Of a stretch of 64,000 bases of DNA, positions 1 through 64,000 are shown piece by piece (within the stretch, counting starts at the first letter, position 1; each line of letters begins with the position of its first letter). Location: positions 397,083-461,082 of the forward strand of contig JBJCIZ010000282.1 of the NCBI GenBank assembly GCA_051294375.1, in the 5' to 3' direction. A model generated the notes under the pieces. The model was not told where the DNA came from. It made no database searches and worked only from the letters and a program-made list of their open reading frames with translations. The translations under genes and the position numbers were made by a program. The DNA is from Paraspadella gotoi (Eukaryota > Animalia > Chaetognatha).

Positions 1-70
1 ATATATGTTGCTTATTATATGCTTTATCTCATATCATCATCGACGNNNNNNNNNNNNNNNNNNNNNNNNN

Positions 71-365
71 AGTCTCTCATCAGGGAAAAGAGGTAAGAAG
101 GGTAAGGAATGTAATGGTAATTGGAAAACAGATATAACAAAGGGTATCAAGGGTACATAAAAGGGAGAGAAGGGAGAGGGAAGGTTTTCAGACCCCGAGA
201 CCGAGAGGAGAAGTTGAGAGAGTGTGTCCGATCTCCAAGACTCTATCCGTGACTCCAGGGATGAAGAGGAGGGGACGACGAGGGGAGGAGGAGGCGTTGA
301 GAGAGGGAAGAGAAGGCCCGGGGGAGAGAGAGGTTCTGGCGGTAAGGTGAGCCTCTATCTTGCAT
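71..365 (-). mobile_element. Penelope-like element remnant (GIY-YIG C-terminus and pLTR-like tail)
   Basis: Minus strand reads KIEAHL...PSLN...PPLHPW, resembling the PLE endonuclease end (ExxxI...PSLN...W). It ends in CTGATGA at the gap. Related copies at ~27915-28260 and ~34635-34990. Confidence 0.55.
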
Positions 366-545
366 TGTATAATTGTATAATTGTATAATTGTATAACAAT
401 AAGAAAAAGTTTTAAACTGATGAATATTAGTGAAATATAACAATTAATCTACTTAATAATTAGTAAGAATGAAACAGGAAATTTGAAATTGAAAGGATTG
501 ATTTGAGAGATGAGTTAATAAGTAATAAAGTGAAATTGAAGAGTA

Positions 546-832
546 AAGATAGAGCTCAAAATGAACTAGCATAGCAGGGGATCTCCACCTCAGTGACGAC
601 CCGCGGTTCTCTGCACGAGCAGCTGGTGAAACCGAAAGATAAAATCCCCAGAACCATGCTGCTGTACAGACTTGGTTACCCGTGCCTGCACAGGCCGCCC
701 AATAGACGGCTCCTGATTTTTTCGTTCTGGGGATTTTATCTTTCGGTTTCACCAGCTGCTCGTGCAGAGAACCGCGGGTCGTCACTGAGGTGGAGATCCC
801 CTGCTATGCTAGCTCATTTTGAGCTCTATCTT
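546..832. repeat. Near-perfect 109-bp inverted repeat (69-nt loop) made of a Penelope linker/GIY fragment
   Basis: Arms 546-654 and 724-832. Minus strand translates to LHEQLVKPKDKIPRTKKSGAVYWAAC, matching the PLE motif LVxPKDxxPxxxKSGxVYxxxC. Confidence 0.8.
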
Positions 833-840
833 GGTTCCAT

Positions 841-1096
841 TGGGATTCCTCCCAACAGGATTCCTCCCACGCGGGATTCCTCCCACGCGGGATTTCTCCC
901 ACACGGGATTCCTCCCACACGGAATTTTTCCCATGCAGGATTCCTCCCACACGGGATTCCTCCCATGCGAGATTCCTCCCATGCGGGATTCCTCCCATGT
1001 GGGATTCCTCCCACTCGGGATTCCTCCCACACGGGATTCCTCCCACGCGGGATTCCTCTCACACGGGATTCCTCCCACGCGGGATTTCTCCCACGT
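841..1096. repeat. Tandem array of a ~17-bp unit (CGGGATTCCTCCCACAC/GC)
   Basis: About 15 units are directly visible. An inverted copy lies at ~27163-27425. Confidence 0.95.
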
Positions 1097-1291
1097 CCAA
1101 TAGAAAAAAAAACAAGTTTGAGCAAACAATGTCGGATCTGCCTACGATAATTAAGTGGTAATAAGCTCACTTGGTCAACTTGCATAATTTAATCAACTTG
1201 CATTATTTGGTCAACTGGCATAATTTGGTCAACTTACATAAAATAATAAGCAGTAGAATAGTATTGTCAATGTTTAACTTTTGATAATTAC

Positions 1292-2443
1292 CTTAATAGG
1301 AAATAACAATGCAGCGGTTTTAGTATCCTCACTTTTATCTATAATAAAGCCATAGCACAAGTATGGTTTTTTGTTATCAAACTCGGTAACTTCCCCAGGT
1401 GATCCAGGCTCATATAATATATCTGCAGTTCTACTATTAGAACAGTCTGGATAATTCGATCCAAAAAATTTAAAATTAGTTTTTTGTAATGGTGCCTTAT
1501 TTTTAACTGTATGAATCTGAAAAGCAAAAATAACTATGGGAGAAAAAAATTTAAAAAAAATCATTTTCGGCCACTTATTGTCAAGAGTAGACTCCCAATA
1601 TTTTTTATTATTTTCACAATTTGTATTTTTAAAGGCACAGTCAGTTCTTGAATCGTGGGGATTATTTGATCCTGATGTCCCTGAAAAAAAGACCTCTCCA
1701 ATTTCAGAGCCAGGATCACATCTATCACATATAGCACTTCCTTTTATACTTTTCCTAGAATTAAAGCATTTTTTACATTGTTTTTGACCATGCTTATCTT
1801 GATAATAATTTTCTGGGCATGGTTTACAAGTAGAAGTTTTATAATTAGGGGCAACAGTACCAGGTTGACAAAAATGACATTTATTTTGCTTTTTCTTATC
1901 TTGATATTTTCCAGGAATGCATTTTTCACATACAGTTGAGCCTTCCTTTGCTGAAAAAGTGCCAGTGACGCAATCAAGACAGGATTGTTGTCCAGGTTTT
2001 GATTGATATGATCCTGCTTTGCATTGTTCACATTTCCAGCTAAGAGGCTTACTTGTAAATGTTCCTGGAGAACACATCTCACAAATAATGCTACCATCCC
2101 TTGCGCTATATTGACCTAAAGGACATGGTTTGCATATTTTACCAACATAAAGTGGTTGAAAATATCCTTTGGGACAGGGTTTACATTTAGCAGCAGCATG
2201 CTTGGACACTTTTCCTTTTCCGCAATTGAAACATTTAGAACCTCCATATTTTGGTTGATATGTTCCAGCAGTACAGGGCTTACAAGGTTTATATATACTA
2301 ATAGCAACAAACCCTGGAGAACAAGGTATGCATTCTTTTGCCCCAAGTTTATCACTGTATGATCCAATTGGACACTGTGGGCATTTATAACTTCTTTTTG
2401 GATCGTTACTTGCTGATCCTTTTGCACATTTATAGCATTTATT
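1292..2443 (-). CDS. Large coding exon: tandem GCC2/GCC3 (ephrin-receptor-like) Cys-rich repeats plus a probable F5/8-type C/galactose-binding-like domain
   Basis: Repeated CxxCxxGx(Y/F)(Q/S)xxxGxxxCxxC. The frame is open from acceptor TTTTTTTAG|2443 to donor AAG|GTAATT at 1292 (1152 nt, phase 0-0). C-terminal YWES...WPKMIFFKF..P..IFAFQI...NFKFFGSN resembles a discoidin-like fold. Confidence 0.85.
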
Positions 2444-2829
2444 CTAAAAAAATGTATATTTAAAGAAAATTTAATAAATATTTATTGATTTGTATATTTG
2501 TATTTGTAGGAATAAGCTCTGACAAAAAATCCAGAGGTTTTTTTAATATATTCTTTTACCGGCCAATGTAGAATGATGGCAATATTGCTATTGTTAAGTT
2601 TTAAAAAAATCTGATCACAAATATAGAAAATATTAACCAAAATCTTCGGAAAATCCACCCCTTCTTTGGAAGATTTTCGCCAGAGTAGATTTTTCCCCAA
2701 TCTGACTCCCGGTTGAAAACTCTTAGAATTCTGATTGTTAGCTCCTTTTTTACTTTTACTTTAAATAAAAATTTTACCAAAATGGACTAATTCACTTTAC
2801 CATGATCGTATCATATTAAAATAACTAAA

Positions 2830-3150
2830 TAAAATGTAAAGAAAAATTTTGAGAGCCCTTCAGACCAATGGCTATCAGATTCCTGAATTTGAAGTTTATT
2901 GTAAAATCACAACATATGTTAAATGCATTGACATTGTATTGAAGTTGAGAAATCCCTTTATTTTATATATAAAAATTGCATCGAAAATATTTTCCCCGAG
3001 CGGACCAGTCCATTTGAATCTGATGGTTTGATGTCAAAACGAGGGTTATTTGTCAAGAGAAAATAATGCGAGCCCTTCAGATGCAACAGGATTGGAATCG
3101 AGTGTTTTTACATCTATTTTTTACCTGAATTTTTCCCAGGAGCGTTTACA
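2830..3150. repeat. Dispersed repeat, with a diverged inverted copy at ~52970-53335
   Basis: Shared blocks GAGCCCTTCAGA, GACCAGTCCATTTGAATC and TGATGGTTTGATGTCAAAA in reverse complement. Confidence 0.7.
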
Positions 3151-3392
3151 TTGTTTGGTAGTCAGATTCTCCATTGAAAAAGTCTTCCTTGATTTCTAAG
3201 AACGACGTAGACTCCTAGTATTTGTATTTATATTTATATTTGTATTTGTATATGTGTTTTTAATCGAAACTGTTTATAAGCAGATCCCGACTCTATAATT
3301 CACTCTGTCGGTTTGTCGGTCCACCTCTCAATCTTGTTGGGCATTCACTTATATCATGTCAGAACATCGAATTATGATAAATTATGAAAAAA

Positions 3393-4215
3393 AACAAGTT
3401 AAAGCAAACAATGTCGGATATGCCCACGATCATTATCGATAATAAATTAATTAATAATTAAATAATTCAGTTTATTAATTAATTAATTTGATCCCAAATG
3501 TTTGGTTTTAGGAATTTTTGTCACTAACTACGACAAAAACAATGATGATGAAAATAATGCCGATAACGTTTGACTTGATTGATTTACTGATTAATTGAAT
3601 ATTAATTAATTAATTAATTAATTGAATAATTTATTAATTAACTAATTAATTATTTGATTAATTATTACATCTTGCATTTACATTTGATATAAAAGGAAAA
3701 AAAGAATAATCAATTAGTGAAACTGGTTTTTTGATTTTCCATTTAAACTCATTTCCACTCAAACCATTCCATCGAAACTTGATTTCCTGCTTAATCACAC
3801 GCTTTCCTACCCACATACAAAATTCCAGTTCAATCGCCCCATCCACTCATGAGCAATTGCTGTTCAGATTGTGAAATATATTTTTTGTTGTTTTCCATTT
3901 AAACTCATTTTCACTCGGACGATTCAATCGAAACTTCATATCCAGGTCAATCACACACAAAGTTTCAATCCAATCCTTCCATCCAGTCACGAGTAATTGG
4001 TGTTTTTTGGACGGACGGACGGATGGACGGATGGACAGACGGAGGATGGATGGACGGACGGACGGACAGATGGATGGACGAACAACTTTTTTTGCATACT
4101 TTATCCTAATTTGACATGTTATAAGTGAGTGCCCGACAATATTTAGGGCGCGGACCGATGGACCAACAAAGTGAATTATAGAGTCAGGATCTGCTAATAA
4201 GCAGATCTGACTAAA
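3393..4215 (-). mobile_element. DINE-1/HINE-like non-autonomous Helentron, complete copy
   Basis: 5' hairpin-forming sub-TIR (TAGTCAGATCTGC...GCAGATCCTGACT), (GTCC/GTCT)n tract, ~160-bp central repeats, then 3' sub-TIR GCATATCCGAC with a T-rich end. Confidence 0.75.
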
Positions 4216-4550
4216 AATGATGTTCATTCGTCTGTCCATCTGTCTGTCCGTTTGTCGGTCCGTCCATATGTCCCACCTTAGCAAAAAACTTGAATTACTC
4301 GTGATTGGATTGATGGATTTGCATGAAATTTTGTGTGTGGGTAGGGAAGTGTATAATTGAGCTAGATATAAAGTTTCAATGGACTCGTGTTAGTGGAAAG
4401 AGTTTAAATGAAAAAAACAAAAAAAATATATTTCACTAGTGGAGGATGGAATTTTTAATGATAAGAATTTAACTCATCCATGCTACTAAAATTTCAAAAG
4501 ACAAAATAATATTTCATAAAATGATACCATCGCAGGAAATGGACCAGTAG

Positions 4551-4630
4551 ATGGATCTGATAGACCAAATGGTTTGCCTCTCTTGGCTTTTCCGTCTTTT
4601 CTTCTGATTGAAGGTCGAGGCGCTGGGAAC

Positions 4631-4663
<33 letters not shown>

Positions 4664-5665
4664 GGGCGGTCCCCCGCTCCCCCGATCCCCCGCTCTCCCG
4701 ATCCCCCGATCTCCGTCGGCGAAGAAGAGAAAGGCGGAGGAGGAGGTGGAAGGGGAGGCGGAGGATGAAAATAAGAGGATGAGGAGGAGCGGCATCGAGT
4801 TGGACTCAGCGGCGGCGACCATTCTCGATCGACAGAGGATTGCCATCGAGCGGCAGCGACGACTACGAGCCAACAAGTCGACGACGATGACCGGCAACAA
4901 ACGCCCCTCTTCCCTACCCTTGGACGGAGAAGCCGCGATCCCCGCCAAGCGTTATCGTTGGGAGCTTCATCCCGACCCGAACGCCAAGCGGTATCTCGTT
5001 CGTCGCGAGATCAATCCGGCGACAACGACGTCAACGACGGTCGGCGGCGACGACGATGAGGAAGAGGAGGAAGAAAAGACGCCGACGGCAACGACGAAGA
5101 ATGGGAAAACGGTGTCCTTTCGACTCCCTCCCCGAGACGACGACGATGATGAGGAAGAGGAGGAAAAAGAGAAGGTAAAAACCGAAGAAACCTCCTCTTT
5201 TCCTCCTCGCGTCGTTGAAACGGATCGGTTCATAGACTCGGCCCTCCAACGTCTGCTCCCTCCAAAAAAAAGAAGGATCCTCGACGAACATTACCAAAAC
5301 CCCGAGCAGCCTCGACGCTCCGAGAAGTGGCTCGTCGACGACGGAGAGATTCTGCATCAGGAGGAGGACCAGGAAGCCGGGATCCGCTCCGCCGCACCTC
5401 CGGGACGATCCCGGGATCCGTCTCTGATAAGACCGAAGTGGCCCCCGATTACGAGGAGGACGAAGAAGAAGGAGGCGGGGGAGACGAAGAAAGCGAGGAC
5501 GAAGACGACGAAGGGGGAGAAGGCGCTCTCCTCATAGACGACGACGAGAACGATCTAGAGGTCTACGACGAAGAAGAACTCGAGGCGGACGCCAAAGTCG
5601 CCTATTATTCGCGACGAGGATTGGAAAAAGAAGTCGGGGACGTCGCTCCGGGACGCCGGCGTTAA
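4551..5665 (+). CDS. Orphan GC-rich gene, basic/acidic low-complexity protein with NLS-like motifs; probable 42-nt intron and a frameshift
   Basis: 309-aa ORF 4608-5537 (AKKRK, PPKKRR) overlaps an acidic ORF 5327-5665. ATG 4551 joins in frame across GT(4572)...AG(4613), an interval that contains an in-frame TGA. Confidence 0.5.
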
Positions 5666-5675
5666 CTACCGGTAC

Positions 5676-5903
5676 TCTCTCTCTCTCTCTCTCCCCCCTT
5701 AATTTTTTGGTGTGTATATATAACATAACATACTAATATAACAAAAATTCTCTCTCTCTCTCTCTCTATCCCCCTTAATTTTTTGGTGTGTATATATAAC
5801 GTAACATACTAATATAACAAAATTGTCTCTCTCTCTCTCTCTCTCTTTACCCCCCTTAATTTTTTGGTGTATATATAACGTAACATACTAATATAACAAA
5901 AAT

Positions 5904-5937
<34 letters not shown>
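5676..5937. repeat. Three ~65-70-bp tandem units, each (CT)n + CCCCTTAATTTTTTGGTGTGTATATATAAC...
   Basis: Directly visible, immediately after the stop of the orphan gene. Confidence 0.9.
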
Positions 5938-5940
<3 letters not shown>

Positions 5941-6102
5941 ATGTTTCTCGAATTTTAAAAAAAACATCAAATTATCGCTTCGTATTGTCTCTCTAACAAA
6001 ATTATTTACTAATATTTCTAGGTATCGGGGAGTCTTGTTTTGTAAATATAATTATAATATATCCCCGAGTTATAAAAAATGTTTTTTTGTTTCTCTGTAT
6101 AG

Positions 6103-6885
6103 TTTTTAGGCGGATTTGCTTATCAGCAGATCCCGACTCTATAACTCACTTTGTCGGTCATCGGTCCGCCCCTCAATATTGTCGGGCACACACTTATATC
6201 ATGTCAGAACATCGAATTATGAATAATTTATGCAAAAAAACGATGTCCGTCCGTCTGTCTGTCTGTCGCGTACGTCCCGTCCGTCCGTCGTCCGTCCGTC
6301 TCCGTCCGTCCTCGTCTGTCCGTCGTCCGTCCTGCCGTCCGTCGTCCGTCCCACCTTAGCAAAAAACTCAATTACTCGTGATTGGATGGATGGATTGGTA
6401 TAAAATTTTGTGTGTGGGTAGGAAACTGTGTGATTGAGATGGATATGAAGTTTCGAGGGAATCGTGCGAGTGGAAATTGGTTTAAATGGAAAAAACAAAA
6501 AAATATATTTCACTATTTGAACGCCAATTGCTTATGAGTGGATAGGGCAATTGACTTGAAATTTTTGTATGATGGTAGGAAAGTGTGTGATTGAGCTGGA
6601 TATAAAGTTTCGATGGAATACGCGAGTGGAAATGAGTTAAAATGGAAAAAACAAAAGTAATATTTACTTGAATTATTTTTACTTAAATTTACTTATAATT
6701 AGATGTTTATTAAAATAATAGATAAATCGAAATTGAATTTTTGTGTGTGGGTAGGAAAGTATGTGATAAAGCTGGATATAATTTTTGATGGAATCGTAGG
6801 AGTGGAAAAGAGTTCAAATTAGAAAACCAAAGACACATTTATTTGAATTTTTTAAAGTTTTTCTCTCTCTATCTCTCTCTGATTG

Positions 6886-6919
<34 letters not shown>

Positions 6920-9862
6920 CACAATTATGCCAATTGACAAAAATATGCCAGTTGAACAAATTCTTAAAGTTGACCAAATTATGCCAGTTTGACCAAATTC
7001 TGCAAGTTGATCAAGTTCTGCAAGTTGACCAAATTATGCCTGTTGACCAAATTTATGCCAGTTGACCAAAATTAGGCCAGTTGATTAAAATTATGCGGTT
7101 GACCAAATTATGCCGTTGACAAATTATCTTAATTGTTCAAATTAGGTCAGTTGACCAAATTATGTCAGCAGACCAAATTATGTCAGTTAACCAAACTATG
7201 TCAGTTGACCAAATTATGCAAGTTGATTAATTTATGCAAGTTGACCAAGTTAGCTTATTACCACTTAATTATCGATTGACCTGGAATTTTGTATGTGATT
7301 AGAAAAGTGTGTGATTGAACAGGAAACCAAGTTTCGATGGAATCTTTTGAGTGGAAATGAGTTTAAATGGAAAAAAACAAAAAACCTGTTTCACTATTTG
7401 ATTATAATTCTTTTTCCTTTTATATTAAATGTATATGCAGGATGTATTAATAAATCAAATAATTAATCAGTTAATTAATCAATTAGTAAATAAATTAATC
7501 AATAATTAATTAATTAGTCAATCAATCCATCCATCCGTCCCACCTTAGCAAAAAGCTCCAATAACTCGAGATTGGCTGCTTGGATTGGAATGAAATTTTG
7601 TGTGTGTGTAGGAAAGTGTGTGATAAAACTGGATATAAAGTTTCGACGGAATCGTGTGAGTGGAAATGAGTTTAAGTGGAAAAAACATAAGTCGCATTTA
7701 CTAAAATATTTTTACTTATTTCAACTATTATGTACTCTAATTAATCATAATTGGATGGATATATTTAGTTCAAATTTTTTGTGTGGGTAGAAAAATGTGT
7801 AACGACGCTTGATATTAAGTTTCGGTGGAAACGTACGACTGGAAATGAGTTTAAATGAAAAAAATATGAGTCACATTTACTTGAATTTTTTTACTTATTT
7901 TAACCCATAATAGATTGAGATGAAATTTTGTGAGCGGGTAGAAAAGTGTGTGAAGAAGCTAGATATAAAGTTTTGACGGAATTGTGCCAGTGGAAAGGAG
8001 TTTAAATGGAAAAAACATAAGTCACATTTACTTTAATATTTATTATTTATGATTACTAATTTATGATTACTAATAAATATTTTAATTAATTAATTAATTA
8101 ATTAATGTGAAAAAATTATGCAAATTAAAAAAATTATGCAAGTTGAAAAAATGATGCAAGCAGAAAAATGATGCAAGTTAAAAATATCCTAAAAGCATAA
8201 GGAGAGAGAGAGAGAGAGAGAGAGCAGAAAAATGAGCATAAGGATCGTCGCAATTGCAAAGAGAGAGAGAGAGAGAGAGGGAGAAAGATAGAGAGAGAGA
8301 GCAGAAAAATGAGCATAAGGATCGTTGCAATTGCAAAGAGAGAGAGAGAAAGAGACAGACAGAGTCGGAGATAAAAATTAGCAAGTAAAAAAGTTGTTAT
8401 TTTACTCACTGAATAAAAATACTTACAAAAACATAAAATTGATAAAATTATATTCTGATAACATTGTTTAATCACATGCAATATATCTAGTAAGGCGGGC
8501 CAAAATTGAACACTTTTTATAACTTCGAGTTCTCTCAAAAATTTTTTTTTCCTTCTACTACTAAATCGATTTTCAATGTAACTTTTTGAATTAGTTCATT
8601 GGGTTGTTGCTTGAAGGTTTTAAATATTTATTAATATATAACAAATGACAAAAAAAAATTTTAAATTTGATTTTTTAAGAACGGGTTTCTTAAAGCTTAA
8701 AAAGTTAAATGAAAGTTAGTAGCTATAATTTTTTCAAATTTGACAATAAATTGGTTAAAAATAGAAAAAAACCTTAAAAACCATCATCATCATCATTATT
8801 GCTGAATTTTATTTTTTAAATTTTTCATTAATAAACAAAAAAATTTTAAAAAGTTGTATTAAATAACCTTTATCTAACTTTTAAAGCTCTATCAGAATCT
8901 TTAAAACTTGATAAGCAAATTTTATAAAAATTATTTTCATTTTCATATTATTTAATAGTCGCTTACATTATTTATTTGAGAGAACTTCTAGTTTTAACCT
9001 GTTTCCGCCTAATATCTAGTAAGGCGGCCAAAATGGAACAATTTTTATAACTTCTAGTTCTCTTTAAATTTTTTTTCCTTTTACTACTAAATCGATTTTC
9101 AATGTAACTTTTTGAATTAGTTCATTGGGTTGTTGCACTGAAAGCTTTTAAATATTTAATAATATATAATAATTATATAAAGTTTGACGGAAGTGTGCCA
9201 GTGAAAATGAGTTTAAGTTGGAAAAAACTTAAGTCACATTTACTTGAATCTTTAGTATTAATGATTACTATTAAATGTTTTAATTAATTAATTAATTAAT
9301 TAATTAATTATTGTGGAAAAAATGATGCAAGTTAAAAAAATCTTAAAAGCATAAAGATCGTCGCAATTGCATAAAAAGAGAGAGGAGAGAGAGAGAAGAA
9401 GGAGACATAAATAAAATAGAGGATTGAAGAGACAGTAATTATTGTTTGTGTTAGTGACAAGAACCGTTCATATACAAGCAGTCCTGAGCTTCGGATTCAG
9501 GCTGTAACACTATGTTACAGGCGGGTTAAGCGCCCCGTCCCTCTTAAACTGCTAGGCGACCACCGGGCTAGAACCCCGGACCTTTGGGTTGGGAGGCGAA
9601 TGTCTTGCCTCCGGCACCAATGGCCGCTGATGAACGGTTGGTGGATTTTAGTCCACCATAGGATATTTGTTTGTTTTGATAAAATGTAAACAAGACATAT
9701 TTAATAACTGACCTAACCAATTTTAAGGACATCGATGATGATAAGTTGAATATAAATTTAAAATTAATTATTACATTTTAAAATTAATTAATTAATTAAT
9801 CGATTAATTAATTAATTAATTAATTATCGTAGGCAGATCAGACATTGTTTGCTCAACTTGTT
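6103..9862 (+). mobile_element. Long DINE-1/HINE-like element (or nested copies) with internal tandem repeats
   Basis: 5' GGCGGATTTGC-TTATCA-GCAGATCCCGAC, (CCGT)n, many ~150-165-bp repeats, a ~19-bp GTTGACCAAATTATGCCA array (6925-7250), and 3' GCAGATCAGACATTGTTTGCTCAACTTGTT. Confidence 0.7.
9425..9660 (-). mobile_element. Solo LTR of the tRNA-containing TRIM (tRNA-like part 9556-9627)
   Basis: Homologous to the LTRs at 54209-54895. Flanked by 4-bp TSD GGAT (9421-9424, 9661-9664). The paralogous empty site has a single GGAT at 20775-20778. Confidence 0.85.
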
Positions 9863-10097
9863 CATGATATTAATAATAAAATGATAGAAATGTAAAAATT
9901 AAAAAATTCTTTTTCTTTTTTCTCTTTCTCGATAAGAAAATTTTTGGTTCCAACCCCCCCTCGTAGTTAAGAGAAAGATGAGGGGGCTGAAAAACGATCC
10001 ATCGAAGACGCGACCGAGCAACCAACAGACCGGTCCTGGAAAACGTTTTTTCCGTTAGGTAAAAGTAATAAATCACGGATGATGGTTTGACGAGAAT

Positions 10098-10143
<46 letters not shown>

Positions 10144-10179
10144 TGAATCTCGAATCTCCTCGAACTCGAATCTCGAATC

Positions 10180-10245
<66 letters not shown>

Positions 10246-10594
10246 CCAATTCAAATTTCGAATCTCGGATCTCTCTCTCTCTCCTCTTCTCTCTCTCTTC
10301 TCGATCCATTCGAATTTCGGATCTCGGATCTTCGTCTCTCTCTCTCTCCTCTCTCTCTCTCTCAGACCAAAACCGAATGGAAGAAAAAAACGCTAGCTGA
10401 AGACTGTGGGGAAAAGACTATCGATTTTTAATAGGTAAAAAAAGTAACGATTTCATTATATGTACATATATTTACAAATGAACAATGACAGAATAGAAAA
10501 TTATTTACAAATTATCATCAAAAATAATATGACGGAATAGAAAATTATTTACAAATTATTATTGAAATTACCGCCGACGATAAAATACAAAAAA

Positions 10595-13500
10595 TTATTT
10601 CCCCTTCTTTTTTTTCTCTAAAATATCCTTATGTTTCTCTTTAAGCGTCGGTGGTATTTCGTGTAACATTCTTTTTTCCGTGAATTTAATGTGAGGGTAA
10701 TTAAAGGGGAGGTTTTTAACGGCATTAACGGGAAAAAATTTTAAGTTGCAAGGATTCAAACTTTTTTTTGATAATTCAACGAGATACATGAAATGTCTAT
10801 GACTACGTAATAAACATGATTTAGTATATTGTACATTTTAAAAATATAAACTCATACCGATTTTTTCCGCCGCTGCACTATCCACTCCTTTCAGTCTAAT
10901 CTTTTTATCATAACTCTCTTTTTTATAATCGAAAGTCAACAGACCTGCAAACTGCTCGGCTATTTGATTCGGGGGTAAATCGATTTTAAATTTACCGTTA
11001 ACCTTTTCATTTTTTTTTTTGCCATTCAAAAAGAGTATCCTTTATTTCGTCATTATGGGTGAAATAAGGATGATCTCTATCTAAATTGCTAACATCCAGC
11101 AACTTATGTAATTTAGCCATGCATTTATAAAAGAATCCCGGACCGTCTGACTTTGAATTAAATAATATTTTTAGGCACACTGAATCCGTGTCGGAGGACT
11201 CTCACGTTAGTGCTTCCAGGGAAAGTGCGGAAGCTGGGCAATATGAATTCGTGGAGGCAAAACTGGAGGTAATATTTTGAAAGATCTAACACTCCCATGC
11301 CCGTGAAGATACAGTCGTCCAACAGTACCTTTTTATTATAAGATTTTGCGTAAATACAATTTTCTGAGAGAATCATGGCGTCGATGAAGGCGTGGTCGGA
11401 TATAGTCTTCAATGCCTCCCTCTCGCTTGTAAGAGATCAACTTCCCGTAAATTATGTTCAAAATCAATTTTGCTCTAGAGCATTGTATTTTGCTCTTAGA
11501 TTTTGCCCTTAGATCGATATTTCCTTGGACAAACTCACGAAACAGCACCCTCTGATAAAAAAAAATAATTTTATTGACTCGGGTCAGTTTCACCCCTTTC
11601 GTTAGCAAATACTTAAGAAAAACAAAATGTATGAGATAATTTTTCTTATTAAAATCTACGATTAATTTTTGAACATTATAATTTTTCGTTCCGGTTTTAG
11701 CCATAAGAATCTTAGTGAATGGGGATAATTCGTCAGATTCTATTTTTGGTTAGAGGGGGAAACATTTCGAACAGATGCTTAGCCCTTTCCATATAAACTA
11801 GATCGACATTAAGAAAATAACCTATATTACCAAAATTATCTATATTATTACCGGAATTAATTAAAAATTCTTTTTTAATCTCTCTCAGATTCGATGTGAT
11901 TTTTTAACTTGAAATTAAAGCTTCTTTTTGCTTCCTCTAATAATTTATTGCTTATTTTAACGATGTCTTCAGGGATAGGTTTGGTAATCAATTCGTCGTT
12001 TGATTGAGCGTAGTTCACAAAAATACCCGACCAACCCCCCCGTATCGATCGGCGAATTTCTTTGTAAATATCGATAGATTTGATGCATTCTAATTTTACA
12101 TTAGATTTATACTTACAGGCGTCAAATGCGAAGGCTGGTAAGGACAGATAACGAGTTATGTCTAATTTAAACATAGAATATAATTCTTTTCTTAAATTAA
12201 CGATATTGTCTAATAGGAGGATGGTATCTAATTTTACATAAAAGCTGGCGTATTCCCCCAAGTTTTTACATTTTAATTTATTATACATGTCTAAGGCTTC
12301 CTGATAATCGCTCTCCGAAATATTTTTTCATTTTAGTCGGGAATAGAAATCCTTGTGTTTGGGAAATTCTATTTGATGTAACACGTTCACTCCCTGAAGA
12401 AAATCGTAGAAAAAATTTGCTTTCCTGAGGAACCGGGGGGTCAAAGATTCATCATAATTATTGCTCTTTACGAATTGATGGGTATAAAAAAAATTATCTT
12501 TTAATTTCTCTGCGCATTCTGGGCATAGGGGTTCTGACCCTTTTTTCCCCCCGACACGAATCGCAAATGCTATTTTCGAATAACTTGCTCACCAGGGAGT
12601 CCAGACTCTCAAAATTGAAATAGTTACACAAATCGATGAAGCGGAAAGGTCTCAATCTTTTACAGTCTTTACAGGATTTTCGTTTTTTATAAAACTTTTA
12701 ATCCTTTTCCCATTCTTTTTCAGCGGTTCATCGTCGTCCTGCTCCGAATCATCGTTTTCGACATTGTCGTCGTCGTCATGTCGGAGCACTGCCTCGAAGT
12801 CCGGCTCCCCGTCGTTTGAGTCGTCGTCGTCGTTTGAGTCGCCGTCGTCATCGATTGGGCGTGTCTTCTCCCCGGCTTCCTCAGCCTCCGACGCCTCGAT
12901 CCTGTCGTAAGCCTCTCTAATGCCAGGCATGTTGGCCAAACCCATCTTTTTCCCTCTTTTTCTCTCTTTGATCAGGTTCGGAACCGTTCCCTCTCTATAT
13001 TCTTTGATCTTTCTCTTCTTTTTGGCTCTGCAATTCAGGCATAAGAAACGAATGCTGACGCTCATCACTTTTTCTTCCGTCTTACCCAAGACATCCACTC
13101 TGCGAAAATAATGGCTCAAGTTTGCTATGGAAGAAGAGAGGATCTGGGTGAAATCATAACTAAGATTTTGTATAGCTATAGTTATTTCGCTCTTATCTAT
13201 CAATGCTAAATTACATCAATTGCAAACTATAGCGTATATTTTATTGTTAAATGTATAATCTAAATCGATACTACCAGATAAATGTTCGTGATGTAAAACT
13301 TTGCTATGTTTTTTAAATAACAAATCATTTTTGGTGGGGAATGGAATCTTACATAATTCACAGTTTTTTGCGCTTTTGTATTCCTTGCAAATTTTATTCG
13401 TTATTTCCAAATCATTGTTAGTAGTTAGTAGTTTGTTTAACTCATAAGAGTCGTTATACAGAGAATCCAAAAAATGTTTTTAGACCGTGTAATTTTCAAA

Positions 13501-15341
13501 TTCTTCCCCACTCTTAGCTTGAAAGTGTCTGATAGGAAATGTGTGTGTTTTATCATAAGTATTAATTATCTAATAAGCGCATGAGACCAATCTTAAATTA
13601 CTTATAATATTACTTCGTTTTAAAAATTTGATGCATGGCATGTTATCGTCACATTTTTCACAATCACGACTGTGCTCGTTTTCGTGCTTGAATCGACACC
13701 AAGGTCTGCTCTTGACCTCCCCCTCTTCCAAGGGGGTGTACTCTCTATTCAGATTCAGATTTTTATTCAAGGTATTTATGGCTTCGGTGTCGCAGGCGCC
13801 AATGAATTTTGAGCAATAAAAGGAAGACCAGGATTTAAATTCGATGTGGGTGCCCGGTGGAGTCAGTACAAATTTTTGATTTCTTTTTTCTTTGAAACAC
13901 GTTTCGTAATGCTGATTTTTTAAATATAGTTTAGTAAAGGATCTTAAACATTTAAGCCCTAGTATTCCTGCTTATGGATGACGATAGAAGCCTGGAGAGC
14001 GATCGAATGAGTATGAAGTGGCTGACCCCTTTTCCGAGCTGTAAAATTGTGAGTTCGAATTGTGGTTTCTGGTTGCAGCTTGAGACATAGAACGGGAAAA
14101 TTTCTAATTTTTTATTCTTATACTCATATGTATAAATAATAATGGCAAATAAATTTTTATTAAGTTTCTCTAATTTTTCGATTTGTCTCGGGCTGGTGAT
14201 CGAAAAATTTACGCCTTCATGATTAATATATTTATAAAAGGGACGAAAATTTTTTTCGTACCAAGCGGTTTTGGCGGAAAAATTAAAAATTGATGCTTTT
14301 ATGCAATTCAGCAAACATTTGCCATCTTCGCTTGGGACGTTTAAAAGCGCATTTTTTCTCCTGAGGAAATTCACAATTTTTGGCGAGCCCCCGCCGATGC
14401 TCATAATATTTTTAAAGCGAAAAATATTTAATTTTAAAAATACTGTGTATAGATAAACGAGACCGGATCGTTTCAGTGTTAATTTGGAAATCTCGTAAAA
14501 CAAATTTTCGAATATCCTGTTTAATGTATCCTGTAACCCATCCCCGCGGATCAAGATCTCTACAGGCTGTTGACTTTTGTAATATATCAAATCGGCGTCT
14601 TCGATCTGCTTAATGTCGCTCTCCCCTCCCCATATCGGTGGACGTGCCAATGGCGGAAAATAAAGCTAAACGAATTTTTATTGAAAACTTAATAGATTTT
14701 TGCTTTTTTAATTCCTGATATATAATATTACTGAAAAGAGGTTTGGCTCTGTTGAGCAGTTCAACGAAATCAGCCGACTCTTCGCGAGGGATAAATCTGA
14801 AAGATTGAATTATTTTTGATATGAACTTAAAATAAAATCTATATTGTCCTGAGAATAAACCGAATAATGACTCTCGTATTCATCCTCTTTACCGAGTCGG
14901 CTAATTTTTTAAAAAATATTATTGTTAGTGAAATGCTTACGCGTTACAATTTCTTCGTCCTCCCAATCGTCGGACTCTTCCAGATGTCCGTTCGCCGTCG
15001 GTTCCTCTCGGAGCTCCTAACCTCCGTTTACTGTCGGTTCTTCCTCTTCGATGGCAACGATATCATTGTTGGACAAAATGGAGTCGGTGTTTGCGGTAAT
15101 CGATTCCGCGGTGATGTCGTTGCTGTGCGGGGTGAGATCTTCGTTCGTGGGATTCGCTTTGATCCCTTTCCGAAGTTTCCCCCAATCCTCTTTGCGAAGA
15201 GTGGATCCATGGATCGATGGGGCGTTGTATCCAGAAGTCGCGTGAACGATATGGGTCAAACGGCATCGCTGTCGGTGTGATTCGATTAGGTTGTCTATTT
15301 TTTAAAAACGATATGATGGGGGGAGAATTCAACGTTTTCAT
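10595..15341 (-). pseudogene. Decayed Polinton/Maverick/adintovirus-type protein-primed DNA polymerase B with N-terminal Zn-finger and endonuclease VII-like domains
   Basis: Collinear motifs across frameshifts: RSGLVY..LKLNIFRF...KNALLNV.SEDGKCLL; CELC...HHEHLSG...CNxCNL; NLSYDF; FRFID; FYSRL; YVKLDTILL; SIRGG; GYFLNVDL; KLILNIIYGK; GMGVLDLSK; DTDS; GKFK; KGV. Confidence 0.9.
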
Positions 15342-15369
15342 GAGCAGTTTTTTAACTTTTTTTTTTTTT

Positions 15370-16669
15370 TTTAGTCGGATCTGCTTATGCAGGCGATCCC
15401 GACTCTATAACTCACTTTTTATAACTCATGCTTTTTCGGTCCGTCGCGTCCGCCCCCTCAATATTGTCGGGCACAACACTTATATCATGTCAGAACATCG
15501 AATTAGTGATAAATTTGATGGCAAAAAAATGTATGTCCGTCCGCATCCGTCTGTCTGTCCGTGCCGTCCGTACCGTCCGTCCGTCCGTCGCGTCCGTGTC
15601 GCACCTTAGCTAAAAAAACACCAATTACTCGTGATTGGATGGATGAGTTTAAATGAAATTTGGTGTGTGGATAGGTAAGTGTGTGATGAGCTGGTATTAA
15701 GTTTGCGATGGAATCGTCCGAGTGGAAATGAAGTTTAAATGGAAAAAACAAAAAAAAATATTCACTATTTGAACACCAATTGCTCATGCAGTGGATGGGC
15801 TGAGATTGACACTGGGAATTTTGTATGGTGGCGTAGCGAAGTGTGTGATTGAACAGGGAAATCAAGTTTTCGATGGAATAGTTTGAGTGGAAATAGTTTA
15901 AATGGAAAAGACACAAAAATCCTGTTTTACTGCTAATGATGATTATGGCTTCATTTTTCCGGGCTTTATATAGTTAAATGTCATTAGTGCAGGAAATGTA
16001 TAATTAATAAATGCAACATAATTAATCAGTAATTAATATATTAAGTAAATAAATTAGATCATCAATAATTAATTAATTAGTCAATCAATCGCGTCCTCAT
16101 CTGTCCCATCTTAGCAAAAGCTCCATAATACGTCGGATTGGGCTGGTTGGACTGGAATTAAATTTTGTGTGTGGGTAGGAAAGTGTTGATAAGGCTGGAT
16201 ATAAAATTTCGTATGGAATCGTGTGAGTGGAAATTAGTTGTTAAATGGGAAAAAACATAAAGTCGAATTTACTAAATGCTTTTGTCTTATTTTAACCAAT
16301 AGAAAAAAAAAAATACTCCAATTAATCATAATTGGATGGATACAGATTGAGTTGAAATTTTGTGTGTGGGTAGGAAAACGTATGCACGAAGCTTGATATA
16401 AGTTTCAGTGGAAACGTAGCCAGTGGAATGAGTTTAAATGAAAAAAATATGAGTTCACATTTACTTGAATCTCTTTTTATTTATTTTAACCCATGATAAG
16501 CATTGAGATGAAATTTGTGAGCCGGTAGGAAGTGAGTGAAGAAGCGTAGATATAAAGTTTTGACGGAATTGTCAAGTTGAAAAATTATGCAAGTTGAAAA
16601 AATGATGCAGTTTAAAAAATCTTAAAAGCAGTAAGGATCGTCGCTATTGCATAAAAAAGAAGAGAGAGA

Positions 16670-16714
<45 letters not shown>

Positions 16715-16790
16715 AGAGAGAGAGGAGAGAGAGAGATAGAGAAGGAGACATAAAATAAAAAAAATCTTAAAAGACTCAAGATCGAGCCCA
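15370..16790 (+). mobile_element. DINE-1/HINE-like element copy
   Basis: Same 5' sub-TIR hairpin, (CCGT)n and central repeats as 6103-9862. A family 3' end occurs at 20900-20940. Confidence 0.7.
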
Positions 16791-17110
16791 GAGCCCACTA
16801 TCATAGAATATTAATGAAAAAAACCGGGAAAAACGAATGAATCATGCGATTTAACGAATTGTTGATGTACTAGTAAGTTGATTGAGGTAATACTTAATTG
16901 ATTGATGTTAATAGTAATTTATTGACTGTAATAGGAATTGATTATTGATTCGATGATAATCAATTATTGATGCGGGATGATAGTCATTCACTGCTGTGAT
17001 GATAGTCATTCAGTGATGCGATGATTGTCATCATTGATGCGATGATTGTCATCATGATGCGATGAGTCAATAAAACAAACAAATGCGTGTATGATGAAGA
17101 GAGAGGAGAA

Positions 17111-17148
<38 letters not shown>

Positions 17149-20100
17149 AGAGAGAGAAGAAAGAGAAAGAGAGAGAGAGAAAGGAGAGAGAGAGAGAGAA
17201 AGAAGATAAATCCACGAAAATCATCGGATGAAATTGGGATTTGATTGAGAAAAAGCGGAATAAATGGCGATAATAAAAAGTTTTTAAGGAAAAAAATAAT
17301 CAGATTTTTTTCAAAAACAAACGATCACGCAAAAGATCCAGTAACAGACCAGAGGAGAGAGACAAGGAAGAGAGGAAAAAGAAGAAACAGAGATGAGACA
17401 GCCGCTGCAGAGAAAAGGAGAAAGAGAAAGAGCGATATTAGATAATTAAAGAGAGAGAGAGAGATAAGCTCTACAGTAGGCCGGATCGATATCAGAGTTT
17501 GGTCTTGCCTGTCTGTGATTTCCTGTACTTTCCATGTTACTTAAATAAGTATATGAAGTTAATTTTTTTTAATGTGAATAGCGAATTATTGAATATTTAC
17601 GTGTTTAAAAATTTACCGCACTATAATATGCAAATTGAGATTAAAAGAAAAATGATTCTCATATATATCGAATATTTGGCAAATAAATTAAAATCGCATT
17701 ATCTTTATCTCAACAGTAATATTTAAATTGACATACAGATAGTAACTATTAAATTTCTATTTTTTTGGAAAGATATAAGTAAACAAATATTCTAATATAA
17801 TAGTATCGAAATTAATAAAGATTTAAAGGATTATTCTTCACGTCATTCAGGACAAAATTATATTATTAAAATTTTAGCACAGATCTGGGAGATTCAAATT
17901 ATAGTGGTGTCATCCACAATAGTTATGGTTTTTACTAAAAAATGGTATAGTACAAAATATGCCTCGTAAAAACTATGCACCCGCTCGTGCCTGTCTCTTT
18001 CTTAAAAAATCTCGTCAATCACCTGTAAAAAATGAATTCCGATTTGGGATGATTTCGCTGAACTCAAATAGAGCTGCTCATTGTTTCCTCGTAGCTTTAG
18101 CGATTTCTCTTCATGATCGAATTCGAAATTAGAAGGAAACTGTCTTTTTTAGTATCAATTTAAAGACTGATATTAACTGATATCTAAAGAGAGCTTCCCA
18201 ACTAGAACATAATCTCCATCGATCGAGAAATCTCGCATCCTCGCTTATTTATTCTCCAGCTCAGATCGATGATGTTTTCGCGTCTTCTCTAACGGAAAAA
18301 TCGAAAATCTCCAAGGAGAAGAAAGATTGCCTTCGCGACGCCGCTTATACATCAATGTCGGTCTTCTTCGCCGACATCTTCATTGTCTCCTTCGTCCTCC
18401 ATCGCCGTCTCTTGCATCAACTCTCCAGCACCGACTCCAGTCGTCTGCCACGCCAACTCCATCGTCTGCCGCGCCAACTTCATTGTCTGCGCGCCAACTC
18501 CATCAACTGCGCGCCGACTTCATCGTCTTCTGCGCCGACTCCTTCTCGTACTTCATATATTTTAACTTCGATCCACGACAAATTCTGACGCCAAGGAGTC
18601 GTTGATTCAACTGAAGACAAACTCAACCGGAACCGAAAATCGTCGAGTGTGACCTGTCTGTTAACATATTCATTCGAGATTTAGTTCAACCTACAGCCGA
18701 CAAATCAAACGAGCGACCATCAAGGCATAGAAAGTATAAACAATTTCATAATTATTACAAGAAAATCTTTTATAACTATTGATATCCAAAGGGAGGGAGT
18801 GGCAATTGTTGACACACTCCGGATGAAACCACACACGAGCATGGCAAAAAGGACGATGCACTACTGTTAGGGGGAAACCTTGCGGACCCCCGTACGGGTC
18901 GATGGGTGGCTGCAGACCAGGGGCAGCTTTAAAGAGTCTCGGTGTTGCTCGTATGCCACTGGACGCGGGCTGCAGGGCGTCAACAGTTCACTAGCCCAAG
19001 ATCACTATACTGTAACAATGTATATCAAGAGAGAACACATGGATCAATAACCACAGCTTAGTGAGACAAGGGATCACTGAGAAAACACAAATAATACCCA
19101 ACACCTCTGCTATAAATATCTCATCACTCATGATAGCTGAGGGGAAAAATAGTAATGAATCAACTAACAACTATTAATGGCAAAACGAAGGAATAATCAA
19201 TGAATCTTTATTTAAATAAGACAATCAATGAATGAATTAATCTACAAATGTTTACACGGATTCCACAAAGATCAATCGAGATTCCACAAGAGTTTGTTCC
19301 TGACAAGTCAACATTCAGATAATTCTTTAACTTTGTGAAAAAGATATCGCCTCGTAACCCTCTTAGTCATTTCAACCAGTTTTTATAGTATTAATTTTAA
19401 CTTACCTGATATCAACTGATAAATTTTTTTTAAAATCACTACTTCGATTCAATAAAAGTATTTTATGGAGTTCAGAACAGGAGGCGAAACAAAGTTATTA
19501 AAATATTAAATCGGAAAAATCCGTAATGGAATTTCATGTCCATTTTTTTTTATCTGAAATTTATAATTTTTAATGAGAGAAAGTGAAGAATATTCTCGCC
19601 TCGTCTTCTCCTTCTATCACTTAGGTACAAATTCTCTATACATCAATATTGCTGAGGTTGAATCATGTTTACTAAGAAACTGTTCTGTTTTCAATCATTT
19701 TTATCACCGAATCACCAATTGTCGTCTAAACTTGTTCTATGAGTTTTTAAACCATGTTTTTTCCTATTTTCTCTCATTAAACATACATTTTGAAACTCTT
19801 GTCGACTCATTTTTGGACGGGGGACGCTTGAACGTTAGTTTTCCCGCGTGCGAGGAAGATAAAATTCTTCTTCAGAGAGAGAGAGAGAGAAGAAAGAGAG
19901 ATGAGAGAAAGAGAGAGAAAATAAAGAAAGAGAGATAAGTCGATTGCATATGTCCGGTCAAGGGCTTTATTTATTTTTTTCTTCCTTATTTTCTTGATTT
20001 TGTTCATAATCTTAATGTACTGCTTTAAATACATAAATAAAATTTCTGTACTTAACTGAGAAACAACTTTTTTACTAAGTAAAAATAATACCAAACTAAA

Positions 20101-20940
20101 ATTTGATGGTCACATGACCAAATTTCCACCAATCACAGATCGAACTTGATGATATTTTATAAAAATGTAAAATCTGCAGTGGATCCTGAATATTTTTTTG
20201 GAACTTATTTATGTGATATCCAAATAAAACTATATTAGGTAAAGGAATCACCGACAGGCACATATTTGTAAATTATATATGCATATGATCCGCCCTACTC
20301 TAACAGCCCCTTTACTCGTTAAAGAATCGCACTACTATGCGCCGCACGTAGCGTGAGCTATTCTTTTTACCAAAGGACCCGGGTTCGCGCCCTGTTCGTG
20401 GCATCGTTTTTACATTAGTGAAACCCACATTATATCTAAAAAAATTTTTTGTAAAAAAGAGAGAGAGAGAGAGAGAGAGCTGGACAGACGCTGCAGAGCC
20501 GGAACTCGTTTTTAGAAAGCAGTGACGGAGAAAAAGAGAGAAGAGAGAGCGACATATAATTAAAACGTTTTTTGTTGTAAATAAACATAACAAATACCAT
20601 ATGATATGAAACATGAGAATTTTAAAGATCTTTGGATGGATTAGAACCATATATGAAAATTCAGACTCCCTATGATATCACACTTTCAGAAGCATGATTG
20701 CAAAAAGCGAGACCGGAAAGCTAAACCGAAAAAAAATCGAGACAGACGGGCTTTGCCGCCTGGCTCGAAATAGAGGATATTTGTTTGTTTTGATAAAATG
20801 TAAACAAAAACATTTTAATACTGTCCTGACTCAATTTTAAGGACATCGATGATGACAAGCTGAATATAAATCTATATTAATCTATTAATTAATAATTAAT
20901 TATCGTAGCAGATCCGACATTGTTTGCTCAAACTTGTTTT

Positions 20941-22092
20941 TATTTCGAAGTGATCTGTGATCACGTGTTTAAAGTACAATGTCAAATGTTTGTGAGTTAA
21001 GAAAAATTTATAAGATTCGCAACTCGGTTTGTGATAATTACGAATTTGAGTTATTAGTAATTTGTTTTTCTTTCGTTTTTCCATTTCCATAGTATTAATT
21101 GGTATGTGGGGTTTGTGGGGGAGTAAGGGGGGCATTGAGGATGTCCAGAATGATGATCTCGTTCGCCGGGATATCTCGAAGATCCCCTTCGTTCGGGGGT
21201 GGGGTTGAGGAATCCATTTCTGTGTCTTCCTCTTGGGGGTGAATGGGTCGAGAAAATAATCGTTTATGTACATCTCTTCATTCAGATCGGGGTGAGTTTC
21301 AAGAAATTCGGCGTAATAACTCATTTCCATGTTTAATAGAAATCATTCATAACATGGGCAATTAAGTTCTTGTTGGCATAAAACGTTGTTTTCCATTTTT
21401 TAAAACAAGTCATCAACGAGTTGTTGTAAAAACGCTAGGGGGTCCTCTGCATCTGTCGATTCGTGTCCGACAGCGTTGACGGTATTAGGAACGGCGTTGT
21501 GGAAATCGTGATGAGAATACGGGCTCTGGGGGTGTGGGGTCAGGATCGGTATTGTAGAAAAATCTTGGGTATTTTCGAAATGAAAGTATGACTCTGCTTT
21601 CTTGACGCTTGATCGCGTGGAATTTTTGATCTAGGGGGGGTCGTTGTCGTTGATATTTAACGATAATTCTCTGAGATGCTCTCCGGCGGTTTGTAAACGA
21701 TGTTGTTAACCGATTGACGATTCTGGAGTATGATTTTTTATTTTGAGTTGTTCGCAAAAAGTTTTAAAGGACGAAATCAGTTGTTCTTGTTGCGCTCGAA
21801 TGGTGTGACAATTTTCGCAGTGTTTGGCGATTTCATTCTTGCATAACAAAATTATTTTGTCTTTTACTTGTTGGGGAAAATCGATTTCTTTGCTTACTTT
21901 ATAGATGGTTAGAGACTGATCGAAAAAGGTGTCCCCGAAGGATGGATTGCGTCTTGGTTGAAATGTTTTGTTTGGTTTTTGCTTGCCTTCCTCGCTGGAA
22001 ATTAAGGAAAAATGAGGACTCGATGCCATGATGCTAAAATGGGGAAATGACGTGTATTCGTTTTTTTGGTCGAATCGAGTCGCGATCGTCAT
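20941..22092 (-). pseudogene. Frameshifted orphan gene with CxxC/CxC motifs, truncated by a HINE end
   Basis: Consecutive overlapping ORFs 21706-22092, 21485-21757 and 20896-21330 in non-repetitive sequence (KHCENCH; LNCPCYE just upstream of the last ORF). The last ORF runs into the HINE terminus. Confidence 0.4.
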
Positions 22093-22162
22093 GGTTCGAG
22101 GGGCACGCGCGAGCGCACGTTTTACGGAAAAAACATTGACAGATGTTTAAATTTTTGTCTAG

Positions 22163-22194
<32 letters not shown>

Positions 22195-22432
22195 ATCCAT
22201 CGTATTTTCTCTCTTTCTCTCTCTCTCTTTTAGTGGTTTTTCATTCTTCGCCTTCTTATCTATAAATGACTAATGACCCTGGGGCTCGCGAAAGTTTTTC
22301 TTCGTGTCAACTGATAAGCTTCTTTTTTCCATTGTTCGCTTTTCACTTTTCACTTTTCATCCTTCCACGCTTTTTTTTCCCAAAATTTCTCTCTCTCTCT
22401 CTCTCTCTCAAACAAACAAACAAACAAACAAA

Positions 22433-23734
22433 ATGTTTCTGCTCGCCTTTACGTTCTCCTGCTTTGCGTTGACCTTTGCTCGACCAGTCATCCAGCATGA
22501 CTATTATTACTATAACGAGTATTATACGGAACCTCCGGCCATTACTGTCGGATTCGCTCTGACGTCGAAAGGAACGACGCCAATTTCCAACACGGCCTTC
22601 TCGTCTGTCGAACAGACGGCATCGGTTATCGATTGGAACGTTTTCTTCAAGAAATTTTACGAGTTGGCGCGAGTGAACGTCGACGTTCCCCGGTCTTTGA
22701 TAGCGGTAAACGTTTTGCGGGAAACGACGACAAGAAAGACGATGCCAGCAATCAAAACGCGGATCGCGACAACAAGAAGGACGATGCCGGCAATCGAAAC
22801 GCGGCCCGTGACAATGATAAATGCTACAACGACGAGTGCCGCGACGACGCCGACCGCGATGCCATGGGCGCGGTCGACTTCGACCGCGATGTCGGGGATG
22901 CGGGCCGCGACGACGACGACCGCGATGTCAGTGGTACGGGCTGTGACGACGACGATCGCGACGACAACGACCGTTGGCAAACGAGTGAATGGGACCGAGA
23001 AAACCCCTGGAGCATTTGCTCCAAATGGGACTAAGGTAAAAAATATGTGGGTCTTGCGTCTTTAGGGCGATCGTTATATCCGCGTCGGGGACAGATGGTG
23101 GGTTCAAAAGCAGGCAGGAGAGGTAATCGATGCTAATAGCTAATTTTTCTCTTTCATTCAAAATTGATTAGTTTTTAATTTTTTTACAGCTGGGCGATAA
23201 TTCTCCGGTCGAAGTGGCTCGAGTCGACTTCTTGACATACTTGGGACCTACGATCACTTGTCTGGTGGTCATAGGTTTATTTTACATTATTCGACGGGTG
23301 AAGCGGGGTGGAAGTCGTCCCGCGAGACGTTCGACTCCTCCCCCTCGAGAGAATCTCTCGAGATGACGACGCTGCCACGGACCAGTGTAGCAAGATCGCA
23401 CGCTTCTCGGGTACGATCGAGCATCGTGAGGACTCTCCCGGGTCGAGTGCGGCGTCTCCCCGTGACGAGAGATTCGCCTTACACGGATTTGAGTGCAAGC
23501 TTAGACCAACCATAACGTCGGCATAATATGCTACCGAAATCGTTTATCCACCGCATTCAAGTTCACGTTCCCACCGATGAAGAGGATTAAAACATTTATC
23601 GAGAACTGGAGAGGGTGAAAGAGATCGAGGAAGATTTAGCAAGTTGGGGGACTGATTGGGGGGAGGGTGAAGATGATGGGGGGGAGCGTTATTTGACTCC
23701 CATCGCTTTCCCCACGTACGAGGCTGTTAATTGA
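22433..23734 (+). CDS. Type I membrane mucin-like glycoprotein: signal peptide, Thr-rich ectodomain, TM helix, frameshifted tail
   Basis: MFLLAFTFSCFALTFA signal; Thr-rich stalk with NAT/NGT sequons. Phase-0 exons 22433-23035, 23066-23122 and 23190-onward; the third encodes YLGPTITCLVVIGLFYII-RRVKR. TATAAA at 22261. Confidence 0.6.
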
Positions 23735-24082
23735 ACTATGTCTCTCTCTCTCTCTCCGCTAGTCGTTCGGGTCTCGGATCTCTCTCTCTCTCTCTCGTGT
23801 CTGGAAAATATATTTCAACTTTTTTTTGCACGGGTTTCGAACACTTTCCCCGTTTGAATCGATCAAGATTTGTAAAGAAGAAACTAAAAAAATTTAAAAT
23901 TCGAAATTTAAACAATTACGAAAAAAATGGCTATCTAAAAATATTATTTTGAAACGAGCGCGAGTCCAATCGCGAGCACGTAAGTAATAATAGTATATTT
24001 AAAATTGAAAAATAGATTTAAAAATGATTAAAAAGTTTAATTTCATAATGGAGTGCAGTGCAAAAAAAAAAAATTATAAATT

Positions 24083-24126
24083 TTCCATATATTTCGACAT
24101 AAGTTTCTATGTCATCTTCAGTGGAA
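24083..24126 (-). ncRNA. Minimal hammerhead ribozyme (inverted copy)
   Basis: Reverse complement of 24514-24557. Confidence 0.75.
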
Positions 24127-24513
24127 GAAAAAGAATTAACAAACAAAACTTTTACAAAGTAAGAAATAGAGAAAAAAAGAGAGAGAGACACAATAACAAT
24201 GAAAAGGCTAAAGACTAAATGACCTTAAAGTGGTCAGAAGAACCCAAAAAGGGTTGGCCCCCCACCCCTTCATAAGTCATTAAAGACACAGTTCCACGCG
24301 TCAGTTTTCACGTAGGCTCCCCAGTCTTCATTAAGACCCTCCCCAGGTCCACTACTGTGACGTCGGGTTCTTCTGGGTTCTTCTGGGTTCTTCTGGGTTC
24401 TTCTGACCACTTTAAGGTCATTTAGTCTTTAGCCTTTTCATTGTTATTGTGTCTCTCTCTCTTTTTTTCTCTATTTCTTACTTTGTAAAAGTTTTGTTTG
24501 TTAATTCTTTTTC

Positions 24514-24557
24514 TTCCACTGAAGATGACATAGAAACTTATGTCGAAATATATGGAA
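24514..24557 (+). ncRNA. Minimal type I hammerhead ribozyme
   Basis: TTCCA-CTGAAGA-T-GACATA(GAAACT)TATGTC-GAAA-TA-TA/TGGAA: core, stem II and stem I (TTCCA/TGGAA) intact. Predicted cleavage after 24552. Confidence 0.8.
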
Positions 24558-25379
24558 AATTTATAATTTTTTTTTTTGCACTGCACTCCATTATGAAATT
24601 AAACTTTTTAATCATTATACTAACAGTGCATGAGATGACGTTAAAAGAAAGATTTAAAAATATTATGTTTATTACTTTAAAGATTATCCGGTACGATGAT
24701 CGGGGAGGATGTTCGAGCTCATCCATCTGGACAGTAGACGGGAATTCTAATCATAATTTTAATTGTGTTGATTATTGTTTCTCTCATTGTATTATTATTG
24801 TGTGCATGCAGAAATAAAATTTGTAGGTTAGTTTCTAGGTTATTTCCCGATTCCCGTAGTAATGTCATTGTTAGTTTCATACCTTTGTTAGATGTAGAAA
24901 CATATGTTTGAATAATAAAAATATTTATCAAAACGGAGTTCTATTGATGTCAAAAAGAGTCCTATTGATGTCAATTAACTATGGAATGAGATAGCCGGCA
25001 GAACCCGCAGATTCGTGAAAGTTTTTATTGGGGTAAACATTGCCTCTAGCTACGAAGTGACAGGAAGTTGACGAGTTTTGAAATAAAGGGGCACCATGGC
25101 CCAAGGGAAAAAAAAATATGATCGTCAATTCCGAATGTCTGTTCGCGCCGGGATGGAACCGCGGGCAGACATTCTCTCTCGCGCGCGGATGACAGGTCGA
25201 TTTCCAAAATGCCTGCGCGCGCCGGGATCGAGAACACAATATGCACCTACTAACACCCTCACGAGATCAGTCTTCAACTTACCTTCAAGAACTTAACATC
25301 AAATTCTATTTATTGTATTTGTTTACTGTCTGTTTATTCTGCATAATCTCCATCAATTATCGTTATCTCCTCGTGTGTT

Positions 25380-25460
25380 TAATGTTAATAAAACTTCTCT
25401 AATTTCTCCTAAATAAACCACGCCTTCTTCCTTCAATGTGGTGACAGGACTGGATTAGAC
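25380..25460 (+). mobile_element. Possible LTR 3' end plus primer-binding site
   Basis: AATAAA signals, then ...CTTCA followed by TGGTGACAGGACTGGAT (PBS-like). No coding region follows. Confidence 0.35.
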
Positions 25461-26957
25461 TCACCACGCCTCCTAAGAGGACCACTCTACCAAATTTACA
25501 CGACCCTACAAAAAAGAATTACGTCATCCTACGTAAACCTCCCAAATGAACTACCCAAAAAAAAATTTTAAAAAAATATAAAAAAATAAAAAAAAAATAA
25601 AAAGAATCAACCAATTATTTCCTAAAAAGTTAAAAACGAACCACAAAAAAAACCACATTATAAGAAATAAAATCAAGAATAAAAAAATTTAAAAACAATA
25701 CCCATTTTGCGAATTCAGAAGTACGTTTTAACGTAGCCTGAGTGCAAAAACAAAACAAAAATCCTTCAATCTCTCAAAAAAAGGCAGATCTCCAGGAAAA
25801 TTTCAAAAACAAAAAATACATTTCTTCAACATTTGAAGCTCATACGAACAATTCTATATTCTCGGACTATTAAAAATATAATTTTAAAAATTCCAAAGGC
25901 CCGACCCCCCCCTTTACATTGGATTATTTGAAAAAAACGACGCCAAACCTAACAAACGATCGTCTACCGGAATTTACCGATGACCATGTGTTTTCTCTCT
26001 GAGCCACATCGTCATGTGACCCAGCATTGCTACCAACCACAAAAGACAAACTTGATCGCACCCTATTTGTAGAATATTTTTTACTTCGTTTCGAAAACTG
26101 ATCTTTTGTTTGCCCCGCATTCGCGAGAAACCAGTCTTTTCTCTCTCGTCCTATTTTAATTCGGTTCACAGACGATATCCTGCACGTTACCGTTTTTTGC
26201 TGCTTCAAATTTAATGCCAAATTCTCTGCTTATTCAACGCCGTTTATTCCAAAGTTAAAATGTATATTTTTATGCTTATGTAATCGCCAAATTTCTATAA
26301 AGTTCGACGTGTATACCAGGTCCGTTTAAATGGTTTTTAACATTTTATATTAAATCGTTGTATAATCTGTTTCACAGTCCAGCGGCTGCTTTCTCGGATC
26401 CCTTTCCGACGCTGCCCTTACGGCTTTATTACGCGAATTCATTATGGTTCTATACAATTGGATANNNNNNNNNNNNNNNNNNNNNNNNNNNNNNNNNNNN
26501 NNNNNNNNNNNNNNNNNNNNNNNNNNNNNNNNNNNNNNNNNNNNNNNNNNNNNNNNNNNNNNNNTTGAATATTATTGTCGTATATTCTGGTGTAAATTAA
26601 CATTCGATGATAAAGATTACTCACCTGTTCCCTGGCTAAAGTAATAAATATTGGACAACGTAATAAAGTAAAAAGGTTTTTAATTTCAAATTAAGATTAG
26701 TCGACGGAAAAGGAGCATATTCAACATTTATCACTCCTCACAAATGGGGGAGAATGAGATCCCTTTTTAAAAGCTAATTTCTCAAACAAAACCCGAGTAT
26801 AATTCAAACAAGCCACATAATTTGTGTGGGAATAATTAAATTCAATCGAGACAACTGAGACGCGTTTCCATGACAACCGAGTTCGTCGAAAGCTGAACGA
26901 TCTTGATTCTGTACCGGAAAGTCCGACGGTGGGAGCGGACCGGTCCAAAGAGACGAA

Positions 26958-27100
26958 TCTGCAGACGGGATCGCAGACGGGATCGCCGACGGATTGCAGA
27001 CGGGATCGCCGACGGACCTGCAGATGGGACTGCAGACGGGATCGCCGACGGGCTCGCAGATGGGACCGCGGACGGGTTTGCAGATGGGATTATCGACGAT
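26958..27100. repeat. 12-bp tandem repeat (GC[A/C]GACGGGATC)
   Basis: About 11 visible units. Confidence 0.85.
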
Positions 27101-27137
27101 CGAGAATCGGGTTGGGAAATTGCAGCCGCAAACGGGT

Positions 27138-28203
27138 GCTCAACTTGTTTTTTTTTTATTGGACGTGGGAGAAATCCCGCGTGGGAGGGAATCCCGTGTG
27201 AGAGGAATCCCGCGTGGGAGGAATCCCGTGTGGGAGTGAAATCCCGACGTGGGAGGAATACCACATGGGAGAATCCCGCATGGGAGGAATCTCGCATGGG
27301 AGGAATCCCGTGTGGGAGGATATCCTGCATGGGAAAAATTCGCGTGTGGGAGGAGAATCCCGTGTGGGAGAAATCCCGCGTGGGAGGAATCCCGCGTGGG
27401 AGGAAATCCTGTTGGAGGAATCCCAATAGGAACCAAGATAGAGCTACAAAATGAGCTAGCATAGCAGGGGAATCTCCACCTCAGTGACGACCCGCGGTTC
27501 TCTGCACGAGCAGATGGTGAAAACCGAAAGATAAAATCCCCAGAACGAAAAAAATCAGGAGCCCGTCTATTGAGCGGCCTGTGCAGGCACGGGTAACCAA
27601 GTCTGTACAGCAGCATGGTTCTGGGATTTTATCTTTCGGTTTCACCAGCTGCTCGTGCAGAGAACCGCGGGTCGTCACTGAGGTGGAGATCCCTGCTATG
27701 CTAAAGTTTCATATTTGAGCTCTATCTTTACTCTTTCAATTTCACTTTATTACTTATTAACTCATCTCTTCAAATCAATCTTTCAATTTCAAAATTTCCT
27801 GTTTCATTTCTTACTAATTATTAAGATAGATTAATTGTTATATTCACTAATATTCATCAGTTTAAAACTTTTTCTTATTGTTATACAATTATACAATTAT
27901 ACAATTATACAATGCAAGATAGAGGCCACCTTACCGCCAGAACCTCTCTCTCCCCGGGCCTTCTCTTCCTCTGCCAACGCCTCCTCCTCCCTCGTCGTCC
28001 CTCCTCTTCATCCTGAGTCACGGATAGAGTCTATGGAGATCGGACACACTCTCTCAAACTTCTCCCTCTGGTCTCGGGGTCTGAAAACCTTCCCTCTCCT
28101 CTTCTCTCCCTTGTTATGTACCCTTGATACCCTTTGTTATATCTGTTTTCCAATTACATTACATTCCTTACCCTTCCTTACCTCTTTTCCCTGATGAGAG
28201 ACT
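27138..28203. repeat. Inverted duplicate of 71-1123
   Basis: Same order of 17-bp array, GIY hairpin, (CAATTATA)n and PLE tail, in reverse complement, with scattered 1-nt indels. Confidence 0.9.
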
Positions 28204-31200
28204 AGATTAGAACCACCATGAGCTAGATACCCATCTTTCCCAGTGACGCCCAATCAGGCCTCTTCCCCTTAAAAGCGTTAATACTAAACTCCCTTCCCCA
28301 GGATTATAGTTGGTCAACTCCTTAACCGACTATACTGAGTACGTACAACCGGTGATCAAACCACGCTTCCCCAACCCACCCTAATTTGTTTTTAATATTC
28401 CATCTTTCCTAATCTTAAATTTTTTCATGCCTATTCTTGTTTTCTATCTTTCATCGCACAAGGTTTGCAAATAAAAAAACAAATAAAAACTTTTCAACTC
28501 TACCTAATATTGTTCACAAAAAAAACTTTTTCTCTTCCATCGCCGGTAAAAAAAAATTTGAAAAAAATCCGCCTCTCAGAAGTGAACGCCAAAGGAAAAA
28601 CAAAAGACAAAAAAACAAAGCAGTAAAGATCACAACCCACTATTCTTTACCTTTAGCTAATCCGGGACATTTAGTGTTTGTACTGTTACAGTTAAAATCG
28701 TAATTATTTCCCTTCAGCATAAATATCCGGGACGTAATGTAATCTAATATATATATATCCCCTTCTAGTTCCTTTACCTTATTATCCCTCTATACACCCA
28801 GCGTTTTCATCTTAGCTATTCGCTCACTCTGTTTCAAATTGAAATTCGTAGTTTGTCTATTCCCTTCCTAATTTGATTCTTTTCCTTATTTTGGCCCTCC
28901 ACTGTTCTTCATAAATTTATATTGGTTTTCCCGGTGATTTTATACTCACTCCTTCTTAAAACCTCATCACCCTGTTTCAGAATTCTATTTTCATAGCTTC
29001 ACTAATTGCCTTCCTACTTTCGAACTTTCTGTACTATATTATTTATACCTCACTATTTCAATTTAATTTTTAAATTGTCTTAATATTCTACCACAACACA
29101 TTTATTCTCAATTTTTTAATCTCCCCTTCTCACTGATTTACTATTTAAACTCACTATTTCAATTTTTATACACTCAATATTTTGACTCACTATTATCGAT
29201 TTCTTAATGCTTCACTATATAAACTCACATTTTTCGATATTCATGCTTTCACTATTTTGACTCTATATTTTCGATTTTCATTTTATTTTGACTTCACCAT
29301 TCAAATTGTCTTTGTTTCACTGATTTTAACCTCTTTTTTACGATCTATTTTCTATCATTTTTCGATTCCATTTTTCTCTATCTATTTTCTTAATCCATAT
29401 CTTATTACTTACTCTATCATCCCTCACCCACTTCTTGCTTGCCTCACTAGATCCCCCTCCTCCCTCTTTCACTGATGGATATCGACTAGGAGCGCGCATT
29501 CTTTTACTAAACCCTCCCCTCCGTTGACCCGTGAGCCGATCACTGGATCTCAGCATCTCTTTTCTCGCGCCTTTTTTCTTTACCTCACTCTTCTTCCCGG
29601 GCATCCTCTTCTTTCTCTCATTTATCCAAGCCTCTTTTTCCTCATCCATTCCTCACTCGAGAGAACAGCTGCGCAGAGAGGAATGTCCATGTCCTGATCA
29701 ACGACGACTCTCCCACCGCTCCTTGCCCTCACTGGGCCCCTCACTTGATCCTCACCCCTCTCTCTTCTCCCATTTTCGGACTTTCCAAACTAAAAAAAAA
29801 AGATCGTTGATCTTCTCCCTCCTCGTTGTCAGCGTGACCAGTCTTCACTGCCCTCTCCCTAAAGTTTTGTCCCTCTCTCTCTCTCTTTTCTATTTCTCCT
29901 CCCTCCGGTAAAATCTCTCTCTAGGCCTTCCTGGCTGCACACTCACGTCTGTCACGTTGATTCAGGGCCATTCAATACGAAAAAAAAAACCAGATCTGAC
30001 TGAGCTCCCTCTCCTGAAAAAATTCGCGCCACTAGTTTACTTACCCCCTTCCCCTCTCTCTTCTCCCTCTCTCTCTCTTTTTCTTTTCTTCCTCTCTCTT
30101 TCTCTCTTTCCCTTTCTTTCCCTCTTTCTTCCCTCCGTCTTTTTTCTTCAAGAAACGGGCCAAAGGATGAAGTTCTCCTTTTCGGCCACCTTTTTGTTTC
30201 TCTCCTGCGCAAAACGTTAATCTCATGTCACATGAGCAATGTCGTTACCTGTTCCTGGGCATTGCGTCGTATTAAATAGCTGATGCTAATTAATAGAAAG
30301 AAAATTGCAAAGAGAAAGAAAAATGAAAAGGATTAGAGAGAATACGCCATCCCTCTTTGCAAACCAACGGGCTCCGAGAAAAACAGGGTCTGTTTTTGCA
30401 CGCATTCAAATTCAGTTAAACAAGCTAAAGACGAAGAGATTTCTTTCTAAAGGTAAAGAGAAGAAATTAAGAAGGGCAGAGGAATATAAAAGGTTAGCTA
30501 TGTGCAACTAACAAATAAAATTACTAACCCACTCTAGACCATATCTCCAAAAAAAGCCCAAGTACACCAAACTATTAAGCCAAATAGCCAAAATGTTACC
30601 AAATAGATTACTTCACTTTTCTGCCAATGTCCTAAAAACGCAGAGAAATCAGAATAGTCAAATTAACTGACAAAGAACAAAAAGACCTTAATCTGTGAGT
30701 TTACCAACGACTTTCAGATGAAACTGAAAAGCTGCACTACATTCGGTTTAGAGTTGATCCAAGTTTGAAAAAAAGAAACGGAATTCTTCTTGTTCAAACA
30801 ATAAAAAAAGCCAAATAGGAAGAAAAAATAAATATAGCATAATGTATAAACTTAATTTTCAGAACGGCTGATAAAATTCTCCAACGCCGTCATATGGGGT
30901 CCCAGACAACAACACTACAAAATCAATTCAGCATATTTAACCACTTCTGTCTCTGCTTCTGCGTCCTCCACGTCCTTCAACACCCTCTCTGCCCACCACG
31001 TCGACCTCCGCCCTCCTTTCACTTCAAACACCCTCCCCACTGACTCTCGCGGTCACGTTCCACATGAAAAGAGTAGGCCTCTGAGCTTTGATTACGTAAT
31101 AAATCAGCGTCACGAAAGATTCACTATATGAGAAAGCAGATACTGAACCATTAAGAGAGAGAAATATAAAAAGAATGAGAAAAAAACATGAAGATTCCTT

Positions 31201-34200
31201 CTTCAACGTCAACTTCAGACAAAGCCACCAAAGCCATCATTGCCTCCCAATCCAAGATTGCTACCCTTCAAAGTCCCAATTCCACTTAGGAAAACGAGGC
31301 ATTAAGACCAAAAAACCCAGGAAAAACGCAAGTCTTCTTCTGCTCTTTCATCCAAGATGCAACTCTTCAGCATCAATAAAGCGAAAACGATCAAGAGTCA
31401 TGTGGATCTTTGCAGAAATTACATGGAAGCGAGGTAAAGAAACCCTCATTACAACACATGTATCTCAATTGCCGGCAGACCTTAACCGGATTCAACCTCG
31501 CCAAGAGCCCCTTCTTTTCTACAGCCACTTCCAAATCTTGCAACCTTCCAAGCTCCAACCGACAAACAATGGCAGAGAGTCATCACTATGTAACATTAAA
31601 AATACAAGTACAACTACAACAACTGGCAAGGAACAAAGTCCGATTTTGTCACAATTATCAAACTTTTTTTTTTCCACACAACTAATTCCTTACCTTTTCG
31701 CCTGGGATGAGTCAGGAAAAAATAATCATAACTCCTAAACAATTTGTCAATAAATTTACATTGCAGAAAAAAAAATTGGAAATCTGAGAAAAATTAACTA
31801 GCGCATTATCCAGTTTGATTGACGACAATATTTGCCAATGTCATTGGCGTGAAGAAGTGCCCATTGAAGTGGAGAAAATAAATTTTGAACCCAGTACAAA
31901 TCTTCACGTGAGTGATCACATGAATCAAACAACCCCTTTATGATGCTTGAATTATATATTCACTGGCTAAAACAGCGTCGTGGACAAAGCAGGAAAAGCG
32001 AACAATAAAAACGACTGTTTAACTTCGTAACAGAAGATTGATTATTACCCTCTGATACCTCTAATACAATTATTACAATGATGCAACAAATGCCTCAACA
32101 ACTGAATTTAAATGGCAGCAAAAAAAATGCAATTACAATGAATTCCAAACCAAGGTTCTCCCCCATGCCCCTTTTGCTGTCTTCAAATTTCTTTTGGGTT
32201 TTGGCAGTTTACTTATGAAACTTCACGACAAAAAATTGCTTCCCTCTCTGAAACCATTTGAACGCGTCTGTTGCTCAAGTCTCCTCCACTCATTTCTGTC
32301 TGGAATTCTTCACCCAACAATCCTGCCATTAATTTGTTGCGTCGTGGCCTTTTCTCTTCCTTTGCGCTCTTGTTTCTCTTCCAGGCTCTCATTGATCTCC
32401 GTTTCTTCTCTTCCCTTCTCTAATTTTGATCAACTTATCTCTATCTTTCTCAAGACCCAAACTACTCTTAATTTTGACTTTTCATGTTTTCAGCGTATCT
32501 TCTGTAGCTGCGACTCATTTCACAGGAACGAAAGACTGCGTTCAAGACTCACCAGTCTTCATCATACTGGTCCAGCCCCTATCTGCAGGAATTCAGGTAT
32601 TGATTAAGTACTAAAGAAAAACAACTGATTATGGTTCTCTGTATGAAAACAAATTTTTTTGTTACCCCTTTTTTTTGGCCTTGCTTCCTTGCCGAATGTT
32701 CACTTTAAAAAATGAAAGCAAAACAAAATTATTTTAATAAAACCCCATACAATGATTTAAGTCAAAAACTCATTCCCAGTATTAATAAGCTTAAACAAAA
32801 GCGTCCACGGCTTAAGAATTATCACACAATAACATGTTTAAACCATTTCTCAATTTTTACTAACTCCAGTTTAGGTATGAAGTCTTTGCCTTTAGGTTCG
32901 AACGAGCTGGGACGGAGCTGGCGATCGCGATGGTTTGAATTGCGTATAGAAACGGCTGAAAAGGTGATGACGACAAAGTACGACTGGAATGGCAAAAAAA
33001 GCGGACGGATTGAAACGACCGGACGATAAACGACGACGTTGGCGACAACGACTGCACGGCGCGCCAGCGATAAGCGACGGCCAATGGCGATCAACAAATA
33101 AAAAAAAATAAAAAACTTCTTTTGCGCAAAATCGAAATCGAACTGACGTTCCTTCCCCTCTTTAAACTCATAGACTAAAATCGTATATATCGTCTAAAAA
33201 ACCTCTTCCCTTTTCTCTAAGCTTCTCTCTCTCCCTTCCATCCTATCTCCTTCTTCACCTTTCCTCTCTCTGCGCGTTTCCCCTTCACGAATTCGTTGAA
33301 GGCGTCACAAAAATAAAAACAAAAAAAAACCCAAAAAATCACTACTTCTATCTGTTATTCTTCAAAAAAAAAAAAAACTCGAAATCCTTAAACATCGTTA
33401 TCTCATTTTCTTCTCATTTTCTCCCCCCCCCCATCCTTACTCTCGCCTCCCTTTCTCTCTCTTGCCGCGTCATCGCCCCTCCTATTGATATCCCAAATCG
33501 AACTAACAAACAAAAAAAAAAAATAATTAAAGCGTTCGCGCGACTCTCCAGCAGAACGGTGCACATGCGCGGCCGCATTCCCGACAACGTTCGTCATCTT
33601 CCACTCACTCGGTTAACCGGACTACGGACCCCCATAGAACCGTCTTCCGCGAAACTCCTGCTTTTGCTCTTTTGTTACCCACTCCCTACACCCCCTCTCC
33701 CCATTATTGATAAATTGCACTTGTCCTTTTTCCTTTGAACTTCCCAAAAGTATAATTTTTAGTTTCTGCTATTAAAAATTTTTACTTTTTAAACTGGAAA
33801 ATATTCTAGAACATTTTGAAATTTTTCCTCTTAACAAAAAGTTGCTTCTTCGCTTGAATAATTTCCTTGTGTGAGGTTTTATCAATTTTAGCTTGCATTT
33901 TTATTTCTAGTTTCACTTGTCATGATTTATGTGCCTCCTGACTACAGTTTTCCCGTTAAGGTATAGGAACTTTTGAAATCTTGTAAAACCATATTTTATA
34001 TTATCATTGAAACGTTTTCTAGGTTTCATATTTAGATTGTGTTTCATCATCTCGTAGTGGGGTTTTTCAATTGTTAGCTCTGCAGTATAGTTATATGGTT
34101 AGTTTCAACATTTTTTTCTCTTGTTCAAATATTTTAATGAAACTGGGTTGATTTTGTTGTTTTTTTTATGAAACTACCTTTTTGTCCAGACCCAATTATA

Positions 34201-34269
34201 ATTTTGAATTTTTCTATTATTTGAAAAAAAATGCAGAAAAAATTTTAGATGATGTATAAAAACATGCTT

Positions 34270-34990
34270 TACTCCTTCCCTCCGAATATTGTTACCCCCT
34301 TCGTACCCCTCCCCAAGAACGAACTCCACCAAAAGCCTCCCCCACCAAGACTCTTTGGGCAAACCAGCAATGAACTTCGTTTCCGCCCTCTCCGCCATCG
34401 CCTCGGTCCAAAGACCAACCAATGAAGGCTCGACTCTAGGAGGAACCTAAGTACGACATCCCCCGCCCAAACATCGCGTTCCACCCCACCAATCCGCCTA
34501 ACCCCGGGCCGGGCATCGCCTCTGGCCCCTGATTCTCCACAAACTCCACGCCCACACACCAAGATGATGGCCGACGCTCCACCGTATGTGACATTCAAGA
34601 CCCAAAGTGGGCGGTCTCCGACCAAGAGAGGGGCACAAGATTAGAGGCTCACCTTACCGCCAGAACCTCTCTCTCCCCGCAGCCTTCTCTTCCCTCTCTC
34701 AACGCCTATCCTCCCCTCGTCGTCCCCTTCCTCTTTCATCCCGGATGTCCACGGATAGAGTTCTTTTGGAGCATCGGACACAACTCTTTCACTTTCACCT
34801 CTCGGATCTCGGGCGTCTAAAACCTTTCCCCTCTTCCTTCTCTCCGCTTTTATGTACCCTTTGATACCCTTTGTTATATCTGTTTTCCTATTACCATTTA
34901 TATTCCGTACCCTTCTTACCTCTTTTCCCTGAGAAGTAGGACTAAGTAGAACATACTTTAGCGTAGTATAAACCCATCTTCCCAGCAATG
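34270..34990 (+). mobile_element. Penelope-like GIY-YIG endonuclease remnant
   Basis: FGQTSNELRFRPLRH resembles YIGQTxxxLxxRxxEH; then RLEAHL...PSLN, followed by the same tail as 71-365 and 27915-28250. Confidence 0.55.
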
Positions 34991-37150
34991 TAAAAGATTA
35001 TTGCAACTGTTTTTTTTTCTCTCTCTCTCTCTCTCTTTTTTCCACCATTTCACTTCTTTACACAACTTACCTCTGTCTTTTTCTCAACTTCAGCCTTGTC
35101 TTCACCAATGACCCTGTCCTTTCTAAACTCTGTGCATGTTGAAAACTTGCCCTGTAAATATTTAATTAAATATTTATTATTATCGTAATTATTATAAACT
35201 TAAGAATTAATTAATAAATTAATTCTTCCTTCCATTCTAGGTTTGAAACAATTCCATTGTTCTTATTTTGGAATTCCGCAAAAATGTACTCGTCTTCTAA
35301 AATATACCTTGGTAGTTCTACATTTAGTGAATTATATTTTCNNNNNNNNNNNNNNNNNNNNNNNNNGGGAGTTTTCGCAGCATTGCAGCATCGGGGAATG
35401 CAGAGCCTTTGGGACGGCGGGAGTAAGAAGGAGAAATGATAAAACCTACCTTCAAGATGACGCAGTCTGAAATGATTTAGATGTACCACTATGTCTGCGC
35501 TTTCTTTATTTGGCAACCTTGACATACGAGTATTTACAATGTTCCCAAGGTGGGAGTGTAACAATAGGCGCTAGCATAATGGTACGAGCGGAGAATGGGA
35601 TGGAAGCGATGATCATCTGTTTCCTAATAATCCTTACTTTCGCCCTCTACCGTTCTTGGTTCCAGCTCATTCTCCGATGGAAGGCCGAATCGTAAACATC
35701 GAAAATAATAATTTTCTAATTTTCACAAAAATGTAAATATTTAATTAAATAATTATTATTATCGTAATTATTATACTTAAGAATTAATTAATAAATTAAT
35801 TCTTCCTTCCATTCTAGTTTTGAACAAATTCCATTGTTCTTATTTTGGAATTCCGCGAAAATGTACTCGTCTTCTAAAATATACCTTGGTAGTTCTACAT
35901 TTAGTGAATTATATTTAAGGTATTAATAGTATAGATTAGTTACATTTGTATACCTCCGCTCTCTCTCTGCGTCCTCTCTGTGACTGCGCATGAAGATGCG
36001 GATGCAAGGCTGCTGAAGTTCCATTGCTGCTGAAATTACGACTGGCGAGATTGAAAGAAAAGTGAAAACCGAGTTAGTTCTTAAGATTCGGCGAGGAAGT
36101 GAAATGGTTTTAGAACAATGTGCTTTGGGCAGAGAGAGAGAGGGAGAGAGAGAGAGAGAGAGAAGCAGGAGATTCTGGTAAACGTTCATCCCTTTTTTCT
36201 TGACTGTCCACATTCCAATATTCTTTTCTTACGCTGCCAGGATACTGCGGTCAACAAACAGTTTTCCGAAAGAACTTTTTTTCCCTTCATCTTTTCCCCG
36301 TTTAGAAAATAAACGTTGTCGCGTCATGCGTCGTGCGTCTTGTACGTTGTCGTTCCAATCCCTACGACGTTTCGAAACTCGAGATCCGCCTCGGTAAACT
36401 CGTTAACCTTTGGGCCCCGTCTGCGGCGTCTGGCGCAGTCTGCGTTCTCCGCTTTATCAGTTCATAATTCGATCCTAATGCCTTCGCGATCATCCTCAAC
36501 AAAGGAGCATCGAAAGAGAATTTGGGGCGCGGTGATTAGATTAGACTGCAGAGTGACAACGATATCAAAAGCTGACAGGGAGCATTTAAATTAAAATAAA
36601 TAGCTTAAAATTTAATTTACTTATTATGGAGTACATGAAAAAATTTACCGCTCCATTTCTGTTCCCCAATCCCTGAAATTATTATTATCCCTTAAACCTA
36701 AACTTAATCGCCTCACCCTAATATTAAGCACCAACCATAAAACCGAAAAAACCACAGCCTCTAACGCTATTCGCTGATCACCAAACTCAAATTTAAACTT
36801 AAAAAATATTTGCTAATAATTCTGGAATTTAAGATAAAATCAGGCGTTTTTGGAAAATGTCCCAATAGTTGATTATATATTTCCTCGTTCATCTTACATC
36901 TTACTCACTGCACATTGTGCAATGCACAAAAACTTAATAACGAGTAAAATGCTCCCGATCAACATCCGGGGAAAGAAAATCCAAGCGACTGGGACGCGAC
37001 CCGGCCGGAAGAATCGGATTCCCTTCATTGAATTTACTGGCGTCGCTGCTAATGTTTAACCTTTTTCCTCTTTCCCTCTTCAGCTCTCTTTTAAAAATCC
37101 CAGAAAGAAAAGAAAACCCATAAAATAAGCGATAATAAGAGAGAGAAAAC

Positions 37151-37224
<74 letters not shown>

Positions 37225-37883
37225 TCTCTCTCTCGTTCTTCCTTGTCTCCCCTGCCTCCCCCTTACAGCGCAAACAGAGGCTGGAAGGGCGTTCGAGGAA
37301 ATTGTTTGGCGTTTTGTCGTTTTGTTTGTTTTATTGTTTGGAGTGCCCCATAGAATAAACGGCTGGCGAGTGGGCTTCTCGAGGGAGGTTCGGTTTCTTG
37401 GTTATTATTTTTTCTTGGCAGAGAATTGAAGCGGCACTCTCATGCGGTGGACGGGTGGACCCGGCTTTTACTTTTGATGAAAAAAAATATGGGTCCCCTG
37501 CCCTGTGATATAATTTTTGGTGTGTATCGCTGGTGTTTCTTGGTCTTTTTTTCTCTTAACATTGCTTAAAACTAGGTCATCGTATCTACTATTTACCTTC
37601 GTAAGAAAAATACGTACAGACGAGACATAATACGGTCTCTATCTGAAACCAGACATTAAAGCACTCTTCCCCCTTTCATATCATGAAATGATAATAAAGA
37701 TATTTTCTTTTTTTTTTAAAACGTTAAATTTAAAAAATCTTAAAGGTGGGGTGTAGCCTACAGGAATTTCATTAAATAAACCAAATTAAGCAATCCTTAG
37801 GCTTGGTCTTCATTGCTAACCGAAATCTACAAAAGTGTTTCTTTTGCGTTTCTTGTTTAGTCGTAGCCAACGCATTTAAGGTA

Positions 37884-39230
37884 TTAATAGTATAGATTAG
37901 TTACATTTTTATACTCTCTCACCTTTGTTTCGATCATGTAATTCTTGAATCCTTGTCCGTAGGAACGAACTGTCAACGTCTGAAGACGTGCTGCATAGGT
38001 GAGCATAGTTTCATCTTTTTGCTTGTATGCAGTTTCAAGCTCGTGACGAGCTGCTTCATCCATGCTGGTTTCAAGTCGATCGTACAAGTATTCACGAACT
38101 GCTTTGTAGATGCTTGTAGGATCAGCCTCAACTGCGTTGGCAGCCAAGGTTCGTGGCACACCCTTAAGAAGTGCGATGTATTTACCAAGGAGGTACCTCT
38201 GTTTTAACCCGCACACACGGGCTTCCTCTTCAAAAGCAAACAAAAAAGCGTGAATGCTATCACTGTCCTCGAACTTTGGAAAGATTGGTCGCACTGGTGC
38301 AGCCAACATAGCTTGACGCGTCCCTCTAGGGGCAGGTGCATCGTCATCGCTGTCATCCGGATCGTCACCTGGGTCAGCAGGGGAAGAAGTGACGCCAGAT
38401 GCGGCGGCACCAGACGCGGCGGTAGCAGTAGCGCCAGAGGTTGTGGCTCTAGACGGGGCAGCGCCAGAAGCGGAGGCGCCTGAACCGGCAGCGCCAGATC
38501 CTCTGGTTGTTGGGGCATCAATTTCGTCCAAACCAGCATCAACTTCATCCTCACCAGAATCAGAAGTTGGAGTGACAAATCTTTCCTCTGGCGTGGACAC
38601 TGAAGGTGGCGTTGATGGCGCTGGAGGCGTCAATGACATGGAGGGTGTTGGCGCCGTCACTACCAAGCGCAGGGCGGCAGTAGGGAGAACTCTAGACGAG
38701 AGTTCCGAAACGGTAGTCGTAAGGTGCTGCATTCCCTGCTGCAACTGTAGCATCATCGAGAGCATCTGATGCTGTAGGATGAAGGGTGAAGATTCGCCGG
38801 CCATTACCGGAACAGGTGGCGGAGACGGCAGCATCGTGGCGGAGGGCGCTCACAACGTCGGCGGTTGCTCTTCTCCGGGAAGATGTGACTCGTCGTTCAT
38901 TTTTAATTTTTCGAAATTTTAAAGAAATAAAAATTGCGAGAAAGATTAATTGCGATAAGAGAGCGAAAACAGAGAGGGACGACAATTTTTATCTATGAAT
39001 TGTTCCAAACAGCCGGAGAAAGCGCCAGTTATGGCGTTGAAAGGCCTCGTGATGACACCAGGAAAAAAGGAGTTGAAGTGGCACTGGATCCCACCGAAAC
39101 TGTCACCACTTGTAGCATAAGGTGGCTAAGTGACTAGAGATAGAGCAGCTCCTAGCTCCTGTTGTTTTTCGTAGCATTTAGTATTTATTGAGAGAAGAAT
39201 ACATCTTTTAATTACAATTTTATATTTATA
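37884..39230 (-). mobile_element. gag: 5' part of a Ty3/Gypsy element: LTR end, PBS and truncated gag (37884-38834)
   Basis: PKFEDSDSIHAFLFAFE...LKG..R...Y..V...L..R...ARHEL....QKDETMLTYAARLQTL is a retrotransposon gag pattern. Minus strand ...GCTACA-AG-TGGTGACAG..GGTGGGAT PBS at 39088-39108. Confidence 0.75.
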
Positions 39231-39699
39231 TTACAAGATTGTACAATTATTCTTTATGGAATTTTTTTTCTTTTTGGATATATCTCTCTCTCTATCTTAA
39301 GGTTACTTCTCTCTTTTTTATATCTTTATATTTTCAGGGGTCCCGCGCATCGCCCTCAACCCTCAACCGCTGATCAATCAGATTCCTCACGCCCTTTTGA
39401 TGCAGTGTGACGCGCCTGGTCCAAAGTCTGCTTTCTCCCTCCCTCTCTTCATGTTTTCCTTAAATTCCTTTACTATTTCTTTATGACCTTTTTATTATCA
39501 ATAAACGTTTAAAACTTCAAAGAGAGAGAGAGAGAGAGACAGATAGACTGAGCAAAAGCGCGAGAGAGAGATGAAAGGGGAAGAAACGGATGTAAGAAAG
39601 AGGGGGAATGGGGAGAAGAAAGAGAAGAATACCTTACTTTCTCACACCAAGGTGTTCTACAGATCACCTCAAAACCCATTGGAAAAGTCGTCAATCATG

Positions 39700-41560
39700 T
39701 CGACACCTCCAATCAATGGGGCATCTTTGTGTGTGCCGCGACTTCCGGACGTGGCCAACTACGCCCCAGTCCTTACACCATTATACCAAGCCTTAAAAGG
39801 CAACCCCCGAGTCCTCAAATGGACCGAGAAGATGACTCAAGCCTTCAGCAAGTCGAAAGAAGCTCTAGCAAATGCAACTCTGCTTGTCCACTGTGGACGG
39901 GGCACCTCTGGCCCTGACCGTCGATGCGTCACTGACGGCCATCGGCGGCGTCCTGGAGCAGAAGATTGGTGGTCAATGGCAACCCTTAGGCTTTTTCTCA
40001 GCCCCGCTAGCTCAGAACCTGACAAAATGACCACCTTTCGACCAGGAACTCATTGCTGCACACCGCTCTGTCCGGCACTTCGAACCCTTCCTGGAAGGGC
40101 GCTACTTCATTCTGTTTTCTGACCAGACCAAGTAATCTGAGCCACACTCAATGCGTCAAACATATCAATTATCTGCCATCTCCGAATACACAACAAACAT
40201 CCAATACATTAAAGGCAAGGCCAACGTGGTAGCAGACACACTATAAGAATCATCAGCCCAGCATGCAGCGGCCCAGAACCTGAAGGATCATCAAGACCTT
40301 CAGAAATGCCCTCGTTGGTCGCAACGGTCAATGCAGTTGGCCCCCAAGGCATCGATTTTGCCGCTTTAGTCGGCAACCAAAGTTCCGACAAGGAGATCCA
40401 GCGACTCCTGGCGGACGCCCACACCACCCTGTGATTCAAGATAGTTTGCCAGAACGACTTTGATATCATCTGCGATGTCAGTTCAGGCAGGGCGTGCCCC
40501 TTGGTTCCCACAACATGGCGCCGTTGAGTTTATGATGCCATCCACAACCTAGCTCACCCGAGCGTCAGATGCACAAAAAAGCTGGTAATAAAAAGATTTG
40601 TTTGGCCAAAAGCCGCGTCAGACGTGGCAAAATGGGCTCAGGCCTGCCTTGAATGCCAGTGCAGCAAGGTACAACGACACACCCAGGCTCCACTACAACC
40701 TTTCGAAGCACCATCGAGGCGTTTCGAACACATTCACATTGACTTGGTGGGTCCCTTGCCCACCTCAGGCGGTTACACGTACCTTTTAACCTGTGTAGAC
40801 CGTTTTTCTCATTGGCCTGAAGCATATCCTCTTCGGAATATCTCCGCAGTAACCGTAGCAACAGCCTTCCTTCAGAACTGGATCGCCAGATTCGGTGTAC
40901 CAGCCACAGTCACTTCCAACCGTGGAACACAATTCACTTCTGAATTGTAGCATCAGCTGAGCCAAGCTATAGGCAACAGACTCAACACCACCACAGCTTA
41001 CCACCCGCAGGCGAACGGGATGGTCGAACGGTTTCACCGTACCATGATAGCATCATTAAAAGCGCGTTGTGATGCATCCAGCGCAAATTGGTTCAATCAA
41101 CTACCCTGGGTCTTATTAGGACTCAGGTCCACACCAAAAGAAGACCTACAAGCATCACCAGCATAACTTGTATTCGGAGATACAATAGCAATCCCAGGCG
41201 AACTGGTAATAGGTACACAGCCAACAAGAGCAAATGCCCAAAATGAGCTGCAAAACATGAGACACGATGTTGCATTGTTCAGACCAGTAGTTCCTAATTA
41301 GAACTCAAACTCACCTGTTCATCTTCCTCACAGCAAACTGGATTTTTGTGCTCCGCGGCCAACAGGGTTACTCGCTAGCTACGCCCTACTTGGGCCCTTA
41401 CAAAGTAGTCTCAAGAGATGACAAGACCTTCACAGTGAACATCCCCGGCTGAGGACAAGAGAAGATCTCCATCGACAGGATCAAGCCAGCAACAACAGAA
41501 CCGGATGTCCAACCAACACCTCCAGCAGCCCCAAGAAGAGGACGATCACCAGCAGCAATA
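39700..41560 (+). pseudogene. pol: Ty3/Gypsy pol remnant (RT end, RNase H, integrase), CsRN1-like
   Basis: LKWTEKMTQAFSKSKEALANATLL; CLECQCSK; FEHIHIDLVGPLPTSGGYTYLLTCVDRFSHWPEAYP...WIARFGVP...RGTQFTS; TTAYHPQANGMVERFHRT. Multiple stops. Confidence 0.9.
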
Positions 41561-42109
41561 GACGATTTGTTTCCTAGGGGGGAAGGTCAAACAAATAATA
41601 GAAAAAGAGTTAGCCCAGTGGCCGACTCCACTCATTCCCAACATTTATATCCTCAGGCGACCCAACCTCAACAGCAACGTCAACAAGAACCTCCACAGCA
41701 ACAGCAACAATGCCCACCAAGACAATGATCCACTCAATAGCCAACACGACTCCAACCTCAGAAACAAACACGTGCAAGACAATACCATCGTCTGGGTTTT
41801 GAAGGACTAGATATATATTGTATTAGATGTTTAAGATCTATCAGTCATTCGCAAGATGCATGATTGTTAGATAACCGGTTATCAGCACTATCACCAAGTC
41901 ATCACCAGTTGGTCACTGTTACGATTAATCACAACTTGCCTAACAGCAAGTAATCATCAACAGCTGGTTATTTTCACCATTTAACCAAGCTTGCCTAACA
42001 GCAAGCAATCATCATAACACTTTGACCAAACAAATCATCTTTCCTATCTCCCTAATTCTTTTTTGTACAATTTTTTCTTTTTTTTTGAGAAGAGATATAT
42101 GTAAATATT

Positions 42110-42529
42110 TGTAGAAGACAAACCCCTTTTTAGTGGGTCCCCTCAATTGTTTCTCCTTGACCTTATTGTTTACCAAAATATTCCCCCAAGGAGGAACAAT
42201 ATTGTAAAGTACTTTGCTCCTTAACTAGTAGTACAAGTCACCTCAACTGTAAATAGGGTCAGTACGAACCCCTAAGGTCCAAACCCTTCCTCTCTCCTCT
42301 TTCTCCGAGCCGGTCTATTCCACACGGTCACTTTGCCCTAGCTTTGGCAATGACCTTAGATTGACTGGACACAGTAATAGGGCCGAGGCGACCGTAAGGT
42401 CAAGTTGGTCCGGGCAATGATAAAAGTGGATCAGGAGAGAGCTTGTCTCACTTCTTTTCTACTTCTCTTACATCGTCACAATTTGTCACCTTCTCCTCAC
42501 TTTTATTATTACTATTTTCATCTTCTACA
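42110..42529. mobile_element. Solo LTR
   Basis: Termini TGTAGAAGA...TCTTCTACA (9-bp inverted); flanks ATATT/ATGTT (5-bp TSD with one mismatch). Confidence 0.7.
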
Positions 42530-42554
42530 ATGTTTTTCATTATTTTGTTTTTAG

Positions 42555-43186
42555 TTTTATCGAAGACTTACCATCAAGGATAAATCTGTTTGCATGCCTT
42601 GTAAACGAGGAAGTTATCAGCCAATAAATGGAGGATTTGCTTGTCTTTCTTGTCCTCCTGGAACATATACTGACAAATCAAAAAGCACAAAATGTAATAA
42701 AAAATGTTCAAAAGGATCTCGTACTAATTCCTTAATTGGAGCAGATGGCTGTCTTAAGTGTCCACCAGGAACTTACAGTGATAAAGATGGTTTAAACACT
42801 TGTTATGCATGTGAACCTGGAAGTAGAGCAAAGAATGAAGGTTCAACTTCTTGTGAACCATGTAGGAAAAATTGGTTTATGGATTTGTATGGCCAAAAGC
42901 ATTGTGCAGCTTGTGCAGTTGGATGCTCCAGCAAAGCTGGAGCTGAACGCTGTGTCTCAAAATATCAAACAGATCAATTAACTGGCTGTGTGGACAGATT
43001 TTTAAATGTTAAAGACTCAGAACCTAAAGGTTCGCGTAAAAAAGATGAGTATAACTCAAAAGAAGTCAAACTTGCTTTATGGGAATATGCATCTTATTTG
43101 CCAAATTTCTTAAGAAGTGATTCTCCAGATACAATGACATGGGAGAACTTTAAAAAGCTGAGTCGCGAAGGAGGAGATATAAAAAA
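42555..43186 (+). CDS. Coding exon with GCC2/GCC3 Cys-rich repeats
   Basis: CMPCKRGSYQ, CLSCPPGTYT, CLKCPPGTYS repeats. Acceptor TTTTAG|42555, donor |GTAAGT at 43187, frame open throughout. Confidence 0.85.
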
Positions 43187-43403
43187 GTAAGTCTTTTTAA
43201 TAAATACTTACATATGTAGTAGAGTGATGTGAAAATAATTGGATTTCATAATACCACTCATTGTCAAGGCATATCTTAACTGATCAATATAAAATTTAAA
43301 CACATAAATTACTTTAATATATTCTACTCAACTAATTTTTAAAATTAATGAAATAACCATTGGTTTGCAAATGACAGCATTTTTTTTCCGGCGCTTGTAA
43401 AAT

Positions 43404-45120
43404 TGTTACCATGTATATTTGCTATATCTGCTCCAGGATGTGATGGGGGAGCATCTGGGATAGTGTTGGTAACGTGACTCGTGGCCCTCAAAAGATGACG
43501 GATAGAGAGCTGAACTATGCATAGTCTGTCTAATTAGTTTTTTGAAGTAACCTGAAATAATTGTAGATTGCCCAAGTTGTAAAATGTAATTTAAACCATG
43601 ACAAAATATTGCTTCTTAATCCCTTGAAATCTAAAAATGGAATGCACTTAATTCTCTGCCTCCTTCCTGTCTCTCTTCCTTTGTTTATCTAATTCACTAA
43701 ATGTTTACAAAATAGGAGCCGAGCTCTGAGAATCTACAAGATATTAAACTTTGAGACTAAGAATATTTAGAGAGACAAAATTTGAATGAAAGTTAATTAC
43801 TAAATTGGAGGCTAATTAAAATATTACTAACATCTCCCCCCCAAAATAAATTTTGTAACAGGCAGGTAAATAAACAAGCTAACAATGAGTACAAATGATC
43901 ACATGTAAAGCACTAGCACAAATAATCACAATAGTTATGACAGTATTACAATTGATCACATATAGCTAAATATAGGAAAAGTAAATCAAGTATGAAAATA
44001 AATCGACGCTGCATTTAATATAAAAATCGTGGCAAAGTATAAAATGTTTTGAGAAAAAATCGAACTGTCGGCCAAACAGTTGGGAAAAAGTTACAATTAG
44101 TCAATTTTATTTTGGATCCCACACAAAACATAAACAAACGCTTCACAAAACATTCTCACGCAATATCTTGATCGTTCATCATTCGGATCTATTTTCGATA
44201 TCTCATCAAATCTTATCGCTTCGATTTAAATCGATCTGATTGGTTCGTTCAATCGTCCAAAATAAACTCATCTCGCTCTTCCTACTCCCGAGTTCGAAAT
44301 GGTAAGTGTGACGGATAAGTTCAGTATCCTCTACGAAAGTGCGTAAATTATAACTAAGAATTTGTTTTCATATTAATTCGAATAAAACTAAATTTTAATT
44401 TCGATAATAAAATTTATATTTCATCTAAACAAAATGATTTTCGTAATTGCTCTTTTGTTTTTAAAAGGCCTTTCGGAGACGAGCTCAGACGTGCTGAGCC
44501 CAGAGGAAGGGCTCGCAGTGCTGTGCCGGCAGCCTCAGTTAGAATTGGTTTGTTGATATGGTTGTTGGAACGATTTCTTGTTCTGTCTATTAGCGAGCAA
44601 GCTCGGACATGTCATTGCCATGTCAGTGAAGTTTCCGCCTTCAATGAAACGTGATTTAACAACATGCAGTCTCCTGCCAGAATAACCTCTTGTGGTGGTG
44701 GGGATTTTTATGTCTTCAAAGCCCTGTTCGACCCTGTCTAGGAAATTGATGGGATCCTCATTATGCATGCGGCCTAATGTGTGGAAGTGGTTGTAAGGGG
44801 TGAGGTAGCAATGTTCATAATCACAAGATTCTAAAACCTCAAAAACTCCTTTTACAGTAAGTTTTCTCCTATTGAGTCCCTGATAGGCGACTTGTCTCAA
44901 AAACTTTGTCCCATAGAAGGCTTTCGATGCGTGATTAAAAAGCTCTCCCGCAACCTTATTGTCTTTGTGTCCCTTGTAGATAAAGGCATTTATGTTGTTA
45001 CGAAATCATAATCAATATATCTCAAGGAAATCCAAGCTTCTCTACTTTCTCCCCGATGCTCTTTTATTTCTATTTTACTAACGCAAGGAAATTCTATTTC
45101 TCCGGCGATCATAGCGACAT
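43404..45120 (-). mobile_element. LTR retrotransposon remnant: degenerate gag-like region, PPT and 3' LTR (43404-43832)
   Basis: LTR termini TGTTA...TAACA preceded on the minus strand by GGGGGGGAGA. ORF 44535-44900 (NEDPINFLDRV...KSRFIEG) is gag-like. Confidence 0.55.
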
Positions 45121-47739
45121 CTCTAGTTTCGAATTTGTATCATAGTATATATACTTAAGTACAGTTCTCCGAGAGGCAACGCATGGCTGATTCTGATTGG
45201 TTCCCGCGATTTCGATAGATTTCAGGCTCGATTTCTATCGACGTGTAACTTCTCAGATCTTGTTCAGTCTTGTAATGCGTTTTCTATACTTTTCAAAGAT
45301 AAATTCGCTATTTAGATATCTCGGAAACTTCTTTTTTAAGAAACTAGTGATCGCTGGATTGGTGGACTTACCTTGTGATAGAGGCAACCATTCTAGAAAT
45401 TTGGCTTCAGAAACAAGTAAGATAGATTCTTTAAACTTTATATATATTTGCTGAGAGGGTGAAGCGGCTAAGAGAGAGAGAGAGAGGGAGAGCGACGGAG
45501 ATATCAATAGAGAGAGCGAAGAGATACGAGAGGAGAGAAACGACGAGCAGAGAGATGAGAGACGGATAGAGAGAGTAGAGGGAGAGCGACAGAGATAGAA
45601 CGGAGAAGAAAGAAGAAGAAAGACGGAAATATCCGATGGAACTAAATCACGTGACCTCGGGAGGCAGGGACGCCGGCGCGGCGCGCTGCTGGGGCACGGC
45701 GCTGATGTGGAACCATAGGCAGCTGTTGGGCCGCTCGTCAGGTGCTTCGCTCGGGCGCGTCAGGCGCGTCGTCAGCTGTGGAAAACGAGGTCACCGTGTG
45801 ATCAGTGGAGGAACGGAGGAACGGAGGAAGCTATAAAAGGAAGGAGGAAAGAAAGAGGGTCATTCCCAACTTTTGTCAACTCCACGAAGACAGAGCTGCG
45901 CTCTGTTGTACATTAAATGGGAATAATGTGTAACTCTGTACTGAAGTCTCTCTCTTGNNNNNNNNNNNNNNNNNNNNNNNNNNNNNNNNNNNNNNNNNNN
46001 NNNNNNNNNNNNNNNNNNNNNNNNNNNNNNNNNNNNNNNNNNNNNNNNNNNNNNNNNGGTTGATACCTCATAGGAGAGGCTAATTTTTAATTTTATTTTT
46101 TTATTTAATTATTTTTATGCAGTCCCTGGAGGATTGTATGTCAAAAAAAACGCGTTTTTTAAAAAATTCCTTTTAAAATAGTTTCCGAGAATATGGTCAT
46201 TAAACGTCAGCCTTGAAAGGCAAAATTTATCATAATAACATTTTCAAAGTTTCTCTAAGATTTTTTTGTCGCGCTCAGTACTAACTAATTTAAAAAAAAT
46301 AGAAAACGTTTCTGTTGAGGAAGGGGAAGTCGCGTAGATCTTCTTCCCCTCCCTTTTTTTCGCTCCTCCTCATTTTCGATCGGAATTTTCACATTTTTAG
46401 ATTCACTCCCGCTTTTCTCCCTTTTACGGCAAGACCTATTCTCTGTTCCTCTGTACATTTATTTTCGGTTCGTCTTTTTTTTCACAATATACGCTTATAC
46501 CTTTATTCGAGTTTTTCTTTTAGTTAGAGACTTATTTCAGGGTGGCGCTCAATGTGGAGACTTGTTCTCTACCACGAACTGCCCTGGATCTTTTCTATCA
46601 AAGAATTCACCGAAAATATCTTTTTTTAGCTTTTTTCTATCAAAAAGTCACCTAAAATATCTTTTTTCCCTAATTCAACTTCGAAACTTTTATTCTCTTT
46701 TCGACTTCGAACTTTCTTTCATCTTCCGACTTTAGGATTTTTTTTCCTCTTTTTTCTTCCTTTGTCTCTCTTTCGCCGACTCGAATCTTCCACACTCCAG
46801 TTATCTCCCACCCAAAAATTGAAAGAAAAGAAGGGGAGTAGCGACAGGGAAGAGGGCCACTTAATCAAATTTTTCCCTTCTGGAGACGCAGAGCCAGGTC
46901 GTCAAAGCAGAGGACACGGCTCTTTGAAACCCCGGAGACGAAGAAACCGGAGTGGAAAAGGAGAGGAGACTCTGCTTTTAGCAGCCCCGGAAAAAGGCCG
47001 GACCAGAGCGGACAAAGAAGAGGGGACACTGCTCAGAGCAGCCCCGGAAAAAGACCGAACCGGAGCGAACAAAGAAGAGGGCAGCCCCGGAGACAAACGA
47101 ACCAGAGTGGAGAAGACGTCAGGCCGACCGGAAGCGATCCAGGGAGACGAGGAGGCTGACCGGATATGACCAAAGGGCCCGAGGAGACCGGATTAGGAGC
47201 AACGGGGCCCGTTGAACGCGGCATGGGAGACAAACTTCTCCGCAAACAACTAAAAGAGGTTGTGATTGTTTTTTGGATTGAACTAAATTTGTTTTCCAAG
47301 CTTGACAACGGAACCCTTTGAACCGGAAAACATCAATCCAAAAGGTGAGTCTGATCGATGATTGATTGATTAATTGATTAATTGATTGATTGATTAGCTA
47401 ATTGACCGATTGATTTTATTGATTAATGTATTGATTTATTGATTTGATTAGCTGATTTAGTGATTGATTATTCGATGAATTTATGATTGATTAATTGTTA
47501 TTTTGTTTGCTTTGGTGCCGTCCTTCTCTGTTCAAAGTCTACTTAGGCAAGATATTTCAAATTCACTCATTTTTTTAACGAAAAATTTTTTGATCAAATT
47601 TTGTCTAAAGGAATTTCTTAATTTTACGAATTAAACTTTCCGTCTAAGTAACTTTGCAATTCATTAAATACTGATTGATTGATTCGAACTTCCCCTTGCT
47701 CTCTTTAATTGAAATTTTTTCTTTATTTCATATTGAACG

Positions 47740-49890
47740 ATGTCTTTCGCTGAACTCAAGGAGGAATACATGCGCATCAACATGAATGATTTAACTCCCG
47801 AAGGATTACATGACGCCGTTGACACCCTTTGTGGATTGATCGATCGCTATCTACAAGCCGAAACTCCTGAAGCCATCACTGCTATTGAAGAAATGAAATT
47901 TCTGGTCAATCAAAAGATTGGCCAAATTAGGATGATTCAAGGTAGCTATCCCAAGGGATCCATCCAACGCGGGATGCTTGATAAGAGCGTCAACATGGCT
48001 AACATCACAGTCCGTAAACGCCGTAATGTATCACCTCCCGAGAGAACCGAAGTGAATGAAGAGCAAAGAGAGAATGATGATGCTGAGACGGCACCGAAAG
48101 AAACGCATGATGCCACCGAGGAAGCTGAAGCATTGATTGATGGGTACTTTGACGCCATGAATGATGTCCAACAGAATGATGTTTCTGAAGATGAAGACTC
48201 CGGCCCTGAGTACGAGATACAAGGCCCATCCAGACAAGAGAGATGTCATGGGACGACCAAACGTTCCGTAACTTTGAACAAGTGGCACAAGAGCTCACTC
48301 TCATCAAGAAGAAAAGAAGAAACAAAAGAAAGATATAAATCAGGAAATCGAAAAAAGAAAAATAGAAAGGAAAAAGAGATGGAAAAAGAGATGCTCCAGA
48401 TGAATGAAATCAGAAGAACAAGGCTATGAAGAAATATCGACGAAGAAATTGAAAGAAAGCTCAATTATATAATGAAGCTGCACCGTACTTGGGACAACAA
48501 ACTACTAGCACCATCAAAAGGAGCCGGATTTCCTCTTCAGAGAATGATTTGAGAAATGAAGTGAATGAATTGAAAAGAATGATTAGGAATTTGCAAGGTC
48601 GTTATCATGTGCAGAAACGACCTTCAACGAGACAAGATCCACCCAAGACAGAGCCATCACCGAAATACAAGATTACTGCATCAATCATGAAGTCGAAAAT
48701 AAAGAAACAGGAAAAGAAGATTTGCCAATTGGAAAGATCAGTCAAGGAATTACCAAACAACTGGAAAGAGAAAGGAACAGAAGAATAAATTTTGGATTTA
48801 CTACAAATGAATCTGCTCCAATAAATCCAACTGCTGCTCCAACCACTGCTGCCGCACCTCCTCCGGCTCCAACACCAATTACAGCAGCACCTCCTTTAGA
48901 TGACTCCAATATGGGAATTATGGATCAAGCAACAGAAGAAGAAAAAGATCACCTACGAAAAAGGGGCCTACGCAAAGCAAAAGAAAAAGGTCACCATGGA
49001 TAACGCCGCCATCGACGTCAACAGGCCATCCAGAACGTCAACGGCGGGGGTAAAATGAAGGTCAAGTCTTCAAGGATCACCCAAGGATCCCCACCAGCAT
49101 CTTCTCGTGCATCTCGAAAGGTGAATGTTGAAGAGACGAATGTTGTTTTGAATCATATTAGCGAATGATAGATGCCTTTGATAAGCATTGCCTAGAAACC
49201 TGTTCAACTTTTAAGAAACTTTTCAAAGGATGGAAAGAATGATGTAATGAAAAGAAAATGGTTTGTGCTTTAGATGTTTAGAAAAGAACCACATAGCAAA
49301 ACAATGCACTCAACCTAGAGAGGCTTGTATGGTCTGCTATGGGCCTCATCATACTATTATGCATGCTACGGGTTTCACTCCAGCTTTACCCCAGGCAGAG
49401 CCCAACGACGTATGCCAGAGTGGTTGCAACATCCCCAGCTCAACTTCAATAGGCCAACACCGAGAAATAAAAACCTCAACATGACGACGCTCACTGCTGT
49501 TGCTGCAAGGACGCCGCCGTTGCCAAACAACTCGTCGACATGACCGGCTACAGAGCCTCCAGCACTGTTGATGTGAATGATTTTATAGCAATTAGCCCCG
49601 CTGATATTCTCTATCCTGGCATAGACTGGTTCACGACCAGTAGTCATTCCACCCGAGTCATGGTAAAATCACGAGGACTGGTTGATGAATTTTGGAAAAG
49701 ATGGAGAGACGATTACATTTTAACTCTCCAAGCTAGAGAAAAATGGCAGAAAACTGAACCGAATGTTAAAATTGATCAATTAGTTTTGATTGTTGATGAA
49801 AATCTACCGAGAGATGAATGGAAACTCGGCAGAATTGAACGAGTGGATGATGAATTAGGTCACGTGAGAAGAGTGATTGAATGCGATTGA
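47740..49890 (+). mobile_element. BEL/Pao LTR retrotransposon, internally deleted
   Basis: Gag Zn knuckle CFRCLEKNHIAKQC...CMVCYGPHHTIMH and DUF5641-type FWKRWRDDYILTLQAREKW...LVLIVDENLPRDEWKLGRI. Confidence 0.85.
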
Positions 49891-50259
49891 TATTTGATGT
49901 TCATTTATTGAACAAAGTGAAAATGAGAATGTTTATGTTTGAATGAATAGATTAAAAGAATGGAAAATCTTGACAAAAAAGGAAAATGAAATATTTAAAA
50001 TCACAAAACTAATATACCTATCAATACTTAAATTAACAAATAAAACTTAAGATTCTAGTTAATGACTAGACTCATATAAAATAAACAACATATATTGAAA
50101 TCCATATTTACTTAATTGTTAAAACAATTATAACCATTAGATAATAAAATATAATAGCCCCCTTTATCCTAAAGACATCACTAAAAATATATAATAACTA
50201 CTAATCTTTGTCCCTTTTGTTTATTTTTCATGAAAACGAGCGACTTCAAACGATCAACA

Positions 50260-52502
50260 TCTGGCGATGGAACCCGCTGACCAACCCGACCTTAGGGTCA
50301 TGGGAACGTCAGCAGCAACCAGCCAGAGGAATGTGGCGTCGGAACCCGCCGGCCAACCCGACCATTGCGTCAGAGGAAAGCCGGAGGCAACCAGCCAGAG
50401 GAGTGTGGCGTCGGAAACCGCTGGCCAACCCGACCTCAGGGTCATGGGAAAGCCGACGGCAANNNNNNNNNNNNNNNNNNNNNNNNNGACGCAAACCAGC
50501 CAGAGGATATTACGGCGCCGGAAACCGTTCGACCAACCGAATTTCGTTGTTAAGGGAAGTCGGTCCGCGCAACCAGCCATCTCGCGCTGCCAAAGAATGT
50601 TTAGAAAGAATGTGCAGGCCATCCCTTCCGCGCCGCGCCGCCATGCCAGCGTGAAAGAGAGTAAGCAAGGTGTGCGCGCACTCCGAGGCGCCGGCGGGTG
50701 CCAGCTCAAGGGGAGCACAATTTTATCAAACCGGACGAAAGACTTCACTTTGATGTTGACTTTGCCACCACGCTCAGAACAGATGTGGGCGTTGGCGGTC
50801 AAGATTCAGAGAACAAATGGAGCGAGGTCGCCACGCGCACAGCTTAAGCATCGTTGAAACGCGTATTTGAATGACTCACCACTCAAAGAAATACGAAGAT
50901 ACAAATGGAAACCGTGAGCAAAACAATATCAAAAGTTGCGAAACGCGCAGCGCCAGAAGAGCCCTGTCTTCAATAGTCTGCATATCCGGGGAGCAATGTA
51001 GAACGAATGCGCTGAAATGGTGACCATCCGTCGCCTGAGGACCAAGCGAAGAAATGGAATCAACAAGGAAACGAACAAGAACAAAAACATAAGAACATCG
51101 AACAAAGACCAAGAACAAAAACAAGAACGAGCAGATGAACATCCCGAAATTGGAACGACAAAATCGACAACCCCATCTGGACAACGAAAACCGACGACGA
51201 TTATCAAACAATTAGAAGATGAAGAAGAAAATGCTTGCCGTCCCCGCCAGGAGAGGAAGCTTTGAATTTGAACCTTGCGCCAAGAAGAGGAAAGTGTCCA
51301 TTCTGAGCAGTATGGTATTGAATGAAACAAAAAAGAAATCGATGAAAAAATTGATGCAACTATAGACCTTAATGAAACAATGTTATGCATAAGCAGTATA
51401 AAAAAGGAATAACTTCTGACAATAACAAAATTAGACAACAATCAATGCATATATAAAAGGATAAAAATCAAGAAACAACAAAACAAAGAAATACAGAAAA
51501 ACAGAACAAATTAGAAAACAAGAAATTACACGGAAATACGAATAGGAAAAATAGACAAATATAACAATAGAAACAAGATTAAAAAGGAACTAAGGATTGA
51601 CATTGAAATAAAACCAAACAAATAGAAAAACATAACAATTATTAATCAATTAACACTTTAAAATTTTGGCGGTTATTCTTCCAAGATAACCCAATGAATG
51701 AATGAACAAATGAACGAACGAACAAATGAATGAATTGAATAGTATGATACGAATCAATGAGTGTATGCGAATTATTTTTCCTCAACCCCTCAAACAGTCT
51801 CTTCAGGAACCAAGATGTATCGAACGATAGAACAAGATGAAGATCATCGCGAAACTCCATCTCTGAAACAAAAGACATGAAGAAGTAAATAGGGGTGTGA
51901 TAGGTTAGATTCGTGCATGATTACCGTCGGTCCTGCGCGGCATAGAGACGGTCTGCTTAGGTCTTAGGAGCCCTAGAGCGAGGCGGGCGGTGACAGAAAA
52001 AAAGGCCGAGACCGGACGGAGACGGCCAGACTGACCATATCGAAACCGATTGACGATCCGACCGCGACAGGGACTGCACCGGACTCTTCTACCAACTCTT
52101 TCTCTTCCTTTTCTCCTTACTCTTATCTCTCTCCCTCTCATCTCTAAACTTACTTGGAACGAGCTCCAGACAAGACCAAATACAGATTCACTGGATCACT
52201 CCTAGCACCGACAACTACTTTCTATACAAAGTTTCCTAACTACGTTTTACTGGAAGCATTCTTCTACGATTATTGGATTTCTTCTATCGACATTTGATTC
52301 CATCATTTGATTTACTCGATTTTCTACGGACTTTTGTCTTGATTTATTTACATTTATTTACTTTGATTCCCGCCATTTTTTCCTTCCGACATTTTCGAGC
52401 TTCAGTTACACAAACTGTTTTGGGATACTTTTCGTCAGATTACGTGCGACCTAGTGACCGATTCTCACCTCAAGAGGCGTAGAGAGCAAGGCCTTCTCTA
52501 CA
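50260..52502 (+). mobile_element. 3' portion of an LTR retrotransposon, LTR 51896-52502
   Basis: ~70-bp tandem repeats at 50265-50530. Purine tract ...AAATAGGGG, then TG...CTCTACA. Homologous to 58490-61160. Confidence 0.65.
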
Positions 52503-52614
52503 CTCCTCTCTCTATCTGTTTTTTTTTTTTTTAATTTTTAGTCACTTTTTTTTCACCACCGGTCACCGGCGACGAGTAAACGAGTTCCGCGCTCTGCGGC
52601 GTCAGTTTCAGCTA

Positions 52615-52647
<33 letters not shown>

Positions 52648-54208
52648 CTCTCTGTACCGATCTCTTTGTGCGATTGTTTCGTTTTTTTGAAGAAAAATTC
52701 GGTATTATTTTTCCTTTTAAAAAACTTTTATTATTGCCATTTTTATACAAATCCCAATTTATCCTGAGATTTTCGTTTTACATTTTAGATAAAGTGAAGA
52801 ATACCTTATAATGACATACAACTGTCACATGTGCATCAGCTAATGTTGACAGGTTTAGGCCTATTACCTGTATGTATGTATGCTAGGCGAGTCTTACGTC
52901 GTTCTTAGAAATCGAGGAAAGACTTTTCAAGGAGATTTCGTTAAAATCTTGACTACCAAAAATAATGTCAAACGCCCTGGAAAATCCAGATAAAAAATAG
53001 ATGTACAAAAACACTTGATTCGCATCCCTGTTACATCTCTAAGGGCTCGGCATTTTTTTCTCTTGATTAAATAACCATCTTTTGACATCAAACCATCAGG
53101 ATTCAAATGGACTGGTCGCTCGGAAAATATTTTCCACGTGATTTTTATTATATTAAAATTAAAGCGATTTCTTCACTTCAATACAAGTCACGCATTTAAG
53201 GGTATGTTGTCATTTACAATAAACTTCACAATTCAAGCGCAATCAGATAGCCATATGTCTGAAGGGCTCGCAAAAATTTCTTCTTTCAGTTGTTATCTTT
53301 CAGTCATTTACATATCTAATGGTTCAGGTTAAAGTGAATAGTCAGTTATTATCGCGAAATTTTTTATTTAACATACATATTTAACTATAAAATTAAAGAA
53401 GAGAAGAATGAAATTCATTTATTTAATACGAATAAAGGAAAAATCTTTTTCATCAGCGTTACTTAGCAAAAACGATGTTCTTTTTTTTCCTTGTTTCTTG
53501 AATTCAGCTGAACAAGTGCAGCAGCGGCTCCGGGACACTCTTAAAGCCGACAAGCAGCAGTGGCCAGAGTTGCAGAGCAGCATTAATCGCGCCCTTGCGA
53601 CATGCCGGATCAAGGATCGGCATCGGTTCATTCCGGGCCGAGTCTCAACTGCGCGGTCAAAGAATATTTTGGTCTCCTTGCAGTCAATTTGACAAATGTA
53701 TCACGATGAGGTCATGGCTTGAATGAAGAAGTGGCACGGAAGATCCGGATTTCTTTTCTCGACGAACCCGCCGAATTTGTCCGGACTGCCGCCCGATTTG
53801 CCGACGCGGCCGTTGCTTGCACAAGCCCTGCAGTGCCGCAGATTAGGATTGGCCTGCCACGGTCAACGGGAGCACCCAAGAGCTTTATCAATTTTAAGCG
53901 TTGAGAACAGTAATAAATTAGAGTTCGTGTAATATATCCCTGTGGGATAACGAAATTTTGCGATCCCCGAGAGCTTGAATTTCCCTCTGCAGGCGTTATG
54001 GGAAAACGAAGAGAAGAAGAGGAAAAGTTAAAATTTCCGTTCTTACGCCAAAAAAAATTATAAGACACGTAAAAACAATGCATGTTTTTTAAGCTTCACG
54101 AGCTAAGGATTTTTTTTAATTACTTTAAAAAAATTTAATTATTATATTTTTTTTTCATTGCATTGATAGATATTTACAAAATAACTGTTTTTTATTTGTA
54201 ATAACCTC

Positions 54209-54895
54209 TATTGGTGAGACTAAAACCCACCAATCCGTGCATCAGCGGCCATTGGTGCCGCGAGGCAAGTTCATTCGCCTCCCAACCAGAAGTCCGGGGT
54301 TCTAGCCCGGTGGTCGTCTGGCAAGTTAGAGGACGACGGGGCGGCTTAACCCGCTGACAGTGTGTTACAGCCTGCATCCGTAAGCTCAGGACTGCTTATA
54401 TTGAACGGTTCATATCGCTAACTTCATTAACAAAATTACTGTCTTCTTCATTGGTGAGCCCGACTTCTGAACAAACAACAGCAACAACGAACACTTCATG
54501 GCGACATAGCCTCACCTGGATGCACTTTCCGCCCTCAACACATCAGGCGGACATGCCTCAACTTGGTGATGGCACTTTCCACCAACAACAAACAATTCTC
54601 ACTGAAGAGACGCAACAGACATCTTTACCTACGGACGAGCGGGGGATGTATGGTGGACTAAAACCACAACCGTTCATCAGCCCGGCCATTGTGCGGATGG
54701 CAAGTCATTCGCCTTTCCCAACCCAAAGGCTCCGGGTTCTAGCCCGCGTGGTCGTCTGGCAGTTAAAGAGGGACGGGAGCGCTTAACCGCCTGTAACATG
54801 TGTTACAGCCTGCATCCCGAAGCTCAGATGGATCTGCTTATATCTGAACGCGTTTCTATCGCTAACTCATAACTAATAATTACTTGTCTCTTGCA
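54209..54895 (+). mobile_element. Complete TRIM with tRNA-like sequence in both LTRs (Helenus-like)
   Basis: TSD CCTC (54205-54208, 54896-54899); LTR1 54209-54450; PBS TGGTGAGCCCGAC at 54452; PPT GAGCGGGGGA ending 54646; LTR2 54649-54895; tRNA-Gly(CCC)-like core at 54245-54317. Confidence 0.85.
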
Positions 54896-56494
54896 CCTCG
54901 ATCATTTAATAATTCGATTGTTTGTGTTTCTTGTTTTTTTTTATCATTCATCAACAGTTTATATGTTTATTTAGGAAATATTTGGATACTAACTTTTAAA
55001 GATAGAGAGAGAGGAAATTAACTTTGATAATCTCTCACCCTCTGTCCGAGATTATTAACTGACCATTTTAATTCATAGATTAGAAAACTCTGTTCACTTG
55101 TGTAAATATTATGTATTATATCTTTTTAGAAATTTATTAATATTTAAATATATATTATTTTTTGAAATGTCTAAATTATTTGTATATTTAAGCCGCAAAC
55201 TTAATTTTAAACTTTAACTCTAATTTACCGCTAAACTTCCCCTAAACCCAAACTTTACAACCTAACCTAAAACTTACCTCTACCCTAACCTTACCCCTTT
55301 CACCCTAAACTTAACCCCTAAACTTAACTTTACCCCAAGCTTTTTTTTAACCTTAATTTAGTTTTTTCTAGTTAATTTACACTTATCTTAATTATTCTTA
55401 ACCATAATTTATTGTACCTTAATTTTTACCCAAATATATAAATTGCGTGCTACCAATTTCATATAACAAAATAAAAAATATAAAAAAATTTATATCCTGA
55501 TTCCTTTATTTTTTTTTCCCAAAACGTTTATCCTCTTCCGTTCCATTTCGTTCCTCTTCTTTTTTCCCTTAGGCCGATTTTATGGTATTTAGTTTATAAG
55601 TTTAAAAAAAGTGTTCAATTTTGGCCCGCGCCTACTAATATATTATAATATATACTTAGACAACATTTGAATCCGACAATATTTTACTTGCATAACCAGC
55701 TCGGGGGGATGCATTTCTGTTCGTTTTTCCAAGCTCTTCCAAGCTCTCTAAAAAAGTTTTATTTAAAAAAAAACTTTACGCCCGAGCCAAGGGGTGTGAA
55801 AAACCAAAAATGATTCACCATTTCTTAGTATTTTTTTAGATTTTTTCAGTTAACTTTTTAATTTATAATAATCATTTAATCAAGTTAATTACTTAAGATA
55901 AAGATTTTAATTTATTCCTATTTAACTTCTTTTAAAACATTCATTAAAAATATAGTTTTTAGCTTAAAGCCAAGCGTGTTGGAAAGGGTAAAATGTTTAA
56001 AAAAGTTAATTTTTATATTTAAAAATCATAATTTACTGTTTTTTTAAAGATAATATATTTTTAATTCATGGCTAATGAAAAATATTTGGATTATTTTAAA
56101 TTGGTTTAAGTTAATCAATTTAATATTTATTTTAAGAACTTGACGCTGATGAAGGCTCAAATTTTGAGGCGAACATCTTAATAATAAAATTCGTGCCAAA
56201 ATTAAATTATCGTCTCCTTAAATAATTTTTTTTTAAACTGAAAACCCTAAAAACTTTATAATCCAAAACAATTAATTTTAATTTTTAATCGCATAATAAA
56301 ATTGTTATAAGATAAAAATTATTTAAATAATAATTCAAATATTTTACTGAAAAAATAATTAATAATAATAATAATAATATTAAATAATTAATTTTTTACT
56401 AAAAATAATTTTATTTTTTAAAAAAAAATTATTTATATCTGCATATCACATTTTGTGCTGGATAAGAATAATAGTATGCTTTAATTCTATATAT

Positions 56495-56739
56495 TGAAGA
56501 GACAGTAATTATGGATATATGGTTAGTGAGCAGAAACCGTTCAATGTAAGCAGTCCCTAGCTTTTGCGCATCAGGCGGTAGAACCCACCATGCTTACAGG
56601 GGGGTTTAAGCGCCCCCGTCCCTCTTAACTGCCAGACACCACCGGGCTAGAACCTCCGGACCTTTAGATTGGGAGGGCGAATGACTGTCCTCCGGCCAAT
56701 GGCCGCTGATGAACGGTTGGTTGATTTTAGTCCACCATA
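56495..56739 (-). mobile_element. Second solo LTR of the tRNA-containing TRIM
   Basis: Same termini as 9425-9660; flanks ATAT/TTAT (4-bp TSD with one mismatch). Confidence 0.75.
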
Positions 56740-57074
56740 TTATAAAAAATATAATTAATGGTTTTGAACCTTTTTTATTAAACAATTTGTTTATCAAAGG
56801 AAGCTTTTTCTCACCTTAATCTAAAAACACAAGGAAACAGAAAGTTATTGATTTATAAAAGATTTCATTAAAAAGAATATATCTATTTTTTAATCGAAGA
56901 AAGCTTCAAAAGCATAAAAAAACTTTCATGTTGGGAATATATACCTTTTATAGTCCGCCTTAAATTAATTTAATTAATTAATTAATTAAATTAATTCATA
57001 AATTCATTTAGGATACTATTTTACTATTGAAAAATTGTAAGATTTACTTGTTTTACTAAATTTACTTAGAGGCA

Positions 57075-57945
57075 AAATGGGTTTAATTCACAAACGAATT
57101 TTTATTTTCACTAGAAAAACGTACAATGTTCGGCTCTTGAATGCAGAGCGTCAATGAAATGTTGAAATTTGGACAGTTTTTGTATTTTTTATGTGAAAGA
57201 AGGGGGGAGAGAGAGAGAGAGAGAGAGAAATAGGGCCCAAAGTTTTCCAACACAGAGTTTGAAAAAGAATAGTGGTCAAGTGGTGAGGGACAGGTTCTAG
57301 AATTGAGGACAGATAGAGATTTAGTTTTGAATTAAGAAATGAAATGGTCAAGAGTGAGAGAGATTGAAAGAAAGAGAGAGAGAGAAGGGAGAGAGAAAAT
57401 AATAATACATTTTCAAATGTTACACAATTAAAGTTTTTAAAACTAAATAACAGGCATTAACAATTAACTACTTAATAGATAAAATAAATAAATAACTGAA
57501 TGTTTAGTGAAGTGAATAAATGAAATGTGAAAGTGAGAGATTATACATTTTAGTGTAAAGATAAATTGTAATAAAGTTAGAAAACTAGAGTTAAATAGGC
57601 TCAAAGTGTGCCACCATCGCCCGAAGCCTCTCATTTGCTCCAAGACCAACTCTTCGTCTCAATCTCTCTCACTCTGACCATTTCATTTCTTATTCAAAAC
57701 TAAAATCTTCTATCGTCCTCATTCTTAACCTGTCCTCACCACTTGACCACTATTCTTTTCTCAACTCTGTGGAAACTTTGCCCTATTTTCTCTCTCTCTC
57801 CCTTCTTTCACAACAAAAAACTGTCCAAACTTTCACCAATCATTGACGCTGAAGAAGGCTTGCATTCAACATTGAAATTCAGAAGCCGGAAACATGTACG
57901 TTTTTCTTTATGAAATAAAATTCGTTGTGAATTAAAACCATTTGC
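57075..57945. mobile_element. Penelope-like inverted pLTR pair
   Basis: ~57075-57367 is a diverged reverse complement of ~57657-57945. The right arm has a hammerhead motif; the left arm copy is partly deleted. Confidence 0.7.
57845..57902 (+). ncRNA. Hammerhead ribozyme motif
   Basis: GACG-CTGAAGA-A-GGCTT...AAGCC-(G)GAAA-CATG-TA/CGTT, with one extra G before GAAA. Confidence 0.6.
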
Positions 57946-58489
57946 CTTCCTAAATACATATAACAACAGAAAAAGAAAAGCGTTGATTACCACTATTACT
58001 AAATTTACTAAATTACTATGTAATGCAGCTTACAGTATTTTAATAATGAGTAAGACTTTTTTACCCTTTTCCTGTTCAGCATTTAATCTTAGCTCAAATG
58101 TATTTAGCCTCAAATAGGGCGACCTCAAAGAGGGACTAGCCCCAGTCCTAAAACCCAAGTTTGGAAGCTTTCCAATTAACCATAGTTACAGTTATGAACA
58201 AAAATTTGTTAGACTTCTTCACCCAAGGATGTACGCACTTGCCCTCCCTGGAGAGGCCGTAAAAGCCTCAGAATGCCCAGTATATGTCGAGAATTAGACT
58301 TCTTCTACGTTTGGTTTATATTTCATTATAAATTTTATTGATATCCTTCAAACGGCCTTCAGAGATTAGCGCGTTAGATTTGTAAAGATAGAAAAATTTT
58401 TATGGTTTTGCCTTCAAAACCCTTTGTAACTGATCAATTTTGGCCTGCCTACTGATCATCCCCAAATATCCCAGATGGCTCCAAATCTC

Positions 58490-60812
58490 CTAAAGACAAA
58501 GAAAAACGAAACAAGAAACAAATAGAAAAACAGGAAATACAACAAACCGAACAAAAAATAAACAAAAAAGTAACCAACAGAAACAAGACAAATGAAACTT
58601 AAGATAATACAAAAAATGAACAAACATTGAAACTTAACTAATTTATCGAAATACATGCAAATTTTGGCCGGTTATTCTTACCAAGATAACCCAAATGAAC
58701 AAATGAACAAATGAACGAATGAACGAACGAAAAAATGAACGAATGAATCGATGAACGAATGAATGAATGTATGAATATCTTTCCTCAACCCCTCAAACAG
58801 CTCTTCAGGAAACAAGATGTCATCGAACGAAGAACAAGATGAAGATCATCGGAAAATCCATCTACGAAACAAGAAGATATNNNNNNNNNNACAAATGGAA
58901 CGGGTTGCGCGCGCACAAAAGATCGACTCGGCGTGAAAGAAAATACGAAGATACAAAATGAAACGAGAGAACAACAAAATCCAAAAGTTTGGAAACGCAG
59001 CGCCAGAAGAGCCCGTCTTCCAAAGTCTTGATATCCGGGAAAATGTAGAATGAATGCGTGAAACGGTGACCATCCGTGGCGAGGACCCAAGCGAAGAAAT
59101 GGATCAACAAGAAAATGAACAAGAACAAAAACAAGAACATGAACAAAGACGAACAAAATCAAAAACGAGAACGAACACCCCGAAATTGGAACGACAGAAT
59201 CGACGATCCATCTGACAACAAAAACGACGACGATTATCAAACAATAGAAGATGAAGAAGAAATGCTTGGTCCCCAGCCACGGAGAGGAAAGCCATTGAAT
59301 TTGAACCTTGGGCCAGAGAGGAAGATGTCCATACACTCTGGAGCAGTATGACGTATTAAGGCGTAGATAAAAAATTCCTAAGTTTAAACTTTTAATTCAA
59401 AATTCTAAAAGTGAGGATACGAACAACATTAATCACTATATGAACCATTTAATAGTATTAAAAAAAAATCTATAATAATATAAATTTTACAATTTAACAC
59501 GCAGTAGGCCATATTTATACTAGTACTACCACTAAATGTTAAAATTTCAAAACAGTTTTTTCAAACAAATTTTTTTTGCAGATTTGATCGTCATAAAAAG
59601 TTGATAAAACAAGTAAATATAACTCTTTTTGGAAAAATCCTATCATTAAGTGGGCGTCAAAAAATTAGAAAAGGCTATATTTTAAACTGAAATTTAACTT
59701 TTAATACTATTAAACTATAGTTTTTATAATTTTTAACACTACTTAATGAAAAGAATTTTTAAAAATGAAATTATATTTTCGTTTATCAACTTTGTTGACC
59801 GAGGAATTCAAATCTGCCAATCAAAATTAAAAAAAAAGCCTATTTTGAAATTTTTCGATTTTATAGAAGGATACGTACTATATATAAATATAGCTAACTG
59901 CGAATTAAAAAAACATTAAATTAATTTTCTTTTTAACAAATTAATGTTCACGAAACTGATAGTAAGATTGTTCATAATTGACTTTAGAATTTTTGTTGTA
60001 ACCTTTCAACTTACCGCCTTAAATGCAGTATAGAATGTGAAAACAAAAAAGAAATCAATGAAAAATGATATATTATAGACCGAATGAAACAATATTATTT
60101 GCATAAAAATAACACTAGACAATAACGAAACAAATACAACCAAACACATATACGATGAAAAGAAAAAAACGAAACAAGAAAACAAAACAAGAAAACAAGA
60201 TAAACAACAACAACGAAAATACAACAAAGCCGAGACAAAAAAATAAACCAAGAAACTAGAAGTAACCAACAGAAACAAAACAGAAATGAAACTAAATAAC
60301 AGTTAGCAAATAACAAAAAAATAACAAACATTAAAACTATAACAAATATCGAAATACACGCAAAATTTGGCCGGTTATCTTACCCAGATAACCCAAATGA
60401 AACGAATGAACGAATGAACAGACAATGAACGAATCGAACAAAATGAACGAATGAATAGATGAACCGAATGAATGAATGTATGAATATCTTTCCTTAACCC
60501 CCTCAAACAGCTCTTCAGGAAACAAGATTGTCATCGAAACGAAGAAACAAGATGAAGACCATCGGAAATTCCATCTCGAACAATGAAGATATGAAGATGA
60601 ATAGGGGGTTGTAGGCTAGATTCGTATGATACCCGTCGGTCCTGCGCGGCATAGAGACGGTCTGCTTAGTCTTAGGAGCCTAGAGCCGAGGCGCGGGGTG
60701 AAGAGAAAAAGGCCGAGAACCAGACGGAGACGGCAGATCTGACCCATATTCGACCGATGAACAACGATCGACGCGCCAGAAAACTGACACGACTTCTTTC
60801 TCCACTCTTTCT

Positions 60813-60844
<32 letters not shown>

Positions 60845-61160
60845 AAACTTTACTTGGACGAGATCAGACAAGACTAATACAGATTCACTGGATCACTCTA
60901 GACCGACAACTACTTTCTTACAAAGTTTTCTACTACGTTTTTACTGAAGTTTTCTCTACGATTTATTGGATTTCTCTACGATTTAAAGATTCTTCTCGAT
61001 TTGATCTCGATTTTGCCTAGATTTTGTCTCGTTACCTACATTTATTACATTTATTCACATTTATTCCCGCATTTCTTCTTTTTCGACTTTTCGTCAGATA
61101 AGTTGCGACCAAGTGGACCATCTTCACCTCGAGAGGCATAGAGAGCCAAGCTTCTCTACA
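58490..61160 (+). mobile_element. Rearranged copies of the 50.3-52.5 kb LTR element, LTR 60610-61160
   Basis: ATAGGGGGT then TGTAG...CTACA. Internal blocks 58490-58880 and 60170-60590 duplicate ~51480-51880. Confidence 0.7.
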
Positions 61161-61958
61161 GTGAGAGAGTCTTGATTGAAAGCTTGCAGGGACCTGCTAT
61201 GTCATTATCTTGTAAGAGTGATGGAGGCCTTAAACCACCAAAGCCTGTCCAAAGTCAGGGGCAAGATAGCTTATTTATTAAATGAATGGATAATTTTTAT
61301 ATTGGTTGTACCAATTTCATAGAAAATGTAGTGTAGGAAAACAAGAAGTGAGTGCGCATTCAAACTCTGCAGAAATATTATTTTTCAAATACAATGTCGA
61401 ATTACATTTTACAATTTCATCTTACATTTTGGGCAGTTAGGGATTTTTACGTTTTTCCTCAAATTAATCTTGTTTCAAAAATTTGTAACGACGAATCGTC
61501 TTATGGCGCCTCAAGAATGGTTGTGAAGGTTTCAGTAACTAGGCAACTGAAATAAACAAATATTGATGACGCCGTAAGCAGCGCTAGTACGACTATGCAG
61601 TGCTATACAGCTATTCAGTAAATGTATGACTATTCTTTACACTTACAATTTTTCTTAGTAAAAGACTTTAAAAAATTGAAACAAGTCTAATTAAAATTTT
61701 ACTTGTTATTTGTTACCACAAAATATTGTTTAATATTATTCTAACAATGAATTACATGTCTAAAGAGAGTATTTTTATAAGTAATAACAAATGTAAAATT
61801 TCTAAAGGAACGAAGCGACGTGCACTCAAAACCAAAAGCGATCCGGGCTAAAAAAGTAAGGATTGCACCCAAAAACGGGAGCGGGAGGGGTCTCCGGAAG
61901 CGCCAGATTGGCAGCGATGGAAAATCGTTCACTTCCACATCTCTGGTCAAAACCATAT

Positions 61959-61999
61959 GCGCTGAAGAAGGTTCAAATTGTGAACCGAAACATGTCTGT
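61959..61999 (+). ncRNA. Minimal hammerhead ribozyme (Penelope type)
   Basis: GCG-CTGAAGA-A-GGTTCA(AATTG)TGAACC-GAAA-CATG-TC/TGT: perfect stem II, palindromic stem III, GUC triplet, weak stem I. Confidence 0.7.
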
Positions 62000-62131
62000 T
62001 TTATTATTAAATACAATTTGTTGTTGCTAATCATTTTTAAAACTTTTTCTTTAAATGAAAATAAATATTTATTTTGATCTGATCACGTTTTCATCAATAA
62101 ACTATAATTTCATTGAATTCTATATACTTAC

Positions 62132-62217
62132 CGGGCATTTGTTACAATAATTTGATCCAGCTTCACTTGCATAAAATCCCTCAAGACATGGTTTACAAGC
62201 AATTTTTCTAGTCGCAC
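62132..62217 (-). CDS. Small exon with one GCC2/GCC3 repeat (missed by the ORF track)
   Basis: TTTCTTTCAAG|GT GCG ACT... = ATRKIACKPCLEGFYASEAGSNYCNKCP|GTAAGT. Confidence 0.75.
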
Positions 62218-63309
62218 CTTGAAAGAAATAAAGTAACTTTTTAGTCAGATCTGCTTATGAGCAGATTCCAACTTTATAATTCACTTTGTCGATCCATCGG
62301 TCCCAGCCCAAAATCTTGTCAGTAAATCATTATTATCATATCAGAACCTTGAAATATGATAATTTTTTTAAAAAAATTTAAAAGAGAAGTGATCTCGCCA
62401 GACTGGAATCTAATTTGACGCCATTGATCAAATAACCTTGTTTCCAAACATAAAACATATTCTGACTAAATCTTGGAGCCATAAAATGAATCCACAAAAA
62501 TCTTGGATGTAAATTTGGGATTTTGTATTGAGAAAAAAGCGCGGAATAAATGGCGAAAATAAAAGTTTTTAGAAGGAAAAAAATAATCAGAGAGAGACAG
62601 AGAGAGAAAAAGATAGAGAGAAGCTGGACAGCCGCTGCAGAGCTGAACTCGTTTTTAGACGAAACTGAATAAGGACCAACTCCTTTCCTATCTATAAGTA
62701 AATATTTTAAAAAAATCTTAAAAACATAAGGATCGAGCCAGCTTTTGATGGTAACCAAATATTGCTGCAATGATAACCAAATATTGATGCGATGATAACC
62801 AAATANNNNNNNNNNNNNNNNNNNNNNNNNNNNNNNNNNNNNNNNNNNNNNNNNNNNNNNNNNNNNNNNNNNNNNNNNNNNNNNNNNNNNNNNNNNNNNN
62901 NNNNNNNNNNNNNNNNNNNNNNNNNNNNNNNNNNNNNNNNNNNNNNNNNNNNNNNNNNNNNNNNNNNNNNNNNNNNNNNNNNNNNNNNNNNNNNNNNNNN
63001 NNNNNNNNNNNNNNNNNNNNNNNNNNNNNNNNNNNNNNNNNNNNNNNNNNNNNNNNNNNNNNNNNNNNNNNNNNNNNNNNNNNNNNNNNNNNNNNNNNNN
63101 NNNNNNNNNNNNNNNNNNNNNNNNNNNNNNNNNNNNNNNNNNNNNNNNNNNNNNNNNNNNNNNNCGCCAATGAGACGCCTTATTAGGTCACTCATTTATA
63201 TAAATTTTAATCATAATTTTTAGAAAAAAATTCCACAAAAATGTCGGATGTAAATTTGAGATTTTGTATTGAGAAAAAAGCGCGGAATAAATGGCGATAA
63301 TAAAAGTTT

Positions 63310-63960
63310 TTAGTCGGATCTGCTTATCAGCAGATCCCGACTCTATAATTCACTTTGTCGGTTCGTCGGTCCCCCCCTCAATATTGTCGGGCACTAAATT
63401 ATATCATGTCAGAACATCGAATAATGATAAATTATGCAAAAAAAATTATGTCCGTCCGTCCGTCCGTCCGTCCCACCTTAGCAAAAAACACCAATTACTC
63501 GTGATTGGATGGATGGATTTGAATAAAATTTTGTGTGTGGATAGGTAAGTGTTTGATTGAGCTGGATATGAAGTTTCGACGGAATCGTCGCAGTGGAAAT
63601 GAGTTTAAATGGAAAAAACAAAAAAAATATATTCACTATTTGAACACCGAATGCTCATGAGTGGATGGGCTGATTGACCNNNNNNNNNNACTAAAATCTT
63701 TTTAATTATTTTAACCATTAAATACTCTAATTAATCATAATTGGATGGATATATTGAATTGAAATTTTGTGTGTGGGTAGGAAAATGTGTGACAAAGCTT
63801 GATATAAAGTTTCGGTGAAAACGTACCAGTGGAATTTAGTTTAAATGAAAAAAATATTAGTAGTTTATAGATTGAGATGAAATTTTGTGAGCCGGTAGGA
63901 AAGTGAGTGAAGAAGCTAGATATAAAGTTTTGACGGAATGCAAATTGTAAAAATGATGCA
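63310..63960 (+). mobile_element. DINE-1/HINE-like element, 5' part
   Basis: TAGTCGGATCTGC-TTATCA-GCAGATCCCGACT, (CCGT)n and central repeats. An opposite-strand family 3' end begins at ~63965. Confidence 0.75.
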
Positions 63961-64000
63961 AGTTAAAACAAGTTTGAGCAAACAATATCGGATCTGCCTA

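Follow-up and report, generated by a model that had tools for sequence, protein, structure and literature searches.

A Helenus-type TRIM with a tRNA-derived unit and a predicted twister ribozyme in its LTRs

The 64-kb window analysed here, the whole stretch of DNA under study, contains a short non-coding element that is bounded by two similar repeats, each with a tRNA-like unit, and raises the question of what kind of element this is and how it might move. A sequence-only reading had taken it for a Helenus-like element, a complete but miniature LTR retrotransposon. Our analysis supports that view as far as it goes, but the reading overlooks a twister motif and a CsRn1-type primer site.

Architecture and copies of the element

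The complete element lies on the plus strand, measures 687 bp and carries no gene. A TSD with the sequence CCTC (54205..54208) precedes a 5′ LTR of 242 bp (54209..54450), which has TA...CA ends and lacks a T4 run; a single T (54451) separates it from a PBS for tRNA-Trp of the CsRn1-clade type (54452..54464). The non-coding interior of 198 bp (54451..54648) closes with a PPT (54637..54646) and the dinucleotide TG, and is followed by a 3′ LTR of 247 bp, again with TA...CA ends (54649..54895), and by the second CCTC (54896..54899). The previously described layout of CCTC, 242-bp LTR, PBS, spacer of ~200 bp, PPT, 247-bp LTR and CCTC is thus exact to the base. ORFs with a start codon in the interior do not exceed a few codons, and two frames are open from stop to stop, as expected by chance for this length.

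A BLASTN search of the window with the element as query identified four copies of the LTR and one of the interior, corresponding to one full element and two solo LTRs, all with 4-bp TSDs. The best-preserved copy is a solo LTR of 236 bp on the minus strand (9425..9660), which has four private substitutions, no private indels and the TSD ATCC (4/4). The second solo LTR (56495..56739, minus strand, 245 bp) matches at 3/4 TSD positions, and its twister region is the most degraded. Across the three insertions, the TSDs agree at 4/4, 4/4 and 3/4 bases (11/12). When fits were compared over lengths of 3–7 and 5′-end shifts of −3 to +3, the 4-bp TSD at the called ends was the best, the chance of a 4/4 match being ~0.009 per site. 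All four copies start with TA rather than TG, a feature absent from the sequence-only reading; TA...CA is a rare but known LTR end. A TG start combined with a 6-bp TSD was rejected, as it yields no perfect match. Exact-pattern scans for the element returned no match in metagenome contigs and none in viral contigs.

The 5′ and 3′ LTRs are 79.5% identical and differ by 25 mismatches (7 transitions, 18 transversions) and 20 gap openings. Because transversions and indels dominate these differences, an age estimate from LTR divergence was rejected. Another duplicate pair displays 8 mismatches versus 42 gap openings.

That two tRNA-derived SINEs inserted side by side and imitate an LTR element is very improbable: the modest identity of the repeats and the lack of a second interior in the window would agree with such an origin, but a single TSD encloses both repeats, PBS and PPT sit exactly at the junctions, solo copies are flanked by 4-bp TSDs, all four copies end sharply at common positions with neither an A-rich nor a tandem tail, and the tRNA unit is internal, 33–37 nt inside the repeat.

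The tRNA-derived unit, the primer site and membership in Helenus

A covariance model built from 32 archaeal tRNAs ranks the 73-nt unit of the best-preserved solo LTR (9555..9627, minus strand; 18.9 bits, E 0.007) first in the whole window and the unit of the 5′ LTR (54245..54318, plus strand; 15.9 bits, E 0.049) second, whereas ARAGORN finds no tRNA in the sequence and Rfam has no tRNA match at E≤10. The 5′ LTR unit combines a degenerate A box with a B box at 54298-54308 and is a predicted Pol III promoter. The other two of the four LTR copies are unlisted by the covariance model at E≤10; they include the unit of the 3′ LTR (54681..54756, plus strand; B box 54735-54745), whose score is matched by 2/300 shuffles. 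For the four copies, 0, 1, 2 and 20 of 300 shuffles equal the tRNA score. The sequence-only reading had described a ~72-nt tRNA-like unit at 9556-9627 with acceptor stem, both boxes and an anticodon arm. Its acceptor stem (7/7 pairs) and B box were confirmed, but the anticodon stem is unpaired and the A box is degenerate, reading TGGTG...CGG in the best copy versus TRGCY...YGG in most Helenus families and varying between copies. The B-box motif GGTTC occurs in all four copies, with T where a purine is expected. The proposed resemblance to tRNA-Gly(CCC) depends on the reference: Gly(CCC) is best in a Gly-selected set (55/75 columns), but ranks below Val(TAC) when 42 tRNAs are compared without selection (60 versus 62). 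The isotype is likely Gly(CCC). Judged by its sequence, the 73-nt unit is derived from a tRNA and incapable of working as one. The absence of T4 from the element is not significant (365/5000 shuffles).

The PBS agrees with bee tRNA-Trp (Kojima Fig. S2) at 12/13 positions and with the CsRn1 consensus in the available part of PMC2582038 at 12/12. Self-priming from the LTR's own tRNA unit was rejected, since the best self-match of the PBS reaches 7–8/13 and lies outside the unit. The CsRn1 clade of Gypsy has 4-bp TSDs and loose termini, according to the accessible portions of PMC2582038 and PMC3630058. Its members PwRn1 and AgCR, as far as PMC2582038 is available, share the PBS consensus, the 4-bp TSD and the tolerance of non-canonical termini with our element, but are autonomous, coding and 5 kb long, unlike the non-coding 687 bp found here.

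Helenus (TRIMp3) comprises TRIMs of 311-1263 bp whose LTRs each contain a unit derived from a tRNA; in animals, their TSD is 4 bp long (Kojima 2024, PMC10886601). The layout, tRNA unit, GGTTC B box and 4-bp TSD of the element fit this definition, which bears out its earlier assignment. As in Helenus, it is a TRIM below 1 kb with a non-functional tRNA-derived unit per LTR, PBS and PPT, a Gypsy-type primer and solo LTRs, and its PBS corresponds to the end of a Gypsy-used tRNA (tRNA-Trp) rather than to the LTR's own unit. Nearest to it are Helenus-2_SyJa and Helenus-2_SyUm from gall wasps (Synergus), the Trp-primed families of Kojima's set, with which it shares a T+TGG tRNA-Trp PBS. By eye, a self-cleaving motif also follows the tRNA unit in these two families; it reads as a type III hammerhead that goes unremarked in the publication. 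Five element-specific 8–11-mers and ggttctag have no match in the Kojima supplement, where line breaks may conceal some. Apart from the tRNA part and the primer type, the element has no tested motif in common with the listed Helenus families, and it is, as had been suggested, probably a new family. It further differs from Helenus in its LTRs starting with TA, in the missing T-run after the tRNA unit, which many listed Helenus LTRs possess by eye, and in the twister motif; the main text of Kojima 2024 (PMC10886601) mentions no ribozyme in Helenus.

A twister-like motif behind the tRNA-derived unit

Directly 3′ of the tRNA-derived unit, the LTR carries a twister-like motif of type P5. In the best-preserved solo LTR it is intact (9477..9553, minus strand; predicted cut 9528/9527) and comprises P5, P2, GACGG, a 6-nt P1 stub, UAA, T2, P3, P4 and L4. 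The conserved elements GANGG, UAA and L4 UCCNAAGY follow in P5 order, and both pseudoknots are formed by Watson–Crick pairs (T1 3/3, T2 2/2). In the motif of the 5′ LTR (54320..54396, plus strand; predicted cut 54347/54348), small indels disrupt P2, the P1 stub, P3 and L4; in that of the 3′ LTR (54758..54838, plus strand; predicted cut 54784/54785), they disrupt the P1 stub, P2, L4, P4 and P5. GACGG and UAA are conserved in all four copies, yet our twister descriptor accepts only one of them and rejects both LTRs of the complete element. The indels that break the motif in the other three copies are probably assembly or sequencing errors.

The descriptor was composed after the motif had been noticed and is therefore post hoc. 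It recovers 5/6 independent Rfam-positive phage P5 twisters and matches 5/103 viral loci overall, 20 of which the Rfam scan covered. In the whole window it matches twice (9539, minus strand; 61220, plus strand), compared with two matches in 60 shuffled windows and none in 20000 shuffles of the solo LTR. The second match belongs to an unrelated twister-like motif at 61206-61268 on the plus strand. Between the two motifs, one pair in each of T1, T2 and P2 is altered on both sides, and both P1 stubs are self-complementary (chance ~0.05 each). Relative to the Rfam consensus, T1 of the solo-LTR motif likewise carries a both-sided change. Comparing the four LTR copies for covariation yielded no information. 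Its P3, a feature outside the descriptor, resembles that of the Schistosoma twister (Liu 2021 Table 1, PMC8501958).

Several observations speak against a functional twister. Rfam has no twister match at E≤10 on 9420-9665, 9470-9560 or 54200-54905, and the solo-LTR motif stays below the gathering score of RF02684, a model without a P3 arm. P2 comprises two contiguous pairs, and P4 five pairs plus a bulge; the validated phage twister L304 likewise has a P2 strand of 3 nt. A P1 hairpin is absent, its place being taken by the 6-nt self-complementary stub, whereas phage P5 twisters carry a real one; twister cleavage is inefficient without P1 (Liu 2021, PMC8501958). In energy models that leave out pseudoknots, the twister fold reaches −15.7 versus −26.5 kcal/mol for the favoured alternative of the monomer, and the swapped dimer −43.1 versus −61.6. 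An alternative register from an upstream GAGGG, suggested by the alignment, was rejected because by eye it fails P2 and T1. Hammerhead, HDV-like and pistol readings, compared by eye with known motifs, were rejected as well, and have no Rfam match.

The twister could be an over-fitted coincidence in an LTR rich in GC and hairpins, with the tRNA-derived promoter as the only real module. The negative Rfam scans and the post hoc descriptor are in line with this explanation, as is the strong structure that the solo LTR displays regardless (z −4.3). The clean LTR shuffles and the recovery of independent phage twisters argue against it, as does the presence of P3, P5 and a UAAA-like linker, none of which the descriptor demanded, so that we regard a chance motif as improbable.

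A stronger competitor is an ordinary Helenus TRIM that acquired the twister along with adjacent DNA, a Penelope-like or RTE element being one conceivable source. The ribozyme would now be inactive or dispensable, and the element would take the normal route of a linear Pol III RNA with strand transfer via an R-U5 repeated in both LTRs. Everything that defines Helenus is present without the ribozyme, the twister core is broken in both LTRs of the complete copy as assembled, inactive hairpins are favoured in folding, and the motif at 61206-61268 implies that donors exist in the genome. However, the least-diverged copy retains all core bases and tertiary pairs, including the T1 change on both sides, and the order of promoter and then ribozyme recurs, by eye and with a hammerhead, in the two Trp-primed wasp families and, according to the accessible literature, in SINE-like repeats of Schistosoma. 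On balance we consider this explanation rather unlikely, although it retains appreciable weight.

A predicted self-cutting step and its relatives

The sequence analysis shows the order of LTR, PBS, interior, PPT and LTR, the 4-bp TSDs of three insertions, the tRNA ancestry, the CsRn1-type Trp PBS and, in a single LTR copy, the full twister motif. With some confidence, we propose that the element is a complete Helenus-type TRIM whose LTR unites a likely Pol III tRNA promoter with a predicted twister, and that it likely moves via a self-cut, probably circular RNA, relying on enzymes supplied by a Gypsy element of the CsRn1 clade. To the rare Helenus kind, it would thereby add a predicted self-cutting step. 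The proposed cycle is modelled on that of plant retrozymes. Pol III would start at about 54245 and meet the first T4 stop at 54934, beyond the element, and the twisters would cut at 54347/8 and 54784/5. As P1 is reduced to a 6-nt self-complementary stub, the two twisters may require pairing with each other, which in cis would be possible only in a two-LTR transcript; cleavage of minimal hammerheads as dimers is reported in the available part of a review. The predicted 437-nt product, devoid of a terminal repeat, would be ligated into a circle of one LTR, including the promoter, and one interior. A Gypsy reverse transcriptase would then prime at the PBS with tRNA-Trp and travel round the circle, the PPT would prime the second strand, and integrase would insert the product with a 4-bp duplication.

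LTR retrozymes, as far as the accessible sources go, are mainly plant elements bearing hammerheads, and animal retrozymes lack LTRs, PBS and PPT. According to the available text of Cervera 2016 (PMC4918200), plant LTR retrozymes resemble our element in being non-coding, with a self-cleaving motif per LTR, PBS, PPT, 4-bp TSD, a Gypsy helper and a predicted unit-length RNA without R repeat. They differ in their type III hammerhead, tRNA-Met primer, LTRs of ~350 bp and length of 1–1.5 kb, and no tRNA-derived promoter is described in that text; the element has a twister motif, a tRNA-Trp primer, LTRs of ~240 bp and a total length of 687 bp, and is likely from an animal. Measured against retrozymes, it has the PBS, the PPT and the 4-bp Gypsy-type TSD, but neither a type III hammerhead, for which Rfam scans of the element gave no match, nor high self-pairing: folded as a circle, the 437-nt unit of this probably error-bearing copy is 56% paired (z −0.56 versus shuffles), compared with >70% in retrozyme RNAs. 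Circular RNA is demonstrated for plant retrozymes in the same available text; here it is a prediction.

Schistosoma SM-alpha SINE-like repeats and metazoan non-LTR retrozymes, in the portions of their descriptions available, also place a Pol III or tRNA promoter before the ribozyme, so that after cleavage the unit has the promoter as its 3′ terminus, but they are tandem, contain type I hammerheads and lack LTRs, PBS and PPT. The Perere-3 twister T-variants of S. mansoni (Liu 2021, PMC8501958) are likewise retrotransposon-linked, with a weak or missing P1 and a similar P3; there, however, each non-LTR RTE element has a single twister of type P1 at its 5′ end, whereas type-P5 motifs occur here in both LTRs. 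In the literature, we found no LTR element with a twister.

More tentatively, and with greater doubt than attaches to the cycle itself, the element may be an animal twister LTR retrozyme, a Pol III TRIM in which cleavage by the two LTR ribozymes requires that they form a domain-swapped pair via their self-complementary P1, so that only complete elements would give a circular template. Together with the hammerheads of the two wasp Helenus families, it might then represent a recurring Trp-primed, CsRn1-dependent TRIM class of tRNA promoter plus ribozyme, with one ribozyme type able to replace another. As no more than a plain new family of Helenus, the element would be a modest result. If the proposed model is true, the element bridges Helenus and retrozymes, twister ribozymes gain a role in LTR retrotransposition, and the defined RNA of a terminator-less Pol III TRIM is explained; the model predicts where the RNA is cut, a circle of 437 nt and cleavage that depends on dimers. 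A further suggestion is that ribozymes may lie unannotated in published TRIM libraries.

The likely helper lineage is present in this genome, as the window contains a decayed, CsRn1-like Gypsy RNase H-integrase fragment (39750..41506, plus strand), separate from the element. It is 63% identical to P0020 over 351 aa. Among its 120 listed homologues, GP[YF] occurs close to the C terminus in 78 and the CHCC gag motif in one, most of them being without gag. The closest integrase clusters bear a single name, a bacterial MAG label that probably reflects a mis-binned contig. No common sequence was detected between the element and this fragment. Among 14 ORFs scanned in the window, BEL/Pao, CsRn1-like and Polinton-like pieces were identified, which together with the 4-bp TSD point to an animal as the likely host. 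A cysteine-repeat ORF has 19 homologues, one of them named, at no more than 24–34% identity, and the ORF at 37887-38846 matches nothing in PDB or Pfam.

A Helenus-type element and its LTR copies

The layout that the sequence-only reading had given to a complete miniature LTR retrotransposon (TRIM) at 54205..54899 (+) is matched base for base. Target-site duplications (TSDs) of CCTC (54205-54208 and 54896-54899) flank a 5′ LTR (54209-54450), a primer-binding site (PBS, 54452-54464), a polypurine tract (PPT, 54637-54646) and a 3′ LTR (54649-54895), and the interior, claimed as a spacer of about 200 bp, measures 198 bp. Two further LTR copies in the window are solo LTRs on the reverse strand (9425-9660 and 56495-56739), whereas BLASTN with the element returned no second copy of its interior in these 64 kb. 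Both LTR ends are common to all four copies, and a duplication of 4 bp, the length put forward for checking, fits best at the three insertions (11 of 12 bases matching). The LTRs start with TA and end with CA, and a TG sits between the PPT and the 3′ LTR.

At 79.5% identity, the 5′ and 3′ LTRs are separated by 20 gap openings and by mismatches that comprise 18 transversions and 7 transitions; elsewhere in the window, a duplicated pair has 42 gap openings against 8 mismatches. When the four LTR copies are aligned, the solo LTR at 9.5 kb shows 4 substitutions of its own and no indel peculiar to it, whereas each of the other three shows 15-19 substitutions and, chiefly as insertions, indels in 5-11 columns. 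The window also contains N-runs of 25 (three), 100 (two), 10 (two) and 359 bases. Fixed-length N-runs and indel-dominated duplicate differences look like the product of gap filling with a noisy long-read consensus; the TRIM insertion is therefore not datable, and the family is best represented by the 9.5-kb solo LTR.

Neither ARAGORN nor Rfam calls the tRNA-derived unit of the LTRs as a tRNA. Scoring with a covariance model, as had been suggested, placed the 9.5-kb solo copy first and the 5′ LTR copy second in the window (32 intron-free archaeal tRNAs out of 42 unique ones from two genomes; filters off), and the remaining two LTR copies are absent from that list. Against all 42 tRNAs, the best pairwise scores of the four copies were matched by 0, 1, 2 and 20 of 300 shuffles. 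The acceptor stem pairs as claimed, the T arm pairs too, and the anticodon stem fails to pair. As to the isotype, among 156 pattern-selected, mostly Gly tRNAs the closest is the Gly(CCC) gene of locus L083 (55/75 columns), but because Val slightly outscores Gly in the unselected set of 42, the isotype is only likely to be Gly. No T4 run occurs from 54245 to the element end, the first lying at 54934; 365 of 5000 shuffles likewise lack one.

Helenus is defined as TRIMs with tRNA-derived LTR sequence (Kojima 2024, PMC10886601), and by this definition the element is a Helenus, as had been read. The family appears to be absent from Kojima's list, as judged from part of the supplement and from motif searches of the rest.

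The PBS agrees in 12 of 13 bases with the tRNA-Trp site in Fig. S2 of Kojima (PMC10886601), and in 12 of 12 with the CsRn1-clade consensus excerpted from PMC2582038; 4-bp TSDs and modified termini are described for this Gypsy clade (PMC2582038 and PMC3630058). A decayed Gypsy fragment spanning RNase H and integrase, interrupted by frameshifts and stop codons, lies at 39750-41506 (+) and is 63% identical to the protein P0020. Because GP[YF] occurs in 78 of its 120 listed homologues and a CHCC gag motif in one, we read the fragment as probably CsRn1-like. It shows that such a lineage is present; a helper role for the TRIM does not follow.

A predicted type-P5 twister in the LTR

Directly 3′ of its tRNA unit, the LTR carries the same layout as a separate type-P5 twister-like motif at 61206-61268 (+), to which the window scan gave a weak Rfam Twister-P5 match (61217-61259; 25.8 bits versus a gathering score of 37.6). 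The predicted motif of the 9.5-kb solo LTR (9553-9477, -) reads P5, P2, GACGG, a 6-nt stub, UAA, P2, GC, P3, P4 and P5; its P3 hairpin has 8 pairs, its P4 loop 8 nt (UCCGAAGC), and T1 and T2 form three and two Watson-Crick pairs. In the 61-kb motif, P5 has 7 pairs, T1 and T2 are complete (3/3 and 2/2) and the P1 stub is a 6-nt palindrome; its flanks are unrelated to the TRIM, and the window holds no further copy. T1, T2 and P2 each contain one pair in which both bases differ between the two motifs. The LTR P3 resembles that of the Schistosoma twister in Table 1 of Liu 2021 (PMC8501958, in part). Cut site and general base were predicted after PMC6154101, and PMC10085705 confirms that twisters come in three permutations.

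A descriptor whose fixed bases come from the Rfam consensus, drawn up once the motif had been seen, matches exactly these two motifs in the window; among 60 shuffled windows it matched at 2 places, and it matched none of 20000 shuffled LTRs. As a control we used 103 viral loci picked by pattern, 20 of them scanned with Rfam; the descriptor recovered five of the six Rfam-called Twister-P5 motifs and matched no other locus among the 103. Rfam finds no twister in the solo LTR, even with a 91-base query, and the descriptor fails, through small indels, on both LTRs of the complete element and on the 56-kb solo LTR; GACGG and UAA are kept in all four copies. P1 is unable to close as a hairpin, and energy models that ignore pseudoknots favour non-twister folds for monomer and dimer. 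We regard the LTR twister as very probably a real homologous motif.

Proposed retrozyme-like working of the TRIM

The TRIM is likely to go beyond a plain Helenus: it would combine a tRNA-derived promoter with a twister module and work in the manner of a retrozyme. Helenus-2_SyJa and Helenus-2_SyUm share its Trp primer (PMC10886601, in part), and in Data S1 their Trp-primed LTR consensus sequences (Helenus-2_SyJa-LTR, Helenus-2_SyUm-LTR) show by eye a complete type III hammerhead behind the tRNA unit, each with an apparent 9-bp pairing of loops I and II. In the main text of Kojima 2024, ribozymes come up solely in the title of a cited work. Metazoan retrozymes are stated to be without LTRs, PBS and PPT in a 2020 review (PMC7761336), and LTR retrozymes are called primarily plant in a 2026 preprint (10.64898/2026.07.22.740005). 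Titles and abstract openings, mostly outside the subscription literature, yielded no twister in an LTR element and no dimeric twister, which is weak evidence of absence. Unlike the LTR retrozyme family, characterized by a hammerhead, the TRIM carries a predicted twister.

In plant retrozymes, a hammerhead in each LTR cuts the RNA to a unit without the R repeat, which is then circularized, and reverse transcription of the circle by a Gypsy enzyme is proposed (PMC4918200, in part). By analogy, this logic fits a TRIM with predicted twisters. The tRNA-derived promoter would lie upstream of the twister cut, so that the one retained in the circle would come from the 3′ LTR. The cut-to-cut unit would comprise 437 nt; folded as a circle, its stability is not unusual. 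Both window motifs have a self-complementary P1 stub, and dimeric cleavage has been reported for minimal hammerheads whose stems are palindromic (PMC6765202). We lean slightly towards the twister being used in the TRIM cycle; obligate dimer cleavage is a more doubtful, tentative proposal.

Other observations in the window

The 9.5-kb solo LTR folds far better than its shuffles (z -4.3), with a 5′-end hairpin and a 9-10-bp helix bracketing both tRNA unit and predicted twister. A short stretch at 453-803 (-), duplicated near 27500-27700, resembles by eye the beginning of a GIY-YIG domain of Penelope type; Pfam gave no match at E<=0.1. Two long open frames (1274-2443, -; 42555-43190, +) encode cysteine-rich Ephrin_rec_like repeats with distant homologues only. 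Fragments of a protein-primed DNA polymerase B at 11100-14700 (-), with a DNA_pol_B_2 match below the Pfam cut-off, are presumably Polinton/Maverick-like, and retroelement remains at 47700-49900 (+), with a DUF5641 match at 49471-49887, we take to be of BEL/Pao type.
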